This document shows, in pieces, positions 1 to 64,000 of a stretch of DNA of 64,000 nt. Source of the DNA: an uncultured bacterium (lineage in GTDB: Bacteria; Verrucomicrobiota; Verrucomicrobiia; Verrucomicrobiales; DEV007); the NCBI GenBank assembly GCA_963977015.1, contig CAXBMO010000001.1, positions 384,001 through 448,000 of the forward strand, read 5' to 3'. How positions within the stretch are numbered: the first letter of the stretch is position 1; each line of letters opens with the position of its first letter. The notes beneath the pieces are model-generated. The model saw only the letters and a list, made by a program, of their open reading frames with translations. It was not told where the DNA came from and made no database searches. The position numbers and the translations under genes were made by a program.

Positions 1-1431
1 CTGGTTCAGCCATGTTGAGACAAAGACGAGGTTGGTGGCGATTCCCACCATGCTCACCGTCGCGAAACAGATCACAAACCAGGCGATCGGGACGAGGAAA
101 CAATTGGCGAGCAAGGCAACAGGAGTGATCAGCCCGAAATACCACCAAATGAAGGGAAGCGAGCCCAGCCAGGCCGACGCGGAGATGGAGAAAATATCGG
201 CGACGCGGCGCCCTGAGTTGATTCCCAACCAGTGCCACGGCCCAATCAGCGTTGTCGGAATAAACGGATCCGGATCGATGATTCGGTGAAGCTGCTCGCG
301 GAGAAAGGGGCCGATCAACCCAATCGAAACCAGCACGCAGAAGGACAGTTGAAAGCCAACCGCAAACAGCTGTCTCGTATCGAAGAGGAAGAGCAATAGT
401 GCGGCAAACCCGAGGCTGTTGAGCAGGCGGGGCTTTCGGCGAAACCAGAATCCCGCCAGAAAGATCGTCGTCATCAACGCCGCACGAATTGCCGATGGAC
501 GAAGGCCGGTGATAAAGGCATAACCGAGAACGCAGACAATGATCACGGCGATCGCGAAGCGTCGCGGCACTTTGATCGCCTGTAAAAGCATCCAAATCAC
601 CATTCCGAAGATGCCGACATGCAATCCGCTAACCGCAAATATGTGCAGCGATCCACTGAGCCGAAATGGTTCCTCCGCCTCTGGGCTGGCTTCATTTCGC
701 GCCCCCAGAACCATTGCCTTGAGAATTCCCGCTTGAGGGAGATTTTCGGGAAGCCCCTTGGTGATGGCGTTTCCAACCCAGCGTCGAGCCATCAGTGCCT
801 GGTGAAAAATGCGATGCCATGGAGACTGCCCAATCACCTCAATTCGGTGATGGCTGGAGAGCCGGAGCTCGGCAACCACTCCGTTTGTGTTTCGGGCATA
901 GTCCTTTCGTGAAAACTCGCCGGGATTCCGAGGGCTCGCAATTTGGGTCAACAACCCGTCCGCTTTCACGATATCGCCTTGGCGAAACGAATCTGACGCC
1001 CAAATGCGAATGCGATCCCGGGTGAAAAACTGCGTCCCGCCCCGGCTTAACTCATTCAAGCGAATCGTGAGGAGCGCCCGATCACTCGTCCTCGCCTGAA
1101 TCGGTTGTTCGACCACGGTTCCCAGGACCGAGACGGGGATGGAATCGTGTGGTTCACGTCCGCTCCAGATCGATTCCACGTGGCTGGTATCGAGCTGCTG
1201 AATTCGGTGGAGCCCCCCAAAACCGAGGAGAATGACGACGAGCAGCAGCGGCAAAAGCTTTGGCCGCCAGACTACTGCGGCAATTCCTGCCAGTGCCGGT
1301 ATCCACCAAGCCCAGGCCAGGAGAGGGAATTGATGGGCCAGGCTGATCCCCAAAACCGCAGCAAGCGCCGCAAAGAACAACGGATCTTTGGACAGTGCCG
1401 ATCGGAATTGACGAGAGACGAAGGCAACCAT
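1..1431 (-). CDS. comEC: ComEC/Rec2 family competence protein (3' end runs off the window)
   Basis: Absent from the ORF track because its stop is outside the window. Hand translation from ATG 1431 gives MVAFVSRQF..., N-terminal TM helices, PRNPGEF, AMVLG, SGSLHIFAVSGLHV, ITGLRPSAIRA and GFQLSF, which are ComEC competence-domain motifs. Confidence 0.9.
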   Translation of the reverse strand, partial: MVAFVSRQFRSALSKDPLFFAALAAVLGISLAHQFPLLAWAWWIPALAGIAAVVWRPKLLPLLLVVILLGFGGLHRIQQLDTSHVESIWSGREPHDSIPVSVLGTVVEQPIQARTSDRALLTIRLNELSRGGTQFFTRDRIRIWASDSFRQGDIVKADGLLTQIASPRNPGEFSRKDYARNTNGVVAELRLSSHHRIEVIGQSPWHRIFHQALMARRWVGNAITKGLPENLPQAGILKAMVLGARNEASPEAEEPFRLSGSLHIFAVSGLHVGIFGMVIWMLLQAIKVPRRFAIAVIIVCVLGYAFITGLRPSAIRAALMTTIFLAGFWFRRKPRLLNSLGFAALLLFLFDTRQLFAVGFQLSFCVLVSIGLIGPFLREQLHRIIDPDPFIPTTLIGPWHWLGINSGRRVADIFSISASAWLGSLPFIWWYFGLITPVALLANCFLVPIAWFVICFATVSMVGIATNLVFVSTWLNQ

Positions 1432-1608
1432 GAGAGACGAGAGCCACGCGAGATTAGGGAGAAAGTTGGACCCTGGCAAACGGGAAAACAGAAAGCTCAA
1501 TCGTGTGACTTGACGAAACCAAGACTTGCGCGATAATCTTCGCCCTGCTCACGCTCATAAGCGCGAAACGGGGGTGGTTAAGAGACCCCAAAAATGAGGA
1601 TTTCTTAA

Positions 1609-1637
1609 TTGATCACCACTTGTTTCCAGTCTACATC
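1609..1637 (+). promoter_or_regulatory. possible sigma70 promoter of tRNA-Gly
   Basis: TTGATC-17 nt-TACATC, followed by GC-rich TGGGCGC just before the tRNA. The -10 is imperfect. Confidence 0.35.
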
Positions 1638-1646
1638 TGGGCGCAT

Positions 1647-1720
1647 GCGGGTATAGCTTAACGGTAAAGCCCCAGCCTTCCAAGCTGGTTATGTCGGTTC
1701 GATTCCGTCTACCCGCTCCA
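1647..1720 (+). tRNA. tRNA-Gly (anticodon TCC)
   Basis: Acceptor stem GCGGGTA/TACCCGC, anticodon arm CCAGC-CTTCCAA-GCTGG, T-loop TTCGATT, encoded CCA end, 74 nt. Confidence 0.97.
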
Positions 1721-1741
1721 TTTTCACCCCGCGCCCCCAGA

Positions 1742-3400
1742 GTGTTGTTGAACGGATTTCCCAAAGATGGCTTGCTGCGTCTACTGATCATTGTTGCGGC
1801 ACTTTTCCAGCTTTGTGCATTTGCCGAACCGGCTCAAAACGATGACGTTGAATCGAAAGTCGCTGCGGCAATCCTCCAGTTGATCGCCCGGGGAGACGCG
1901 GAGCCAAGTGACGTCGGTATCTTGGTCGAAGACTTCATCATTGAGGACCCAAGCACTGCGCCCGGGGCTGTTCGAGGTGCGTTGGAATTACTCAAAGACT
2001 ACCCGGACGTGATCCAACGAGTGGTTCAGGGGGCCGTCGAGTTGGCTCCTGAGGAGGCAGAGAAAATTGTGGCAGTCTCGATTGAGGTTGCTGGTGATCA
2101 GGAAACGGTCATTAGGAAAAGTGCGGCCGATGCATTGGTTCCTCAGAAATCCGAGAGCGAACGAACTCCATTCGTCGAGGTCAGCAGTTTTGAGCCGGAA
2201 ACCGACCAGATTGATGAGGAGGCGCCTCTTCCGAAGTCGAAACCCAGTTTCGGAGCCCTTTTGGATCAACGGTTGACGGAATTCGCGGAAGCTGGAAGCG
2301 CAGTGATGGCTCCGGAATCAACGTCTCAGCCCAATTTGAAAGTCGAAGTTCAATCGGGCTACGACAGTAATCCAACGACGAGCGCGGACGGCGATGGTTC
2401 CGCCTCCGTGACGGGAAGAATGGGTGTTTCGCGAAATTGGGAAGGGCGCTCGATTCAGGTAGAGAGTGAAATCAGCGGCGGAGTGACGCATTTTTTTGAT
2501 GGGCAACCCAACCTGGACGGAACCTACTACGAAGCTTCATCTCGGCTGTTTGCCCAATACGCGGTGTCAGACCGGGTTTCTGTTTCGAACCAGTTTCAGT
2601 TCGAGCTCGATCACGAAGCCGATTTGTTGGGCGGGGTTGCGACCGCCCGTCGAGTTGGGCAATATCGACACCTCTACAATCGGGTTGCGATAGCGCTTCA
2701 GGCTTCAGATTCCGTCAGCGGGAGCCTTTCCTACGGGATCGGCAATATCGCTTTTGAAGAAGAGCCTCTCGCGAACAGTGAAGACCGCTTTTCCCACATC
2801 ATTGGTGCGATGGTGACAAAGCAGATTGGCTCAAAATCAGCCGTTTCAAACTCCTACCGATATTCGCTTACGAACTACGATTCAGCGGATCGGGATTATC
2901 GCAGCCACCTCGTCCTTTTGGGCGTTGATCACCAATTTACGCCTCATCTCTGGGGGAATCTGGGTGTTGGTGCGGAAATGCGGAGCTATCAGAACCCGCT
3001 GATTGGCCGGCAATCGCTCCCGTTTGTGGAGTCGAACCTGATTTTTCTTCGAAATTCAGCCGTTCAGCTCCGAATCTTTAATCGATTTGGACTCGATGAT
3101 CGCGAATTGGCGCTGCTTGGGTTCCAGACACGGCAAAGTTTTCGTTCCGGTGTCGAGATGGTCTTGGAGTTGTCTCCGAAAACCACGGTGACGACCGGAG
3201 TCGAGGTTCTACGCAGTGAGTTTGAGGGTGAATCAGAGTTGCACGAAGACGCCGTGCTCGCCGCAATCACCGGTCGCTATCAAGTGGGCGCCAACTTGTT
3301 CCTGGCCGCCGGCTATACCTTCACTTCAGCGATGTCCGATCAAGATGATCGAGACTTTGATCGCCATCGAGTCTGGACCGGCATCACCGGGGCTTTCTAG
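1742..3400 (+). CDS. outer-membrane beta-barrel protein with N-terminal helical and acidic region
   Basis: Signal-peptide-like LLRLLIIVAALFQLCAFA. From GYDSNP onward there are alternating amphipathic beta-strands ending in a terminal Phe (VWTGITGAF). The track start at 1691 lies inside the tRNA, so GTG 1742 or TTG 1772 is more likely. Confidence 0.7.
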   Translation: MLLNGFPKDGLLRLLIIVAALFQLCAFAEPAQNDDVESKVAAAILQLIARGDAEPSDVGILVEDFIIEDPSTAPGAVRGALELLKDYPDVIQRVVQGAVELAPEEAEKIVAVSIEVAGDQETVIRKSAADALVPQKSESERTPFVEVSSFEPETDQIDEEAPLPKSKPSFGALLDQRLTEFAEAGSAVMAPESTSQPNLKVEVQSGYDSNPTTSADGDGSASVTGRMGVSRNWEGRSIQVESEISGGVTHFFDGQPNLDGTYYEASSRLFAQYAVSDRVSVSNQFQFELDHEADLLGGVATARRVGQYRHLYNRVAIALQASDSVSGSLSYGIGNIAFEEEPLANSEDRFSHIIGAMVTKQIGSKSAVSNSYRYSLTNYDSADRDYRSHLVLLGVDHQFTPHLWGNLGVGAEMRSYQNPLIGRQSLPFVESNLIFLRNSAVQLRIFNRFGLDDRELALLGFQTRQSFRSGVEMVLELSPKTTVTTGVEVLRSEFEGESELHEDAVLAAITGRYQVGANLFLAAGYTFTSAMSDQDDRDFDRHRVWTGITGAF

Positions 3401-3412
3401 GATACAATCTAC

Positions 3413-3706
3413 CTAGCTTGCAACCTGGTAGTGCTGCAGGTAGATGTCCGTGTTCAGGTCGAGCTTGGTTTTGATCTTGGAAATCGTCGTCGGAGCAGCT
3501 TCAAAGTAGTAGTTTACGTAGTAACCACTCGCTTGCTTGCGGGCGTTATAGGCAAATTCCTTTTTTCCGAGCTGGTCGATGCGGTCCATTTTAGCGCCTT
3601 CGCCTTCCATCTCTTTTTCGACGGTCTTGACCAGTTTCTCGATGCCATCTTCGCCTTGGATGTTCAGCACGATTACGGCTTCGTATTTTTTCTTTTCGTC
3701 ACTCAT
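3413..3706 (-). CDS. rpsF: 30S ribosomal protein S6
   Basis: KYEAVIVL...LGKKEFAY...GYYVNYYF pattern, 97 aa, 8-nt overlap with the pth stop. Confidence 0.93.
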   Translation of the reverse strand: MSDEKKKYEAVIVLNIQGEDGIEKLVKTVEKEMEGEGAKMDRIDQLGKKEFAYNARKQASGYYVNYYFEAAPTTISKIKTKLDLNTDIYLQHYQVAS

Positions 3707-4376
3707 CGCAGTTAGGTTCCGGGGAAGTGGTTTCAGCAGAGCTAGATTCCTCAGCTTCTTCCTTCGGTTTGGTTCGTTGTTTTTTCTTGGATTTGGGTTT
3801 GCGGTTAAACTGATTCATTGCGGTATCGAGACCGCGATCGAGCGCACATTCTAGGGCGCTCTGAGCTTCTTGCAGCGTTTTTTCCAGGATTTCCTGCTCG
3901 CAGGTTTCGAACTTTCCCAGAACGTGGCCAATCATCTTTTTCGCGCCCTCGCTACGTCCAATTCCGACCTTGAGCCGGGGGAACGCCTGGGTTCCCAGAT
4001 GGCTGATGATTGACTTGATTCCATTGTGACCTCCGGCGGATCCATCTGCGCGAAACCGGAGGCTGCCCAAGGGCAAATCAACATCATCAGACACCACGAT
4101 GACTTGATCCGGGGATAACTGATAAAATTTGGAAACGGCTGCGACGGCTTTGCCGCTTTCGTTCATGAACGTTTGAGGCTTGAGAAAGAAGACGTCGCCA
4201 GACCTGAAAATCTGGGTGCTCCACTTCTTCTCTTCGGCCCAGGATTCACCAAGTTGATTCGCCATGCGATCAAGCAGCATGAATCCCACGTTGTGCCGCG
4301 TCTCCAGATACTTTCGACCTGGGTTGCCCAAGCCAGCAACGAGTCGAATTTTCGACGACTCGTCAGAGTTACTCAC
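3699..4376 (-). CDS. pth: peptidyl-tRNA hydrolase
   Basis: GLGNPG, TRHNVGF, KPQTFMNESG, GSAGGHNGIKS. GTG 4376 overlaps the rplY stop by 8 nt. Confidence 0.96.
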   Translation of the reverse strand: MSNSDESSKIRLVAGLGNPGRKYLETRHNVGFMLLDRMANQLGESWAEEKKWSTQIFRSGDVFFLKPQTFMNESGKAVAAVSKFYQLSPDQVIVVSDDVDLPLGSLRFRADGSAGGHNGIKSIISHLGTQAFPRLKVGIGRSEGAKKMIGHVLGKFETCEQEILEKTLQEAQSALECALDRGLDTAMNQFNRKPKSKKKQRTKPKEEAEESSSAETTSPEPNCDE

Positions 4377-5001
4377 CTGCTTCTGCGGCTGCTTCAGCCT
4401 CGCTTCCGCCGCCACCTGCAGCTTCAGCTTTCGCGGTCCGCGTCTCAGTCACCAGTGCGATGACGACCTGGCTTCCAACCGTTGGCGTAACGCCTTCAGG
4501 GAACTGCACATCTCCAACGTGGAGAGCTTGGCCCAGCTTGAGATGTTCGACATTGAAATCAAGTCTCTCAGGCAAATTCTTGGGAAGGCAGTTTACCTCC
4601 AGGGAGTGAATCTGATGCTCGAGCAATCCACCCATTTTCACCCCAGCTGGCTCGCCGTGGAGGTGAAGTGGAAGCAGCGCGCGAATTTCTTCGTCTTCCC
4701 GAACGGCTTGAAAATCGACGTGAGTGACAGCTCCGGAAAGAACGTGGTGCTGAACCGCTTGAATCAGAACCAACTTGTTTTTCTCTTTCGCTCCCTCAAC
4801 AACGAGGTCGACGAGAACGTTCTCACTCTCGGCGCTATGCAGGAGATCAGTGATTTCCTTCTCTTGGACTTGAACGGGATAGGTGCGCTGGCCCCCTCCG
4901 TAAATTACGCCGGGGACGATTCCCTGACGACGTAGTTTTTTGGCGACGCCGGTGCCGGTCTGTTCGCGCATTTCAGTCTGGAGTTGAAACTTCTGAGCCA
5001 T
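4369..5001 (-). CDS. rplY: 50S ribosomal protein L25/Ctc
   Basis: LRRQGIVPGVIYG, HVDF, GVKMGG; canonical prs-rplY-pth order. Confidence 0.96.
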   Translation of the reverse strand: MAQKFQLQTEMREQTGTGVAKKLRRQGIVPGVIYGGGQRTYPVQVQEKEITDLLHSAESENVLVDLVVEGAKEKNKLVLIQAVQHHVLSGAVTHVDFQAVREDEEIRALLPLHLHGEPAGVKMGGLLEHQIHSLEVNCLPKNLPERLDFNVEHLKLGQALHVGDVQFPEGVTPTVGSQVVIALVTETRTAKAEAAGGGGSEAEAAAEAGE

Positions 5002-5080
5002 GATAGTTCGCTGTAAAAATAGGGCCTTGGGAGGCTGAAATTTCGTCCTTTAGGGAATTCCATCGGGACGAAGGGCGCGC

Positions 5081-5109
5081 ATACTAAGCGTCGAATTTTC
5101 AAATGTCAA
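5081..5109 (-). promoter_or_regulatory. sigma70 promoter for rplY-pth-rpsF with GC-rich discriminator
   Basis: Minus strand reads TTGACA (5109-5104), 17 nt, TAGTAT (5086-5081), then GCGCGCCC. Confidence 0.75.
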
Positions 5110-6046
5110 AAAGAGAACTCACTGAGCGTCGATCATGAATTCGACCGATGCCTTCGCCCAGCAATCCGGCGACGCTGACGACCGTGACTTTCTCGCCCAA
5201 TGCGAACGGTGTACTGTCCGTGCAAATCAGTTCGGAGACCTCGGAATTCTCCAGCCGCTGGCGTCCAAGATCGTTGAGAACTGCGTGGGAAACGGCCGCG
5301 CGAACGGACTTGGCGCCGTTTTGCATCAGCAACTTGGCGGCTTCATCAATCGTGCCGAACGATTCCGTGAGATCATCAATGATGAGCGCGTCGAGCCCCT
5401 TCACGTCCCCGATCAAATCGACGGCTTCCACTTCCGTCGCGCTGACACGGCGCTTCCCGACAATTGCCATCGGAACTTCCAGCGCACGAGCGTAGGCCTG
5501 CGTCATCTTCATGTTCCCGACATCCGGGGAAACGATGACCGAATTGTTCGAGCCAATCCCCATTTTCTTGAAATGCTTCACCAAGGTCGGCATCGCATAC
5601 AGATGATCGACGGGAATGTCGAAGAAACCCTGAATCTGGCCAGCGTGAAGATCCATCGTCAATACGCGGCTGACTCCGGATGCAACCAGCAGATTCGCGA
5701 CCAGCTTTGCGGTAATTGGAACCCGGGGCTGGTCTTTCCGATCCTGGCGCGCATAACCGAAAAACGGGATGACGGCAGTGATACGCTCGGCACTTGCTCG
5801 CCGGGCTGCATCCACCATGATGAAGAGTTCCATCAGGTGATGGTTGGTCGGCGGCGACGTCGCCTGAAAGATGAAGACATCCATTCCGCGGATGTTCTCG
5901 TTAATCTTCACGAAGGTCTCGCCATCAGGGAACGTCGTAACTAAGGCGTCCGTGCGTTGAATTCCCAGATGTTCGCAGACCCCATCGCAGAGTTTTATGT
6001 GGGAAGAGCCACTAAGGATCTTAAGGGTAGAGCGATTGGAATCCAT
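5099..6046 (-). CDS. prs: ribose-phosphate pyrophosphokinase
   Basis: FPDGE, PFFGYARQDRK, DLHAGQIQGFFDIPVD, VSPDVG. Start taken at ATG 6046 (MDSNRS). Confidence 0.96.
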   Translation of the reverse strand: MDSNRSTLKILSGSSHIKLCDGVCEHLGIQRTDALVTTFPDGETFVKINENIRGMDVFIFQATSPPTNHHLMELFIMVDAARRASAERITAVIPFFGYARQDRKDQPRVPITAKLVANLLVASGVSRVLTMDLHAGQIQGFFDIPVDHLYAMPTLVKHFKKMGIGSNNSVIVSPDVGNMKMTQAYARALEVPMAIVGKRRVSATEVEAVDLIGDVKGLDALIIDDLTESFGTIDEAAKLLMQNGAKSVRAAVSHAVLNDLGRQRLENSEVSELICTDSTPFALGEKVTVVSVAGLLGEGIGRIHDRRSVSSLFDI

Positions 6047-6212
6047 CAAGGTAGGCTGTCGGCGTTTTTGAGCCGATCTTCGGACCGATAGGGAGATTGG
6101 TAGGTGGCGCAAGGGAAAGGTTGATGAGATAGCGATCGCCTTGGAGATCAACAATCCAGCATCTGGCTTGTTTCCGATTCTTTTTCCTGCCACAGTTCGG
6201 CGAGCCAAATCG

Positions 6213-8618
6213 ATGATTCTTGCCAATACCCTCTACTTCCCGGAAATCGCCGATGGTTGGCGATGGGGACTCGTTGCGGGGGCGGTTGGTCTGCTTTTTC
6301 TGTTGTGGCTGGGGTATCGCAACCAGCAGTTGTCGACGGGAGTCAAATGGGCGTGTGCCTCGATCAAGTTCCTCGCGGTCACGCTCTTGTTGTTCATGTT
6401 GTTGGAGCCGATGTGGACGGGACAAACCGCCAAACCTGGTTCCAACGATTTTCTGCTGGTGGTTGATAACGGCGAAGGAATGCAAATTCACGATGGGGAA
6501 GAACTCGTCCGGGAACTTCAGATTGCGGCAGCCGAGCCAACTTCGTGGATTGGCCGGTTGGACGAACTTTTTCGCCTGGAGTCTTTCTCCTTCGACACCC
6601 GACTCCGCAAAGCAACGGGATTCGAGGATGTGGACCTCATGGGACAGCGGTCGGACCTCGTTCATGCCATCGAAAGTTTGGGCCTGCGCTATGCTAAACG
6701 CCCCCTCGCCGGAATCCTTCTGTTTTCGGATGGCAATGCAACCGACGCGGAAAATCTGGAATCGCTCGATCTGGACGTGCCGATCTTCCCGGTAGTGGTC
6801 GAAAGTGAAAAGGCGCTTCGAGACGCCGCGATCGGTTCCGTGGGCGTGACCCAAAGTGCCTTTGAGGATGCCCCGGTGTCAGTCGCTGCAACCGCAAGGG
6901 TGTTCGGGATGAAGGGGACGTCGATCGCGCTGACGATTTCTGATCGGGAAGGCAAAGAGATGCTTCGTGAGACTCACACCGTCGCGAGTGAAGAAGAAAG
7001 CCATCCGTTTCGGGGACGGTTTCGTCCGGCCAAACCCGGGATTTCGTTCTACAAGGTCGCGGTTCAGGATGCTGCGAATGCTGGAAATCCGAAACTCAAT
7101 ACTGCCGATTCGGCCGGTAAATCTTCCAAGGTCAGTGAAACCACATTGCGAAACAATACCCAATTCGTGGCGATCGATCGCGGCGAAGGCCCATACCGAA
7201 TTCTCTATCTGACAGGCCGCCCCAATTGGGAATACAAGTTCCTGCGACGAGCGCTCGAGCCTGACGATGAGCTGGACCTGGTCGGCTTGATTCGCGTTGC
7301 GAAACGGGAACCGAAATTCGAATGGCGCGGTCGAAAAGGGGAGTCGACCAATCCGCTTTTCCGGGGCTTTCAAAGCAATCGCACCGAAGAAGAGAAGTCC
7401 TATGATCAACCCGTCTTGATTCGCCTGGATACCAAGGATCGGGCGGAACTGCGTAATGGATTTCCCAAAGAGCGCGAAGAGCTGTTCAGCAACTACGATT
7501 GCATCGTGATCGATGATTTGGAGGCGGACTTCTTCACGGAAGATCAACAATTGCTCGTCGAGAAGTTCGTTTCGCTACGTGGCGGATCGCTCTTCATGCT
7601 CGGCGGTCAGGAGTCGTTGCAGTGGGGCGACTACAATCTCAAGCCGATTGGGCAAATGCTGCCGGTTTATCTCGATCAAATCTCGAGAACCCAGGTTTCC
7701 GGAAACGCGACGCTCAAGTTGACCCGGGAAGGATGGCTTGAGCCTTGGGCGCGCTTGCGATTGACCGAGGAAGAGGAGGAAATCCGGTTTGCGCACATGC
7801 CGGTTTTTCAGGCGCTCAATGAGTTGAAAGCGATCAAGCCCGGAGCCAGCCCGGTCCTGACCGCGATCGATGAAAACAAGCGCGAGTATCCTGCCTTGGT
7901 CGCGCACCGGTTTGGCGAAGGAAGAGTTGCCGTGATGACGATCGCCGATCTCTGGCGATGGGGAATGACCGATGAGTCGCTGCACGAGGATATGGACAAA
8001 TGGTGGCGGCAACTCGTCCGTTGGCTGGTGGTCGATGTTCCCGAATTCATTGAGGTGAAGACGGAATGGGAAGACGCGGGAGGGATTGCGAAACGAAAAA
8101 TCGAAGTTCGGATTCGCAACGGAGAGTTTCGTCCGGAAGAGAATGCAACGGTGGAACTCCAGATCACCAATGTCGCATTTGGGGAAGGCGATCCCGATGC
8201 CGAAAAGGCCGAGCCCAAAAAGCTCTTTGCCGAGCCGAGCCTGGAGGAACCAGGGTTGTTCGTCGCCGAGTTCGTATGCGCCAAGGCTGGGGCCTATCAC
8301 GTCAAGGCGATCGTCGATGATGCGGAAGGTGTCCGGCTCGGAAACGCGGAGGCGGGTTGGGCCTGGAATCCCGCCGCTGAAGAATTTGCGCACCTCCAGG
8401 CGAATCGAGCCTTTCTCACGGAACTCGCGGAGAAGTCAGGCGGGCGCGTGCTGGCGAAGTCAGAACTCGATGGATTTGTGAAAACGCTGCCGGAAATGGA
8501 AGTTCCCCTCACTGAAACCTGGGCGCGCCCGCTCTGGCACCAGCCCTGGGTTTTTCTCCTCGTGATTCTGCTTTTTTCGGGCGAATGGGCGTTGAGACGC
8601 TGGAAAGGACTGACCTGA
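6213..8618 (+). CDS. large membrane-anchored protein with vWA-like and glutamine-amidotransferase-like domains
   Basis: Two N-terminal TM helices, LLVVDNGEGM and LLFSDG (vWA-like), GRPNWEYKFLRRAL, GGSLFMLGG, C-terminal TM ending EWALRRWKGL. Confidence 0.65.
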   Translation: MILANTLYFPEIADGWRWGLVAGAVGLLFLLWLGYRNQQLSTGVKWACASIKFLAVTLLLFMLLEPMWTGQTAKPGSNDFLLVVDNGEGMQIHDGEELVRELQIAAAEPTSWIGRLDELFRLESFSFDTRLRKATGFEDVDLMGQRSDLVHAIESLGLRYAKRPLAGILLFSDGNATDAENLESLDLDVPIFPVVVESEKALRDAAIGSVGVTQSAFEDAPVSVAATARVFGMKGTSIALTISDREGKEMLRETHTVASEEESHPFRGRFRPAKPGISFYKVAVQDAANAGNPKLNTADSAGKSSKVSETTLRNNTQFVAIDRGEGPYRILYLTGRPNWEYKFLRRALEPDDELDLVGLIRVAKREPKFEWRGRKGESTNPLFRGFQSNRTEEEKSYDQPVLIRLDTKDRAELRNGFPKEREELFSNYDCIVIDDLEADFFTEDQQLLVEKFVSLRGGSLFMLGGQESLQWGDYNLKPIGQMLPVYLDQISRTQVSGNATLKLTREGWLEPWARLRLTEEEEEIRFAHMPVFQALNELKAIKPGASPVLTAIDENKREYPALVAHRFGEGRVAVMTIADLWRWGMTDESLHEDMDKWWRQLVRWLVVDVPEFIEVKTEWEDAGGIAKRKIEVRIRNGEFRPEENATVELQITNVAFGEGDPDAEKAEPKKLFAEPSLEEPGLFVAEFVCAKAGAYHVKAIVDDAEGVRLGNAEAGWAWNPAAEEFAHLQANRAFLTELAEKSGGRVLAKSELDGFVKTLPEMEVPLTETWARPLWHQPWVFLLVILLFSGEWALRRWKGLT

Positions 8619-8682
8619 CCATGAGGGCGCGATTAAAAATGAGGAACAACTTGCGCGTCCCGTCATCACTTTCAAACGCTCC

Positions 8683-9069
8683 CTAAAGCTGGCCGGAGAG
8701 CCGCTCTTCAATGCATTGAATCAAGACATCAAGATCGACCGGCTTGGCCAGCATGACTTCCTTGTCGCTCTCAACGACTTGTCCGGAGCCGGTGTCCGAC
8801 TTCGAAACCAGGGCGGTCAGCATGATCACCGGAACGGATTTCAGGGCGCGATCGGCTTTCAATTCAGCGAGAACATCACCGCCGTCTTTTCCCGGCATAA
8901 TGACATCGAGGATAATCAGGTGAGGGAGAAACTCTCGTGCCGTTTTAAGTGCATGGATCGATTGGTTTTCGACCATGACTTCATACTTTTCAGTGTCCTC
9001 AAGGTTGAGGCGTACTGCCATGGTTAGGGCAGCATCGTCATCGACGATGAGAATGCGTTTCTTAGTCAT
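8683..9069 (-). CDS. single-domain response regulator (CheY-like)
   Basis: ILIVDDD, LDVIMP, MLTA, KP receiver motifs. Confidence 0.92.
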   Translation of the reverse strand: MTKKRILIVDDDAALTMAVRLNLEDTEKYEVMVENQSIHALKTAREFLPHLIILDVIMPGKDGGDVLAELKADRALKSVPVIMLTALVSKSDTGSGQVVESDKEVMLAKPVDLDVLIQCIEERLSGQL

Positions 9070-9087
9070 AGTTTTAGAGTTGGGGGG

Positions 9088-10341
9088 TTAGGTGACCTTT
9101 GCTAGATGATCTTGAGATGTCACTTTAAAGATGAGGCGAACACGCAGGCCTCTGGGGTTTTCCACATTCTCCATCTGAATCCTCCCTTTATGCTGCTGCA
9201 TGATGCTCTTCACGACGGAGAGCCCGAGTCCGGTGCCTTTTCCGGTCGGCTTGGTGGTAAAGAATGGTTCGTAGACTTGATTGACTTTGTCTGGCGGAAT
9301 TCCCGGGCCGGTGTCGCGAAACTCCACGACCACGATCTCGTCTTTCTGACGCAACCTCTCAAAGTGGCGCGATCCTTCCAGGTGGGGCGAGTGCTCGACT
9401 TCCCCCAGCATCGTCCGAACCCTCAGCTTACCGGCGGGGCCTTCCAGTTCACCCATCGCTTGGGCTGCGTTGGTCGCTAGATTGATCAAGACCTGCTCAA
9501 TCCGGTTCCGATCGATTGCAACCGTCGGGAGATTTTCGAGCAATTCGATCTTTAGCTCCACGTTGTTGCTGATGAACTCGTGACGCACCATTTCGAGTGA
9601 CTTTCGAACGAGTTCATTGAGATCCTCGTTCGCAAATTCGGTTTCCGCCGGACGGGACAAATCCACCATTCCAATCACGATCGTGTTGGCGCGGTCAATC
9701 GCGTCCTTCATCGAATCCAGCATCGACATCGCGGTCTTGTCTTCGCTATCACAGCGACGCTGAAAAAAATCGACCCCCATCTGGAGAATCGCGAGGGGGT
9801 TTTTCACTTCGTGGGCGACGCCTGCTGCCAATCGGCCCAGCGATTCGAGTTTCTCCGATTGGATCAGGTGTCTCTCCGCGTCAGAGAGCCGTTGATTGGC
9901 TGACGCCAGTTTTGAATTCACCGACCGTAACTCGCCTTGGCTGCGTTTCCGCTCTACCGCATGCGTGATCGTACGGAGGAGCAATTCGGGGCGCAGTTCG
10001 TTCTTGGGCAGGAAATCCTGGGCACCGGCTTTGATGAGGCGAATGCCGAGCCCGTTTTCCTCCAGCCCGGTCAACACTGTAATGGCGACGCCAGGGGCTG
10101 CTTGTTGGATTTGAGTCAGGGAGGCGATTCCCTGCGAATCGGGCAGCGCGAGATCGAGGAGAATAATGTCGAAGTCGGGTTCCGTCGGTGAGGAAAGTTT
10201 TGCAATTGCAGAGTCGACGGAAACCGCCTGATGGAGGTCGTAGGCGGGAGCGCCGCTGTCGCGCAAATGTTGCCCAACTAGATGATAGTCCGAGTGATTA
10301 TCCTCGACACAGAGAATTCGGAGAATTGAAGAACGGATCAT
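9088..10341 (-). CDS. cytoplasmic receiver-histidine kinase (REC-HisKA-HATPase)
   Basis: N-terminal REC (VEDN, LDLALPD), H-box AHEVKNPL, NLATNA, DTGPGI, PFFTTK, GTGLGL. No TM segment. Confidence 0.92.
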   Translation of the reverse strand: MIRSSILRILCVEDNHSDYHLVGQHLRDSGAPAYDLHQAVSVDSAIAKLSSPTEPDFDIILLDLALPDSQGIASLTQIQQAAPGVAITVLTGLEENGLGIRLIKAGAQDFLPKNELRPELLLRTITHAVERKRSQGELRSVNSKLASANQRLSDAERHLIQSEKLESLGRLAAGVAHEVKNPLAILQMGVDFFQRRCDSEDKTAMSMLDSMKDAIDRANTIVIGMVDLSRPAETEFANEDLNELVRKSLEMVRHEFISNNVELKIELLENLPTVAIDRNRIEQVLINLATNAAQAMGELEGPAGKLRVRTMLGEVEHSPHLEGSRHFERLRQKDEIVVVEFRDTGPGIPPDKVNQVYEPFFTTKPTGKGTGLGLSVVKSIMQQHKGRIQMENVENPRGLRVRLIFKVTSQDHLAKVT

Positions 10342-10528
10342 GGCAACAGGGGGTGTTGCGAGTCCATGCCACGAATTGAGAGTCCCCCCGTAAAATTTCC
10401 GGGAGTGGGGGAAATTGAATCGTAAACCCGAATTCCAACCTGCATAGACATCGCCTCATTATTCTGCTGTGAGACTGAACAGGTGTCAATGCTAAGGTGA
10501 TGTTTCCGTCACCAACTTCTGTAACTGT

Positions 10529-11803
10529 CTAAGCCATAGCGATCGCCTTGGAATGCGTCTTCATTCCGTATTCGAGATGGCCCGGTAAATCGGCAATTTC
10601 CGCCACCGCCTTGAACAGGGGACCAAACTTATCCTCAAACAGATCGCCAATCAGGCAATCCGTGAGTTCGGGACGCAAATCCGGGTTCGCCTTGATGAGC
10701 TTGCCAAAGGAGAAGTTCTCGTCGTAAAACGCATAAACCAGGGCCCGCATCCGCTCGATTGCAGCACAAGTCTCCGCTCCATAGGCGTGAAACTGAGAAG
10801 CGGAAAAGTCACCCGTATCGAGCGCGGCATCGATGGCGTCAGCCGCCAATTCGCCTGTCTTCATCGCGAGGAAAACACCGCTGGAAAAAACGGGGTCGAG
10901 AAAGGCAAAGGCGTCCCCGGCGAGGAGGAAACCATCTCCAGCGCAAAACTCGGACCGGTAACTGAACTCGCCGGTCGTGCGGTAGTTGCCCTCCTTTTTG
11001 CCGGGAGCGAGGTGTTCCTGAATCCAGACGTTTTCAAGAATCTCGCGGTCCATGATCGCTTCCGGATCCTTGAGGCCGTCGCGATAGAGGTAATCGCGAT
11101 TGGCGACAATTCCGATCGACACGCGATTGTCGCGAAGAGGGATGTACCAGAACCAGCCGCGTTCAGGAATGTAGGCGACGGTGGTCGTGCCTTCATCGAG
11201 GCCCGGGTCGCGCATCGCTCCTTCGTAATAGGTCCAGAGCGCGATTTTATCGAGTTTGGGATCGCGCTTGCGCCATTTCTGCTTCCGGCTGATCAGGGCG
11301 TCACGGCCGGTTGCATCAACGGTCATTTTGCCAAAATGCTCCTTCTCCGTGCCGTCGGGATGGATCGCAATCACTCCTACCACAGTGCCGTTGTCGTCTT
11401 TGATCACGTCTTTGACCTTGGTGCCCTCCAAGGTCTTTGCCCCGTTCTCCTTGGCGGTGCGGTAGATCATGTTGTCGAATTCCGAGCGCTCAACCTGCCA
11501 GGTCGTCGATGACGGATGCTCCTTGTGCTGAAAAAAGTAGAAGGGGCGTGACTGGCGGCCATCGGGCGTCACGAACTGCACACTGTGCTTCTGCACGAAG
11601 CCGATTTCGTCCATCTTCTTTTCCAAACCGAGCCGTTGGAGGGTGTACCAACAAAACGGCATGAGGGATTCACCGACGTGGTAGCGGGGAAACGTCTCTT
11701 TCTCGATGAGGAGAACGTCTCGCCCTTTCTCGGCAAGCAGGGCTGCGGCGGTCGAGCCAGCGGGGCCGGCGCCAATGATGATGGAGTCGTGGGTTTCGGG
11801 CAT
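10529..11803 (-). CDS. flavin-dependent halogenase-like FAD oxidoreductase
   Basis: GAGPAG FAD motif, FPRYHVGESL, GFVQK (position of the catalytic Lys), GWFWYIP (WxWxIP), GDAFAFLDPVFSSG. Start at ATG 11803 (MPETHD). Confidence 0.8.
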   Translation of the reverse strand: MPETHDSIIIGAGPAGSTAAALLAEKGRDVLLIEKETFPRYHVGESLMPFCWYTLQRLGLEKKMDEIGFVQKHSVQFVTPDGRQSRPFYFFQHKEHPSSTTWQVERSEFDNMIYRTAKENGAKTLEGTKVKDVIKDDNGTVVGVIAIHPDGTEKEHFGKMTVDATGRDALISRKQKWRKRDPKLDKIALWTYYEGAMRDPGLDEGTTTVAYIPERGWFWYIPLRDNRVSIGIVANRDYLYRDGLKDPEAIMDREILENVWIQEHLAPGKKEGNYRTTGEFSYRSEFCAGDGFLLAGDAFAFLDPVFSSGVFLAMKTGELAADAIDAALDTGDFSASQFHAYGAETCAAIERMRALVYAFYDENFSFGKLIKANPDLRPELTDCLIGDLFEDKFGPLFKAVAEIADLPGHLEYGMKTHSKAIAMA

Positions 11804-11837
11804 TTTTGGGAGATTACGGGTCGGTGGAGAGGGCGGA

Positions 11838-12413
11838 TCAGTCCAATTTGGGAAGAGCTTCGACAATGTCGGCAAACGCCATGCCGTCGGCAAAACTCAG
11901 TTCGTTGCAGCGACCGTAGAGCGTTGTTCCAACATCTTCGCCCAGGGCATGAGCCATGATTTCGTCGGCCTGGACCCGGAAAAATCCGCGAGGGCGACCA
12001 AAATGCGGCACGTTTTGCTGTTGAAGCACGCCGCCGAGCGGGATGCGGCCTTCTTCGATCAATTCGCGAGCGGGGGAATCGAACATATTGAGGTGAATCG
12101 CAATCGCGCCACATTCGACCGGCATCAGGTTGTCGCGCCTTCGCAAAATCACCACGCGCAGCAGGTAGTCTTCGCTCTGCTCTTTATCGAGCACTTCGAG
12201 TCGCAGTTCGGAACCGTGATAGTGCTCCAGAGTTGGAGTCATGTCACGCTCGTGAACCAGCAACTCGCGATCGATCTCCGGCATATCCTCTCCATCGACG
12301 AAGTCGAGTGGAGGGAGGTCCAGATTGCGACGCTCGTAAAAGTAATGAAGCGGCATCAGCCAATGCAGGGCCAACGCTCCGTCTACCGACGCTGCTTCGC
12401 GGATCTCAGGCAT
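11838..12413 (-). CDS. chorismate pyruvate-lyase-like (UbiC/UTRA-fold) protein
   Basis: LLVHERDMTPTLE, LLRVVIL, IPLG, LYGR and terminal IVEALP follow the UbiC/Rv2949c motif order. ATG 12413 overlaps the upstream stop (ATGCCTGA). Confidence 0.55.
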   Translation of the reverse strand: MPEIREAASVDGALALHWLMPLHYFYERRNLDLPPLDFVDGEDMPEIDRELLVHERDMTPTLEHYHGSELRLEVLDKEQSEDYLLRVVILRRRDNLMPVECGAIAIHLNMFDSPARELIEEGRIPLGGVLQQQNVPHFGRPRGFFRVQADEIMAHALGEDVGTTLYGRCNELSFADGMAFADIVEALPKLD

Positions 12414-13767
12414 AGCGGGCATTGCGATGTTGGGGCAAAAAGAATTCGTGGAGCAGGCGATCGATCTGAAGCAGACCCTCTCGATTGAGTCGGATCTCGT
12501 CACCGTCGATTTCGCCAAATCCTTCCTCAACGATGTAGTTGAGTGGCTTTTCAAAGCGATCACGGGGATCAACGCCGTATTTATCAATGTAATAGGAGGC
12601 CGTGACCTTGCCGAGTTTGAGGCGGAGGATGAACTCGCGCAAGACGCGCTCTTCCGCATTCGTCTGGTAGGCCCGGTAAATCGGCAGCTTCCCGTCATCG
12701 AGCGCCATCATGTAGGGCCCGATGTCGTGATTGTTCTGGTAATGGACTCCGCCGAGATGACCGAAGGAGGCGACGCCCGCACTGAGCAAATCCGCACCTT
12801 CCCAAAGTTTGTCCCGATAGACGAACTTGGTTTTGTCCGGATTTTTGACCACCGTGGTCGCGCTGGTGACGGTGTATCCGGCTTTCTCAAATTCATCGAA
12901 TGCGTAGCTGACCCAACGGCGTTTCGTCGCCCAATCCGCCACGGGGGCGGTGAGCTTCCCGGCCGACTTCATCTCCTTGTAGAGCGTCGTGTTGTAGGGA
13001 ACCTCCATCTGGTAAATCGTGACGCATTCCGGACCGTATTTGATGGATTGCTCGATGCAGTTTTTCCAGTTGTCCTCCGTTTCATCGACCATCCCGGCGA
13101 TCAGATCGATGTTGATTTGGTCGAAATCGAGCGACTGGGCAAACTTGAGCGCGCGGTGAAGCTCGGGAGAACGGTGGGCCCGTCCGTTGAGCTCTAAAAT
13201 GTGGTCGTTGAAGTTTTCGGCGCCCAAGCTCAAACGCGTGATTCCGATTTCGCGCAGCGCTTCGAGCTTTTTCTCGGTCAGCGTTCCCGGTTCGGCCTCA
13301 AACGCGACTTCTTCGGTCTCCTCCCAAGGGAAACACGCCTTCATCCCGTCCGTCAGCTCTTTCAACTGGTTGACGGAGAGATAGCTCGGAGTTCCACCGC
13401 CAAAATAGACAAACTTGGGCTTTCGACCTGCCAGATACGGCTTCTCCGCATAGGTTCGAAACTCTTTCAGACCAGCCTGGAGGTAGCCGTTGATTTCGGC
13501 CGCATTGCGATCGGTATAGACCCGGAAATAGCAGAAATGGCAGCGCTTTCGGCAAAAGGGAATGTGAAAATAAAGACCGAGATCGGTATCGCCCACGGGA
13601 CCGTCGAGCGTTTGGTTGATAATGGGGACCTGATCCTGCTCCCAAAAGCTGAAGGGCGGGTAATTTGCGACGAAGTAATTCCCGGCTTCGGTCTCGTCGC
13701 CGGGTTTTTCGATGGGAATGGAGGAATCGAGGACAGCTTCGGAGATGGAGGAATGTTCAGTGGCCAT
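12406..13767 (-). CDS. HemN-like radical SAM protein (coproporphyrinogen III oxidase family, non-canonical)
   Basis: LYFHIPFCRKRCHFCYF (CxxxCxxC), YFGGGTPS, EAEPGT, RLSLG, NIDLIAG, HemN-like C-terminal domain. Confidence 0.88.
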   Translation of the reverse strand: MATEHSSISEAVLDSSIPIEKPGDETEAGNYFVANYPPFSFWEQDQVPIINQTLDGPVGDTDLGLYFHIPFCRKRCHFCYFRVYTDRNAAEINGYLQAGLKEFRTYAEKPYLAGRKPKFVYFGGGTPSYLSVNQLKELTDGMKACFPWEETEEVAFEAEPGTLTEKKLEALREIGITRLSLGAENFNDHILELNGRAHRSPELHRALKFAQSLDFDQINIDLIAGMVDETEDNWKNCIEQSIKYGPECVTIYQMEVPYNTTLYKEMKSAGKLTAPVADWATKRRWVSYAFDEFEKAGYTVTSATTVVKNPDKTKFVYRDKLWEGADLLSAGVASFGHLGGVHYQNNHDIGPYMMALDDGKLPIYRAYQTNAEERVLREFILRLKLGKVTASYYIDKYGVDPRDRFEKPLNYIVEEGFGEIDGDEIRLNREGLLQIDRLLHEFFLPQHRNARYA

Positions 13768-13851
13768 AGGTTCGCAGACTTAGAGGCAGCAAGGGGATTG
13801 TCGCTCAAAATTCACCAAAGACCTGAAGTTTTGGACATTGGTTCCCTCCTT

Positions 13852-14409
13852 CTAAATGTCCGGAACGGAAGCAACGAGCGTCTCATAGCGTTCAAGGATT
13901 CCCAACTTGCGACACCAATCCGCAATATACTCCCGATTCAATGCCTCCCCCTGCACCGCCATCACATCGCGAGCATCCTCCAAATCCTTGGGCCGCGCCC
14001 AGCGCAGTTTTTGAATGACGACGTCTTCAGCGGTGGGAATGGATACACTGGCATTGAGCTGTGGAACAAAGATCTCTTTCCGACGCTCGAATCGACTTTT
14101 TTGAAAATCATCAGTGGCCAGTTCAAAGAGCTCGATGACAAAAGGGGTGCCAACGATTTTTACAATGTGGCGAACGCTGCCTGTTATGGTTTCGAACGTC
14201 ACTTGACTGTCGAATTTGAAGCAATCAGGTAGATGCGAGGCCACTTCTGCAAGCTGTTTTGAGTGGCGCAACTCGATCACGATATCCACATCTTTGGTGT
14301 TGCGCGGGATGCCGTAAAAATTACTCGAAAGCCCTCCAACGATCATGTGTGGTACTTTCGCTTTGCGAAGCGCCTCCGTCATGTCCACCGCTGATTGCTC
14401 GATGGTCAC
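13852..14409 (-). CDS. nucleotidyltransferase, MenT1-like putative toxin
   Basis: IVGG...PRNTKDVDIV (GG...RxTxDxD), AEDVVIQKL, RPKDLED. GTG start overlaps the upstream stop (GTGA). Confidence 0.75.
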   Translation of the reverse strand: MTIEQSAVDMTEALRKAKVPHMIVGGLSSNFYGIPRNTKDVDIVIELRHSKQLAEVASHLPDCFKFDSQVTFETITGSVRHIVKIVGTPFVIELFELATDDFQKSRFERRKEIFVPQLNASVSIPTAEDVVIQKLRWARPKDLEDARDVMAVQGEALNREYIADWCRKLGILERYETLVASVPDI

Positions 14410-14669
14410 TTCGACTCCATAGGTTCGTAAATTCCCCTTTCCCGAACCATTCGCACTCGGTCAAACCGCGCTTGAACCGCCAATTGAATGGCATTTGGGT
14501 CTTGAGTCCCTAATTCCGAAGCCACTCCTGCCTCCGTGAAAGCCAGCGCAGATTCAAACAACCGGAAACCGTCGAGAAACTTCTCGCAGGGATCCTGTTC
14601 CCGAGCCCGCAACACCTTGTCCCGATAGATTTCGGCAGCGAGGTTGTCGATTTCAGCTTGCGGTTCCAT
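14406..14669 (-). CDS. small helical protein, putative MenA1-like antitoxin
   Basis: 87 aa from ATG 14669, translationally coupled to the nucleotidyltransferase. The EKFLDGFRLFE...AIQLAVQARF pattern resembles Rv0078B-type antitoxins. Confidence 0.6.
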   Translation of the reverse strand: MEPQAEIDNLAAEIYRDKVLRAREQDPCEKFLDGFRLFESALAFTEAGVASELGTQDPNAIQLAVQARFDRVRMVRERGIYEPMESK

Positions 14670-14748
14670 GCGCCAGTCTAGTCGTGGTTCCTCCCCTACG
14701 CAATCCGCGCAGTTGACCCGGTGGAACTTCGCGGGCAGTCTCCGTGGA

Positions 14749-15555
14749 ATGTCTCCTCTTTGCCCCAAACTGTCCATTCGGCTGGAAGTGTTGCCCGGAA
14801 AATCCGTTGCGGAACAAATTCAAAAGGCGGCAGAATATGGATTTCACGCCATCGCTCTTCCGGGGCGCTTTACCGATCGCTGGCTCACGGGATTGCGGGA
14901 ATGCGTTGACGATATCCCGCTTCCCATCGCGAGTCTTTCCCTCGGCTTCGAGCACTCGCTCATCAGCCCAACCGCGGATCAGCGGGCGAAATGCAGGGAC
15001 TCGCTGCTTCGTCTCTTCGATCTCTGCGCCGAGTTTGGGGCAAAACTCTTCAATATGCCGCCCTGCCTGATTCAGGACAATCCGGACCGAATTCAGGATC
15101 CCGGGCAAATCGAGGCGTTGCTGCTGGAGCAACTCCCTGAAATCGCCGACCAAGCCAAACAGCGTGACGTGGCGGTTCTTCTGGAGCCGGTGAACAAGTA
15201 CGAATCGGATACCATGAATTCCGTGATCGAGGCTGCCGCGATCTCGGAACGCTGCAATCATTCGCATCTCGGGATCACGGCCGACTTTTTTCACATGCAA
15301 TTGGAGGAGTTGTATCCCGCAGACGCACTGGAAAAAGCGCTTTCCCAAATTCGCCACATCCACGTTGCCGAGAACACCCGAGTGGAGCCTGGTCCCGGAT
15401 CGCTCGACTTTTATGAGGGGTTTGGCGTGTTGAAGGAGAACGGATACGACGGGATCATCGAGGTCGAATGCCGCTATCTTTCCGGTCCTGCAGACGAGGT
15501 GCTTCCCGTTTCGGCCGCCTTCCTGCAGAATGTGTGGAGAACCGTCGGCTACTAA
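14749..15555 (+). CDS. sugar phosphate isomerase/epimerase (xylose-isomerase-like TIM barrel)
   Basis: LLEPVNKYE, ADFFHM, HIHVAENTR..PG.G, EVE metal ligands. Confidence 0.88.
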   Translation: MSPLCPKLSIRLEVLPGKSVAEQIQKAAEYGFHAIALPGRFTDRWLTGLRECVDDIPLPIASLSLGFEHSLISPTADQRAKCRDSLLRLFDLCAEFGAKLFNMPPCLIQDNPDRIQDPGQIEALLLEQLPEIADQAKQRDVAVLLEPVNKYESDTMNSVIEAAAISERCNHSHLGITADFFHMQLEELYPADALEKALSQIRHIHVAENTRVEPGPGSLDFYEGFGVLKENGYDGIIEVECRYLSGPADEVLPVSAAFLQNVWRTVGY

Positions 15556-16676
15556 TCCCGTCCTTCGAACAAGAGCGGAAGCAACTGGATGAGGTAGTCC
15601 CGCCAAACCGGCCAGGAATGCCCGCCTTCGGTCACTTTCCAGACGTGAGGGATCTCCTTTTCCGTCATCCACTCGTGAAAGTAGACGTTGCGATCGAAGA
15701 GGAAATCATCCTTGCCACACCCCTGCCAAACCAGCTTGAACGCGGCGTTTTCGGGCATGGCGCCGAAGTGTTCCTGCACTTTTTCCGCATCGCCCGCAAT
15801 TCCGGAACTGAAACCCGCCACCCAGGCGAATTGATCCGGGTGATTGAGGCCGAATCGAAGGGCCTGGCCTCCACCCATCGATAATCCCGCGACGGCACGA
15901 CCTTCGGCGTCCGTCCGAATCCGGTAACGCGCTTGTATCAATGGCAACAGGCGGTCAAAAAAGTCGGTCGAAACGGCTTCGAAATTCTGGCGGCTCCATT
16001 CGTCTTTGTTCGCAATGAGAAAGGGATCGACTCCGGGCTGATTCGCATGGCCGTGGGGCATCACGATGACCATGGGTTTCACCTTGCCCTGGGCAATGAG
16101 GTTGTCGGCGATGAGGTGAGCGCGACCGACATTCGTCCACGCCGATGCATCGTCGCCGGAGCCGTGCAGCAGGAAGAGCACCGGAAACGTCTCGTCCGAT
16201 TCGGCGTAACCCGGTGGCGTGTAAACGTAGGTTGCTCGTTCGGTCTCAAGCATTTTCGAGTGATCGAGCAGTTGATGAACTTCGCCATGCGGCACGGCCT
16301 GGGCTTCCCACAGCAGGGGGGATTCGCCCGGAACTTCCACCAGATTGGACGAACGCCGCCAGCCTTTGACCCAGCGGTTGTGGGGATCCAGCACGTTCGT
16401 TCCATCCACCGAAAAGGAGTATTCATGGATGCCCGGCGGAACCGGTCCCACTGTTCCTTCCCAAATCCCATTGGCATTTTTCGTTAAACTGAGCTTTCCG
16501 TCGACGATTTCGCCAAGGACTTCGAGAGCCGTTGCTTTTGGTGCGACAAAGCGAAACGTGACGGTGCGATCCGGGTGAACTTCGGCCGATTTTGGGAACT
16601 TGGAGTCGGGATTATCGCCAAAGGCCGCTGATAGAAGAACGAGAAAGAAAATGGGGAGTGCGAGAGAATACTTCAT
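15552..16676 (-). CDS. secreted esterase (Ig-like N-domain plus alpha/beta hydrolase, CE1-like)
   Basis: Signal peptide, VTFRFVAPKA, YTPPGY, LLHGSGD, GLSMGG nucleophile elbow, GGHSW. Confidence 0.88.
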   Translation of the reverse strand: MKYSLALPIFFLVLLSAAFGDNPDSKFPKSAEVHPDRTVTFRFVAPKATALEVLGEIVDGKLSLTKNANGIWEGTVGPVPPGIHEYSFSVDGTNVLDPHNRWVKGWRRSSNLVEVPGESPLLWEAQAVPHGEVHQLLDHSKMLETERATYVYTPPGYAESDETFPVLFLLHGSGDDASAWTNVGRAHLIADNLIAQGKVKPMVIVMPHGHANQPGVDPFLIANKDEWSRQNFEAVSTDFFDRLLPLIQARYRIRTDAEGRAVAGLSMGGGQALRFGLNHPDQFAWVAGFSSGIAGDAEKVQEHFGAMPENAAFKLVWQGCGKDDFLFDRNVYFHEWMTEKEIPHVWKVTEGGHSWPVWRDYLIQLLPLLFEGRD

Positions 16677-16733
16677 GGGGTTGTTCGAGTCTTGAAAGTC
16701 AAGGTTGGTAATCCCAGTGTGTAAACCCAGAAC

Positions 16734-18116
16734 ATGCCTTCGATTCAACGACTTCTTTGCCTTTCTTTTTTACTCAGCACCGTGGGATTTGCTGACCAAC
16801 CCAACGTGCTCCTCATTTACACCGATGACCAGGGGGCGGTCGATGCCGGGTGCTATGGATCACCCGATTTGGAAACGCCGGTGATCGATCAGTTGGCGGC
16901 GGAGGGCGTTCGTTTCACACAGATGCTCGCGCCTTCGGCGATTTGCTCCGCGTCCCGAACCGGGCTTCTGACGGGAAGCATGCCGATGCGCGCCGGTGTG
17001 CCGGGAAACGTTTCCTCGCATCATGGAAATGCCGGGTTGCCGCCTGCGAACTACACCATGGCGGAGATGTTTCGCGATGCGGGGTACCGAACCCATCACG
17101 TTGGGAAATGGCACCTCGGCTATGACGAACTGACGATGCCGAATGCCCAGGGGTTTGACTCGAGTTGGGGGCACATGGGCGGTTGCATCGATAACTATTC
17201 CCACTTTTTTTATTGGAACGGGCCCAATCGTCACGATCTCTGGCGCGATGGCGTCGAAATTTGGGAGGATGGACAGAATTTTGGGCATCGCATGGTCGAG
17301 GAAACCAAGGCGGCGATTGATCACCAAGCGGAGAAGCCGTTTTTCATTTATTGGGCGATCAACTGGCCGCATTACCCGCTCCAGGGATACGACAAATGGC
17401 GAAAGCACTATGCCGCGAAAGGTCTCGAATCTCCCCGAGACAAATACGCCGCGTTTGTTTCGAGTATGGATGAGCTGATCGGGAATGTTTTGGATCATCT
17501 CGAGGCTCAGGGATTGGCCGATGACACGATTGTCATCTTTCAGTCTGATCACGGGCATTCGGTGGAGGAACGGACGTTTGGAAGCGGCGGAGACCCCGGC
17601 CCGTATCGTGGTCACAAAGGCAGTTTCTTCGAAGGCGGCTTGCGCGTCCCCTCGATCGTGCGCTGGCCCTCACGACTTCCGAAAGGCGAGGTGCGGGAGC
17701 AATTTGTGACCGGGTGCGATTGGTATCCGACCTTGCTCGAATGGTGTGGCGGATCGATGAAGGCGGACGCTCAAAAGCTCGACGGAAAGTCGATTGCGAA
17801 GGTGATCGAATCAGGAACCGAGAGCCCGCATGAAGGCTTTTACTGGACGTTTGGCGATCGCATGGACAAGCAGGGAAGGGACGTTTCGCACTGGGCGTAT
17901 CGGAAAGGGGATTGGAAGCTGATTTCCCATCCCAAGGATCAGGTGACTCCGCTCGCGGATGAGGACCGGAAACTCTTTCTCGCAAATCTCGGCAACGACA
18001 TCGGTGAAACGAAGAACGTTGCCAGGGAGCATCCCGAAGTCGTGGATGAGTTGCTCAAGGAACAACAGGTGATCGCGGAGGAACTCCGGAAAGACCTCCA
18101 AGCGCTCCGCCAATAA
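16734..18116 (+). CDS. sulfatase (formylglycine-dependent, S1)
   Basis: PNVLLIYTDDQG, CSASR (CxxxR), GKWHLG, SDHG, EGGLRVP; signal peptide. Confidence 0.95.
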   Translation: MPSIQRLLCLSFLLSTVGFADQPNVLLIYTDDQGAVDAGCYGSPDLETPVIDQLAAEGVRFTQMLAPSAICSASRTGLLTGSMPMRAGVPGNVSSHHGNAGLPPANYTMAEMFRDAGYRTHHVGKWHLGYDELTMPNAQGFDSSWGHMGGCIDNYSHFFYWNGPNRHDLWRDGVEIWEDGQNFGHRMVEETKAAIDHQAEKPFFIYWAINWPHYPLQGYDKWRKHYAAKGLESPRDKYAAFVSSMDELIGNVLDHLEAQGLADDTIVIFQSDHGHSVEERTFGSGGDPGPYRGHKGSFFEGGLRVPSIVRWPSRLPKGEVREQFVTGCDWYPTLLEWCGGSMKADAQKLDGKSIAKVIESGTESPHEGFYWTFGDRMDKQGRDVSHWAYRKGDWKLISHPKDQVTPLADEDRKLFLANLGNDIGETKNVAREHPEVVDELLKEQQVIAEELRKDLQALRQ

Positions 18117-20915
18117 TCACGATTCAGACAGGAGCTTGGCCGCATCCAGAACCGTCTTTTTGGACTTGGTCGCCGTCAGGTCGATCGCGACATAACCGGA
18201 AAAGCTCAGCCCGTTGTGGCGCTCCTCGAAGTTGAGTTTCTCCAGCAACTCAAGCCAACGGTCGAACTCGGAAAGTTGGTGGAGCGTGCCGGGAACCAAG
18301 GGCGAAAGCCGGCCTTTTCCACAATCCGAAATTCTGGCGTGCGCAATTCGCGAACGAATCAGGCTTCCGGATTCGCTCTTGATCTTTTCCGGCCGAATTC
18401 CGGCGAGAAAGGCCCAGTGCGCGACATCGAGATTGAAGCCGACCCGATTGGAGAGCGTCTTGGCGAATTGAGGGGCTTCGAGTTGCTTTGCAAACCAGGC
18501 CAAGGCGTTCCAGTCGTTGAGCAACTGGAGGGGGCCGGTTTCGAGATCGATGGCGAGCCGCACCGGCGAAGTCGTGCCGATGTCTTCAAACAACTGGCTG
18601 ATTCGATTGAGGAGCGTGGTTCCCAACGTGGTGCGATTCATGACGTTCGCGACAAAGACCTGACCGCCGGCTCCGGGCTTCTCGGAACGTCCCGGCCAGA
18701 CACCCTGAATCCGGCTGCCCGCCGAAATCTGGATGGTCTCGGGATCGAGCTCGCCGCCGCGCAGCACGTCGCTCAGACGAATCAGGAAGCGCAGCGCCGC
18801 CAACGGTTTGGCGGCGTGATCGGGATCGTGGTTCGCGAGTTCCGGCAGGTAAGTCGCCAGCGATGAAACCTGAACGCCGGCAGACTGACAACGTTCCAGA
18901 ATGCATTCGCCCATTTCGGCGATCGCTTTTGGCCGGTCCGCATTTGCCGCCATCCAATCCAGGGGAATCCGTCCCCTGCGATCCTTGGCCAGATTTCGGA
19001 TGTCGTTCTGTGAAAAGGCGAAGAGTTCGATTTTCTCGGTATTTCCTTCCCATGCCTCGAGAGCCTGATCCAAGCCCAGCAAGGAACACGACGTAAGGCC
19101 GGTGTATCGAAACGTCGGTGCGTCAGGACGATCGACCTTGGGCTGCTGAACGACTCTGGTTTGAGCCGGAAGAACGGCGGGTTGGGGCGCGAGAACGTCC
19201 TCCCAACTTCCATCCGTTTCGCGCCAAACTCCGATCCTCAGAAAACCGCGTTGCGCGTCAGCCGTCTTCTCGGCGTCGTCATCCGGGAGCGTCTGCTCAG
19301 CGTCAAAAACCCAGATTGAGCGAGGTTCGTTCACGAACTGAATCCAGGCCCAATGATTTTCATCCCAGCCAAAACGAGTCATCAGTTCTGCGCGAATCCA
19401 GGCGATGTCCGGCAAATCAGCCTCGCCTTGAAGAAAGGATGCGCAAAGCGGAACCAGGTCCTTCAACTGGGCGAGACGAAAGTCGCGATAGCGCGCCGCT
19501 GGGGCAACATAGGGAATGGTTTTGCGCTCCATCGTGACGGCTCCGCTCTGCAAAAACGGAACGATCGCGAAGAGGCCGTCGCGCCAATGCTCGACCGTTT
19601 CAAAGTCGGCGTCTTCCGCATCGACTTCGCTTTCCGGCAACCACCAGAGCAACGGCAGTTTCACGGCCTCCGGCGTAACCGGCAAGCTGTACAAACTCCG
19701 CAACTCCCGGAAATCCGGTTTCCGTAATTGAGATTCCTCATCCCACTTACTGAGATAATAACCGGACTCGGCCAACTGTTGGGTCGTTGCGCGAAGAAAG
19801 GGGAGGGACGCGGGGTCGTTGATGAGGAAGGTGGTTGCTCCGGGATCTTCGCGGCAGCCAACCATCAACACGGCATGATCACGGCGATGCTGAAACGTGC
19901 GCCGATGAATCTTCTCGAAATCGGAATGATGATAGCCGTTCGCCTCAAAAACGGGATCGGCAACTGGAAGTGCCATTCCGCCCCGCAACTGTTTCTCGGG
20001 CTTGGCCGGGGCGCCTAACCGACCCACGTCGACCGTCAGCACCATTGGCATTCCCGACCGGAGATAAGCCTGCGCGGCCGCAGTGAACGCGTCGTTGCGA
20101 CTGGTCCAATTGGCCGGGGGATTTGCGTAGCCCATGGTTTTGGGAACTTGCTTGATCGCCCGGAGACCAACCTCCCGGAAGTAGCGGGTCATCCCGCCGT
20201 AGTCCAGGCCGGAAAGCTGCATTTCGTAAACGTCATTCCCCGCCGCCTCACTTTCCCGAATCTTCTCATTCTGAGCCAACGCAGTCACTTCCAGAAGTCC
20301 GTGCAAACCGCTCGCGAACTCGTGCAGCAGAGCCGTCGCCATGAAGCAAACCGCTTGGGCGCAGAGTCCGCCTCCGGCCAGGGGGATGTGCTTGACGTAG
20401 GGCGTTCCTCTGAGTTGTCCGGGTTCCGCCGTTTCCCCATACTCGCGCCCGAGATCCGCCTGAAGAATCCTCCAGTTCCCACGCTCTTTTTCCAACCGGC
20501 GAGGCGGTTGCAAAAGCCCATCCGCAATTCGGGACGCTTCCTTCAGCAATTCGCGAGGACGGTCTTTGGGCGTGGGGAGCGCTTTGATCGGATCTTTTCC
20601 CGTCGTCTTGAGCCAACGGAGCCGCCTTCCCCAATGCGGATTTGCGGCGCGCATCCGTTCGATGCGTCTCAGGTTGACGAAGCTGATCCCGGCTTCGTCC
20701 TCCAAATAGAGTCGAAGCGCAAAACGAGGCTCGGAAAGCCCAAAAACCTGGGCTTCGTTGCGGGTGATGATCGACGAAGCATAGCGGCAGGCGAGATCGA
20801 TATCGCGGGTTTCGTCGTCATCGGTCGTCAGCAACCAATCCGCTAATTCGGTGATCTCCCGATAGCCATAGTCGCCGACCTGGCTAAAAAACTCGGCTTC
20901 GCTAACTTCGTTCAT
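18117..20915 (-). CDS. papain/C39-like cysteine peptidase domain fused to a C-terminal xylose-isomerase-like TIM barrel
   Basis: 932 aa. GGLCAQA, YLRSGMPMVL, DHAVLMVG and FLINDP give a Cys-His-Asp order. The C-terminal part has LATYLP, RLAIDLETGP, GFNLDVAHW, IAHARISD, GYVAIDL. Confidence 0.6.
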   Translation of the reverse strand: MNEVSEAEFFSQVGDYGYREITELADWLLTTDDDETRDIDLACRYASSIITRNEAQVFGLSEPRFALRLYLEDEAGISFVNLRRIERMRAANPHWGRRLRWLKTTGKDPIKALPTPKDRPRELLKEASRIADGLLQPPRRLEKERGNWRILQADLGREYGETAEPGQLRGTPYVKHIPLAGGGLCAQAVCFMATALLHEFASGLHGLLEVTALAQNEKIRESEAAGNDVYEMQLSGLDYGGMTRYFREVGLRAIKQVPKTMGYANPPANWTSRNDAFTAAAQAYLRSGMPMVLTVDVGRLGAPAKPEKQLRGGMALPVADPVFEANGYHHSDFEKIHRRTFQHRRDHAVLMVGCREDPGATTFLINDPASLPFLRATTQQLAESGYYLSKWDEESQLRKPDFRELRSLYSLPVTPEAVKLPLLWWLPESEVDAEDADFETVEHWRDGLFAIVPFLQSGAVTMERKTIPYVAPAARYRDFRLAQLKDLVPLCASFLQGEADLPDIAWIRAELMTRFGWDENHWAWIQFVNEPRSIWVFDAEQTLPDDDAEKTADAQRGFLRIGVWRETDGSWEDVLAPQPAVLPAQTRVVQQPKVDRPDAPTFRYTGLTSCSLLGLDQALEAWEGNTEKIELFAFSQNDIRNLAKDRRGRIPLDWMAANADRPKAIAEMGECILERCQSAGVQVSSLATYLPELANHDPDHAAKPLAALRFLIRLSDVLRGGELDPETIQISAGSRIQGVWPGRSEKPGAGGQVFVANVMNRTTLGTTLLNRISQLFEDIGTTSPVRLAIDLETGPLQLLNDWNALAWFAKQLEAPQFAKTLSNRVGFNLDVAHWAFLAGIRPEKIKSESGSLIRSRIAHARISDCGKGRLSPLVPGTLHQLSEFDRWLELLEKLNFEERHNGLSFSGYVAIDLTATKSKKTVLDAAKLLSES

Positions 20916-20924
20916 CGTCGGAGC

Positions 20925-21140
20925 CTAGTCAGAGCAAAAGCCGTAGGGCAGGGTATCCGATGCGGGACGAAACTCGAAGTCGTGGGGATGAACCAGGATC
21001 AATGCCTGGCGCAAGACCGCGCTCAAATCAGGGAACTGGCTCGCGGGAAGGCGCTCGAGGAGGGACTCCACCGTTTGGCAAACCCTTGACCCATGTTCGA
21101 TTTGGACCCAATGGAGGAATTTTTGACGGTCGACAGTCAT
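20925..21140 (-). CDS. small hypothetical protein (71 aa)
   Basis: ATG-started ORF that fills the gap between the 90-aa gene and the 932-aa gene and ends 9 nt before the latter's start. No family recognised. Confidence 0.45.
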   Translation of the reverse strand: MTVDRQKFLHWVQIEHGSRVCQTVESLLERLPASQFPDLSAVLRQALILVHPHDFEFRPASDTLPYGFCSD

Positions 21141-21190
21141 GCCTCAGCTTATCGACCCGCCAAGGTTGAACCAAGAAGAAACAGGGGCAT

Positions 21191-21463
21191 TCAGCCCTTC
21201 TTTTTCGGAGCGGTGCGGTGAGGACCGAAGTATTTTTCGCTGCGATAGCGCAGCCAAACCCGAAGTTCTTGAGGGACTTTTTCGCGCTGGGTTTTGTCGA
21301 GGCGCTCATACAGCTCGATCGCTTTTTCGCGCTCTGCCCGACAGGCCCGGTTGTTGTGATCCTTCCAGCGACTGCGCGCCAACCGGATTCGTCGACACGC
21401 TTCTTTCAGCAGCGCTGCGCCCTCCAATTGGTCCGGATCGACTTTGTTCTTCTTCGCGGGCAT
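21191..21463 (-). CDS. small basic helical hypothetical protein
   Basis: 90 aa, starts 3 nt after the cvfB stop, contains LRVWLRYRSEKYFG. Confidence 0.7.
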   Translation of the reverse strand: MPAKKNKVDPDQLEGAALLKEACRRIRLARSRWKDHNNRACRAEREKAIELYERLDKTQREKVPQELRVWLRYRSEKYFGPHRTAPKKKG

Positions 21464-21466
21464 GGG

Positions 21467-22321
21467 TCAGTCCTTTTTACCGAGCCACTGAATTCCGCCT
21501 TCGGAGAGCTTCACTCGGCCATCGCGGTAGAGCGCACCAATCGCTTGTTTGAAGACCTTTTTGCTCATCCCCAACTGGTCCCGAATCGCTTCTGGCGGGC
21601 TCTTGTCGTGCAAGGCCAGAAATCCGCCGTCGATCCTGGCCAGCTGCTCCGCCAATTGCTCGGTGGCGTCGGTAACTCTCGCATAGCCGGGCGGATGCAG
21701 GGTCACATCAATCAAACCATCCTCCCGAATCCGGGCGACAAAACCGTTGCAGCGTTCTCCGCGTCGCGGGATCCCCTTGCTTTCCGTGGTATGGATCATT
21801 CCCCAGAAACTGTCGTTCACAATCGTCTTGAAACCGATGTCCGTTCGTTCGGCCAAAATCAGCGAAACCCGGTTTCCCGGTTGCAGATAATCGGGCGCGG
21901 TTTTTCCAATAAACTTGCCCAGCTTCGCGGAGGCGACGAGCCGGTTCGTGACTTCATCGACGTAAATGTAGACCAATTCTTTGTCCCCAACCTTGAGGCG
22001 GCGGGCTTGCTCGCCAAACGGAAGCAGGAGATCCTTGGGCATCCCCCAATCCAGAAACGCGCCGACTCTCGAAGCCGCCACGACTTCCAAGAGCGCAAAC
22101 TCATCGGCCATCGCAAAGGGCTTCTCCGTGGTCGCGACGAGACGATCCTCCGAATCGTTGGAGATGAACACTTCGATCTCCTCGCCCGGCTCAAACTCCG
22201 CCGGAACATAGCGATTCGGCAGCAGAATCTCGCCTAACTCGCCCCCGTCCAGAAGGATGCCGGACGAATGCGTCTTGACCGCTTGGAGTGTGTTGAGGCT
22301 TCCGATGATGACGTCTGACAT
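21467..22321 (-). CDS. CvfB/YitL family S1-domain RNA-binding protein
   Basis: ILLPNRYVP, DSEDRLVATT, GAFLDWGMPKDLLLPF, DKSPPEAI, MSKKVFKQAIGALY. Confidence 0.92.
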   Translation of the reverse strand: MSDVIIGSLNTLQAVKTHSSGILLDGGELGEILLPNRYVPAEFEPGEEIEVFISNDSEDRLVATTEKPFAMADEFALLEVVAASRVGAFLDWGMPKDLLLPFGEQARRLKVGDKELVYIYVDEVTNRLVASAKLGKFIGKTAPDYLQPGNRVSLILAERTDIGFKTIVNDSFWGMIHTTESKGIPRRGERCNGFVARIREDGLIDVTLHPPGYARVTDATEQLAEQLARIDGGFLALHDKSPPEAIRDQLGMSKKVFKQAIGALYRDGRVKLSEGGIQWLGKKD

Positions 22322-22367
22322 GTTCCCGACCATACATCCAAAATCGGCCAAAGTCGCGGGCTGATCC

Positions 22368-24293
22368 TCACACCATCGATTCGACCTGGGTCAGCACGGC
22401 GAGGAACGGCAAATGCTGAAGCGCACCGAAGTGATCGTGTCGGCTCAGCCGCTCCCGCCGGCCTGCCGGGCTCGTGATTCCGCAGAAAAACCGGGCGAGT
22501 TGGCGGGGATGACGCAACGCGGCTTTCTTCTCGGCGATCACTTCGCGAATCAGCTCAACATGCTCCAGGGTCACTTCGTCGGTGATCGAACAGGGCAGTT
22601 CCTGTCGTTCGTCGCTGAGTCCGGCGTTGCAGCTCCCGCAATTGCCGCAAGGCTCCGGCATTTCTTCTCCAAAGTAGGTGACGAGTTGTTGCGTTAGACA
22701 GTGGCGCGTTTGACAGAGTTCGAGAACCAGATCGAGTCGTGAAATTTCACCGGCTTCACGCTGCGCAAAGAGCTCAACGAGATTCGCCGTGATTTGCGTG
22801 ACGTTCTCCGGATGATCCGGGGTGAGGCGATAGCCGTTCCGCAAGCCACTTGGCTGGAGCACAATCTCACCCAATTCCGCCAGATAATTCAGCGCCTGGC
22901 GAATCCGGTCGGGCGATTCTCCAATGCTGGCCGACGCGGAATCCACCTCAATCGTCTTCCACTTGCGTTGGCCGGTTGCCACCTCAAACAGCTTGCGCAG
23001 AAACGCCTGCCGCTTCGCATTGTGACCGGCAAGAATGCGCTCCATCGATTCCACGAAATGGAATCGGTAGTTGGCATAGAACGGCCCGGTTGACGTGATC
23101 ACCCCGGCGAGTTCCAGATTGGTCAGGGCGGTGGCGATGACGAGCGGACGAATGTCATTGGTGACGGAGAGATCATAACGACTGATGCTGAATTCGTCAC
23201 CTTGAAGCAGGACGTGTTCGACCAAATGACGCAGCGCTTGCGGCGTTGGGGTATCGCCGTAAACGAAATTTTCCAACACGATGCGATCATCGGCGCAGGC
23301 CAGGATCTCACAGGTCGAATCCTTCCCGTCGCGACCCGCGCGACCCGTTTCCTGAACGTAATTTTCCAGCGATTTGGGCAGGTTGTAGTGATAGACGTAG
23401 CGGATGTCGGATTTGTCGATCCCCATCCCAAACGCGATCGTCGCAACGACAATCTCGACCTCGCCAGACATGAACGCGTCCTGAACTTCTTCGCGATAAT
23501 CATCGGGAAGACCCGCGTGATAGGCCTTCGCATTCAAGTCAGCCCGCGCAAGAAAACCGGCGACCCGTTCCGCCGTTTCCTGAAGCGTCACGTAGACGAT
23601 CGTCGCTCCGGACGGGCGATCCCGCAGTCGGCTCACGAGCAGATCGTCGCGTTCCTCCGCCGGGCAGGGAGTTACCTGGAATTGGAGGTTCGGGCGGCGA
23701 AAGCCGGTTTGAATGTGGTCTTCCTCCGCAATGCCGAAACTGCGCCGAATGTCTTCGCTCACTTTCGGCGTCGCCGTCGCGGTCAGGGCCAGGACTCGTT
23801 CCACACCCAGCTCTTTCGTTAGAATCCCGAGCTTGAGATAATCGGGGCGGAAGTTGTGGCCCCATTCGGAAATGCAGTGGGCTTCATCCACCGCGATCAG
23901 CGAAATCCGCGTTTCGCGCAACTTCTGGAGAAACCCCTCATTCGCGAGGCGTTCCGGCGCGACGTAAAGAAGCTTTAGCTCCCCGCTCGCCATCTTCTGA
24001 TAGATCTCCGCGACCTCACTCTGCTCCAAACTCGAATCGAGCCGCGCCGCCGAAACCTCGCAACGCAACAACGCTTCCACCTGATCCCGCATCAAAGCGA
24101 TCAGTGGCGAAACCACCAGCGTAAGCCCGTCCAGGTGAATCGCCGGAAGCTGATAACAGAGACTCTTGCCGCCACCGGTCGGGAACACCGCCAGGGCGGG
24201 ACGACCAGCAATCAGAATGTCAACGATCTCGCGTTGGCCGGGCCGAAATTCGTTGTGCCCGAAAACGCGCTTGAGCGACTCTTCAATTGTCAC
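22368..24293 (-). CDS. recQ: RecQ family ATP-dependent DNA helicase (no HRDC domain seen)
   Basis: PTGGGKSLCYQLPA, VDEAHCISEWGHNFRPDY, ATIAFGMGIDK, QETGRAGRDG, Zn-binding C...CGNCGSC. Confidence 0.92.
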   Translation of the reverse strand: MTIEESLKRVFGHNEFRPGQREIVDILIAGRPALAVFPTGGGKSLCYQLPAIHLDGLTLVVSPLIALMRDQVEALLRCEVSAARLDSSLEQSEVAEIYQKMASGELKLLYVAPERLANEGFLQKLRETRISLIAVDEAHCISEWGHNFRPDYLKLGILTKELGVERVLALTATATPKVSEDIRRSFGIAEEDHIQTGFRRPNLQFQVTPCPAEERDDLLVSRLRDRPSGATIVYVTLQETAERVAGFLARADLNAKAYHAGLPDDYREEVQDAFMSGEVEIVVATIAFGMGIDKSDIRYVYHYNLPKSLENYVQETGRAGRDGKDSTCEILACADDRIVLENFVYGDTPTPQALRHLVEHVLLQGDEFSISRYDLSVTNDIRPLVIATALTNLELAGVITSTGPFYANYRFHFVESMERILAGHNAKRQAFLRKLFEVATGQRKWKTIEVDSASASIGESPDRIRQALNYLAELGEIVLQPSGLRNGYRLTPDHPENVTQITANLVELFAQREAGEISRLDLVLELCQTRHCLTQQLVTYFGEEMPEPCGNCGSCNAGLSDERQELPCSITDEVTLEHVELIREVIAEKKAALRHPRQLARFFCGITSPAGRRERLSRHDHFGALQHLPFLAVLTQVESMV

Positions 24294-25165
24294 TTCTTCT
24301 CTGCCGCGACCATCTCCAAATACGCCCGATAGTCCGGGCTGCGGGTATCGGCGATGACCTTCTCGAATTGCGGTGCGTCGATGAAGCCCTGGTTGAAGGC
24401 GATTTCCTCGATGCAGGCGACTTTGTAGTTTTGCTGGCGCTCGATGGTCGAAATGTAGTTGCTGGCTTCGAGCATGCTTTGCGGCGTGCCGGTGTCGAGC
24501 CAGGCGATGCCGCGGCCGAGCAATTCGACGTTCAACTCGTCGCGTTTCAGGTATTCCACGTTCAAGTCCGTGATCTCCAATTCGCCGCGGGCGGATGGCT
24601 TCAGGCTTTTGGCGGTGTCGACGATTTGCTCATCGTAGACATACAATCCCGGCACCGCGTAGTTGCTCTTCGGTTTCTCGGGCTTCTCCTCGATGCTGAG
24701 CACTTTTCCGTTCTTGTCGAAGTCGACGACTCCAAAACGTTCCGGGTCGCGGACGTGATATCCGAAGACACAGGCTCCTTTCTCGCGAGCGAGCGCGCGT
24801 CGGAAGAAGTCGAGTTTGCCGTAAAAAATGTTGTCTCCCAAAATGAGAACCGCGCCTGAACCGTCGATGAAATCTTCGCCGACCAAAAATGCCTGCGCGA
24901 TGCCCTTGGGCTCGGGTTGAATCTTGTATTCAATGTTCAGTCCCAAACTGGCGCCATCACCCAGCAAATCCTCGAACTGCGGGGTGTCCTTGGGCGTGGA
25001 GATAATGAGAATGTCCTTCAGTCCACCGAGCATCAGCGTTGCCAGCGGATAGTAGATCATCGGCTTGTCGTAGATGGGAAGCAGTTGCTTGCAGGCCACC
25101 TGCGTCAGCGGATAAAGCCGTGTTCCCGCGCCGCCGGCGAGGATGATGCCTTTGCGATTTTTCAT
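24290..25165 (-). CDS. rfbA: glucose-1-phosphate thymidylyltransferase
   Basis: KGIILAGGAGTRLYP, KQLLPIYDKPMIYYPL, LKPSARGELEITD, WLDTGT. Confidence 0.97.
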   Translation of the reverse strand: MKNRKGIILAGGAGTRLYPLTQVACKQLLPIYDKPMIYYPLATLMLGGLKDILIISTPKDTPQFEDLLGDGASLGLNIEYKIQPEPKGIAQAFLVGEDFIDGSGAVLILGDNIFYGKLDFFRRALAREKGACVFGYHVRDPERFGVVDFDKNGKVLSIEEKPEKPKSNYAVPGLYVYDEQIVDTAKSLKPSARGELEITDLNVEYLKRDELNVELLGRGIAWLDTGTPQSMLEASNYISTIERQQNYKVACIEEIAFNQGFIDAPQFEKVIADTRSPDYRAYLEMVAAEKK

Positions 25166-25300
25166 CTGGCCTAGTTAACGTGATTCGGGTTCAGGTCGAG
25201 CAAAAAGGTTGCAATTGGGGCATCGGTAGGCTGAAAAACGTTCCGGAGAAATCGGATTCGAGTCTTGAGCCGATAGTCTCCGTCCGCTTAACTAAACCCT

Positions 25301-28300
25301 ATGAGGGGTTCTGAGACGAAGTTGGCGCGGCAGTTATCCCGGCGTATTGTTTTGTGTTCGTCGTTCGGGTTTTTGTGCATCGGGCTGATCGTCTCTCTGG
25401 TTGGAATTCGTCCGTTTTACGAGCAGCTCAAAATCGAGAAGAAGAACCAGCTGATCTTCGCGGCGAGCAATCGCCGACAAACCGTGGATCAGGTGTTGGC
25501 GCGAAAGAAAAGTATCGCGGCCCAGATCACGAGCCGGACGAAAGCGCGGCAAATGCTCGAACGATTCAACGCCGGAGAGGTGCCTCTGGAGGAAGCCGGC
25601 GCCTTTGTTCAGCCGATTCTGACGGATGCCTTGAGCCGGTCTCTCGACGTCATCGGCATTTTGCGTCTCGATGATCAGGGAAAGCAATTCGTGGGGGTGG
25701 GGGAGACGATTCCGCCGGATTTGTGGGTGATTCCCGCCCCGGATGCCAGGGAACCGGTTCTCCGTGGGGTGATTTTTTCGGGCGACGAGCCGCGGTTGGT
25801 CGTTGGGGCGCCGATTACCGATCGGGAGGCGAAGCGTGTCGGCACGGATGTCGTGCTCTTCACCGCAGGCGAATTGCGGCGCATCGTGCAGGATTACTCC
25901 GGCCTGGGCGAAACCGGCGAAATGATTTTGGGCGCGGCACGGGAATCGGGGCCGGAGGCGTTCTTTCCGTTTCGAGATGGGAAATCCGATTCCTCGCCGG
26001 TTCGCGAAGCCATCGCGCTGGCCGGAAACGGCGCGACGGGTGTTCTGTCGCGAGACAACGCCGAAGGCCACGAAGATCTGGTCGCTTACGAACCGTTGAC
26101 CCATGCGCCGTGGTCTGTCCTGGTGAAAATGGATCAGCAGGAACTGTTTGCCTACGTGCGAGGCCAGATGCTTCAGGTGGGATTGATTCTGGCTTCGCTC
26201 ATCGCCGGAGGCACGGCCGGGATGTTGATTCTGCTCCGGCCGCTCGCGGGCAAGGTGATTCTCCACACTGACGAAATGGAGAAAGAGGTTCGCCAGAAAA
26301 CGGCCTCCTACGAAGAGGCGAAACTGGCGGCAGAACAGGCGAACCGCGCCAAGAGCGAGTTTCTCGCCAACATGAGTCACGAGATCCGGACGCCGATGAA
26401 TGGGGTGCTCGGGATGACCGAATTGTTGCTCGATACCGACCAAACGCCCGAGCAGCGCCAGTATCAGTTGCTCGCCAAACAATCGGCCGAAACCCTGCTC
26501 GATTTGCTCAACGACATCCTGGATTTTTCCAAGATTGAGGCCGGCAAATTGGAGTTGGAAGAGGCGCCGTTCGATCTCGGCGAATCGCTTGGCGACACCC
26601 TTCAGACGCTTTCGCTTCGTGCCGGGCAAAAGGGCGTCGAGTTGGCTTACCACATTCCGCAGGAGGTGCCCCGCTGGCTGTTGGGCGATGTCGCGCGATT
26701 GCGGCAGGTTATCGTGAATCTCGTCGGCAATGCGATCAAGTTTACCGAAAGAGGCGAGATCGTGGTTCGCGTGAAACTGGCGGCGAAGACGGAAGATGCG
26801 GTGGAGCTTCACTTTTCCGTGCGTGACACCGGATTGGGGATTCCGATAGAGAAGCAGGATCACATTTTTGAGTCCTTCGAGCAGGCGGACGCTTCCACAA
26901 CCCGGAAATTTGGCGGAACGGGGCTGGGATTGGCCATTTCGCGCCGGATTGCGGAAAAAATGGGCGGGAAAATCTGGGTGGAAAGCGAGGAAGGCAAGGG
27001 CAGCGATTTTCAGTTCACCGGCCATTTCAGGATCAGTCAGGAAGCACCACCGGAGGCGGCGGAGAGTCTGGATTTGCGAGAAATCACCAAATCACTTCTG
27101 GATTTGCCGGTGCTCATTGTTGACGACAACGACACCAACCGGCTGATCCTCGAGGAAATTCTTCGGAACTGGGAATTGAAGCCGGTTTCGACTTCCAGCG
27201 GGAGGGAGGGCCTGGATTCCTTCGCAAAAGTTTCCGGCAGCGACGATGCGATTCAGCTCGTTTTGCTCGATTTCATGATGCCGGAAATGGACGGGCTCGA
27301 GTTTGCACGCAATCTGCGGGAGCTGCCGGAGGGCGATGAAGTGACCATCATCATGCTGACTTCCGCGGCCAAACCGCCCGGTCGGGAAATCCTGGATGAG
27401 CTGCGCATTTCACGAGCTCTCACCAAACCTGCCAAGCAATCCGACTTGCTCGACGCCATCATGGAAGCACTGGGGCCGGCAACCCGGGGACCGGATACCG
27501 TTGAAATTGCGAAATCCACCGTCGTCAGCGATGAAGCCTCGCTTCACTTTCTGGTGGCCGAAGATGGCCGGGTCAACCAAGCCGTGGCAACCCAACTGCT
27601 CAAGAAACACGGTCACACCGCAACAGTCGTGGAGAATGGCCGCGAAGCGATCGAGGCGCTCAACGTTGCACAGTTTGACGCCATCCTCATGGACGTGCAA
27701 ATGCCGGTGATGAACGGCTATGAAGCCACCGCCGTGATTCGCCAGCAGGAAAAGGACGATCCTGGCGGACGGCACATTCCCATCATCGCAATGACCGCGA
27801 ATGCGATGAAAGGCGATCGCGAAAAATGCCTCGAAGCGGGGATGGATGATTACGTCGCCAAACCCGTCCGGCCGGCGGAACTTTACGAAGCCATCGGCAG
27901 GCTGAAAACGGTTCGGAAAGTCAAGAAACCGGCGGTTCGGGAACCTGCGGAGAAAAATCTCGACCATCTCGAGGTTTTTGATGCCAAAACCTTTCGCGAA
28001 ACGATGGGGGGAGAGGATTTGATGCGAACCCTGATTGTGGAGTTCAGGCAGGAATCGCAGATGATCATGGAGCGATTGGAAACCGCGCTGGTTGGAGCTG
28101 ATGGCGACAAACTTCACGAGGCGACACACGCGCTGAAGGGCTTGGTGGGGACGTTTTGTGCGGATCGCGCTTTCGAAGTCGGATCCCGGCTCAACGCCGC
28201 GGCTCGCGGAGGCGATATGGAGGCCGCCCGAGATCTTTTCCCGCGAATGGAGCGCGAAATGGGGGATCTGGGCAAGGCGTTGACCGAGTTCAGGGGGGAA

Positions 28301-29461
28301 CTGAAGGCCGGTGGCGATGAACGGTATCAGATTCACGGCGAAATCGGGCGGGGAGGGCTCGGCGTCGTGTATCGCGCGACCGACACCGAATTGGGCCGGG
28401 AGGTTGCCATCAAGCGGGTGTTGGTGGATGCCGAGGGCGAAATCGATGGGCTGACCGATGGATTGATTGAGGAAGCGAAGATCCTTTCAACGCTGAATCA
28501 TCCCAACATCGTAACCGTGCACGACGTGGGCAAAGACGAGGACGGGCCGTATGTCGTGATGGAGCTTCTCGATGGCGAAACGCTCGATGACATCATCGCG
28601 CGGGCGGCGTTGCCACTCGATCAGTTCGAAGACTTTGTGGCTCAGGCGCTCGAAGGATTGATTGCCGCTCAATCCGTCAATCTGTTGCACCGGGATTTGA
28701 AGCCCGCCAACATCATGCTCGTCTGGCTTCCGAGCGGAAAATTTCAGGTTAAGATTCTCGACTTCGGGTTGGCCAAATTCGCAAAGGCACCGTCAGAGCA
28801 AACCATCGACCACAGCGATTCGATTCTGGGCTCGATCTTCTTCATGGCGCCGGAGCAATTCGAGCGCCTCCCCCTCGATGGGCGCACGGATCTGTATTCG
28901 ATGGGAGCCATCTTTTATTACGCATTGACCGGGCAGTACCCGTTCAACGGGACACAGGCGGCCAAGGTGATGGCGGCCCATCTCTATCATCAGGTCACGC
29001 CATTGCATGACTATCGGCCCGATGTTCCGGAGTCGGTAGTCGCTTGGATCGAAACTCTCTTCGCCCGCAACATGGACGATCGCCCCGCCGACGCGAAGGC
29101 CGCGCTCGAAGCCTGGAACCTGAAACCACCCGTGGACGAAAAACAGCTTCGCGAAGTCGCCAGCAACAATCCGGAAGTGGCGTCGCAATTGTTTGCCGAA
29201 TTCCGCGGCGAGACCAACGGATTGCTCGATCAGCTTCGCCGTGAACTCGGCGAAGGACAGGGAACGAGCGCCATGGAAACCGCCCAAACCATTCGCGGGA
29301 CTGCCTCCACTTTGGGATATACGGAAATCATTTCGATCGCCCGGGAAATCGAATCGCAAGTCGACTCCAATCCGGAGTATTGCCGGGCGTTGGTCGATCA
29401 ATTCCCTCCGGCGATGGAGCGACTGGAAGGAGCCCTTGAAAACTTAATCTGGAAAACATGA
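25301..29461 (+). CDS. hybrid sensor kinase TM-sensor-TM-HisKA-HATPase-REC-REC-HPt fused to a Ser/Thr kinase and a His-less HPt-like domain
   Basis: [37 protein letters not shown] and MDVQMP, HPt ATHALKG, then [28 protein letters not shown], then [12 protein letters not shown]. Confidence 0.92.
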
Positions 29462-29865
29462 AAGCAGCCAAAATTCTCATCGCCGACGACGGACGTGTCA
29501 TCCGAACGGCGATTTCCCGTAAACTCGAAGAAGAAGGATACGCTGTCACTGCGGTCGCCAGCGGCCAGGAGACGCTGGAGGTGATGGAACACGATTCGTT
29601 CGATCTGGTGGTGCTCGACATCCACATGCCGGGCATCGACGGGATCGAGGCGCTGCGCCAGTTGCGGCAAAAACACAGCGCCGTTCAATTGCCGGTCATC
29701 ATGGCGACGGCCAAGGATGAAGATGAAGACATCGTCAGCTGCTTCGAGGCTGGAGCGAGCGATTTTGTCTCCAAGCCGATCAATTTTCCGGTGCTCTTCG
29801 CCAGGATCGACACGCACCTGCGATTGAAGCAGGCCATGGAGAAGTTGGCTCAGCGCAATCCCTGA
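29458..29865 (+). CDS. single-domain response regulator
   Basis: ILIADD, LDIHMP, MATA, SKP; ATGA overlap with the kinase stop. Confidence 0.93.
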
Positions 29866-29930
29866 AACGGGACTCAAGCAGGAAGTAAAATGGTTGCAAT
29901 ACGGCCAGTTCGTGGCTCTTACCTCAACTC

Positions 29931-30791
29931 GTGAATCTGGAAACCTATTTAGCCCAACGCCGTTCCCTGGTCGAATCCGCTCTCGAAGCGGCTTTGCCCG
30001 AAGCCACGGAACCCCCTGAGACGATTCATCGCGCCATGCGTCACAGCATGTTTGCGGGAGGAAAACGATTGCGACCGATCCTCTGTCTGGCGGCTGCGGA
30101 AGCCTGCGATGGCAGTGTCGAGGATGCCATGCCGGGAGCGGTTTCCGTGGAATGCCTGCATACCTACACCCTGATTCACGACGATTTGCCGTGCATGGAT
30201 GACGATGATTTTCGGCGGGGCCATCCGACCTGCCACAAGGTTTACGGAGAGGGGATGGCGGTTCTGGCGGGGGATGCGCTTCAAGCCCTAGCGTTTGAGA
30301 TCGCAGCGGGGCAGGGGAGTGAGTTTGCCCGCGAGCTGGCGGTTACCGGAGGAAGCCGGAAACTGGTCGGTGGTCAGGTTCTGGATTTGGAGGGCGAAAC
30401 CAAGCAATTGACCCTGGACGAGCTGAAATTCGTTCACCTGTCGAAAACAGCCGCGTTATTGACGACCAGCATTCGATTTGGTGGGATGAGTGCGGGGGCG
30501 AACGAAGAAGAGCTCGAACAGTTGACCCGATTTGGCGAAGCGGCGGGATTGGCGTTTCAGGTCATCGACGACATCCTGGACGTCACCAAAACGAGCGAGG
30601 AACTCGGCAAAAGCGCCGGAAAAGACGAAGCTTCGGACAAATCCACCTTTCCTGCGTTGCTCGGCCTGAAGGAGTCTCGAAAAGAGGCCGATCGATTGAC
30701 AAAAGAAGCCCATTCCTGCCTCGAAATCTTTGGGGAAAAAGCCGAGGCCCTGCGCGCCCTGGCCGATTATCTGCTCAATCGCGATTATTAG
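29931..30791 (+). CDS. ispA: farnesyl/geranylgeranyl diphosphate synthase
   Basis: GGKRLRP, LIHDDLPCMDDDDFRRG, AFQVIDDILD, GKSAGKD. Confidence 0.93.
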   Translation: MNLETYLAQRRSLVESALEAALPEATEPPETIHRAMRHSMFAGGKRLRPILCLAAAEACDGSVEDAMPGAVSVECLHTYTLIHDDLPCMDDDDFRRGHPTCHKVYGEGMAVLAGDALQALAFEIAAGQGSEFARELAVTGGSRKLVGGQVLDLEGETKQLTLDELKFVHLSKTAALLTTSIRFGGMSAGANEEELEQLTRFGEAAGLAFQVIDDILDVTKTSEELGKSAGKDEASDKSTFPALLGLKESRKEADRLTKEAHSCLEIFGEKAEALRALADYLLNRDY

Positions 30792-30838
30792 GGAAAAATC
30801 GCCTCCAAACAGAAAATTCGAGTTTTCGAATTTGATGC

Positions 30839-30866
30839 TTGGCATTTGCGATTTGCGATCTAAGTT
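30839..30866 (+). promoter_or_regulatory. possible sigma70 promoter of rpsA
   Basis: TTGGCA-16 nt-TAAGTT followed by CCGCCCC, about 140 nt before the rpsA ATG. Confidence 0.4.
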
Positions 30867-30971
30867 CCGCCCCGCTTTTATCCCGGCCATGCTGGAGCCC
30901 CGATTTGTGCCAACGGAGAATGCGGAACCAGATCCTTTCGAATTCGGGGCAACGTCGGAAGTCTGAACCAA

Positions 30972-30997
30972 CCTAACAACCTAACCCTAACCCTAAC
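30972..30997 (+). repeat. four CCTAAC hexamers in the rpsA leader
   Basis: CCTAAC at 30972, then in tandem at 30980, 30986 and 30992. Confidence 0.85.
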
Positions 30998-31004
30998 CAA
31001 ATAT

Positions 31005-32714
31005 ATGGCAGCTGCCATCGTTTCAAAAAATCCCGAGTTGAGTGCTCTGATCAGTCAGAACTTTCGCACCTTCCGGGAAAACTCGATCGTCAAGGGAACC
31101 ATCCTTGAGATCAAACAGCAGGTCGTCCTCGTCGACGTCGGCTACAAATCCGAGGGCGTCATTCCCATTTCCGAGTTCGAAGACGAGGAATTTGAAGTTA
31201 ATGACGAAATCGAAGTTCTTCTCGAACGCCTCGAAAATGATGAGGGCATGGTCGTCCTCTCCAAGGAAAAAGCCGCTCACAAGCAAAACTGGGACAAGAT
31301 CGTCAAAGTTTTCGAAGATGGTGGACTCGTTCGCGGCAAGGTCAAGAGCGTCGTCAAAGGCGGACTCATGGTCAATGTCGGTGTCGAAGCGTTCCTGCCA
31401 GGTTCGCAAATCGACATCATTCCTCCAAAGGATCTCAACGAATACGTCGGCAACGTCTACGAATTCAAGATCGTCAAGGTCAACGACGACCGGAAGAACA
31501 TCGTTCTCTCACGCCGTGAGGTGATCGAAGCTGAGCGCGCCGAGCAGCGGGCCAAGTTCCTCGACACCGTCAAGATCGGCGATCAGGTTGAAGGAATCGT
31601 CAAGAACATCACCGATTTCGGCGCATTCGTCGATTTGGCCGGGATGGACGGTTTGCTTCACATCACCGACATGAGCTGGGGACGCATCAATCACCCCAGC
31701 GAAATGCTGGCGATTGGCCAACCGGTTGCTGTTCAGATTCTGGACGTCGACAAGGAGAAAGAGCGCGTTTCGCTCGGCCTCAAGCAGCTTCAGGACAACC
31801 CTTGGGAAGACATCGAAGGACGTTTCCCGGTTGGTGCCGAAGTCAAAGGCCGCATCACCAAGTTGGTTCCTTACGGAGCGTTCGTGGAGATCGAGCCCGG
31901 CGTCGAAGGTCTTATCCACGTTTCCGAACTGTCCTGGACCAAGCGGATCACCCGCCCAAGCGACGTCTTGGAATTGGAACAGGAAGTCAAGGCGAGCGTT
32001 CTCGCGATCAACAAGGAAGAGCAAAAAATCAGCCTTGGTGTTCGCCAGCTCGAGACCAACCCTTGGGACGAAATCGACGATCGCTACCCAATCGGTACCA
32101 CGATCAAAGGCAAGATTCGCAACCTCACCGCTTACGGTGCCTTTGTGGAGCTTGAAGATGGCATTGACGGCATGATCCACGTTTCCGACCTCAGTTGGAC
32201 GCGGAAGATCAATCACCCAAGCGAAGTCCTCAAGAAGGGCGACGAGTTGGAAGCCCAGGTCATCGACATCGACAAGACCAACCAGCGCATCTCGCTCGGC
32301 ATCAAGCAGCTTGAGAACGATCCTTGGAGCAACATCGACAACCGCTTCAAGGTTGGTGATCTGGTCAAGGGAACGGTCGCCAAGATCGCGAGCTTCGGAG
32401 CTTTTGTTGAGCTTCAGGACGACATCGACGGACTGGTTCACATCAGCCAACTCAGCGAAGATCACGTGACCAAGGTCAAAGACGTGATCAAAGTGGGAGA
32501 CGAAGTCGAAGCGCGTGTCATCAAGGTCGACAAGATCGAGCGCCGCATTGGTCTTTCCATCAAGGCTGTCGAATACAGCGAAGACGAATTGGTCAAGGAA
32601 ACTCAGGCATTCGAAGCCCTCAAGCCAAGCACCGACTTGGTTGGCCTCGAGCAGGCCTTCAACTTGGCGACTCCCGAAGAGTGGAGCCCAAGTGCGGAGA
32701 CCGAAGAAGAGTAG
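31005..32714 (+). CDS. rpsA: 30S ribosomal protein S1
   Basis: Repeated S1 domains (DVGYKSEG, FGAFVDL.GMDGLLHITDMSW, YGAFVE..GL.HVSE.SW). Confidence 0.98.
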   Translation: MAAAIVSKNPELSALISQNFRTFRENSIVKGTILEIKQQVVLVDVGYKSEGVIPISEFEDEEFEVNDEIEVLLERLENDEGMVVLSKEKAAHKQNWDKIVKVFEDGGLVRGKVKSVVKGGLMVNVGVEAFLPGSQIDIIPPKDLNEYVGNVYEFKIVKVNDDRKNIVLSRREVIEAERAEQRAKFLDTVKIGDQVEGIVKNITDFGAFVDLAGMDGLLHITDMSWGRINHPSEMLAIGQPVAVQILDVDKEKERVSLGLKQLQDNPWEDIEGRFPVGAEVKGRITKLVPYGAFVEIEPGVEGLIHVSELSWTKRITRPSDVLELEQEVKASVLAINKEEQKISLGVRQLETNPWDEIDDRYPIGTTIKGKIRNLTAYGAFVELEDGIDGMIHVSDLSWTRKINHPSEVLKKGDELEAQVIDIDKTNQRISLGIKQLENDPWSNIDNRFKVGDLVKGTVAKIASFGAFVELQDDIDGLVHISQLSEDHVTKVKDVIKVGDEVEARVIKVDKIERRIGLSIKAVEYSEDELVKETQAFEALKPSTDLVGLEQAFNLATPEEWSPSAETEEE

Positions 32715-32747
32715 GCCCTTTCGGTTTTCTCAAATCGAACCACTTCC

Positions 32748-32783
32748 AAAGCCGGCTCGGGATTTCCCGGGTCGGCTTTTTTT
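32748..32783 (+). terminator. intrinsic terminator after rpsA
   Basis: Stem GCCGGCTCGGG/CCCGGGTCGGC with ATTT loop, followed by T7. Confidence 0.88.
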
Positions 32784-32919
32784 ATGGACTTGGTTGTGAG
32801 GGAGCAGAGAAAGCTCTGTGACCGATCAAGAGCGCAGAAGGGAACCAAAGTGGTGTTCTTCGATGGCTCTGACGATACCGTGTCTCAGGCACTGGCAATG
32901 AAACCGCTATATGACCCCG

Positions 32920-34089
32920 TCATTGGAGGTCGACGTTCGGCCCAACATCCTGTGGTTCAAGTCGACGGATGAGCGACTCTCCTTCCCGTCTCGTGTTTGT
33001 AACCGTCACATCCACCGGCATCAGCGTCCGGTCGTGACTTCCGATTCCTTGGCCTAGAACAATTTCTTCTCCGGCGTTTCCAATCAGAGTATTGCGATCG
33101 ATGAGAATATGGCGAACTTGGGCGTACTGATTCAGTTTCGCATTGGGAACGCCGGCGCTCAAGGCGATCGCGCCATTGATCCGGTTGCCGACGCCCTCGA
33201 TGTGATTGCCGATGATCTTGTGACCCTCGCCAACGATTCGGATCCCACCGGATTGGCGCTCTCCATCGCCCAAGATAAGGTTCTCGCGAACCACGCATCG
33301 GTTCCCATGTCTCAACGTCAGGGTGCCGGCACACCCCACGAACGTGTTCTTCTCGTAAACGTTATCGCAGGATTTGTTGGAGATGATTTCGATCTCTCCA
33401 TCGCAGTTCTCGAAGAGATTCCCCGACACCACGCAATTGCCCTTCTTCATGGAAGTTTCGCTCGTCCCGATGCGAAGCGTCTCGAACCCGTTCCCGTCTC
33501 CTTTCGCGCGGTTTTTGAAATGGTTCCGTTCAATTCGGTGGCTACCAACCTGGCCGTCCCCCAGCAACCATACTACCAAGGTCACCCCGGAATGGTCCTG
33601 CCCTTCGAAAAGGCAATGATCCACCCGGTGATGATGGCCGTACAAGCTCAGCCAGTGAAACCGGATGGACGTCTTTTTCGGGTTGTAGTTTTTGAATGTG
33701 CATCGTGTCACTCGGCAATGTGCCCCGTGCACTTGCATCACATGTCCTTCCTTCAAGCTGCCGTCCCGGAAGGTAAAACCATCCAACACCACATGTTCCC
33801 CAACCAACTGCAGTGACGATTGGCCCGTCCACGCAGAGTCCGAGCGAATGATGATCGGCTGTTCAGACGTGCCGGAAATCGTGAGTTTCGCTTCTACATC
33901 CTTCCAGTCATTTCCTGAAACCACGATAACATCACCCGGCTTTGCCGCTTTGGCCACGCGCAGCAACTCGTCGGGGGAGTTTACCTGAATTTCGGCAGCC
34001 TCGATGGAGCAAGGCAGGAGTGCCAAGGCCATTCCAAGGCACATCGATAGGCGTTGCCTCCTCTGGCGAAGGTTGCGGATTACACCCAT
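32920..34089 (-). CDS. polysaccharide lyase family 6 (chondroitinase B/alginate lyase-like beta-helix)
   Basis: AKPGDVIV, HHRVDHC, NGFETLRIGTS, GEIEIISNKSCDN, TLTLRHGN; signal-like N-terminus. Exact start uncertain. Confidence 0.88.
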   Translation of the reverse strand: MGVIRNLRQRRQRLSMCLGMALALLPCSIEAAEIQVNSPDELLRVAKAAKPGDVIVVSGNDWKDVEAKLTISGTSEQPIIIRSDSAWTGQSSLQLVGEHVVLDGFTFRDGSLKEGHVMQVHGAHCRVTRCTFKNYNPKKTSIRFHWLSLYGHHHRVDHCLFEGQDHSGVTLVVWLLGDGQVGSHRIERNHFKNRAKGDGNGFETLRIGTSETSMKKGNCVVSGNLFENCDGEIEIISNKSCDNVYEKNTFVGCAGTLTLRHGNRCVVRENLILGDGERQSGGIRIVGEGHKIIGNHIEGVGNRINGAIALSAGVPNAKLNQYAQVRHILIDRNTLIGNAGEEIVLGQGIGSHDRTLMPVDVTVTNTRREGESLIRRLEPQDVGPNVDLQ

Positions 34090-34252
34090 CGCCAAACACG
34101 ATGAAACTAGCGAACGGGCACCCGTGAAGCCGAAACAAAAAATCTGTCGAAGAATAACAAACTGCAATGTGTCGGTCATTTGCTGCTGCCCCCATTCGCT
34201 GGGTTGGTCTTCCGGGACCTTAAGGCGGGCAACGAGAGCCATGCTGCGGCCT

Positions 34253-36274
34253 CTATTTCTTCTTACCCTTCTTGTAATCCTCAAGCTCTTTGCCGCGAAC
34301 GACGGTTTGGTCCGCCAAAACCAGGCTGAACTCACCACGGGTCTCCTTGGCAATCTTTGTCATCAAGTCCTCCGTCGCACTGTTCAAGACCATCATGTTG
34401 ATGGTGTTGATCTTCGGCCGTCCTTTGGACTTGGCGTACTTGATGATGTCGTCCACGACTTTCTCTTTGCCGGAAATTCCGAACGCTCCATCAGTCATGA
34501 AGAAAATCGTATCGGGCTCCATGTTGATGGCCATGTAGAGAGGCCAGCGCCAATCCGTGCCGGCCCCAAGTTTGGTTTCCTCGATGATTTTGAGCGACTT
34601 GCGGATGTTGCTCCGGGTAGAGGGCATGTATTTACCCTTTGGCAATTCCCTGGGATCGAGGCCCCAGGACGGATGAAAGAGTGCGTTGAATTTTCCGCCT
34701 TTGGGAACCCGCTTGTCTTCGTTCTCTCCCATGTACCAAACCCACTTGTCGTTTCCTCGTTCAGCCTCGATGACGAAATTGTCCCATTTTTCCTTGTTCG
34801 ACTTCATGTAACTTTGTTCGTGATACCACGCGGGGCCGTGAAAGAAGATCAACTGATAGTCGATTCCTCCGGGGAGCGCGTTCACGGACTTCGCGAGTTC
34901 CTTGCGCATCAGCGTGTCCTTATCCTGGGACTTCATGGAGAGGGAATAGTCGACGGCGAAGACCACCTTCTTGGAGGTCGACTTCGAACCGAAAAACGAG
35001 ACCATTCCTCCGTCTTCGCCGGCGTCGAAACTCATGCTTGCGCCAAACCCGTCGCCCATTCCAATTGGATCGAAAGAGATGAGGTCTGTCTGAATATCCG
35101 GCATCGCCACGGCTGAGGCTCCCGCAACACTGACGACTTCCATTTGACTGGATGCGGACTGAACCGGTTTGCGCTGGACCTGCTTTTGAAGCTCCTGCTT
35201 CTGCATCGTGTCCTGATCGAGCACTTGCGCGGCAGATGCGACAATCTGCGGAGGCTGCTCCTGCGGCAAATTCATGGCGACCAGTCCGAAAAGTAGGGCC
35301 AAAACGACGTGAGCGACGACTGCGATCATCACCGCAGACATCTTCTGATTCTTGTCATTGTTCTTCTCCATCGCTTTGACGACTGCGCCTGCCTCAGCCA
35401 CCATCAAATGCCGGGTTTGGTGAAGATGATTCTCGAATTCAACGACTTCCTCGCCGCCCTGATCCACAAGGTGTGCATGGGGATCGAACGCTTCCGGAGT
35501 GACCATGTGTGCCGCCGTTTCACGAAGATCAGGGACTGGCTTGAGAGGGTTTTTTGGGGGCGCAACGTCCGCTTCAACGGCCGGAATCATCGTGATTGCA
35601 GATTCTACCGGTTTTGAAGCTTCCGGTTCAGGAACCTCGGCAACCGGACGCGCTGGGATGACGGCTTTTCCGGGGGGAGGCGTCATCGGTGCCGGGCTGG
35701 CCATGGTTGGGGCCTGGATTTCGGCAATTGCCGGGGGAGCGGCTTCCTGAGGGGGCTCCTCGATTGCAACGGGCTCCTCAACGGCCACGGGTTCCTCAAT
35801 GGCCACGGGTTCGACGATTTCGACCGGCTCGGCGGCAGCAGGTTGTTCCGTTGGAGCCACGACTGCAGGTGCGGCTGGCTCCATATCAGCGAGCTTGGCT
35901 GCCAAAATGTCATCCTCCAGTTCCGCATTCAGGGCAACCGCAGTGTTGTAGTGCTCCCGCGCCTTATTCAGGTTTCCGGTTTTCGCCATCAATTTGGCGG
36001 TGAGATAGTGCCCGACCGCGCTGGAAGGCTTGTGGGCGACGAATGCGGACAAAATGGGTTCTGCGGCAGCTGGCTGACCGGCTTTCACGGCATATTCCGT
36101 CAGTTTCCGCAGTTCAGCTTCGGTTCCCGGCGCAACCGTCGCTTCTCCAATCACTTGGACGACATCGGCATGGGCTTCGCCAGCGCTCAGTTTGTCAAGA
36201 AGCTCGAAACGAACGGTCCAGTCTTCAGGTGAATGTTGAAGAGCGTTATACAGAGCTTGTTCGACGGTATTCAT
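34253..36274 (-). CDS. TPR-like, Pro/Ala/Glu linker, TM and extracytoplasmic vWA-domain protein
   Basis: Helical TPR-like N-terminus (GHYLTAKLMAKTGNLNKAREHY), low-complexity linker, TM AVMIAVVAHVVLALLFGLVAM, MIDAS VDYSLSM...GTDW...FMTDG. Start at ATG 36274. Confidence 0.75.
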   Translation of the reverse strand: MNTVEQALYNALQHSPEDWTVRFELLDKLSAGEAHADVVQVIGEATVAPGTEAELRKLTEYAVKAGQPAAAEPILSAFVAHKPSSAVGHYLTAKLMAKTGNLNKAREHYNTAVALNAELEDDILAAKLADMEPAAPAVVAPTEQPAAAEPVEIVEPVAIEEPVAVEEPVAIEEPPQEAAPPAIAEIQAPTMASPAPMTPPPGKAVIPARPVAEVPEPEASKPVESAITMIPAVEADVAPPKNPLKPVPDLRETAAHMVTPEAFDPHAHLVDQGGEEVVEFENHLHQTRHLMVAEAGAVVKAMEKNNDKNQKMSAVMIAVVAHVVLALLFGLVAMNLPQEQPPQIVASAAQVLDQDTMQKQELQKQVQRKPVQSASSQMEVVSVAGASAVAMPDIQTDLISFDPIGMGDGFGASMSFDAGEDGGMVSFFGSKSTSKKVVFAVDYSLSMKSQDKDTLMRKELAKSVNALPGGIDYQLIFFHGPAWYHEQSYMKSNKEKWDNFVIEAERGNDKWVWYMGENEDKRVPKGGKFNALFHPSWGLDPRELPKGKYMPSTRSNIRKSLKIIEETKLGAGTDWRWPLYMAINMEPDTIFFMTDGAFGISGKEKVVDDIIKYAKSKGRPKINTINMMVLNSATEDLMTKIAKETRGEFSLVLADQTVVRGKELEDYKKGKKK
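35753..35830 (-). repeat. degenerate 18-bp coding tandem repeat
   Basis: Encodes EPVEIV-EPVAIE-EPVAVE-EPVAIE-EP inside the vWA protein linker. Confidence 0.7.
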
Positions 36275-36357
36275 GGATGAGGGGAAAACGAGCGATTGGG
36301 GAGAATCTTTGAAAAAAGACTCTAATTCTATCAACTTGGTTCTGTCGAGTGCGATTC

Positions 36358-37398
36358 TTAAGTCGCGAACCCCAACTCTCGCTTCACAATTTCGATGCCG
36401 GCGACCATGTTTTGGAGCTTCTTTTTCGCCGCCCAACGGGCCGTTTGGCTCAATCCGCAATCGGGAGCAAACACGAGGCGATCCGCCGGGGCGTGATGGA
36501 GGCATTCCCGCACCCGATCCGCGATCAACTCGGGAGATTCAATGAAGTAGCTCTTTACATCGATGATGCCGACCGCGACATCCATGCGTTCCGCCACCTG
36601 ACTGATCACTTCCAACTCCGCATATTCGCGACTCGCCATCTCCAAATGCAATTCATCGACTTTCAGGTCGAGAAAATCCGGGAACAACGGGGCGTAGCGG
36701 CGGTAGCCCACGGCGTGCCCCTTGAAGTTGCCGAAGCAAAGATGGGTGCAGAGGCGCGTTTTGCCAATGACCGGCTCGACCGTGCGATTGAAGATGTCGA
36801 CAAATCGCTTGGTGTCCTCCCTGTAGCCGTAGCAGCTCATGGATGGCTCATCGACGCAGATTTCTTCGCAGCCAGCTTCTACCAGGGCCTCCAGTTCATC
36901 TCGGATCAGCGGCAGAAGCGCCTCGGTGACGGCATAGCGATCGGGATACTCGGCATTCGGAACGAGTCGGCCGCTCATGGTGAAGGGGCCTGGAACGCTC
37001 ATTTTCAAGCGTGGGCCAGCTGGAGCGAGGCGTTTGAGGCGCTCGAATTCCTCGACCGCGCCGAGACCCCGCGGAGCTGCCAACGTCCCTGAAATTTCAT
37101 GCTTCCCGCGCTGATCGTGAGCCGGTGGGCCAAATTTTCGTGGGCTGTCCGGTTCCAGCTCGATCCCGTCGATAAATCCGTAAAAGCTGAGATTGAAGTC
37201 AAAACGCGTTTGCTCGCCATCGGTAATCACATCGAGTCCGCTGTGAACCTGGTCCTGAATCGCGACCGTCGCAGCGTCGTCCTGCATTTCGGCCAAATCC
37301 GCGGCTCCAAACTGGTCCAGGTTCTGCGAGGCGAACTCAAGCCAGCCGGGAAAGGGGTAGCTGCCAATGACGCTGCTGCGAAGGGGGCGCTCTTGCAT
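36358..37398 (-). CDS. cobalamin-independent methionine synthase II family, catalytic domain only
   Basis: VIGSYP, ITDGEQ.R, VPGPFT, VDEP, HLCFGN (Zn HxC), PDCGL. About 346 aa; lacks the MetE N-terminal half. Confidence 0.88.
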   Translation of the reverse strand: MQERPLRSSVIGSYPFPGWLEFASQNLDQFGAADLAEMQDDAATVAIQDQVHSGLDVITDGEQTRFDFNLSFYGFIDGIELEPDSPRKFGPPAHDQRGKHEISGTLAAPRGLGAVEEFERLKRLAPAGPRLKMSVPGPFTMSGRLVPNAEYPDRYAVTEALLPLIRDELEALVEAGCEEICVDEPSMSCYGYREDTKRFVDIFNRTVEPVIGKTRLCTHLCFGNFKGHAVGYRRYAPLFPDFLDLKVDELHLEMASREYAELEVISQVAERMDVAVGIIDVKSYFIESPELIADRVRECLHHAPADRLVFAPDCGLSQTARWAAKKKLQNMVAGIEIVKRELGFAT

Positions 37399-37487
37399 GG
37401 GCAAGCCTGTCGGCTGATTCGCGGAAATGCAAGGGAATCGCAAGGACCAGAGTTGCGCTTCCGCGTTTTTAAGGGATTCTCAATCCC

Positions 37488-38726
37488 ATGCCCGATCTTC
37501 TCGTTATCGGCGGTGGCGCGGCTGGATTTTTTGGCGCGATTGCGTGTGCCGAATCGTTGGCGAAACCTGCTGAAATTCTCATCCTGGAGAAGAGCCCCAA
37601 CGTGCTGACGAAGGTGAAAATTTCCGGGGGTGGACGCTGCAATGTGACCCATGCCTGCTTCGATCCGAAGTTGCTGACGACGAACTATCCACGCGGCGGG
37701 CGGAGTTTGATCGGTCCGTTTCATCACTGGCAGGCCGAAGACACCGTCAGTTGGTTTGAGGATCGCGGAGTTGAACTCAAGACCGAGGCCGACGGGCGCA
37801 TGTTTCCCACCACCGACAAGTCGCAGACCATTATCGATTGCCTGACCTCGGCGGCACGGGAATCCGGGATTCAATGGCAAACCGGCGTTGAGGTTCGCAA
37901 GATCGAGACGGACGGCGATCGGTTCACGGTGTGGACTTCCGACGACCGAAAACTGGAGGTTTCCGCGGTGCTTCTCGCTACGGGTGGAACGCGCAGTGCG
38001 GCTGCGGCCAAGCCGGCGGTGGATTTGGGTCACTCCTTGATTTCAGCGACGCCTTCCTTGTTCACCTTTCACATTGATGATCCCCGGTTGAGCGACCTGC
38101 AGGGATTGTCCGTCCCGATGGCCTGTGTCCGGGATTTGGGGACGAAACAGGAGTCGAATGGTCCCATGCTCATCACGCATTGGGGGTTGAGTGGCCCCGC
38201 CGTGTTGAAGCTCTCCGCCTGGGGTGCTCGGGAAATGGCGGAACGCGATTATCGCTTCGAAATTGAGGTAAATTGGCTGGGTGACGTCACCATTGAGCAG
38301 GCGGACGCGGTTTTCCGGACCCAGCGCAGTAACCATGGGAGCCGACAGATTGCGACGCGTTCACCCTTTGAATCGCTGCCGCGAAGGCTCTGGAGTCGTC
38401 AGGTTGAACAATCGGGCGTTCCCGAGAACGCGACGTGGGCCAACTTGCAAAAGGAGCACGCGAAATCGTTGCTTCAGAATTTGGTGAAAGCTCGTTTTCA
38501 GGTGACGGGAAAGAGTCTCAACAAGGAGGAATTCGTAACCTGCGGCGGGGTTCGGCTCAAGGACGTGAATCTGAAAACCATGGAGAGCAAGATTCAGCCC
38601 GGTCTCTATTTGGCGGGCGAAGTGCTCGACATTGACGGCGTGACCGGCGGATTCAATTTCCAGGCGGCTTGGACGACCGGAGTGCTCGCCGGGAGAGCGA
38701 TTGCCGACCGACTCGAGGTGGAATAG
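37488..38726 (+). CDS. HI0933/YhiN (BaiN/RdsA) family flavoprotein
   Basis: IGGGAAG, KVKISGGGRCNVTH, DGRMFP, LITHWGLSGPAVL, VTCGGV, GEVLDIDGVTGGFNFQAAW. Confidence 0.93.
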   Translation: MPDLLVIGGGAAGFFGAIACAESLAKPAEILILEKSPNVLTKVKISGGGRCNVTHACFDPKLLTTNYPRGGRSLIGPFHHWQAEDTVSWFEDRGVELKTEADGRMFPTTDKSQTIIDCLTSAARESGIQWQTGVEVRKIETDGDRFTVWTSDDRKLEVSAVLLATGGTRSAAAAKPAVDLGHSLISATPSLFTFHIDDPRLSDLQGLSVPMACVRDLGTKQESNGPMLITHWGLSGPAVLKLSAWGAREMAERDYRFEIEVNWLGDVTIEQADAVFRTQRSNHGSRQIATRSPFESLPRRLWSRQVEQSGVPENATWANLQKEHAKSLLQNLVKARFQVTGKSLNKEEFVTCGGVRLKDVNLKTMESKIQPGLYLAGEVLDIDGVTGGFNFQAAWTTGVLAGRAIADRLEVE

Positions 38727-38776
38727 GAGCTCGGAGTGTTGCGGTTTGCGCAAACCCATGCGACGCAGGAGGCATC

Positions 38777-40156
38777 TTGAGCGCATTGTTTCAACGTTGG
38801 CTGTCCAACCGGCCCAAGTCAGCCGACTGGGTCATTCAAAACCGCAAATATTTCTATATCGCGGGAACGTTTCTGATCATTATGGCGGGAATGCTGTTCT
38901 ACTGGTTCGGTGTTCGCGGCAATCAAACCCTTCCAACGATTTGGATCAGCAGCGGCTCCAAGGATGGGGGATACGAGCGAATTGCCGAGGTCTTGGCGAC
39001 TCACATTGCCGGGCAGCTTCCGGAAACGGAAGTCCGCGTGTTGTCGAGCGACGGCTCGATCGAAAATTTGGAGCGCGTCGCACGCGGAGAGGCGCAGTTG
39101 GGCCTAGTGCAAAATGACGTCGCAGGCGATGGTGAGTTTCGGGTTCTCAGCCCGCTTCACGAGGAGGTCCTTCATCTCTTTGTCGCGAAGAACAGCAATA
39201 TTTGGAATCTGCCCGACTTGAAAGGAAGGCGGGTCGCGGTGGGGCCGGAACGGGGAGGGACTTCCAAGCTGATCAACAGCTTGTTCGAACTTTACGGCTT
39301 GAAAGGGGACGTCGAATTGGTTCACGAACCGATCGAGGAGGCGATGATCGAGCTTGCGGAAGGGACCGTCCAGGTGTGCGCCATGGTCACCGCGTTGGGA
39401 ACACCGGTTTGCCGCAAGTATCTCGCATCCGGAGAGGTCAGGCTGATGGGAATCAGCGAACCGGGATTGGAAGGCAGTGTCGTCGATGGATTTCGACTGC
39501 ATTACCCGTTTGTCCATCCGGCAACGATTCCGCGTGGAAGTTACGCCAACAATTCCGCCTCGATGCTCGAACCGCTCGACCCGTTGGGAACGATCGGCGT
39601 TCGCTCCCTGCTCGTTTGCCGGGCGGACCTGCCGGAAGAGGCAACGCGGAAGATCACCGAAGCCGTCATCCAGGCTCGGCCCGAACTCATCGAGATGGGA
39701 TTTCCGGAGATGGCCGATTCTCATAGCAGTTTTGGGACGTCCTATCGCTACCCCTATCATCCCGGCGTTTTGCGCTACCTTCGGAGCGATCCCACGTTTC
39801 TGGAGCAATATGCCGAGTCGATGGGCTTCATCCTTTCGGTGATGCTCGCGTTGGGGGGAATCGTCGCCAGTTGCCGCCAATGGATGAGTCAGGTGAAGAA
39901 AGATCGAATTGACGAGTTTTACCTCGAACTCGACGAGATCCAGAATCGCCTCGTCAAGCAGCGTCCCTCGCAAACCGAGTTGGAGGAGATACTGGACCAA
40001 TTGCTCGCCAGTCGTCACCGGGCGGTCAGCGCGCTGGTGCGGGAGAACGTGGTTGCGGATGAAAGTTTCCTCATTTTCCAGTCGCTGCTCACCGATTCGA
40101 TCCGGGAAGTCGAGCGGCAAATGAGCGGTTTCGAAGAAAACGTCGAAAAGCTGTGA
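38777..40156 (+). CDS. TAXI-family solute-binding-like protein with N- and C-terminal TM helices
   Basis: SGSKDGGY, SDGSIENL, LGLVQND, DLKGRRVAVG..GGT, YHPG. TTG 38777 is preceded by AGGAGG. Confidence 0.8.
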   Translation: MSALFQRWLSNRPKSADWVIQNRKYFYIAGTFLIIMAGMLFYWFGVRGNQTLPTIWISSGSKDGGYERIAEVLATHIAGQLPETEVRVLSSDGSIENLERVARGEAQLGLVQNDVAGDGEFRVLSPLHEEVLHLFVAKNSNIWNLPDLKGRRVAVGPERGGTSKLINSLFELYGLKGDVELVHEPIEEAMIELAEGTVQVCAMVTALGTPVCRKYLASGEVRLMGISEPGLEGSVVDGFRLHYPFVHPATIPRGSYANNSASMLEPLDPLGTIGVRSLLVCRADLPEEATRKITEAVIQARPELIEMGFPEMADSHSSFGTSYRYPYHPGVLRYLRSDPTFLEQYAESMGFILSVMLALGGIVASCRQWMSQVKKDRIDEFYLELDEIQNRLVKQRPSQTELEEILDQLLASRHRAVSALVRENVVADESFLIFQSLLTDSIREVERQMSGFEENVEKL

Positions 40157-40212
40157 TAGAGCCGATTCTGAGTGCGCGTGAATTACCGCATAGAGCATCA
40201 ACTCCATCAAAA

Positions 40213-41508
40213 ATGACCTCGATCACCCATTCCGACGAATTCACCCGGCGCCGCTTCATGGAAGGCACCGCAAAAACCTTCCTGGGCGTTGGTGCCTTGG
40301 GCCTCACCACGCGCGGTTTTGCAGCGAAAGGGCCGGGGCTTGAGTTGGAACCTCGGGTGGGAGGCGCCAAGCACATCATCTACCTCTACATGGGTGGAGG
40401 GATGACGCATCTGGATACGTTTGACACCAAGCCCGGTCACGAAAACCAGGGACAGACCAAGACGATCAACACCAACGTTGATGGAGTTCGGATTTCCGAG
40501 TATCTCCCTTCGCTCGCCAATCACGCCGACAAACTCGCCATCGTAAACTCGCTCACCTCGACCGCGGGCGCGCACTCTCAGGGCAATTACCTGATGCACA
40601 CCAGCTACGAAGAGCGCGCCACGATTCGTCACCCCGGAATTGGTGCCTGGCTGCTCAAGTTTCAAGGCCGCCTCAACCCCAATCTTCCGGGTTCCGTCTT
40701 CATCGGTGGCAACAGCCGGATCAACGGTGGTGGCGGCTTTTTTGAGCCTGAATACGAGCCGCTTGCGATCAACGATCCCGATTCCGGCCTGAAGAACTCC
40801 AAGCGCCGTGGCATGGACGAGGCCACCTTCAATCATCGCCTTGATCTCGCTCGCAAGTTCGACGCCGAGTTTCACCAGCAATACAACGTCAAGCAGGTCC
40901 GCGCCTACACCCAGATGTATGACGACGCCGTCCGCATCATGACCAGCCGCGACCTCGCCGCCTTTGACCTCAAGAAAGAGGACGACAACATTCGCGAAGC
41001 CTACGGCGACAACTCCTTTGGTCAGGGCTGTCTCCTCGCACGCCGCCTCATCGAGCACGACGTCCGCGCCGTCGAGGTCAGCTACGGCGGATGGGACATG
41101 CACAACAACGTCTTCATCTCCGCGCCCGAGCGCTGCCAGGTCCTCGACCAAGCCATGTCGACGCTCCTCAGCGACCTCGATCGCCGCGGCAAGCTCGATG
41201 AAACCGTCGTCGTCCTCACCACCGAATTTGGCCGGACCCCACGCATCAACCAGAATGCGGGTCGCGACCACTACCCCAAAGCCTTCAGCTCAGTTCTCGC
41301 CGGTGGCGGAATCAAAGGCGGTCAGAAATACGGAAAGACCGATGAAGGCGGAGAAAACGTCATCGAAAACCCGGTCAAGATTGAGGACTTCAACGCCACG
41401 ATCGCCCACTCGCTTGGCCTGCCGATCGACCATGTACTTTACAGCCCCAGTAAGCGCCCCTTCACCGTTGCCCACAAAGGCAAACCGGTCCTGGATCTGC
41501 TTGCCTAA
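40213..41508 (+). CDS. DUF1501 domain protein, Tat-exported
   Basis: TRRRFM twin-Arg, LYMGGGMTHLDTFDTKP, YG...FGQGCLLARRLIE, GGWDMH, EFGRTPRIN..GRDH. Confidence 0.92.
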   Translation: MTSITHSDEFTRRRFMEGTAKTFLGVGALGLTTRGFAAKGPGLELEPRVGGAKHIIYLYMGGGMTHLDTFDTKPGHENQGQTKTINTNVDGVRISEYLPSLANHADKLAIVNSLTSTAGAHSQGNYLMHTSYEERATIRHPGIGAWLLKFQGRLNPNLPGSVFIGGNSRINGGGGFFEPEYEPLAINDPDSGLKNSKRRGMDEATFNHRLDLARKFDAEFHQQYNVKQVRAYTQMYDDAVRIMTSRDLAAFDLKKEDDNIREAYGDNSFGQGCLLARRLIEHDVRAVEVSYGGWDMHNNVFISAPERCQVLDQAMSTLLSDLDRRGKLDETVVVLTTEFGRTPRINQNAGRDHYPKAFSSVLAGGGIKGGQKYGKTDEGGENVIENPVKIEDFNATIAHSLGLPIDHVLYSPSKRPFTVAHKGKPVLDLLA

Positions 41509-41546
41509 AGGTTGTAATACCAAAAACACACAAGTTTGCTTCATCA

Positions 41547-41580
41547 GGGCGCCTCGGAGGGAAACCTCCGGGGCGTTTCT
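41547..41580 (+). terminator. hairpin terminator between convergent DUF1501 gene and hrpB
   Basis: GGCGCCTCGGAGG-GAAA-CCTCCGGGGCGTT followed by TCT. Confidence 0.7.
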
Positions 41581-41607
41581 GCGTTGGGCTGAACGGTTGC
41601 GAGACCG

Positions 41608-44124
41608 TTACCGCCACTCGTGCTTGGGGTAGCGGCCTTTGAGGTCGCTTTTCACCGCTGCGTAGCTGTTCTCCCAGAATCCGGGCAGGTCTTCGGTGAT
41701 TTGCACGGGCCGCTGATTCGGAGCGAGGATTTCGATGCGCAGGGGGATGCGGCCATTGGCGAGACTGGGCGTTTCGGCGATGTCGTAAAGATGCTGGAGC
41801 CGGGCGGAAAGGACGGGTTTCGCGCCGATTTCATAACGGATGCGGGCGTGACGGCCATTCGGGAGGTCAATTCGTGTCGGGACCATGGAATCGAGCATCG
41901 GCAGTTGATGCGGGGCGAGAAATTGCCGCAGTTCGGGCCAGACTTCGCGGTCTTTGATCTGTTTGTAGCTGAGGGCGCCGAGACAGATTTGCTCGATGAC
42001 GGCGAGTTTGTCGTCGTCGCTGAAGGTGGGCAGTTCCAGCTCCGGCATGGCGTGGGCCAGGGTGCTGAGCCGGGCGATCCATTGCTCGACCTGGCGGTCC
42101 CACTTTTTGAGGATGAGGTTTCCGGCGATGACTTCGCGGGCGAGGATTTCGGCGGCTTTCTCTTCGGGCGGATCTTTGCTGGGTTTGCTCTCCAGGATGA
42201 GGTCGCGGTAGCGAATGACGTCGAGCGCGTCGACTTTTCGATCCCGGGGGTTCCATTCGGCGCTTCGTCCGGATTGGACCGCGTCCGAAAAGCGGGACTC
42301 GAGCAGTTCCCGGCTCACGGCGGTGTTGAGATTGAGCAGGACGTTCATCTCGCGTCCTTCGATTTCAGTGATTTCCGTGGCAATGAAGAGTTCGGCATCC
42401 ATGACGCAGCTCTCATCGCTTAGTTTGCCGCGCCGTCCGCCGGTCACTTCGCAACTGCGGTTGGAGCGATTGAGGCGTTTCGCGATTTGGTCGGGGAATC
42501 CTGCCAAAAGGCATTCGGCGATGGCTTGATCCGGGTGAAGTGGTGGACGGGGAGGGGATTTTCGCGACGCGGCGGGCTCGGCTTTGCGCAGGAGTTTGGC
42601 GAGTCGGTCGACTTCACGGGCGGCGTTGGCCTGGATTCCGGCGGAATCGCAACGGCGGGGATCGAAACCGAAGTCGCGGGCGGTGGCGAGGGCTCGCAGG
42701 GCGGGCAGAAAGTCGGAATCGTCGTCCGGCTCGGTGAATTCCTCGCGGCCGGAGTTGCGGCGCGGAAAAATCGGCTTCCCCTGGGTGAGGGCAACGATGT
42801 CGCACAGATTCTCAAAGCAGCCGAGGCGGCGACCCTCGACGAGGGCGCGGGCGTAGCGCGGAGTGACGGGAAACCGGGCCAGGGATCGCCCCAGATTCGT
42901 CAGCTGGCGAGCGGCGTCGAGCGCACCGAGGTCGATCAACAGTTGGGTGGCGCGGTCGAGTCCTGCTTCGTCCGGTTTCTCGAACCAATCGAAGTCTTCC
43001 ATGGATTCGACACCGGAGACGAGCAGGGTCAAAATGACTTCCGCCAGGTCCATTCGGTGGATTTCCGGAGGCGTTTGTGCTGGGCGTTTGGCGTGATCTT
43101 CCTCGCTCCAGAGGCGAATGCAGGTGCCGGGCGCGGTTCGGCCCGCTCTGCCGGAGCGTTGGTCGGCGCTGGCTTGGGAAATCTTCTGGATGGTGAGCGT
43201 GTTGATGCCGCGGCGCACGTCGTAATCCGCGATGCGGGCCAGGCCGGAGTCGATCACGAGCGTTACCCCGTCGATAGTGAGCGAAGTTTCGGCGACGTTG
43301 GTGGCGACGACGATTTTGGGGCGGGAACCCGGCCGAATGGCGCGGTCCTGCTCGGCGGGTTTCAGATCTCCGAAAAGAGGCAGGATATCGACGTTGCTGG
43401 TGTGGCGTTGTAGCGCGTCGATCGTTTTGCGGATTTCGTAGGCTCCGGGAAGAAAAATGAGGCAATCGCCCGGCGTCGTCCGGTTTTTGGCAAACGCCGA
43501 GTAGGTGCGGGCGATGTGATCCCAGATTTGGCCTTTTTGGCGTTCGCGCATCGGAGCATGGCTGATCTCAACCGGAAACGTTCGCCCTTCCGAGCTGAGA
43601 CGGGGGCAATCGCCGAGATAGGACTGGATTCCTTCGCCGTCGAGCGTGGCGGATGTGACCAAAATGGCGAGGTCTGGCCGGGATTCGCGTTGAATCTGGG
43701 TTGCCCGGGCCAAGGTGATGTCTCCAAAGAAGTGGCGCTCGTGAAATTCATCAAAGAGAATCGCGGAAACGCCCTGGAGAGTCGGGTCGCCGAGGATCTG
43801 GCGCAGAATTACCCCTTCGGTGACGTAGCGAATGCAGGTTTGGGCACTGACGTGGTTCTCGAAACGAACTTGATAGCCGACTTCATCTCCGACTTTCCCC
43901 TTTCGTTCTTCGGCGACGCGGCGGGCCAGCATTCGGGCGGCGACGCGGCGTGGCTGAAGCACGACGACTTCGCCATTCCCCAGGATTCCGCGATCGAGCA
44001 GAATCTGCGGAACTTGGGTGGACTTGCCGGAGCCGGTGGGCGCTTCCAGCACCAATCGAGGTCGTTGAGACTGGCTGCGGAGGGCCTCGACCAGCTCGTT
44101 TTCAATTTCGTAGATCGGTAACAT
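41608..44124 (-). CDS. hrpB: ATP-dependent helicase HrpB
   Basis: APTGSGKST, QPRRVAAR, DEFHER, ATNVAETSLTI, QRSGRAGR, C-terminal LKGRYPKHEW. Confidence 0.97.
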   Translation of the reverse strand: MLPIYEIENELVEALRSQSQRPRLVLEAPTGSGKSTQVPQILLDRGILGNGEVVVLQPRRVAARMLARRVAEERKGKVGDEVGYQVRFENHVSAQTCIRYVTEGVILRQILGDPTLQGVSAILFDEFHERHFFGDITLARATQIQRESRPDLAILVTSATLDGEGIQSYLGDCPRLSSEGRTFPVEISHAPMRERQKGQIWDHIARTYSAFAKNRTTPGDCLIFLPGAYEIRKTIDALQRHTSNVDILPLFGDLKPAEQDRAIRPGSRPKIVVATNVAETSLTIDGVTLVIDSGLARIADYDVRRGINTLTIQKISQASADQRSGRAGRTAPGTCIRLWSEEDHAKRPAQTPPEIHRMDLAEVILTLLVSGVESMEDFDWFEKPDEAGLDRATQLLIDLGALDAARQLTNLGRSLARFPVTPRYARALVEGRRLGCFENLCDIVALTQGKPIFPRRNSGREEFTEPDDDSDFLPALRALATARDFGFDPRRCDSAGIQANAAREVDRLAKLLRKAEPAASRKSPPRPPLHPDQAIAECLLAGFPDQIAKRLNRSNRSCEVTGGRRGKLSDESCVMDAELFIATEITEIEGREMNVLLNLNTAVSRELLESRFSDAVQSGRSAEWNPRDRKVDALDVIRYRDLILESKPSKDPPEEKAAEILAREVIAGNLILKKWDRQVEQWIARLSTLAHAMPELELPTFSDDDKLAVIEQICLGALSYKQIKDREVWPELRQFLAPHQLPMLDSMVPTRIDLPNGRHARIRYEIGAKPVLSARLQHLYDIAETPSLANGRIPLRIEILAPNQRPVQITEDLPGFWENSYAAVKSDLKGRYPKHEWR

Positions 44125-44224
44125 GAGGTCTCTGGTCCTGAATTTAGAACAGATCGGGGGAGTTTTGGAAAAAACTCGATTGTGATTTTGCGGGACACCG
44201 GGAAAGTAGCGCCCACTTGGAACA

Positions 44225-44521
44225 ATGGCTCTTGAACCGACAGAATCTCCCGAAGATCGCCAATTGGCTTGGATTGGAGACGCCGCATTGGCCTTGGTGG
44301 CGAGAGAATGGATCCTGGAAACCCAGGGGAAATTGGATGGGGAAGCGCATCGGCGCCTGACTTCGAACGAGTTTTTGCGGGCATTTGGCCATCCGACTTT
44401 GGTTGAGGCGGAATTGGGCGTTTTGTTCCAGAAACACGGATTGGATGCGGTGAGAGAGCGATTTCGGAATCGGTTTGTGCCAAAGTTTCGGGAATTTGGC
44501 GGTATTGACGCTTCGAAGTAA
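44225..44521 (+). CDS. minimal RNase III-domain protein
   Basis: QLAWIGDAALAL (RNase III signature-like), SNEFL, VEAELG; 98 aa, no dsRBD. Confidence 0.6.
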   Translation: MALEPTESPEDRQLAWIGDAALALVAREWILETQGKLDGEAHRRLTSNEFLRAFGHPTLVEAELGVLFQKHGLDAVRERFRNRFVPKFREFGGIDASK

Positions 44522-44556
44522 TTAAATTTGGTTGGAAGTTAAGAATTCTTAACTTA

Positions 44557-45036
44557 ATGTGGGGCATGCTCCTTCGACTCGCTTGCCTGATGCTGATTTT
44601 CCCGTTTCTGGGATTGTCCGGCTGCTCCTTATTTGCGCCCAAACCGGTGCCGGAACGTTATCGAGCCAAGGTTACGTATCCCTCCTTTTCCAATCCCTCG
44701 CAGTATTCTTCAGTCCCAGCACCTCCGATGCCTGAGCCACCGAAGCAGGAAACCGCGAGTTACCAACCGGATGGGACTTCATTTGACCAGTGGGCGCCCG
44801 CCGAGAATTCGAAACCCGAGACCGAAAAGACTGAGGCTCCCGGGATCGATGTTCAGTCCCTTCCGTTTGCGATTGCGGTTCCTGGCGATCCCAACGTCGT
44901 GACGTTGCCTCCCGGACTCGGGTCAAATGCCGAAATCGACGTGACGGGAATCGCCCCCGGAACAGCGGTCGAAATTCCAGATCCGAACAAATCTGGAGCA
45001 ACGATCAAATTCAGAGTTCCTGAACCTGAGAGTTAA
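44557..45036 (+). CDS. Pro-rich lipoprotein
   Basis: Lipobox LSGC after a hydrophobic stretch; C-terminal VPGDP..V...IDV.G..PG..V..PDP....FRVP module. Confidence 0.65.
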   Translation: MWGMLLRLACLMLIFPFLGLSGCSLFAPKPVPERYRAKVTYPSFSNPSQYSSVPAPPMPEPPKQETASYQPDGTSFDQWAPAENSKPETEKTEAPGIDVQSLPFAIAVPGDPNVVTLPPGLGSNAEIDVTGIAPGTAVEIPDPNKSGATIKFRVPEPES

Positions 45037-45779
45037 AGAGCGTCACTGACGTTGTCGAGTTCACTGAGAATCGCCTTGAGGTCATTGGCGAAAGGGCTGG
45101 TTTGAGCCAGTTGTTCGAGGTGGTCCCTTACTTTCGGATGTCGTTTGGCGTTAAAGGCTAATGACCAACGAGCGGCTTCGTACATCGCATAGCGAAACGC
45201 GTCTTCCCGGTATTTTTGGATGAGTTCATCGTCCTCTTTTTCTCGAGCATCAAGATACGCGTCCCTGGCCGCTTCAAATTGGGAGTAGCCCAAGACATTG
45301 ACAATTGGAGTGACGACGTTCACATCCCCTGAGCCATAGAAGTAGCCCCAACAGAGGTCCATTTCGAAAGCTTGGGTGATCTCAATTTCCAGGAGTGGTG
45401 CGGGTTTGGGCTGAGTGAGGAGATGGTCTTGGCGAATGGTTTTGAGGGCTTCTTTCGCGGATTCAGTATTTGCGCGATGGAGTGCATTCCCAAAGGCCTC
45501 CAGCTCGGCTTGCGATAACGAATCTGGATTTTTGAGCGCGATTTCGATCGTCTCCGGATACTTCTCGAACACAAAGCTGAGGAATCCGACAATGGGTTGG
45601 CGGCGATCAATATCTTCGAGGTTTTCGCGACTCTTCCAGTGCTCCAATGCGGTCTCAAACGAGCCGAGATTGTCGTTTTGGTAAAACTCCTGGAGCCATC
45701 GCGCCGCATTGAACGCGTGCGCTCCCCAAGGCTGGAGCAAGACCAACGCCACGAGTATTCGATAAAGCTGAATCGTCAT
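45033..45779 (-). CDS. secreted helical hypothetical protein
   Basis: Signal peptide ending AHA; MDLCWGYFYGSGD and AARWSL segments; 248 aa. Confidence 0.65.
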   Translation of the reverse strand: MTIQLYRILVALVLLQPWGAHAFNAARWLQEFYQNDNLGSFETALEHWKSRENLEDIDRRQPIVGFLSFVFEKYPETIEIALKNPDSLSQAELEAFGNALHRANTESAKEALKTIRQDHLLTQPKPAPLLEIEITQAFEMDLCWGYFYGSGDVNVVTPIVNVLGYSQFEAARDAYLDAREKEDDELIQKYREDAFRYAMYEAARWSLAFNAKRHPKVRDHLEQLAQTSPFANDLKAILSELDNVSDAL

Positions 45780-45941
45780 TCCATGCGAGAGGATTTATCA
45801 GGGCCAGGGGTTTCCGGATTTACTCAGACCAAGGCTCCTGAAAGGGCCTACCGTTAAACTCGTGAAGGAACTGCTGGCAAACGAATTTCTGGAATCGAAA
45901 TGTCTTTGCAGAAATCGTGAAATGGGGTGCAGATTCCAAAC

Positions 45942-46409
45942 ATGAAACTCTGGAGTTCGCACGGTTTGATGCTGATTGCGATTTGTCTATCGGTGGGAGG
46001 ATGCAAAACGACACCTGCGGGTGATGGAATTGCTCAGTTCAACAGTGTGATTCTGCCCCACTTCCCCATTGGGCAGCCCGGAACCTTTGAGTTCAAAGTT
46101 CGGCACACCCGGCCCGTTTATCCTCACTGGATGTACTTCAAAACGCGCTCATCATCGAGTTTTTACCCCTATACTCCCTTCGACGAGGCCGTCTTTCGCG
46201 TCGAGATGGTGGGGCTGGATGGCAACGTCTTGAGTTCACGCATTATTCGGCCACGCGCACCGCGAATCGTGGATGAGGATGAATATCGAGTGGTCCTCTG
46301 GAACAAAAGATCAGTTTCAGCACGAACCGAGTTCCGGGTTCGAGTTGAAGTCTTGAGGCCATCCAAGCGGCCTTACGACAAAGCCAGGATTCATTTGGGA
46401 ACGCCTTGA
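45942..46409 (+). CDS. putative lipoprotein
   Basis: MKLW...LIAICLSVGGC lipobox-like, then a beta-rich domain. Confidence 0.6.
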   Translation: MKLWSSHGLMLIAICLSVGGCKTTPAGDGIAQFNSVILPHFPIGQPGTFEFKVRHTRPVYPHWMYFKTRSSSSFYPYTPFDEAVFRVEMVGLDGNVLSSRIIRPRAPRIVDEDEYRVVLWNKRSVSARTEFRVRVEVLRPSKRPYDKARIHLGTP

Positions 46410-46553
46410 AGGCGGCTTTTTCTGTCAATGTCAGGGTGACGAACCGTGGCGATTGGCGAGGTAAATAATACAGATTCTTGGAAATTTGCGCTTTCCTCAC
46501 AGAATGATTTCGTGTAGACCTTTTTTATTAGCTTGAATCGAAAATGTCCTAAC

Positions 46554-46781
46554 ATGATTCCCAGCTGCAGATATGTCATTGTCTCAATGCTAGTGTTTGG
46601 ATTCGTTGCAGTTAGCAATGCATTGTCAACTTCTCCGATGTTCGAAGCATTGGCAGACACGAGAGAGGCGAATTCCGGGATTGCTTCCTCTTTTCAGATG
46701 GCGGCGGTGTTGGTCAGCCTGATTGTCTTGGGTTCGGCCTTTCGCAATAGTCGCCGGAGAGGCAAGTTTCACTCTGATTAG
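46554..46781 (+). CDS. small two-helix membrane protein
   Basis: Two hydrophobic segments followed by RNSRRRGK. Start uncertain. Confidence 0.4.
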   Translation: MIPSCRYVIVSMLVFGFVAVSNALSTSPMFEALADTREANSGIASSFQMAAVLVSLIVLGSAFRNSRRRGKFHSD

Positions 46782-46858
46782 ATTCTTGAGACCCTGCTGG
46801 AATGGCGCAATTTGAAGCGGAGTTTTGACAAGCTCGGCCGACGGTCCATCATTGGCTG

Positions 46859-48091
46859 ATGACCGGAAGAGTCCGCACCATTCTAACAACCCTGGTAGGG
46901 TGCGTGGGCTTCCTGTTTGCGCTGACGATTCCGTTCTGGATTTGGCCACTGGATTTGGAGGTTCAAAGCCGATTTTTTGATCCCGAGGGGCGCTGGGCAA
47001 GTGGCGAAGCTCCCTTTTGGCAATTTCTCTACCACTTTGGGACGCTGCCCGCCATCATCGTGGTTTTGGCGGCTTTGTTGGTATTTGTTCTCAGTTTCAG
47101 GGTTGAAAAGTTTGTCCCCTGGCGCAAGGCGGCCGCCTACCTCGTGCTGTGCATGGCGGTGGGGCCCGGCCTGCTGATCAATGTCGGATTCAAGGATCAT
47201 TGGGGGCGTCCCCGACCTCGAGATGTCGAAGTGTTTGGCGGTTCATATGCCCATGAGCGCGTCTGGATTGCAGATGGGAGCAGCCCGGGGAAAAGCTTCC
47301 CTTGTGGGCATTGTTCCATGGGATTCTATTTTTTGGGCTTGGCATTGCTATTCAGACGGTGGCGAACAGCTCTCGCAATATCGGGGTTTGCCGTGGTCTT
47401 TGGCGGACTGATCGGAATGGCTCGAATCGCTCAAGGTGGGCATTTTCTCAGCGACGTTATCTGGTCAGGGGGATTTTGCCTTTTGGCGAGCCTGGGACTG
47501 TTTTATGCGCTGGGTTTGGATCGATCGGTTCGTTTCGTGCCAAAATCGGGAGCGCAACTCAAGTTGCCTCCAAGTGTCGCCATTGGAGCTGGCTCGATTG
47601 GTGTTTGCGCACTGCTTTTCGTCGCACTGGGGACGCCGTATCACCGGGATGAAATGTTTTCCCCAAAAAATCTAGGTCGAGAAGAGAAATTAGAACTTTC
47701 GTTGGTTTTGGAAGGAGATGAACACAAGATCAGTGTTGTGGAGAATGGAACCGTGAGGATTCGGTCCATCGGAAATGGATTCGGACTACCGGGAAGCGCG
47801 ATCAAGATTGTGACCAAGGAAGAAAAATCGGAAGACGAGCTCTACTTTCAACTCAAACAGCGCCTCAGCGGATGGTTTACCGAGCTGCGGCAAGTCAACG
47901 AACTTCAAGTCCCTTCAGACTTCTCCGGAAATGTCAAAATCGTGATTCGATCTGGGGTTTTATCGGGCGATCTAAGGGAAATAAAGGGAGATCAGGATTG
48001 GAGAGTCTTCATTAATAACCCGAAAAATCTTCAAGTTGTCCCGTCTGGAGCCGAAACGTTCCAACTCCAGGTTATGCCTCTTGAAAACTGA
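46859..48091 (+). CDS. PAP2 family membrane phosphatase with C-terminal soluble beta domain
   Basis: KDHWGRPRP, SFPCGH, RIAQGGHFLSD (C1-C3 motifs), multiple TM helices. Confidence 0.88.
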   Translation: MTGRVRTILTTLVGCVGFLFALTIPFWIWPLDLEVQSRFFDPEGRWASGEAPFWQFLYHFGTLPAIIVVLAALLVFVLSFRVEKFVPWRKAAAYLVLCMAVGPGLLINVGFKDHWGRPRPRDVEVFGGSYAHERVWIADGSSPGKSFPCGHCSMGFYFLGLALLFRRWRTALAISGFAVVFGGLIGMARIAQGGHFLSDVIWSGGFCLLASLGLFYALGLDRSVRFVPKSGAQLKLPPSVAIGAGSIGVCALLFVALGTPYHRDEMFSPKNLGREEKLELSLVLEGDEHKISVVENGTVRIRSIGNGFGLPGSAIKIVTKEEKSEDELYFQLKQRLSGWFTELRQVNELQVPSDFSGNVKIVIRSGVLSGDLREIKGDQDWRVFINNPKNLQVVPSGAETFQLQVMPLEN

Positions 48092-48186
48092 ATTGGGCGG
48101 CTGGGTAGAGGCCCGATTGCTTTCGAGTCATCGGGGGAGCTGAGGGGCGAAATATGGGTGGCTTTGCAGGAATATAGTTCGGAAAT

Positions 48187-48218
48187 CTAAATATTTAGTA
48201 ATTATATTTTGATAATTA
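48187..48218. promoter_or_regulatory. AT-rich palindromic operator-like site
   Basis: Perfect 12-bp palindrome CTAAATATTTAG (48187-48198) directly followed by TAATTAT-6-ATAATTA. Confidence 0.4.
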
Positions 48219-48267
48219 TTAAAAACGCCAGAAATTGTATCCAGCAATTATCATCCTGTCTAATCTC

Positions 48268-49335
48268 ATGCAAAGCAACGCTTCACCTGCATCCAATCAA
48301 GGCGCACCTGCCTCCCCATTTGCCCCAACGCCGGCTCCAGGGATCAACGGTGTCGCGAAACCCGGGCAAAAATCGGAAGAGACTTTCGAAAACGCCATCA
48401 AGTCAAAACAGGAGCTCCTTCAGACGGCAAGCAAGCATCTCTACGAAGGTCTGAAAGCGTTGATCGAGGCGACTGCATTGGAAACTCAGGAAGCTGCGAA
48501 GTCCGTCGCAGCTCCTCAGGAAGAGAAGTGCGAGCCGGTTGCAGAGAAGGAGGCCGACATCCAGGTTGCCGAGAAGGAAACCGTTGAAACGGCTACCGAG
48601 AGCGAAGAGACCAAGCCCGCCTCTCCATCGATTTTGCCGTTTGCTCCTGCTTCGCAAAAGCCTGAAGAGACTGAGAAGCCGACCGAGGTTGAGGAGAAAG
48701 CAGCCCCTACATCCCCATTTACGGCAAGCTTCACCGGTAAGACCGAAGAGAAGCCGTTCGTTCCTCCATCAGCATTGGTTCCTGCAGATCAGGCAAAGTC
48801 GGCCTCGAAGCCTGAGCCCGCTCCAAGCATGCCAATTCCACCGTTTACGATGACGACTCCGGCGCCGCAGAGTCCGGCTGAGCCGTCCAGTCCGAGCCCT
48901 GAGCCGACGAATCCAAGTCCTTTTGCACCCGTCAAAAAGGCTGAGCCTCAGCCAACTGCCGAAGCGACATCTTCGATTCCACAGTTGCCCGTATTTGGCG
49001 CTCCTACGACGAGCTCCCAAGCTATTCCAGCTGCTCCTTCTCAAGATCAGCCAGCAGCAGGGCTTCCACAACTTCCACCCAGCCCGTTCACGATCAGCGC
49101 TGGAGCGACTCCGGCTCCTGCGGAGGGGCAGGCACCGGCAGCGGCTGGCCCGACATCACCGTTCACGGCACCCACTTCACTTCCGACCGGAGGATCACCA
49201 TTTGCCCCGGTTCCGCCAAGTTCGGCTGAACCAACGAAATCAGCCCCTGCAAATCCCGAGAACTCTCCGTTCAAAGCCCCGGGGGCGTCTCCTTTTCAGG
49301 AGACTCTTCCTCCCACCGGAGATTCCAAATCATAG
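48268..49335 (+). CDS. Pro/Ala/Ser-rich disordered protein with repeated SPF motifs
   Basis: Long open frame, one predicted helical block (FENAIKSKQELL...LIEATALE), eight SPF tripeptides, terminator downstream. Confidence 0.75.
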   Translation: MQSNASPASNQGAPASPFAPTPAPGINGVAKPGQKSEETFENAIKSKQELLQTASKHLYEGLKALIEATALETQEAAKSVAAPQEEKCEPVAEKEADIQVAEKETVETATESEETKPASPSILPFAPASQKPEETEKPTEVEEKAAPTSPFTASFTGKTEEKPFVPPSALVPADQAKSASKPEPAPSMPIPPFTMTTPAPQSPAEPSSPSPEPTNPSPFAPVKKAEPQPTAEATSSIPQLPVFGAPTTSSQAIPAAPSQDQPAAGLPQLPPSPFTISAGATPAPAEGQAPAAAGPTSPFTAPTSLPTGGSPFAPVPPSSAEPTKSAPANPENSPFKAPGASPFQETLPPTGDSKS

Positions 49336-49367
49336 GATGCTCTTAGGCGCGTCAATCTAAGATTCCG

Positions 49368-49401
49368 AAGCGGCGAGTCAGATTCTGGCTCGCCGCTTTT
49401 T
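49368..49401 (+). terminator. intrinsic terminator
   Basis: AAGCGGCGAGTCA-GATTC-TGGCTCGCCGC followed by T5. Confidence 0.8.
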
Positions 49402-49427
49402 GCGTGGTGGCTTTCCGGAAGCGGCCT

Positions 49428-50570
49428 CTATTTTTGCAGGCGTTCGAATTCCAGCTGAATGAACCGGTCGGTCATTCCGGAAAGGTAGTCGCAGGCGACT
49501 CTTTCAATTGGATCTCCCGCATGTTCTTCGGCGTAATCACCCATTTGCTCAGGATTCGAGAGACAAGCTTCGAACATCGTTTGGAGGAGATTGCACCCCC
49601 GTTGATTGGCTTCTGACACGGCCTCGTGATGATAAACGTTTCGATAGAGAAACTTTCTCAACTGGGCATTCGCGCGACGTAATTCCGGGCTGTAGGCAGC
49701 GAGTTTTTTCTCGTGCCTTCGCACATCGTCGCAGGTTTTGACTCCAGAGTTCTCGATTTGGCGCTGTGTTTCCGCGACAACGTCGGCTACCTCAAAATCG
49801 ATGAGACTTCGTATCACGTAGGTGACAAATCGCTTCCCTTTGAGATTCGGAAACAATTTCTTGACCCGATCGGCGCAGATTGACCAGATCTCAAGGTCTT
49901 CAAGTTGTTCAGCATCAATGAGTTGATAGTCCAGTCCGTCGTCTAAATCATGGCTGTAATAGGTTATTTCATCGCTTAAATTGGCGATTTGGGCCTCCAG
50001 CGATGGCATGGGGAACCGTTCCTCGAGATTTCCCTGGAAAGGTGGGCGCAAATAGCCGTTTTCATGTTTCCGCAGTCCCTCCAACACCTCGTAGGAAAGG
50101 TTGAGGCCGTCGAAAGCCGGGTATTTTCGCTCCAGTTTTTCGACGATTCTGAGACTCTGGAGGTTGTGCTCAAAACCTCCAAATTTGCGCATCAGCTCAT
50201 TGAGGCGTTCTTCGCCACAGTGTCCAAACGGCGAGTGGCCCAAATCATGGGACAACGCGATTGCCTCTGCCAAATCTTCATTCAGGCTCAACGCGCAGGC
50301 CAGGGTGCGACTGATCGAAGCCACCTCGATCGTATGAGTTAAGCGAGTCCGAAGGTGGTCTCCGGTTCCATTCAGAAAGACCTGGGTTTTGTATTCCAAT
50401 CGGCGAAATGCGCGCGAGTGAATGATACGCGCCCGATCGCGCTGAAACACAGTTCGATAGGGATGCTGTGGCTCAGGATGAACTCTACCGGCTGATTGAG
50501 ACGCCAACTGGGCGTAGGAAGCCAGAGAGCCACGCTCTTCGGTCTCCATTTGCTCCCGGGTCTTCAGCAT
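49428..50570 (-). CDS. dgt: deoxyguanosinetriphosphate triphosphohydrolase
   Basis: FQRDRARIIHSRAFRRLEYKTQVF, RTRLTHTIEV, HDLGHSPFGH, DYLSGMTD. Confidence 0.95.
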   Translation of the reverse strand: MLKTREQMETEERGSLASYAQLASQSAGRVHPEPQHPYRTVFQRDRARIIHSRAFRRLEYKTQVFLNGTGDHLRTRLTHTIEVASISRTLACALSLNEDLAEAIALSHDLGHSPFGHCGEERLNELMRKFGGFEHNLQSLRIVEKLERKYPAFDGLNLSYEVLEGLRKHENGYLRPPFQGNLEERFPMPSLEAQIANLSDEITYYSHDLDDGLDYQLIDAEQLEDLEIWSICADRVKKLFPNLKGKRFVTYVIRSLIDFEVADVVAETQRQIENSGVKTCDDVRRHEKKLAAYSPELRRANAQLRKFLYRNVYHHEAVSEANQRGCNLLQTMFEACLSNPEQMGDYAEEHAGDPIERVACDYLSGMTDRFIQLEFERLQK

Positions 50571-50600
50571 CGTTCATCAAGGCCCATTACGAGGTTGTCA

Positions 50601-50918
50601 TCAAGAGTCGCCATTCTTGTTGTCGAGATTTTTCGAATCCGATGCGCGAAGTTCTTGTGAAACCGAGAGCATGTCATAAGCGGCGAGAAGGAGCATCAAA
50701 ATCACGAGAATGAGGCAAAATCCCCAATAGGCAGTGAGAAAAAGAAGCGATTCGCTGAGTTCAGAATCCAGAACGGTCATGCCGATCAAGACGATTCCCA
50801 TTGCGACCAGGGCGAGCCAAAACATGAGGCGCCTTCTCAATTCCCGCGTCCGAATCACGACGAGTCCGGCGGCGACAGCGAGCTGGAGGAAAGAACGAGC
50901 TCGCTTCAATGGGGACAT
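50601..50918 (-). CDS. small membrane protein
   Basis: Two to three hydrophobic segments; co-oriented between the NYN gene and dgt. Confidence 0.65.
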   Translation of the reverse strand: MSPLKRARSFLQLAVAAGLVVIRTRELRRRLMFWLALVAMGIVLIGMTVLDSELSESLLFLTAYWGFCLILVILMLLLAAYDMLSVSQELRASDSKNLDNKNGDS

Positions 50919-50934
50919 GCCTGAGAATATCCGA

Positions 50935-51378
50935 TTAAAGTTGCCAGCGCGAACGAAACTGAGACTCCGCTTGGTTCACGGATTGCAACAAGGCGTTCGT
51001 GGAGATCGCTTCGGCTCCAGCGGCAATGACCGCGTCTTGTTCCATGACGTCGTCTGTCGCGACGATCAGCGAGTAGATCGTCGCATATTTGTGAACAAAA
51101 CGCTCGATGACGTCATCTGCGGTTCGCTTGGAATCTGAGTAGAAAACCTGGATTCCCTTTGGAATGCTTTCTTCCTGAATTTTGGAGCCCCGGCCATCAA
51201 AAACGACCACAACCCGGGCGAAATCGGCAATGTCCTGATAGGACGTCAGTCTTTTACAAAGCTCCAAACGGGCCAAATTACGATTGCCCCTGAGGAGGTC
51301 AGCCAAGTCCTTCCACGCGTGAACGACATTGTTGCCATCCACGAGCAAAACTTTCTCCTTGGTGCCCAGCGTCGACAT
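50935..51378 (-). CDS. NYN domain ribonuclease (YacP/Rae1-like)
   Basis: LLVDGNNV, VVVFDG, TADDVIE, VATDD acidic NYN motifs. Confidence 0.88.
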   Translation of the reverse strand: MSTLGTKEKVLLVDGNNVVHAWKDLADLLRGNRNLARLELCKRLTSYQDIADFARVVVVFDGRGSKIQEESIPKGIQVFYSDSKRTADDVIERFVHKYATIYSLIVATDDVMEQDAVIAAGAEAISTNALLQSVNQAESQFRSRWQL

Positions 51379-51401
51379 TCTGGCCCAGGAAACTGGGAGG
51401 G

Positions 51402-51743
51402 TTAGCCTTCGGCTTTCTCCGAATCAGGCTTTGGCTCTGTTTCCGTTGCCGGAGTCTCCTCCTTGGTGGCAGCAGCTTTCTTGGCCACCTTCTTGGTTGC
51501 GGCCTTCTTTTTCGCAGAAGCCTTTTTGGCCGCCTTTTTCTTGGGAGCTTCCTCCGTGGTGGCCACTACCGCCTCTTCAGCATCAGCTTTGGGGCTCGCG
51601 GCAGGCGCGGCTTTCGGCTTGTCAGCTTTGGGTTTCGTGATCTTTTTCGCGAGAGACTGGTTGTTCTTTTCTCTCACTCTTACCCGCTTCAGGTAATTCT
51701 TACGCCGGCGGCGTTTAATTTCTTTGTTGTACTGTTTTCCCAT
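51402..51743 (-). CDS. small basic protein with Lys/Ala-rich histone-H1-like tail
   Basis: MGKQYNKEIKRRRRKNYLKR head, then KKKAAKKASAKKKAATKKVAKKAA. Confidence 0.75.
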   Translation of the reverse strand: MGKQYNKEIKRRRRKNYLKRVRVREKNNQSLAKKITKPKADKPKAAPAASPKADAEEAVVATTEEAPKKKAAKKASAKKKAATKKVAKKAAATKEETPATETEPKPDSEKAEG

Positions 51744-52007
51744 CGTCGTTTACGTCATTCGGTATCGGGATAGCCCGAAACGGAACTTATTGGCGCTTGT
51801 CCCCCTTGGAATCAAGGTGAAATGGCGCATTTTCATCGCTGCCGCCAGCCGCGAGAAGATCTCAGCGGGAGATTTCGATCCAGAATTTCAAGTGCGAAGG
51901 GCGAAACTGGGAGTATGTTGAAGAAAACCCACACAAAAGGCTTGCACGTTTGCTTCTGGCCTGTGTAAATGAAGCGTAGGATTTCCCCTGCGTATCTCGC
52001 CTACAAA

Positions 52008-52153
52008 AGCTCTTCAATGCTGCAACCGTAGCAACCGCCTCGGCGGTCCTTGCCGAACTAAGGTAAAGAACTTTCCCAGATTAAGCTCCATGGCAAGCTA
52101 GCGATGTCCGATGAGGCGGACTCTATCACCCAACGGTGTTAGCTCCGGGAGTT
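52008..52153 (+). ncRNA. candidate rod-like structured RNA (6S-like or yebC leader)
   Basis: Nested complementary blocks AGCTCTT/GGGAGTT, ACCGT/ACGGT, CCGCCTC/GAGGCGG, CTTGCC/GGCAAG. G-U pairs favour the plus strand. Confidence 0.4.
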
Positions 52154-52220
52154 CTCGAATTGACGACTCTAACAAAACCAGAATTACTTCCTGCAGACGT
52201 CAGGAAAATAGAACGACATT

Positions 52221-52976
52221 ATGGCAGGTCACAACAAGTGGTCTAAGGTCAAGCATATCAAAGCTCGCGAAGATGCCAAGAAAGGCAAAGCCTTCAGCAA
52301 GCTTTCCAAGGAGATTTCCATCGCGGCTCGCGATGGCGGTGGAGATCCCTCGATGAACCCGCGTTTACGAACGGCGATCGACGCAGCAAAGAGCGTGTCG
52401 ATGCCCAAGGATAATATTGAGCGAGCCATCAAAAAGGGAACTGGAGAGTTAGGGGGCGATGCGATCGAAGAAGTTACCTACGAAGGGTTTGGCCCGAGCG
52501 GTGTTGCTTTGATTGTTGAGGTCAGTACAGACAACAAGAATCGATCCGTGGCGGACATACGGTCTATTTTTAACAAGGCGAATGGAACGATGGGAACTAC
52601 CGGAAGCGTTTCGCATCTGTTTCGAAGACTTGGCGAGATTCGCGTTGACCTCAGTGCGATTGAAGAGGACAAGCTACTCGAAATCTGCTTGGAAGCGGGA
52701 GCTGAAGAGGTTGCGAACGATGAAGAAGATCACATTGTTCAAACTGCCCCTGACGCGCTTAATGAAGTTGCTTCCGCAATTATCCAGGAAGGAATTGATT
52801 TGAAATCCCAAAACCTCGTCTACGTTCCGGAAGTTTCGATGGCGATTGACGATGCCTCTCAAGCCAGCAAAGTTGTGCGGTTGTTTGAGACGCTGGACGA
52901 GTATGACGACACTCTCAACGTATTTGCCAATTTTGACATTCCTGAAGCAATTCTTGAAGAAGCTCTAGCAAACTAA
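52221..52976 (+). CDS. yebC: YebC/PmpR family protein
   Basis: MAGHNKWSKVKHIK, NPRLR, MPKDNIERAIKKG, YEGFGP.GVA, TDNKNR. Confidence 0.96.
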   Translation: MAGHNKWSKVKHIKAREDAKKGKAFSKLSKEISIAARDGGGDPSMNPRLRTAIDAAKSVSMPKDNIERAIKKGTGELGGDAIEEVTYEGFGPSGVALIVEVSTDNKNRSVADIRSIFNKANGTMGTTGSVSHLFRRLGEIRVDLSAIEEDKLLEICLEAGAEEVANDEEDHIVQTAPDALNEVASAIIQEGIDLKSQNLVYVPEVSMAIDDASQASKVVRLFETLDEYDDTLNVFANFDIPEAILEEALAN

Positions 52977-53054
52977 CGACAAACCTTGCGCAAGTTGCGC
53001 CCTTGCTTTGCTTTCCCACTTTCAGTTGAAAGCACATTTTAGAACCCATTATCC

Positions 53055-54521
53055 ATGAAGGATACCACAACTGCCGAACTTCCTTTGGCATACGACGAGC
53101 CTGCTGAAAAGCCTGAGGCTAAAACCGAAAACCAAGCATCTGCGCAGAAACCTGCGGCGGAAGCCAACCCACAATCCATGGAAGCAAGTCAAGAAGACAG
53201 TGGCTCTTCAAACGCGCCAAGACGCCCTCGGAGAAACTCCAAGATGTCGAAAGGGCGACGGGGTAAACAATCCTCGGGAGGCAATGAGTCGGGAGAAAGG
53301 GGGCGCTCGGATTCGCAGAATGGTCAGCAGAAATCGGAAAATGCCCACAGGCGGGAAAGAAGAAAGAGGAAGAAGAGAGAGCGTAAAAAGGATGTGCCAA
53401 CCGGACCACCTGAAAAAGGCGAAGGTTTGCTGGAAATTTCTGCCAAAGGTTTTGGGTTCTTACGACAGGCGAGCACGGGATTTCAGCAGGCACCGGATGA
53501 TATCTTTGTGACTCCCGAGTTGGTTCGAAGTTATGGTTTAAGAGATGGAATGTGGGTCAAGTGCATGTCACGCACGGGGAATCGAGGCCCTCAATTGAGT
53601 GAGTTGCTTGAGATTTGTGGGAAGAAACCAGAGCAGTGTCTTGACCTGCCCTACTTTGAGGAACTAACCGCGATTAATCCTAACAAGCGGATAATCCTGG
53701 AGACAGCCAAAGAGAACCTGACCACGAGAGTCGTTGATTTGGTGACCCCGGTAGGGTTTGGGCAACGTGGGTTGATCGTGGCGCCACCACGAACCGGAAA
53801 GACCACCCTGATCCAGAAAATGGCAGAGTCGGTTCACCACAATCATGATTATGTGAAGATCTTCGTGTTGCTGATCGATGAGCGACCAGAGGAGGTTACG
53901 GAACTGAAGCGTTCGCTGCCCTTCGCTGAAGTGATGGCGAGCAGTAATGATCAGGACGTCAAGAGTCATACACGAATTGCTGAATTGGCAATTGAGAGAG
54001 CGAAGAGACTGGTGGAAGCCGGGGAGCATGTCTTTTTGCTTCTGGATTCGATTACGCGTTTGGCGAGATCGTTTAACAACGCGACCAAGGGTGGCAAAGG
54101 GAAGGGGATTTCCAGAGGTGGACTTGCCATCGGAGCGTTGGAGATTCCCCGGCGTTTGTTTGCTGCTGCGCGAAACACTCGGGAAGCTGGCTCCTTGACC
54201 ATTATCGGAACTGCCTTGGTGCAGACCAATAGTGCCATGGATGAGGCCATCTTCCAGGAATTCAAGGGAACCGGGAACATGGAACTCGTGCTGGACCGCA
54301 GAATCGCAGAGCAATATATTTGGCCGGCAGTGAACATTCATGCATCAGGAACACGACGTGAAGAGTTGTTGGTTCCGAAGCATCAACTCGAAAAGTCCTA
54401 TGTAATACGCAGAGGACTTGCGGGGCATAAGCCGACCGAGGCCATCGAAAGGCTGCTGAACTTGATGGAGAAGTTTCCCAACAATGCTCAAATGCTGATG
54501 GAAATTAAGTCTTCGGCATAG
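53055..54521 (+). CDS. rho: transcription termination factor Rho
   Basis: GFGFLR, GQRGLIVAPPRTGKT, LIDERPEEVT, LDSITRLAR, EFKGTGNME, SGTRREELL; long charged N-terminal extension. Confidence 0.96.
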   Translation: MKDTTTAELPLAYDEPAEKPEAKTENQASAQKPAAEANPQSMEASQEDSGSSNAPRRPRRNSKMSKGRRGKQSSGGNESGERGRSDSQNGQQKSENAHRRERRKRKKRERKKDVPTGPPEKGEGLLEISAKGFGFLRQASTGFQQAPDDIFVTPELVRSYGLRDGMWVKCMSRTGNRGPQLSELLEICGKKPEQCLDLPYFEELTAINPNKRIILETAKENLTTRVVDLVTPVGFGQRGLIVAPPRTGKTTLIQKMAESVHHNHDYVKIFVLLIDERPEEVTELKRSLPFAEVMASSNDQDVKSHTRIAELAIERAKRLVEAGEHVFLLLDSITRLARSFNNATKGGKGKGISRGGLAIGALEIPRRLFAAARNTREAGSLTIIGTALVQTNSAMDEAIFQEFKGTGNMELVLDRRIAEQYIWPAVNIHASGTRREELLVPKHQLEKSYVIRRGLAGHKPTEAIERLLNLMEKFPNNAQMLMEIKSSA

Positions 54522-54543
54522 ATGTGTTAGCCGATTGCGACGG

Positions 54544-55146
54544 ATGTCGATCACCAACGTGCCAGACGAAGCGGAGCCTGAATCGTCGATCGAACACGAT
54601 GAATCAGGTCTGGTTGTTTCCGAGCCCGAGTCCGGTTCCGAGGTTCCGGTCGAGAAGAGGGCGGAAGTCTCAAAGACTTCCCGCTTCATCGCTTGGATTA
54701 TGGACGAAGCCGTTTCGATCCCGGGGACGAATGTCAAGATAGGCATTGATCCTCTTCTGGGGCTGTTGCCTGCCGGGGGAGACTTGGCGGCATCCTGCGC
54801 CGGCGTCTTCGCCTTCATAGAGGCAGTCAAACGCGGCCTCCCGATTCAGGCGCTTTGGAAAATTGTCGGCAACATCATCTTGAACGCTGGTGTCGGCACC
54901 ATTCCCATCATTGGAGACATTTTTTCGGTCATGTTTCGCAGCAATTCGCGAAACCGCGACATCATCAATGACAACCTTCGCCAAGCCCTTGCAGAGGGGA
55001 GGGAGCCCAGCTGGTGGAGGGTCATTCCTGCAGTTGCTGCGATCCTCGTATTTGTGGGATGTGCGATCACCCTCAATCTGTATCTTTGGTATCTCGTGAC
55101 CAACTTTGTGATCGAGAGAGTGCCAGGATTGGACGTTGGCAGTTGA
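54544..55146 (+). CDS. DUF4112 domain membrane protein
   Basis: MDEAVSIPGT..IGIDPLLGLLP.GGD, GTIPIIGDIF..FRSN.RN. Confidence 0.85.
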   Translation: MSITNVPDEAEPESSIEHDESGLVVSEPESGSEVPVEKRAEVSKTSRFIAWIMDEAVSIPGTNVKIGIDPLLGLLPAGGDLAASCAGVFAFIEAVKRGLPIQALWKIVGNIILNAGVGTIPIIGDIFSVMFRSNSRNRDIINDNLRQALAEGREPSWWRVIPAVAAILVFVGCAITLNLYLWYLVTNFVIERVPGLDVGS

Positions 55147-55185
55147 TCTCCTTGCTCTGATCGCCGTTTCAGGACACGATCAGGA

Positions 55186-56532
55186 ATGAGACCCCTTTTC
55201 CTTCTTTGTCTGGCGTTGCTGGTGGCTCCCGCGCGTTCCGCCGAGAGGCCAAACATCGTTTTGATTTTCTCGGACGATCAGGGAGTCAATGACATCGGTT
55301 GCTACGGAAGTGAGATTCCCACACCGAATATTGATCGCCTCGCCGAGGAGGGGGTGAAATTCACCAATTGGTATTCTGCATCCGCGATCTGCACGCCATC
55401 GCGATTTGGGCTCCTGACAGGTCTGAATCCCAGTCGCTCGAAACATGGGTTGCTGAGCGCATTGATGTTTATGGCGGAGGAACATCGCCAGACCGGCATC
55501 CAACCTGAAGAAACAACGATTGCCGAGCGGTTGAGAGATGTTGGGTATGCCACCGCATTGATTGGGAAGTGGCATCTCGGTCACGGCGAGAAAAGCCTCT
55601 TGCCGACGCGGCATGGTTTTGATCGATTCATCGGCCATACCGGAGGTTGCATCGATTTCTTTACGATGACGTATGGAGTCGTTCCCGACTGGTATCACCA
55701 GGAGCAGCATGTGAGTGAGAACGGATATGCGACGGATCTGATCACGGAGGAAGTGGTGAACTATCTTCGGGAACAGAAAGATGCTGAAGATCCGTTTTTT
55801 CTCTACCTCGCCTACAACGCCCCACACTTTGGAAAAGGGTATAGTCCGAAAGATCAGGCGCCGGTCAATATCATGCAGGCCAAAGCGGCGGATTTGAAGC
55901 GGGTTGAATTCATCGAGGACAAGATCCGGCGTGAGTTTGCGGCAATGGTTACGTCTTTGGACGATGGTGTCGGCAAGGTGTTGGCAGCACTTGAGTCGAA
56001 TGGCCTGCAGGAAGACACGCTCGTCATTTTCCTAACGGATCATGGCGGAACTCCAGTTTACGGGGGAAGTAATCTTCCGCTGCGGGGAGACAAAGCGACC
56101 CTATTTGAGGGCGGGATTAAAGTTCCCTGCATGATGCGCTGGCCTGGAAAAATTCCGGCCGGAACAACCAATGACTCATTGGTTTGGTCGATTGATCTGT
56201 TTCCGACGTTTTGCAGGCTCGCAGGAGATCTGTTGGATGAGGAGTCCGTTGATGGACAGGATCTCTCACCGGTCTTGTGGAATGGTGAAAAATGGACGGA
56301 TCGAACCTTCTTCTGGGAACTTGGTGCTCACGAAGAACTTTCGCGAATGCCTTGGTCGGCAGTTCGCTCCGGCGATTGGAAATACGTCCAGACTCCAGAT
56401 GACGGCGAGTTCTTATTCGACATCGATGTTGACCCGAACGAGACCAGGAATCTTCGGGATGCAAATCCCGAAAAGATGGGGCAGATGCGAAAGCTGCGCG
56501 ACCAGTTGGCTGCGGAAACAAAGCCGCGTTAG
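55186..56532 (+). CDS. sulfatase (S1)
   Basis: PNIVLIFSDDQG, CTPSR, GKWHLG, YNAPH, TDHGG, EGGIKVP. Confidence 0.95.
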   Translation: MRPLFLLCLALLVAPARSAERPNIVLIFSDDQGVNDIGCYGSEIPTPNIDRLAEEGVKFTNWYSASAICTPSRFGLLTGLNPSRSKHGLLSALMFMAEEHRQTGIQPEETTIAERLRDVGYATALIGKWHLGHGEKSLLPTRHGFDRFIGHTGGCIDFFTMTYGVVPDWYHQEQHVSENGYATDLITEEVVNYLREQKDAEDPFFLYLAYNAPHFGKGYSPKDQAPVNIMQAKAADLKRVEFIEDKIRREFAAMVTSLDDGVGKVLAALESNGLQEDTLVIFLTDHGGTPVYGGSNLPLRGDKATLFEGGIKVPCMMRWPGKIPAGTTNDSLVWSIDLFPTFCRLAGDLLDEESVDGQDLSPVLWNGEKWTDRTFFWELGAHEELSRMPWSAVRSGDWKYVQTPDDGEFLFDIDVDPNETRNLRDANPEKMGQMRKLRDQLAAETKPR

Positions 56533-56542
56533 CGGACTCCGT

Positions 56543-57289
56543 CTACATCACCATACCGCCATCCACCGTCAAAACCTGGCCTGTTATATAGCTGGCTTCG
56601 GAGCTGGCGAGAAAGAGGGTGGCGCTTGCGATATCATCCGGGCTTCCGAGGACGCCAAGCGGGACGTTCTTGATGATGGTTTCCTTCTGAGCATCGTTGA
56701 GTTCCGCCGTCATATCGGTGGCGATGAAACCTGGGGCTACCGCATTCACGGTCACTTTGCGTGCCGCGAATTCCTTGGCGAGAGCTTTGGTCAATCCCAA
56801 GAGGCCGGCCTTGCTCGCTGCATAGTTGGCTTGGCCGGGATTCCCCATCAATCCGACGACGGAACTGATATTGATAATTCGCGCGCCGCCAGCTTTGAGC
56901 AAGGAACGTTGGAAGGCTTTCACGCAATTGAAGGCTCCCTTGAGATTGGTGTCGAGAACGACGTCCCAGTCTTCCTCTGTCATTCTCAGGGCAAGCTGAT
57001 CTCGTGTCACTCCGGCGTTGTTGACCAGAATATCGACCTTTCCAAACGCTTCCAGAATGAGTTTGCCGGCGGCAATCGTTGCTTCGGTATCAGCGACGTC
57101 AATCGCAAAAGCTTTCGCTGAGTCCGGAAATGCCTGATTGATTTCATCCGCCGCGCTTTGGCAGGAAGATTCACTCCGGCTTACAACCGCGACTTTGGCT
57201 CCTTCGGCTGCAAAGCGATGTGCAATGGCTTTCCCGATTCCTCGTCCGCCGCCTGTGACTACGGCTACTTTATCAGTGAGTTTTCCCAT
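56543..57289 (-). CDS. fabG: 3-oxoacyl-ACP reductase
   Basis: TGGGRGIG, NNAGVTRD, NISSVVG..GNPGQANYAASK, VAPGFI.TDMT, VDGGM. Confidence 0.95.
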   Translation of the reverse strand: MGKLTDKVAVVTGGGRGIGKAIAHRFAAEGAKVAVVSRSESSCQSAADEINQAFPDSAKAFAIDVADTEATIAAGKLILEAFGKVDILVNNAGVTRDQLALRMTEEDWDVVLDTNLKGAFNCVKAFQRSLLKAGGARIINISSVVGLMGNPGQANYAASKAGLLGLTKALAKEFAARKVTVNAVAPGFIATDMTAELNDAQKETIIKNVPLGVLGSPDDIASATLFLASSEASYITGQVLTVDGGMVM

Positions 57290-57333
57290 GGCAATTTCTC
57301 CGCGTGGACCTCACCGATTGCAACTGGAAGTCG

Positions 57334-58284
57334 TTACTTCTCGGGTGGTTCCGTGAGGAGTTTCTCAAGAAATCGTATCGAAGTTTGGCCGACGATCTCC
57401 AAGCTTTGGGCGCTGACATGATCCAGGGTATCCTTGGCGGTGTGCCATGCCTTGAAGTCGAAATCGATAATGTCGATCGCGGCGATTCCCTCGTCTCGAA
57501 ACGGAATGTGATCATCGGTGATGCTGGTCGGCCAGACTCCGAAATAGCGTCTCGTTCCCAGTTCATCGGCAGCACTTCGTAGGGTGTTGGCGAGGAATTT
57601 CGGGGTGTCGGCAGGCAGGGTAATGGAGAGTTTTGTTTCGCCTACCATATCAAGAACAACGACATATTCGGGGCGCAGTTGGGGATCCAGGCGCCGAATC
57701 AAGTTGCGGGCATAGTGCCGGCTTCCGTAGAGGCCATCCTTTTCGTCGAAATTCACGAAGGCTTCTTCGCCATCGAAAAAGACCAGCTCAAGATGCTTGG
57801 CGAATTCAGGTTCGGAAGCGGCGACGCGTGCCATTTCCAGCAAGAGCCCGGTGCTGGAGCCTGCATCGTTGGCGCCAACGAAATGGATGTTGGTGTAGCG
57901 CTTGGTATCGTAGTGAGAGCCGACGAGAAGGTAGGCGCGACGATCCCAAAGGTGGGAAGATTCCTGGGAGTCCGGAAATCGAGCCCGAATATTGCTGAAT
58001 TGGATTGGGCCAATTGGAGTTTCTGCCTCGAAATCCTGCCGTTGCGGTTCCCAACCCGCGGCTCGGAGCTCGTTTTCGAGGTAAACCCGGTTCTTCTCCA
58101 GCGCTTGGCTTCCTGCCGGGCGCGGCCCCATGGCGACCATTGCTTCGACGTGGGCATAGGCCTTTTCACCAGAAAGGCCCGCGTGGAGTGGATTTGCGGG
58201 ATCGGGCTGATAGTTCGGGCCATCCGGAGTGCAACTGACCAAGGAGAGCGCTCCAAGGATGCCCGCTATTGGGAAAAATCGCAT
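57334..58284 (-). CDS. M28 family lipoprotein, glutaminyl-cyclase-like
   Basis: Lipobox LVSC; GSHYDTK, GANDAGSSTG, FFDGEEA, LDMVG, DDHIPF, WHT..D. Confidence 0.82.
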   Translation of the reverse strand: MRFFPIAGILGALSLVSCTPDGPNYQPDPANPLHAGLSGEKAYAHVEAMVAMGPRPAGSQALEKNRVYLENELRAAGWEPQRQDFEAETPIGPIQFSNIRARFPDSQESSHLWDRRAYLLVGSHYDTKRYTNIHFVGANDAGSSTGLLLEMARVAASEPEFAKHLELVFFDGEEAFVNFDEKDGLYGSRHYARNLIRRLDPQLRPEYVVVLDMVGETKLSITLPADTPKFLANTLRSAADELGTRRYFGVWPTSITDDHIPFRDEGIAAIDIIDFDFKAWHTAKDTLDHVSAQSLEIVGQTSIRFLEKLLTEPPEK

Positions 58285-59207
58285 TAATCCTGCTCGATGC
58301 CGAGCAGTTCCAGGATTCGGCCTAAATCCTCGTTGTCGTAGTAGTCGATCTCGATCTTGCCGCCTTTTTTGGAACTGTGGCTGATGGCAACCCGGGTTGC
58401 AAGCCGTCCTCTCAATCGGTCCTGGATGTTGCGAACAAAGTTTGGAACCATGGAGCTGCCTGCTTTTTGAGGCGTGGCACTTCCGGCCTTGGTGGTCTTT
58501 GTGGAAGCAACCCCTTTTGCCCTTTCGGTCACCAGTTTCTCAGTGTCGCGGACGGTCAGCCGTTTTTGAACCACGACATCAGCGAGAAATTGTTGCTCCT
58601 CGGGCTCCTTTAGGCCCAAAATAGCTTTGGCATGGCCGTTCGAAATCGTCCCTTGCGAGACGAGAAGCTGCACATCGGGCGCCAGATCGAGCAAGCGCAT
58701 GGCGTTGGCGACCGCCGCGCGGCTTTTCCCAACGCGTTTGGCGATGTCTTCTTGCCGCAATCCAAATTCCCTTGCCAGCCTGCGGTAAGCTTCCGCTTCC
58801 TCAATCGGATTGAGATCCTCACGCTGGAGATTCTCGATGAGCGCCATTTCCAGCACATCGGCATCGCTCGCGTCCCGAACAATGGCGGGAACCTGATCCA
58901 ACTCAAGAAGTTGGCAGGCTCGGAAGCGCCGTTCTCCGGCGATGAGCTCGTAATCGTCATCAACCCGGCGGAGGATCAACGGCTGGATGACTCCGTGCTC
59001 GCGGATCGATTCCGCCAGCTCCTGAAGCGCGGCATCCGTGAAGCGCTTCCGCGGTTGAAGCGGACTGGCAACGATTTCCTCGACTTCGATGAACTGAACG
59101 CGTTCCCCTGATTCGCCGTCGTCGGTAGGGACTCCCATCCGCGAGCCTGCGGGAGGAGCCTTAATCAGGGCGTCGAGCCCTCTTCCTAAAGCCTGTTTTC
59201 TGGCCAT
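58284..59207 (-). CDS. parB: chromosome partitioning protein ParB
   Basis: ALGRGLDALI, QPRK.F, IAGERRFRA, ALIENLQREDLNPIEEA, HTH VGKSRAAVAN. Confidence 0.96.
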   Translation of the reverse strand: MARKQALGRGLDALIKAPPAGSRMGVPTDDGESGERVQFIEVEEIVASPLQPRKRFTDAALQELAESIREHGVIQPLILRRVDDDYELIAGERRFRACQLLELDQVPAIVRDASDADVLEMALIENLQREDLNPIEEAEAYRRLAREFGLRQEDIAKRVGKSRAAVANAMRLLDLAPDVQLLVSQGTISNGHAKAILGLKEPEEQQFLADVVVQKRLTVRDTEKLVTERAKGVASTKTTKAGSATPQKAGSSMVPNFVRNIQDRLRGRLATRVAISHSSKKGGKIEIDYYDNEDLGRILELLGIEQD

Positions 59208-59246
59208 AACGGCTGAAATTCCGCCAAATGACGGAAGGGGGTGAAG

Positions 59247-59606
59247 TTATTCCACAAAGCGGATTTTGCCCGAAGCTGCAGCTTCCATGGCGGCGTGTTG
59301 CTCGTCGGTGCAAGCCGAGTCAATCGGTGCATCGGGAGCATCCTCGCTTTTCGTGAGCAAGTTTTTCTCAGTCAACCAAGCTTCGACTTCTTCGCCACTC
59401 ACGTCGGCCAGCATCGTGCCATTGACCTCAACGCAGGGAGAAAGCGGTTGGCCGCTTTTTTGCTCCATTTCCCATCGAAAAGCCGGATTCTGGATGATGT
59501 CTTTCTCCTCGTATTGGAGGTCATACTTCCGGAAGATAGCACGGACGCCTTCACTCCAACCACAATGGGTTTTGAGGTATGCGGTAATGTTGAGTTCTTG
59601 AGCCAT
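59247..59606 (-). CDS. monothiol glutaredoxin-like protein
   Basis: YLKTHCGWS, SGQPLSPCVEVNG thioredoxin-fold pattern. Confidence 0.8.
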   Translation of the reverse strand: MAQELNITAYLKTHCGWSEGVRAIFRKYDLQYEEKDIIQNPAFRWEMEQKSGQPLSPCVEVNGTMLADVSGEEVEAWLTEKNLLTKSEDAPDAPIDSACTDEQHAAMEAAASGKIRFVE

Positions 59607-59922
59607 GATTCGACCTAACGCTAACTTAACGAAAAATCAATATCAGGGATCACGGGTATTCTGGTCTTTTTGGTGCCTTTTAATGGAAAGAACGGCCCAA
59701 ATTGGCGGCAATGCCCCCAATGTCGCGGAAACAGGATGGTCCTGAGTCAAGAGAACCTGTCAATTCGGGGGAAATGCAACGCCGTAGAATGAGGATTCAT
59801 CGGATCAACGGAGTATTTGGGAAGGGTGGTCGAGTTTATTGTTCGTGAAATGATCAAATTGATCGATTATTAGGCGCTTTGCTGAATTTGCGACATCGTC
59901 TAATCACTCTCCTGTTGATGCT

Positions 59923-60555
59923 ATGCTCCGGCTTTTAGGATTTCTATTTCTGATTGGTAGTTTGAACTCCGCTTCGGGGGAGCAACCGAGGCTGCGAATC
60001 GTGTTGGATGCTGATCAACCAAGTTTGAGCAGGTGTATGATTCTTGGCTCCGGGCAAGAGATCGAACCGTTTCAGGTTGGATTTGGGCGTCATGGGATCG
60101 ACCCCAAAGGGGCCCGTTTTCGCGGTGGATACTCCCTCTATGGAACGTTTCGGATCAACGCGATCCTTTCGGCTGACCGTTTTGAGATGGAGCCTCGTTT
60201 GATCGAGCAATCAGGGAAAACTGCTGAGTATCTCAAATCCCATCTCTTTGCCAATATGAGCAAAATCGATTTCGATGGTGATGGGGAAGGCGGGGAGTAC
60301 GGGGCCGCGTTTGTCAGTTTGGAAGACCTCAGTGGTAGGGATCAACCGTTTCAGTTCAATACCTACAAGGGGGTGTTTCGTTGGTACAGCTATGCGATTC
60401 ACGGAACTCAGGATCCGGCAAGAATCGGGAAGTCGGTGACGGGAGGATGTATCAACGTCGGCGCTGAGGATCTGGAGCGGATTCTGAGCGTTGTAAAGTT
60501 GGGGGATGTGGTTGAGGTGATGCGTCGCAATACTGAGAGTTTGCTCAAAAACTAA
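59923..60555 (+). CDS. L,D-transpeptidase (YkuD) family protein
   Basis: Signal peptide; AIHGT...IGKSVTGGCINV catalytic His/Cys motif. Confidence 0.85.
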   Translation: MLRLLGFLFLIGSLNSASGEQPRLRIVLDADQPSLSRCMILGSGQEIEPFQVGFGRHGIDPKGARFRGGYSLYGTFRINAILSADRFEMEPRLIEQSGKTAEYLKSHLFANMSKIDFDGDGEGGEYGAAFVSLEDLSGRDQPFQFNTYKGVFRWYSYAIHGTQDPARIGKSVTGGCINVGAEDLERILSVVKLGDVVEVMRRNTESLLKN

Positions 60556-60611
60556 ACAAACGGGCTAAAAAGTTCACAACCGCAGCAATTAATGCTAATC
60601 TCTGTCGAACC

Positions 60612-61274
60612 ATGGCGTCCGAGATGACAACGGATGATTCGCCCGAAGTGGAGCGAGTCTACGCCCAGACGCGCCAAAGCCTGATTGAGCGACTCAAAGA
60701 TTGGGAAGACAAGCGCAGTTGGGACGAATTTTACCAAACCTACTGGCGATTGATTTACTCCGTTGCCGTGAAGGCGGGATTGCGTCCGGATGAAGCTTCC
60801 GAGGTGGTTCAGGAGACGATTCTAACGATCGCGAAACAACAGAATCGAGAGGAAAAAGGATACGATAAAGAGAAGGGGTCATTTAAAAACTGGCTTCTCG
60901 GAGTAACGCGCTGGCGCATCGCGGACCAGTTCCGAAAGCGGCAACGCCATCAAAAATTGGTGGTCACCTTGCCCGATGACGAAAATGAACCCGGATTTCT
61001 GGAACAATTTGCGGATCCCGTCGGACCCGAGGTGGAAAGGGTGTGGGACGCAGAGTGGAACCGAAACCTAACCCGGGCGGCTCTGCAACGGGTCAAGACC
61101 AAGGTGTCTCCCAAGCAGTATCAGATTTTTGATTGTTACGTGGTGAAAGAATGGGAGACCGAGAAAGTACAGGAACATCTCGAAGTCAGCCTGACTCAGG
61201 TTTATCTTGCCAAACATCGCGTTGGAAAACTGGTGAAACACGAAATTGAGACTCTCCAAACGACACTCCTCTAA
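60612..61274 (+). CDS. ECF sigma-70 factor
   Basis: TRQSLIERLK, WDEFYQTYWRLI, EASEVVQE, GSFKNWL, sigma4 region ending VYLAKHRV. Confidence 0.92.
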   Translation: MASEMTTDDSPEVERVYAQTRQSLIERLKDWEDKRSWDEFYQTYWRLIYSVAVKAGLRPDEASEVVQETILTIAKQQNREEKGYDKEKGSFKNWLLGVTRWRIADQFRKRQRHQKLVVTLPDDENEPGFLEQFADPVGPEVERVWDAEWNRNLTRAALQRVKTKVSPKQYQIFDCYVVKEWETEKVQEHLEVSLTQVYLAKHRVGKLVKHEIETLQTTLL

Positions 61275-64000
61275 GACTCCGGAGATCCCCGAAATTCCGG
61301 ATTATGAGCTATTGCGCCCCATTGGACGGGGAGGCTATGGCGAGGTTTTTATTGCCAGAAGCGTCACGGGAACGATGCGGGCGGTAAAGATCGTTCGGCG
61401 CGATAATTTTGAGAGCGATAAAGCTTTCGAAAGGGAGTTTGAGGGAATCCAGCGCTACGAGCAGGTATCCCAGGAACACTCCGGTTTGGTCGATGTTCTC
61501 CACGTCGGTCGTGATGACGCCCAAGGCTTCTACTACTACGTGATGGAGTTGGCTGATGATGTGAACAATGGCCGTGATATTGACTATGAAAAATACGAGC
61601 CATCCACCCTTTCCCAGAAGCTGAAGCAGGGGAGAAAGGTTGGTTTGGTCGAAGCGCTGGAACTTGGCCAGAGTTTGGCCGAGGCGCTTGGGAAGCTCCA
61701 TTCCCATAAGTTGGCTCACCGCGACGTGAAGCCATCCAACATCATTTTCGTAAGGAATCGCCCTCGCTTGGCCGATCCCGGACTGGTTGCGGCAAGTGGG
61801 CAGGACACCTATGTCGGAACGGAAGGGTATGTCCCGCCTGAAGGCCCCGGAACTGCTCAGGCGGATCTTTACAGCCTCGGAATGGTGCTCTACGAGATGA
61901 ACACCGGCAGGGATCGAATGGATTTTCCGGAACTGCCAACGGTGATCGACCCCAACGAGGAACACCTCAAAGAGCGGCGTGAACTGAACACGGTAATTTG
62001 CAGGACTTGTGCCCCGCGCCCGAAACAACGTTACCCGGATGCGCGTGCGTTGGAAGAAGCTCTGGATACGGTTGGAAAAGACCGAAAATTGCCCACATTC
62101 TTTTTCCCTTGGCGGGCAGTCGGAGTTGCCGCTTTGGTCACCGTTTTTGCGGCTGGAGTTGGTGCTGCGATGATGTTTGGAAATTTCCTAGTGCCAGCGG
62201 GCAAAGAGCTTTTTGCATCCGTGAAAAGTCCGCTGAAGACTCAAGAAGAAGCATTATCTCCCGTCATTAGTGAGCCGCCGCCGGAAGCGAAGCCTCTTGC
62301 CAACACCGTTACCGAACCTCCGGCAAAACTGACCGTCGACGAACCGCCCACGGAAGATGGGGAGGCTGAAAACAATGGCCGGACCGAAGTGGTGTCGATT
62401 GAGAAAACACCGATTTCCGTTGGGGAAACCCCGGCTGTTTCAACAGAAAAGTCGGAACTCCCGCCCAAGAAAATCGAACAGGAAGTTGCGGTGGAGAAGG
62501 TGAAAGAGCCAGAGGTAAAACCGGATCCGGAGGCGAATGTCATCGTGATGGCCGAGACCGAACCCGCGTCTCGCAAACCAGTGCGTGAGGGGGTGTTATT
62601 GGTGACCAGCAATCCACCCAGCGCGATCGTTTTCATCAATGGAGAGGAACAAGGAGCGACTCCGGTTCGCCTGACTTTGCCCGCCGCTGATTATCGAATT
62701 CGGTTGGATTTGGAGAACCACAAGGAAGCCAAGTTTTTGGCTCGTGTTGAAGCCGGTCAAACCGAGCCGGTTGATGCCGACTTGATTTACTGGAACCCTC
62801 CCAAACCCGGAGAAGTCTGGGCCAACAGCCTCGGGATGCGATTGGTTCCCGCCAGCCAGGAAAATGGGCACCGGACTCGGGGGCCTGTAAAAATGGCGGA
62901 TTTCAGCCGGTTCGTCAAAGAAGCCGGAATCAAAGGCGATCAGTTTAAAGTCGGAAATGAGCAACTCGTTTTTGCGACTCCGGGAACTCGCCAGAGCTTT
63001 TGCAATTGGCTCACTGAAAAGGATCGAGAGAAGGGGTATTTGGACGAAAATCTGAGATACATGGTGGAGATTTTCGATCCTCTTGATGGGTCTGCGGATC
63101 TGGCGTCGTTTGTTGCATTTGTCGGCAAACCCAGGTTTGGGAACGTGGTCATTGAGAGCGAGCCTGAAGGAGCTGAAGTCTATTTTGAGGGCAAAAAGAT
63201 CGGCGCTACGCCTGTTCGTATACCCAAGCAGGAAGTTGGACCTATCGAGGTTGAGATTCGAAAAGACGGTCACAAAGGGGCTACGGTTCGCGGCTTGGTC
63301 AGTCACACGGAATCTCTGAAGTTACGGGCGATTCTTACGCGAAATGCGGGAGTCGAATTTGGGCAGAAATGGACGAATACGTTGGGAATGCCATTCGTGC
63401 CCGTTGGCGATCTCCTGTGTGCGGTCTACGAAACGCGGCGGAGTGATTACGAGGAGTTTTGGAAGACGGAAGGCACGGAAGACCGGTATTTTGACGTCTC
63501 CTACACTCCGCAGGGGCCGGATCATCCCGTGATCAATATTGAGATCGCCAAAGCACGGAAATTCTGTGAGTGGTTGACTGCCGCTGAGAGAGAGTTGGAA
63601 CTCATCCAACCCGATCATGTTTACCGGTTACCCACCGATGAAGAGTGGAGCCGCATGGCTGGTTTGGAGGGGGAACGGGGAAGGACCCCCGAAGCACGAG
63701 ATGGGATGATCAAAGACGTCTATCCGTGGGGAACTGCTTGGCCGCCGAAGCCTAATGCGGGGAACTTCAAAGACATGACGGTGCGACGCCTTTCCAAATC
63801 GCCTCAGCGTTGGATCGTCGAAGGCTACGAAGACGGGTTTTTGAAAACCGCTCCGGTGGGGCAGTTTGACGCCAATCAATTTGGACTTCACGACATCGCC
63901 GGGAACGTTTGGGAGTACGTGAATGACAACTACGCCGGAAGTCGGCCTACCAAGTATTCAACGGTAATGAGAGGTGGAAGTTGGGCTGACTACACGAAGG
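61246..64000 (+). CDS. membrane Ser/Thr kinase with PEGA and FGE-sulfatase-like (SUMF1) extracytoplasmic domains (3' end runs off the window)
   Basis: Not in the ORF track. Hand translation after the in-frame TGA at 61234 gives TTG 61246, IGRGGYGEV, RAVK, HRDVKPSNI, LADPGL, GTEGYVPPE, a TM helix, PEGA (VTSNPPSA; IESEPEGAEV), then YRLPTDEEW, YPWG, NQFGLHDIAGNVWE, RGGSW. Confidence 0.9.
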   Translation, partial: MRLSKRHSSKTPEIPEIPDYELLRPIGRGGYGEVFIARSVTGTMRAVKIVRRDNFESDKAFEREFEGIQRYEQVSQEHSGLVDVLHVGRDDAQGFYYYVMELADDVNNGRDIDYEKYEPSTLSQKLKQGRKVGLVEALELGQSLAEALGKLHSHKLAHRDVKPSNIIFVRNRPRLADPGLVAASGQDTYVGTEGYVPPEGPGTAQADLYSLGMVLYEMNTGRDRMDFPELPTVIDPNEEHLKERRELNTVICRTCAPRPKQRYPDARALEEALDTVGKDRKLPTFFFPWRAVGVAALVTVFAAGVGAAMMFGNFLVPAGKELFASVKSPLKTQEEALSPVISEPPPEAKPLANTVTEPPAKLTVDEPPTEDGEAENNGRTEVVSIEKTPISVGETPAVSTEKSELPPKKIEQEVAVEKVKEPEVKPDPEANVIVMAETEPASRKPVREGVLLVTSNPPSAIVFINGEEQGATPVRLTLPAADYRIRLDLENHKEAKFLARVEAGQTEPVDADLIYWNPPKPGEVWANSLGMRLVPASQENGHRTRGPVKMADFSRFVKEAGIKGDQFKVGNEQLVFATPGTRQSFCNWLTEKDREKGYLDENLRYMVEIFDPLDGSADLASFVAFVGKPRFGNVVIESEPEGAEVYFEGKKIGATPVRIPKQEVGPIEVEIRKDGHKGATVRGLVSHTESLKLRAILTRNAGVEFGQKWTNTLGMPFVPVGDLLCAVYETRRSDYEEFWKTEGTEDRYFDVSYTPQGPDHPVINIEIAKARKFCEWLTAAERELELIQPDHVYRLPTDEEWSRMAGLEGERGRTPEARDGMIKDVYPWGTAWPPKPNAGNFKDMTVRRLSKSPQRWIVEGYEDGFLKTAPVGQFDANQFGLHDIAGNVWEYVNDNYAGSRPTKYSTVMRGGSWADYTK

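Follow-up and report, generated by a model that had tools for sequence, protein, structure and literature searches.

Three adjacent genes in the 64-kb window (the whole stretch of DNA that was analysed) appear to be the core, where an aromatic ring is built and tailored, of a conserved pathway of ~20 genes present in single copy, a reading with inferred chemistry towards which we lean slightly. The pathway probably builds, halogenates and exports an aromatic molecule. Its gene set, the co-occurrence of its members and their division into two modules, here called A and B, are observed directly. The sequence-only reading of this DNA had considered the three genes as a minimal pathway, but they are a fragment of a system with two enzymes for acid activation and with a reductase arm (Table 1).

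Table 1. Coordinates of the triplet genes in the window and composition of the two modules
Feature	Position	Strand	Description
HemN-like radical SAM enzyme	12406..13767	-	453 aa; PF04055 and PF06969; clade without a name
Chorismate-lyase/DUF98-fold protein (UbiC-like)	11838..12413	-	191 aa; predicted model; no Pfam or NCBIfam match
Short flavin-dependent halogenase-like enzyme	10529..11803	-	424 aa; PF04820 (111 bits)
Module A			UbiC-fold protein, radical SAM enzyme, flavoenzyme, PaaK-like CoA ligase, EhpF-like adenylase, ALDH-fold reductase, Fe-alcohol dehydrogenase, SSS importer with DUF3311 partner, small membrane protein, one large propeller
Module B			GT4 with N-terminal CxxC, hot-dog thioesterase, ABC ATPase paired with a 1,100-aa FtsX-type permease, PQQ-like periplasmic propellers

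The three-gene locus

The three co-oriented open reading frames occupy the minus strand between positions 10529 and 13767. Their coordinates confirm the layout first described, in which the radical SAM and UbiC-like genes overlap by 8 nt and a gap of 34 nt separates the latter from the flavoprotein gene. An alternative in-frame ATG lies 3 codons upstream of the UbiC-like start and would give a protein of 194 aa. A promoter and terminator scan detected no signal exceeding that of shuffled sequences.

The expected conservation of the triplet was borne out across the 80 top-ranking genome loci for the UbiC-like gene: the radical SAM gene is present at 72/80, the flavoprotein gene at 41/80 and both at 40/80, and this co-location is more than chance. 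A flavoenzyme orthologue (48-66%) is encoded elsewhere in 30 of the 32 genomes that lack it at the locus. The genes flanking the triplet in the window are not conserved with it; the upstream nucleotidyltransferase pair was found at none of the 80 loci and a two-component pair similar to that of the window at only one. The initial statement that no carrier protein or ligase is encoded next to the triplet holds within the window, but elsewhere the genome encodes an EhpF-like adenylase, a PaaK-like ligase and the other partners.

Two modules and their distribution

The ~20 genes form a contiguous operon in genome G001 and near-contiguous clusters in G291, G333, G338 and G158, and are spread across eight contigs in the genome studied here. 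The latter contains strong single orthologues, at scattered sites, of EhpF (62%), the SSS importer (54%), PaaK (48%), ALDH (47%), the Fe-alcohol dehydrogenase (47%), thioesterase (44%), GT4 (36%) and permease (34%). The EhpF-like adenylase matches EhpF (3l2k/3hgu) with an E-value of 3e-41, and its gene is adjacent to the ALDH-fold gene (PF00171) in G000, G001, G291 and G338. Solved relatives of the ALDH-fold protein are weak (E 2e-13); to judge from its EhpF-like neighbour, the protein would act in the reductive direction. Neither a carrier protein nor a prenyltransferase is encoded in any annotated cluster copy. The modified quinone that had been suggested as a product is unsupported, because these clusters lack a prenyltransferase and the menaquinone genes are separate, with menA (above cut-off) and menC/menE-like genes on another contig.

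Module A is gained and lost en bloc. In an order-level sample of 151 genomes, the radical SAM enzyme and EhpF occur together in 98 and are both absent from 45, while 8 are discordant (143/151 concordant). Orthologues of the UbiC-like protein, the radical SAM enzyme and EhpF mark the same 5 of the 301 genomes in the phylum sample, and PaaK and ALDH divide a 42-genome panel into 26/26 versus 0/16. As the sampled kin are not independent, such co-occurrence counts overstate the number of events. Module B is distributed more widely and persists, with thioesterase and GT4 included, without module A in many lineages; its substrate therefore need not come from module A. The pathway is single-copy in most free-living Verrucomicrobiales searched and near-universal across four families after the operon was broken up. 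Such retention is typical of a cofactor with a housekeeping role or of a component of the envelope, and not of a patchy secondary metabolite.

Named relatives belong to Verrucomicrobia, Pedosphaera, Limisphaerales, Lentisphaeria and one Actinomycetota bin, while Planctomycetota and Acidobacteriota were seen only as the commonest taxa of neighbouring Atlas clusters and not from genomes. A metagenome scan with a single distant protein as query returned 5 loci, and plasmids gave no match to the radical SAM enzyme at an E-value of 1e-60. Titles and the starts of abstracts yielded no published description of the cluster in a search that covered few subscription journals.

The chorismate-lyase-fold protein

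The predicted model of the UbiC-like protein (pLDDT 93.5) matches AF1396 (2nwi; Z 15.2, rmsd 2.6, 144 residues aligned) and UbiC (1fw9; Z 11.2, rmsd 3.4, 142 aligned), and a Foldseek search returned the chorismate-lyase fold with an E-value of 7.5e-9. The fold proposed for the middle protein is thus supported by its predicted structure. UTRA ligand-binding domains share this fold and match the model with Z 12.7, which is as high as or above the value for UbiC. Across 140 diverse relatives, R86, P125, G127 and E185 are unchanged, and R86, the PLG motif (P125-L126-G127) and E185 align with AF1396. The available text of one study gives Met34, Arg76, Leu114 and Glu155 as the ligand residues of UbiC (PMC7879144); M58, R86, L126 and E185, which are conserved and follow one another in the corresponding order, are their candidate counterparts, matched by motif order.

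Neither the 191-aa protein nor 120 relatives reach the cut-off of PF04345 or PF01947, PF01947 has no match in this genome, and the two profiles are found in 11-19% of the members of neighbouring Atlas clusters. As judged from its sequence, the UbiC-like protein is placed in a family separate from UbiC (PF04345) and PF01947. It would be a new family with the chorismate-lyase fold, comprises 1,755 clusters at 50% identity and is missed by every Pfam model. Fusions of the UbiC-like gene with the flavoprotein gene and with the thioesterase gene were also observed. The protein is a probable, still putative source of a 4-hydroxybenzoate-type acid.

A proposed pathway and the role of the propellers

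In the pathway outlined here, the sequence of the reactions and the structure of the end product are guesses. The UbiC-fold protein would convert chorismate into 4-hydroxybenzoate or a close aryl acid, from which the PaaK-like ligase would form a CoA thioester, which would take the place of the carrier protein that the clusters lack. The flavoenzyme would halogenate the ring and the radical SAM enzyme would add a SAM-derived carbon, either as a methyl group or as a NosN-like methylene link. Once the thioesterase had released the free acid, the EhpF/ALDH pair would reduce it to the aldehyde in the manner of GriC/GriD, and the Fe-alcohol dehydrogenase would generate the benzyl alcohol. Attachment of this product to a sugar by GT4 could follow, and then its delivery by the ABC system to the periplasm, which is the site of the propellers.

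PQQ-like propellers are strongly expanded in these bacteria, with 33-35 in this genome, and have no assigned function. Matches to the propeller profile were found in 26/26 GT4-positive and 0/44 GT4-negative genomes, a split that falls inside one genus; they number 15-37 per genome in the family of this bacterium and are absent from 6 genomes without either module. The propeller family may use module B, the export half of the pathway. The co-occurrence of propellers with the GT4-ABC genes, with the aromatic module nested in it, provides a testable handle on propeller function.

It is possible, and we propose it tentatively, that the propellers of the periplasm are loaded with the product as a redox cofactor or a ligand, with module A supplying the head group and module B maturation and export. 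Modules A and B would then make and deliver a hitherto undescribed hydroxybenzyl glycoside, halogenated and C1-modified, as a cofactor or covalent modification of PVC-type PQQ-like propellers, of which there are dozens of copies per genome. Equally tentative is the corollary that module-B-only lineages salvage the product or use another head group, and that the propellers are coupled to NADH-linked electron transfer. This cofactor role states the pathway reading outlined above in a more specific form. In addition to the GT4 split, it is favored by the four propellers within the G001 operon, by the TonB-dependent receptor that joins the cluster in three genomes, and by 5/17 module-B-only loci in which GT4 lies beside NuoEF-like, GltD/NuoG-like and 4Fe-4S membrane genes and a membrane-anchored propeller. 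However, 26 of the 31 GT4-positive genomes of the phylum sample lack module A, and the propeller profile fits BamB-type non-enzymes better than PQQ dehydrogenases. Genus g151, moreover, has 24-37 propeller matches but no orthologues of the radical SAM enzyme, EhpF, PaaK, ALDH, the flavoenzyme or the SSS importer. This genus rules out that the propellers depend strictly on module A; nor was the SSS importer found to be kept there as a salvage route, its only matches being paralogues at 27-28%.

A rather doubtful alternative is that module B constitutes an envelope glycolipid or a protein-glycosylation/trafficking system, to which module A adds only an optional aromatic cap, or beside which it makes a secreted small metabolite. 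The combination of GT4 with a LolD-like ABC ATPase and a duplicated FtsX permease would fit such a role, as would the independence of module B from module A, and a planctomycete is described in the available text of one report as having halogenated hydroxybenzoate metabolites (10.1101/723874). In the secreted variant, the metabolite would be pHBAD- or dibromoanisic-acid-like. The near-universal single-copy retention in four families despite operon break-up would nonetheless be unusual for a secreted metabolite, and the importers (SSS, TonB receptor) suggest that the cell retrieves the compound.

The flavoenzyme

The motifs reported for the flavoprotein are present, namely GAGPAG at G11, GFVQK at G68-K72, WFWYIP at W217-P222 and DPVFSSG at D303; two of them correspond to GxGxxG and WxWxIP, which are described as motifs of flavin-dependent halogenases in the accessible part of the literature source (PMC6644159). 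The best solved relatives are the halogenases 8zop, 5bul/5bva, 3e1t, ChlB4, PltA and CmlS, and the 12 best comprise 11 halogenase entries and one unassigned flavoprotein. When compared with geranylgeranyl and menaquinone reductases, the alternative raised at the outset, the protein groups with the halogenases (217-130 bits versus 53.5 bits for the geranylgeranyl reductase 3oz2). Profile scores below cut-off (TIGR02032 135.5 < 158.8; MenJ 84 < 700) likewise speak against a GGR/MenJ identity. K72 is unchanged in 14/14 aligned orthologues and aligns with the lysine of 8zop and 5bul/5bva; this lysine is the catalytic residue in flavin-dependent halogenases.

The flavoprotein fold also covers hydroxylases. 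A hydroxylase would lead to a halogen-free, methylated hydroquinone or catechol-type product, and QhpG (138 bits), LodB (97 bits) and GoxB (89 bits) match across the entire catalytic region, all below cut-off. The invariant K72, aligned with the lysine of solved halogenases, the retained WxWxIP motif and the predominance of halogenases among the solved relatives make this option unlikely. Halogenation is the preferred assignment, and the flavoprotein is probably a putative enzyme of the halogenase-like type that acts on thioester-bound rings. If the pathway reading is true, this halogenase would serve a housekeeping-like role. A length of ~410-450 aa, the lysine, WxWxIP and DPxFSSG are common to the flavoprotein, PltA, ChlB4, CmlS and 5bul/5bva, which we take to be Bmp2; 5bul aligns with residues 5-390. 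PltA, ChlB4, CmlS and 5bul/5bva are carrier-dependent, whereas the annotated clusters encode no carrier protein and a CoA thioester may be the substitute.

The HemN-like radical SAM enzyme

The radical SAM enzyme contains a CxxxCxxC motif that begins at C72, a GGGTP motif and the HemN C-terminal domain, and its predicted model superimposes on HemN (1olt) with a TM score of 0.79; NocN is the second solved relative. Its 48 orthologues share 55-87% identity among them. The available text of one article lists NosN, MenK, TbtI and ChuW as class C/HemN-like C1 transferases (PMC10114718). By analogy, the enzyme is a probable SAM-derived C1 transferase, for which the fold and the class C literature suggest a second SAM site and methylene-radical chemistry. 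Unlike these four enzymes, it reaches no named family cut-off in NCBIfam (score/cut-off, best matches: HutW 178/400, HemN 171/325, HemW 158/205) and is tightly coupled to a chorismate-lyase-fold gene.

Its database label of coproporphyrinogen III oxidase and the lack of a HemF match in this genome notwithstanding, an ordinary heme or menaquinone-methylating enzyme (HemN, HemW, HutW, MenK) with incidental neighbours is highly improbable, because of the sub-cut-off scores, the absence of the HNxxYW motif, a separate HemW above cut-off (HemN and HemW identities being rejected) and a ChdC-like gene in this genome, its retention alongside a HemF-family gene in G409, and its tracking of EhpF and PaaK rather than heme or men genes. 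The enzyme would represent a new HemN-like clade that is presently mislabelled as coproporphyrinogen oxidase.

Comparison with known systems

Mycobacterial p-hydroxybenzoate derivatives involve the chorismate lyase Rv2949c, glycosyltransferases and export, and in mycofactocin and PQQ operons the cofactor genes are clustered with importers and cofactor-using proteins. The enzyme sets of all these systems differ from that of the ~20-gene system, in which no precursor peptide was seen.

The bmp bromophenol clusters and the baa genes, as far as their available descriptions go, resemble the triplet in that a chorismate-lyase-like gene adjoins a flavin halogenase. As a close analogue, the Bmp6/Bmp5 model is unsupported: bmp and baa lack a radical SAM enzyme and Bmp5 is a flavoenzyme of a different type. 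In the available text on Planctomycetales strain 10988, baaA and baaB stand as a pair, the O-methyltransferase gene not being linked to them; they are described without a genetic test, and a halogenated 4-hydroxybenzoate is proposed as their product (10.1101/723874). The word 'radical' has 0 occurrences in this text, and, as described there, the pair also lacks a CoA ligase, reductase arm, GT4, ABC system and propellers. The lyase and flavoenzyme genes of the triplet are not such a stand-alone pair but are embedded in ~20 genes, a comparison in which BaaA and BaaB were considered by description only.

GriC/GriD and EhpF/EhpG resemble module A in that a short adenylating enzyme is encoded adjacent, or nearly so, to an ALDH-fold partner. 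According to the accessible text, GriC/GriD convert an aryl carboxylate, 3-amino-4-hydroxybenzoate, into the aldehyde (PMC10179220). The known cases, as available descriptions present them, act on this compound or a phenazine acid and belong to antibiotic clusters, whereas the EhpF/ALDH pair found here, outside the window, accompanies a putative chorismate lyase, a putative halogenase, a radical SAM enzyme and an Fe-alcohol dehydrogenase.

Conservation of the triplet

The genes for the HemN-like radical SAM (rSAM) protein, the UbiC-fold protein and the halogenase-like flavoprotein are each present in one copy in the DEV007 genome (G000), and their GC content (0.55-0.56) equals that of the surroundings. 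Re-checking the sequence recovered all three open reading frames described in the sequence-only reading, with their motifs, the 8-nt overlap and the 34-nt gap. Relatives of the middle gene occur on 535 genome stretches, and the best 80 of these 535 loci, nearly all from Verrucomicrobia and mostly from Verrucomicrobiales, contain the rSAM in 72, the flavoprotein in 41 and both in 40 cases, which upholds the conservation of the triplet within Verrucomicrobiota. In 30 of 32 genomes examined, out of 39 loci without the flavoprotein, an orthologue (48-66%) is located elsewhere in the genome.

The nucleotidyltransferase-like gene upstream of the rSAM shows weak DUF6036/AbiEii matches; together with its partner it looks like an inserted toxin-antitoxin-type pair and is present in none of the best 80 loci. 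A two-component pair similar to the one downstream is found at only one of them. At 15 loci the module is followed by a ThuA/F5-8/cytochrome c protein of 1,150-1,390 aa, and at 20 a divergent DUF3108 gene stands in front of it; L033, L036-L038, L049, L050, L053, L055, L061, L065, L077 and L078 are among the loci concerned. Both arrangements may reflect lineage synteny only.

Coordinates of the triplet and of features at related loci
Sequence	Position	Strand	Feature
Window	8683-10341	-	Two-component pair (response regulator-histidine kinase, single-domain response regulator) downstream of triplet
Window	10529-11803	-	Flavoprotein
Window	11838-12413	-	UbiC-fold gene
Window	12406-13767	-	rSAM
Window	13852-14409	-	Nucleotidyltransferase-like gene, directly upstream of rSAM
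Window	14406-14777	-	Its small partner
L001 (close relative)	7624-8421		Unrelated insertion between UbiC-fold and flavoprotein genes
L006 (close relative)	7660-8325		Unrelated insertion between UbiC-fold and flavoprotein genes
L070	6893-7627		UbiC-fold gene split over two ORFs in the assembly; frameshift or sequencing error
L086	7259-8563		GT4 with N-terminal CxxC..D motif

Properties of the three proteins

The middle protein has no family match, but its model (pLDDT 93.5) best matches AF1396/DUF98 (Z 15.2); UTRA domains come second, with Z values of at most 12.7, and UbiC third at Z 11.2. This agrees with the proposed chorismate-lyase fold, although UTRA domains match too. Among 140 diverse relatives, R86, P125, G127 and E185 never vary and M58 hardly does, and these residues come in the same order as Met34, Arg76, Leu114 and Glu155 of UbiC, as named in an extract of PMC7879144. 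The family comprises 1,755 representatives at E 0.001; scoring the 8,000 best candidates for longer forms revealed three natural fusions of the UbiC-fold protein, two to the flavoprotein and one to the thioesterase.

The best solved relatives of the flavoprotein are halogenases (217-130 bits, versus 53.5 for geranylgeranyl reductase), which places it with the former, as had been suggested; K72 is invariant in 14/14 orthologues, and the GxGxxG and WxWxIP motifs of flavin-dependent halogenases (PMC6644159) are present. The rSAM contains PF04055 and HemN_C domains and resembles HemN (1olt, TM 0.79) in structure comparison, reaches none of the NCBIfam cut-offs and lacks the HNxxYW motif of HemW. 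Because G000 also has a HemW of its own that scores above cut-off, as well as a ChdC-like protein that falls just short of the NCBIfam cut-off for ChdC, the rSAM is not needed as coproporphyrinogen oxidase, even though HemF was not found in this genome.

A larger gene system of two modules

The triplet is a fragment of a larger gene system. In G001, a genome of the same class but another order, the whole system forms one co-oriented run: three propellers, a DUF3311-like gene, SSS symporter, EhpF-like adenylase, ALDH-fold protein, Fe-ADH, propeller, rSAM, UbiC-fold gene, flavoprotein, GT4, thioesterase, small membrane protein, PaaK-like ligase, ABC ATPase, FtsX permease, a 276-aa protein and a TonB-dependent receptor. 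The observations of the sequence-only reading stand, and its interpretation holds in part: the "minimal pathway" gives way to this longer run. Large parts of it are also contiguous in four further genomes (G291, G333, G338, G158) and at 7 of the best 80 loci. The G000 orthologues are spread over contigs C1 (which carries the window), C2, C3, C5, C7, C13, C20 and C37; the DUF3311 candidate is assigned by position only, and no TonB receptor was found at E 1e-10.

In the order sample (n=151), 101 genomes contain the rSAM and 103 EhpF, with 98 having both and 45 neither; the eight discordant genomes (rSAM only 3, EhpF only 5) consist of 110-610 contigs each. Both genes are absent from families f2 (0/36) and f64 (0/4) and genus g151 (0/4). 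In the phylum sample (n=301), UbiC-like, rSAM and EhpF orthologues match in the same five genomes. On a hand-picked panel of 26 positives with good assemblies and 16 negatives, PaaK and ALDH occur in 26/26 positives and 0/16 negatives, GT4 and permease in 26/26 positives and the same five negatives (four g151 genomes and G251). Genus g151 also retains thioesterase, ABC and two cluster propellers; its SSS and flavoprotein orthologues were not found, nor, in searches run without positive control, were the small membrane protein and the 777-aa propeller in g151 or G251. Since GT4, permease, thioesterase and ABC persist where PaaK, ALDH, rSAM and EhpF are missing, the system consists of two modules, with A (triplet, PaaK, EhpF, ALDH and associated genes) nested in B (GT4, thioesterase, ABC, permease and propellers). 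With five candidates scored per genome, GT4 matches in 31/301 phylum genomes, including all five module-A genomes. As related genomes are non-independent, the independent gains or losses perhaps number about ten, not hundreds.

The EhpF-like gene of G251 is only distantly related (28-29%) and belongs to another cluster (L147, contig C65), beside genes for a U32 protein, a class III aminotransferase, an MqnA-like protein, an SDR and two CofH/MqnC-type radical SAM proteins, possibly another aromatic pathway.

The CxxC..D motif of GT4 is conserved in 26 sequences, themselves picked by that pattern, and might be a metal or Fe-S site, which would be uncommon in GT4 enzymes. Its Atlas neighbours belong to Planctomycetota, Acidobacteriota, Bacteroidota and Hydrogenedentota. 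At 5/17 module-B-only loci (L165, L166, L172, L173, L175), GT4 is accompanied by a conserved redox operon, joined to module B without module A, that encodes a NuoEF-like fusion, a GltD/NuoG-like protein, a membrane 4Fe-4S protein, a TAT ferredoxin and a membrane-anchored propeller.

Proposed pathway and end use

Gene content, folds, motifs and linkage are observed; combined with family chemistry, they slightly favor an outline from chorismate to an exported aromatic, with less confidence in the exact structure. Chorismate would be converted to an aryl acid, which would be activated with CoA, halogenated and furnished with a SAM-derived C1 unit (compare the C1 chemistry in an extract of PMC10114718). 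Release and GriC/GriD-like reduction (extract of PMC10179220) would be followed by alcohol formation, glycosylation and export, and the product may be re-imported through SSS, in some genomes also through the TonB receptor.

As to end use, one tentative option is that the product serves the propellers as cofactor or ligand. PQQ-like propellers marked by a WxxWRG-type motif near the N-terminus number 33-35 in G000. A profile built from 20 of them matches 26/26 GT4-positive, module-A-negative genomes (at least 3-19 matches each), 0/44 GT4-negative genomes (of 270, those with the lowest index numbers outside f2; at most 26 candidates scored) and none of six f2/f64 genomes. Some of this co-occurrence is due to operon linkage, but most copies are located elsewhere. 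The profile is closer to BamB than to PQQ dehydrogenases. An envelope cap or secreted metabolite is the other main option, rated slightly lower. A strict requirement of the propellers for module A was rejected, because g151, which lacks module A, keeps 24-37 matches; module-A genomes of the family have 15-36.

Comparison with known systems

Literature searches, judged by titles and the opening of abstracts, found no published description of this gene cluster, and if the product does serve the propellers as cofactor, the system would be categorically new. ehpF/ehpG are named in a phenazine cluster in an extract of PMC10991766. Among published systems, the baaA/baaB pair comes closest; as presented in an extract of 10.1101/723874, it lacks all other components. 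The parts are known enzyme kinds, while their assembly is undescribed and housekeeping-like.
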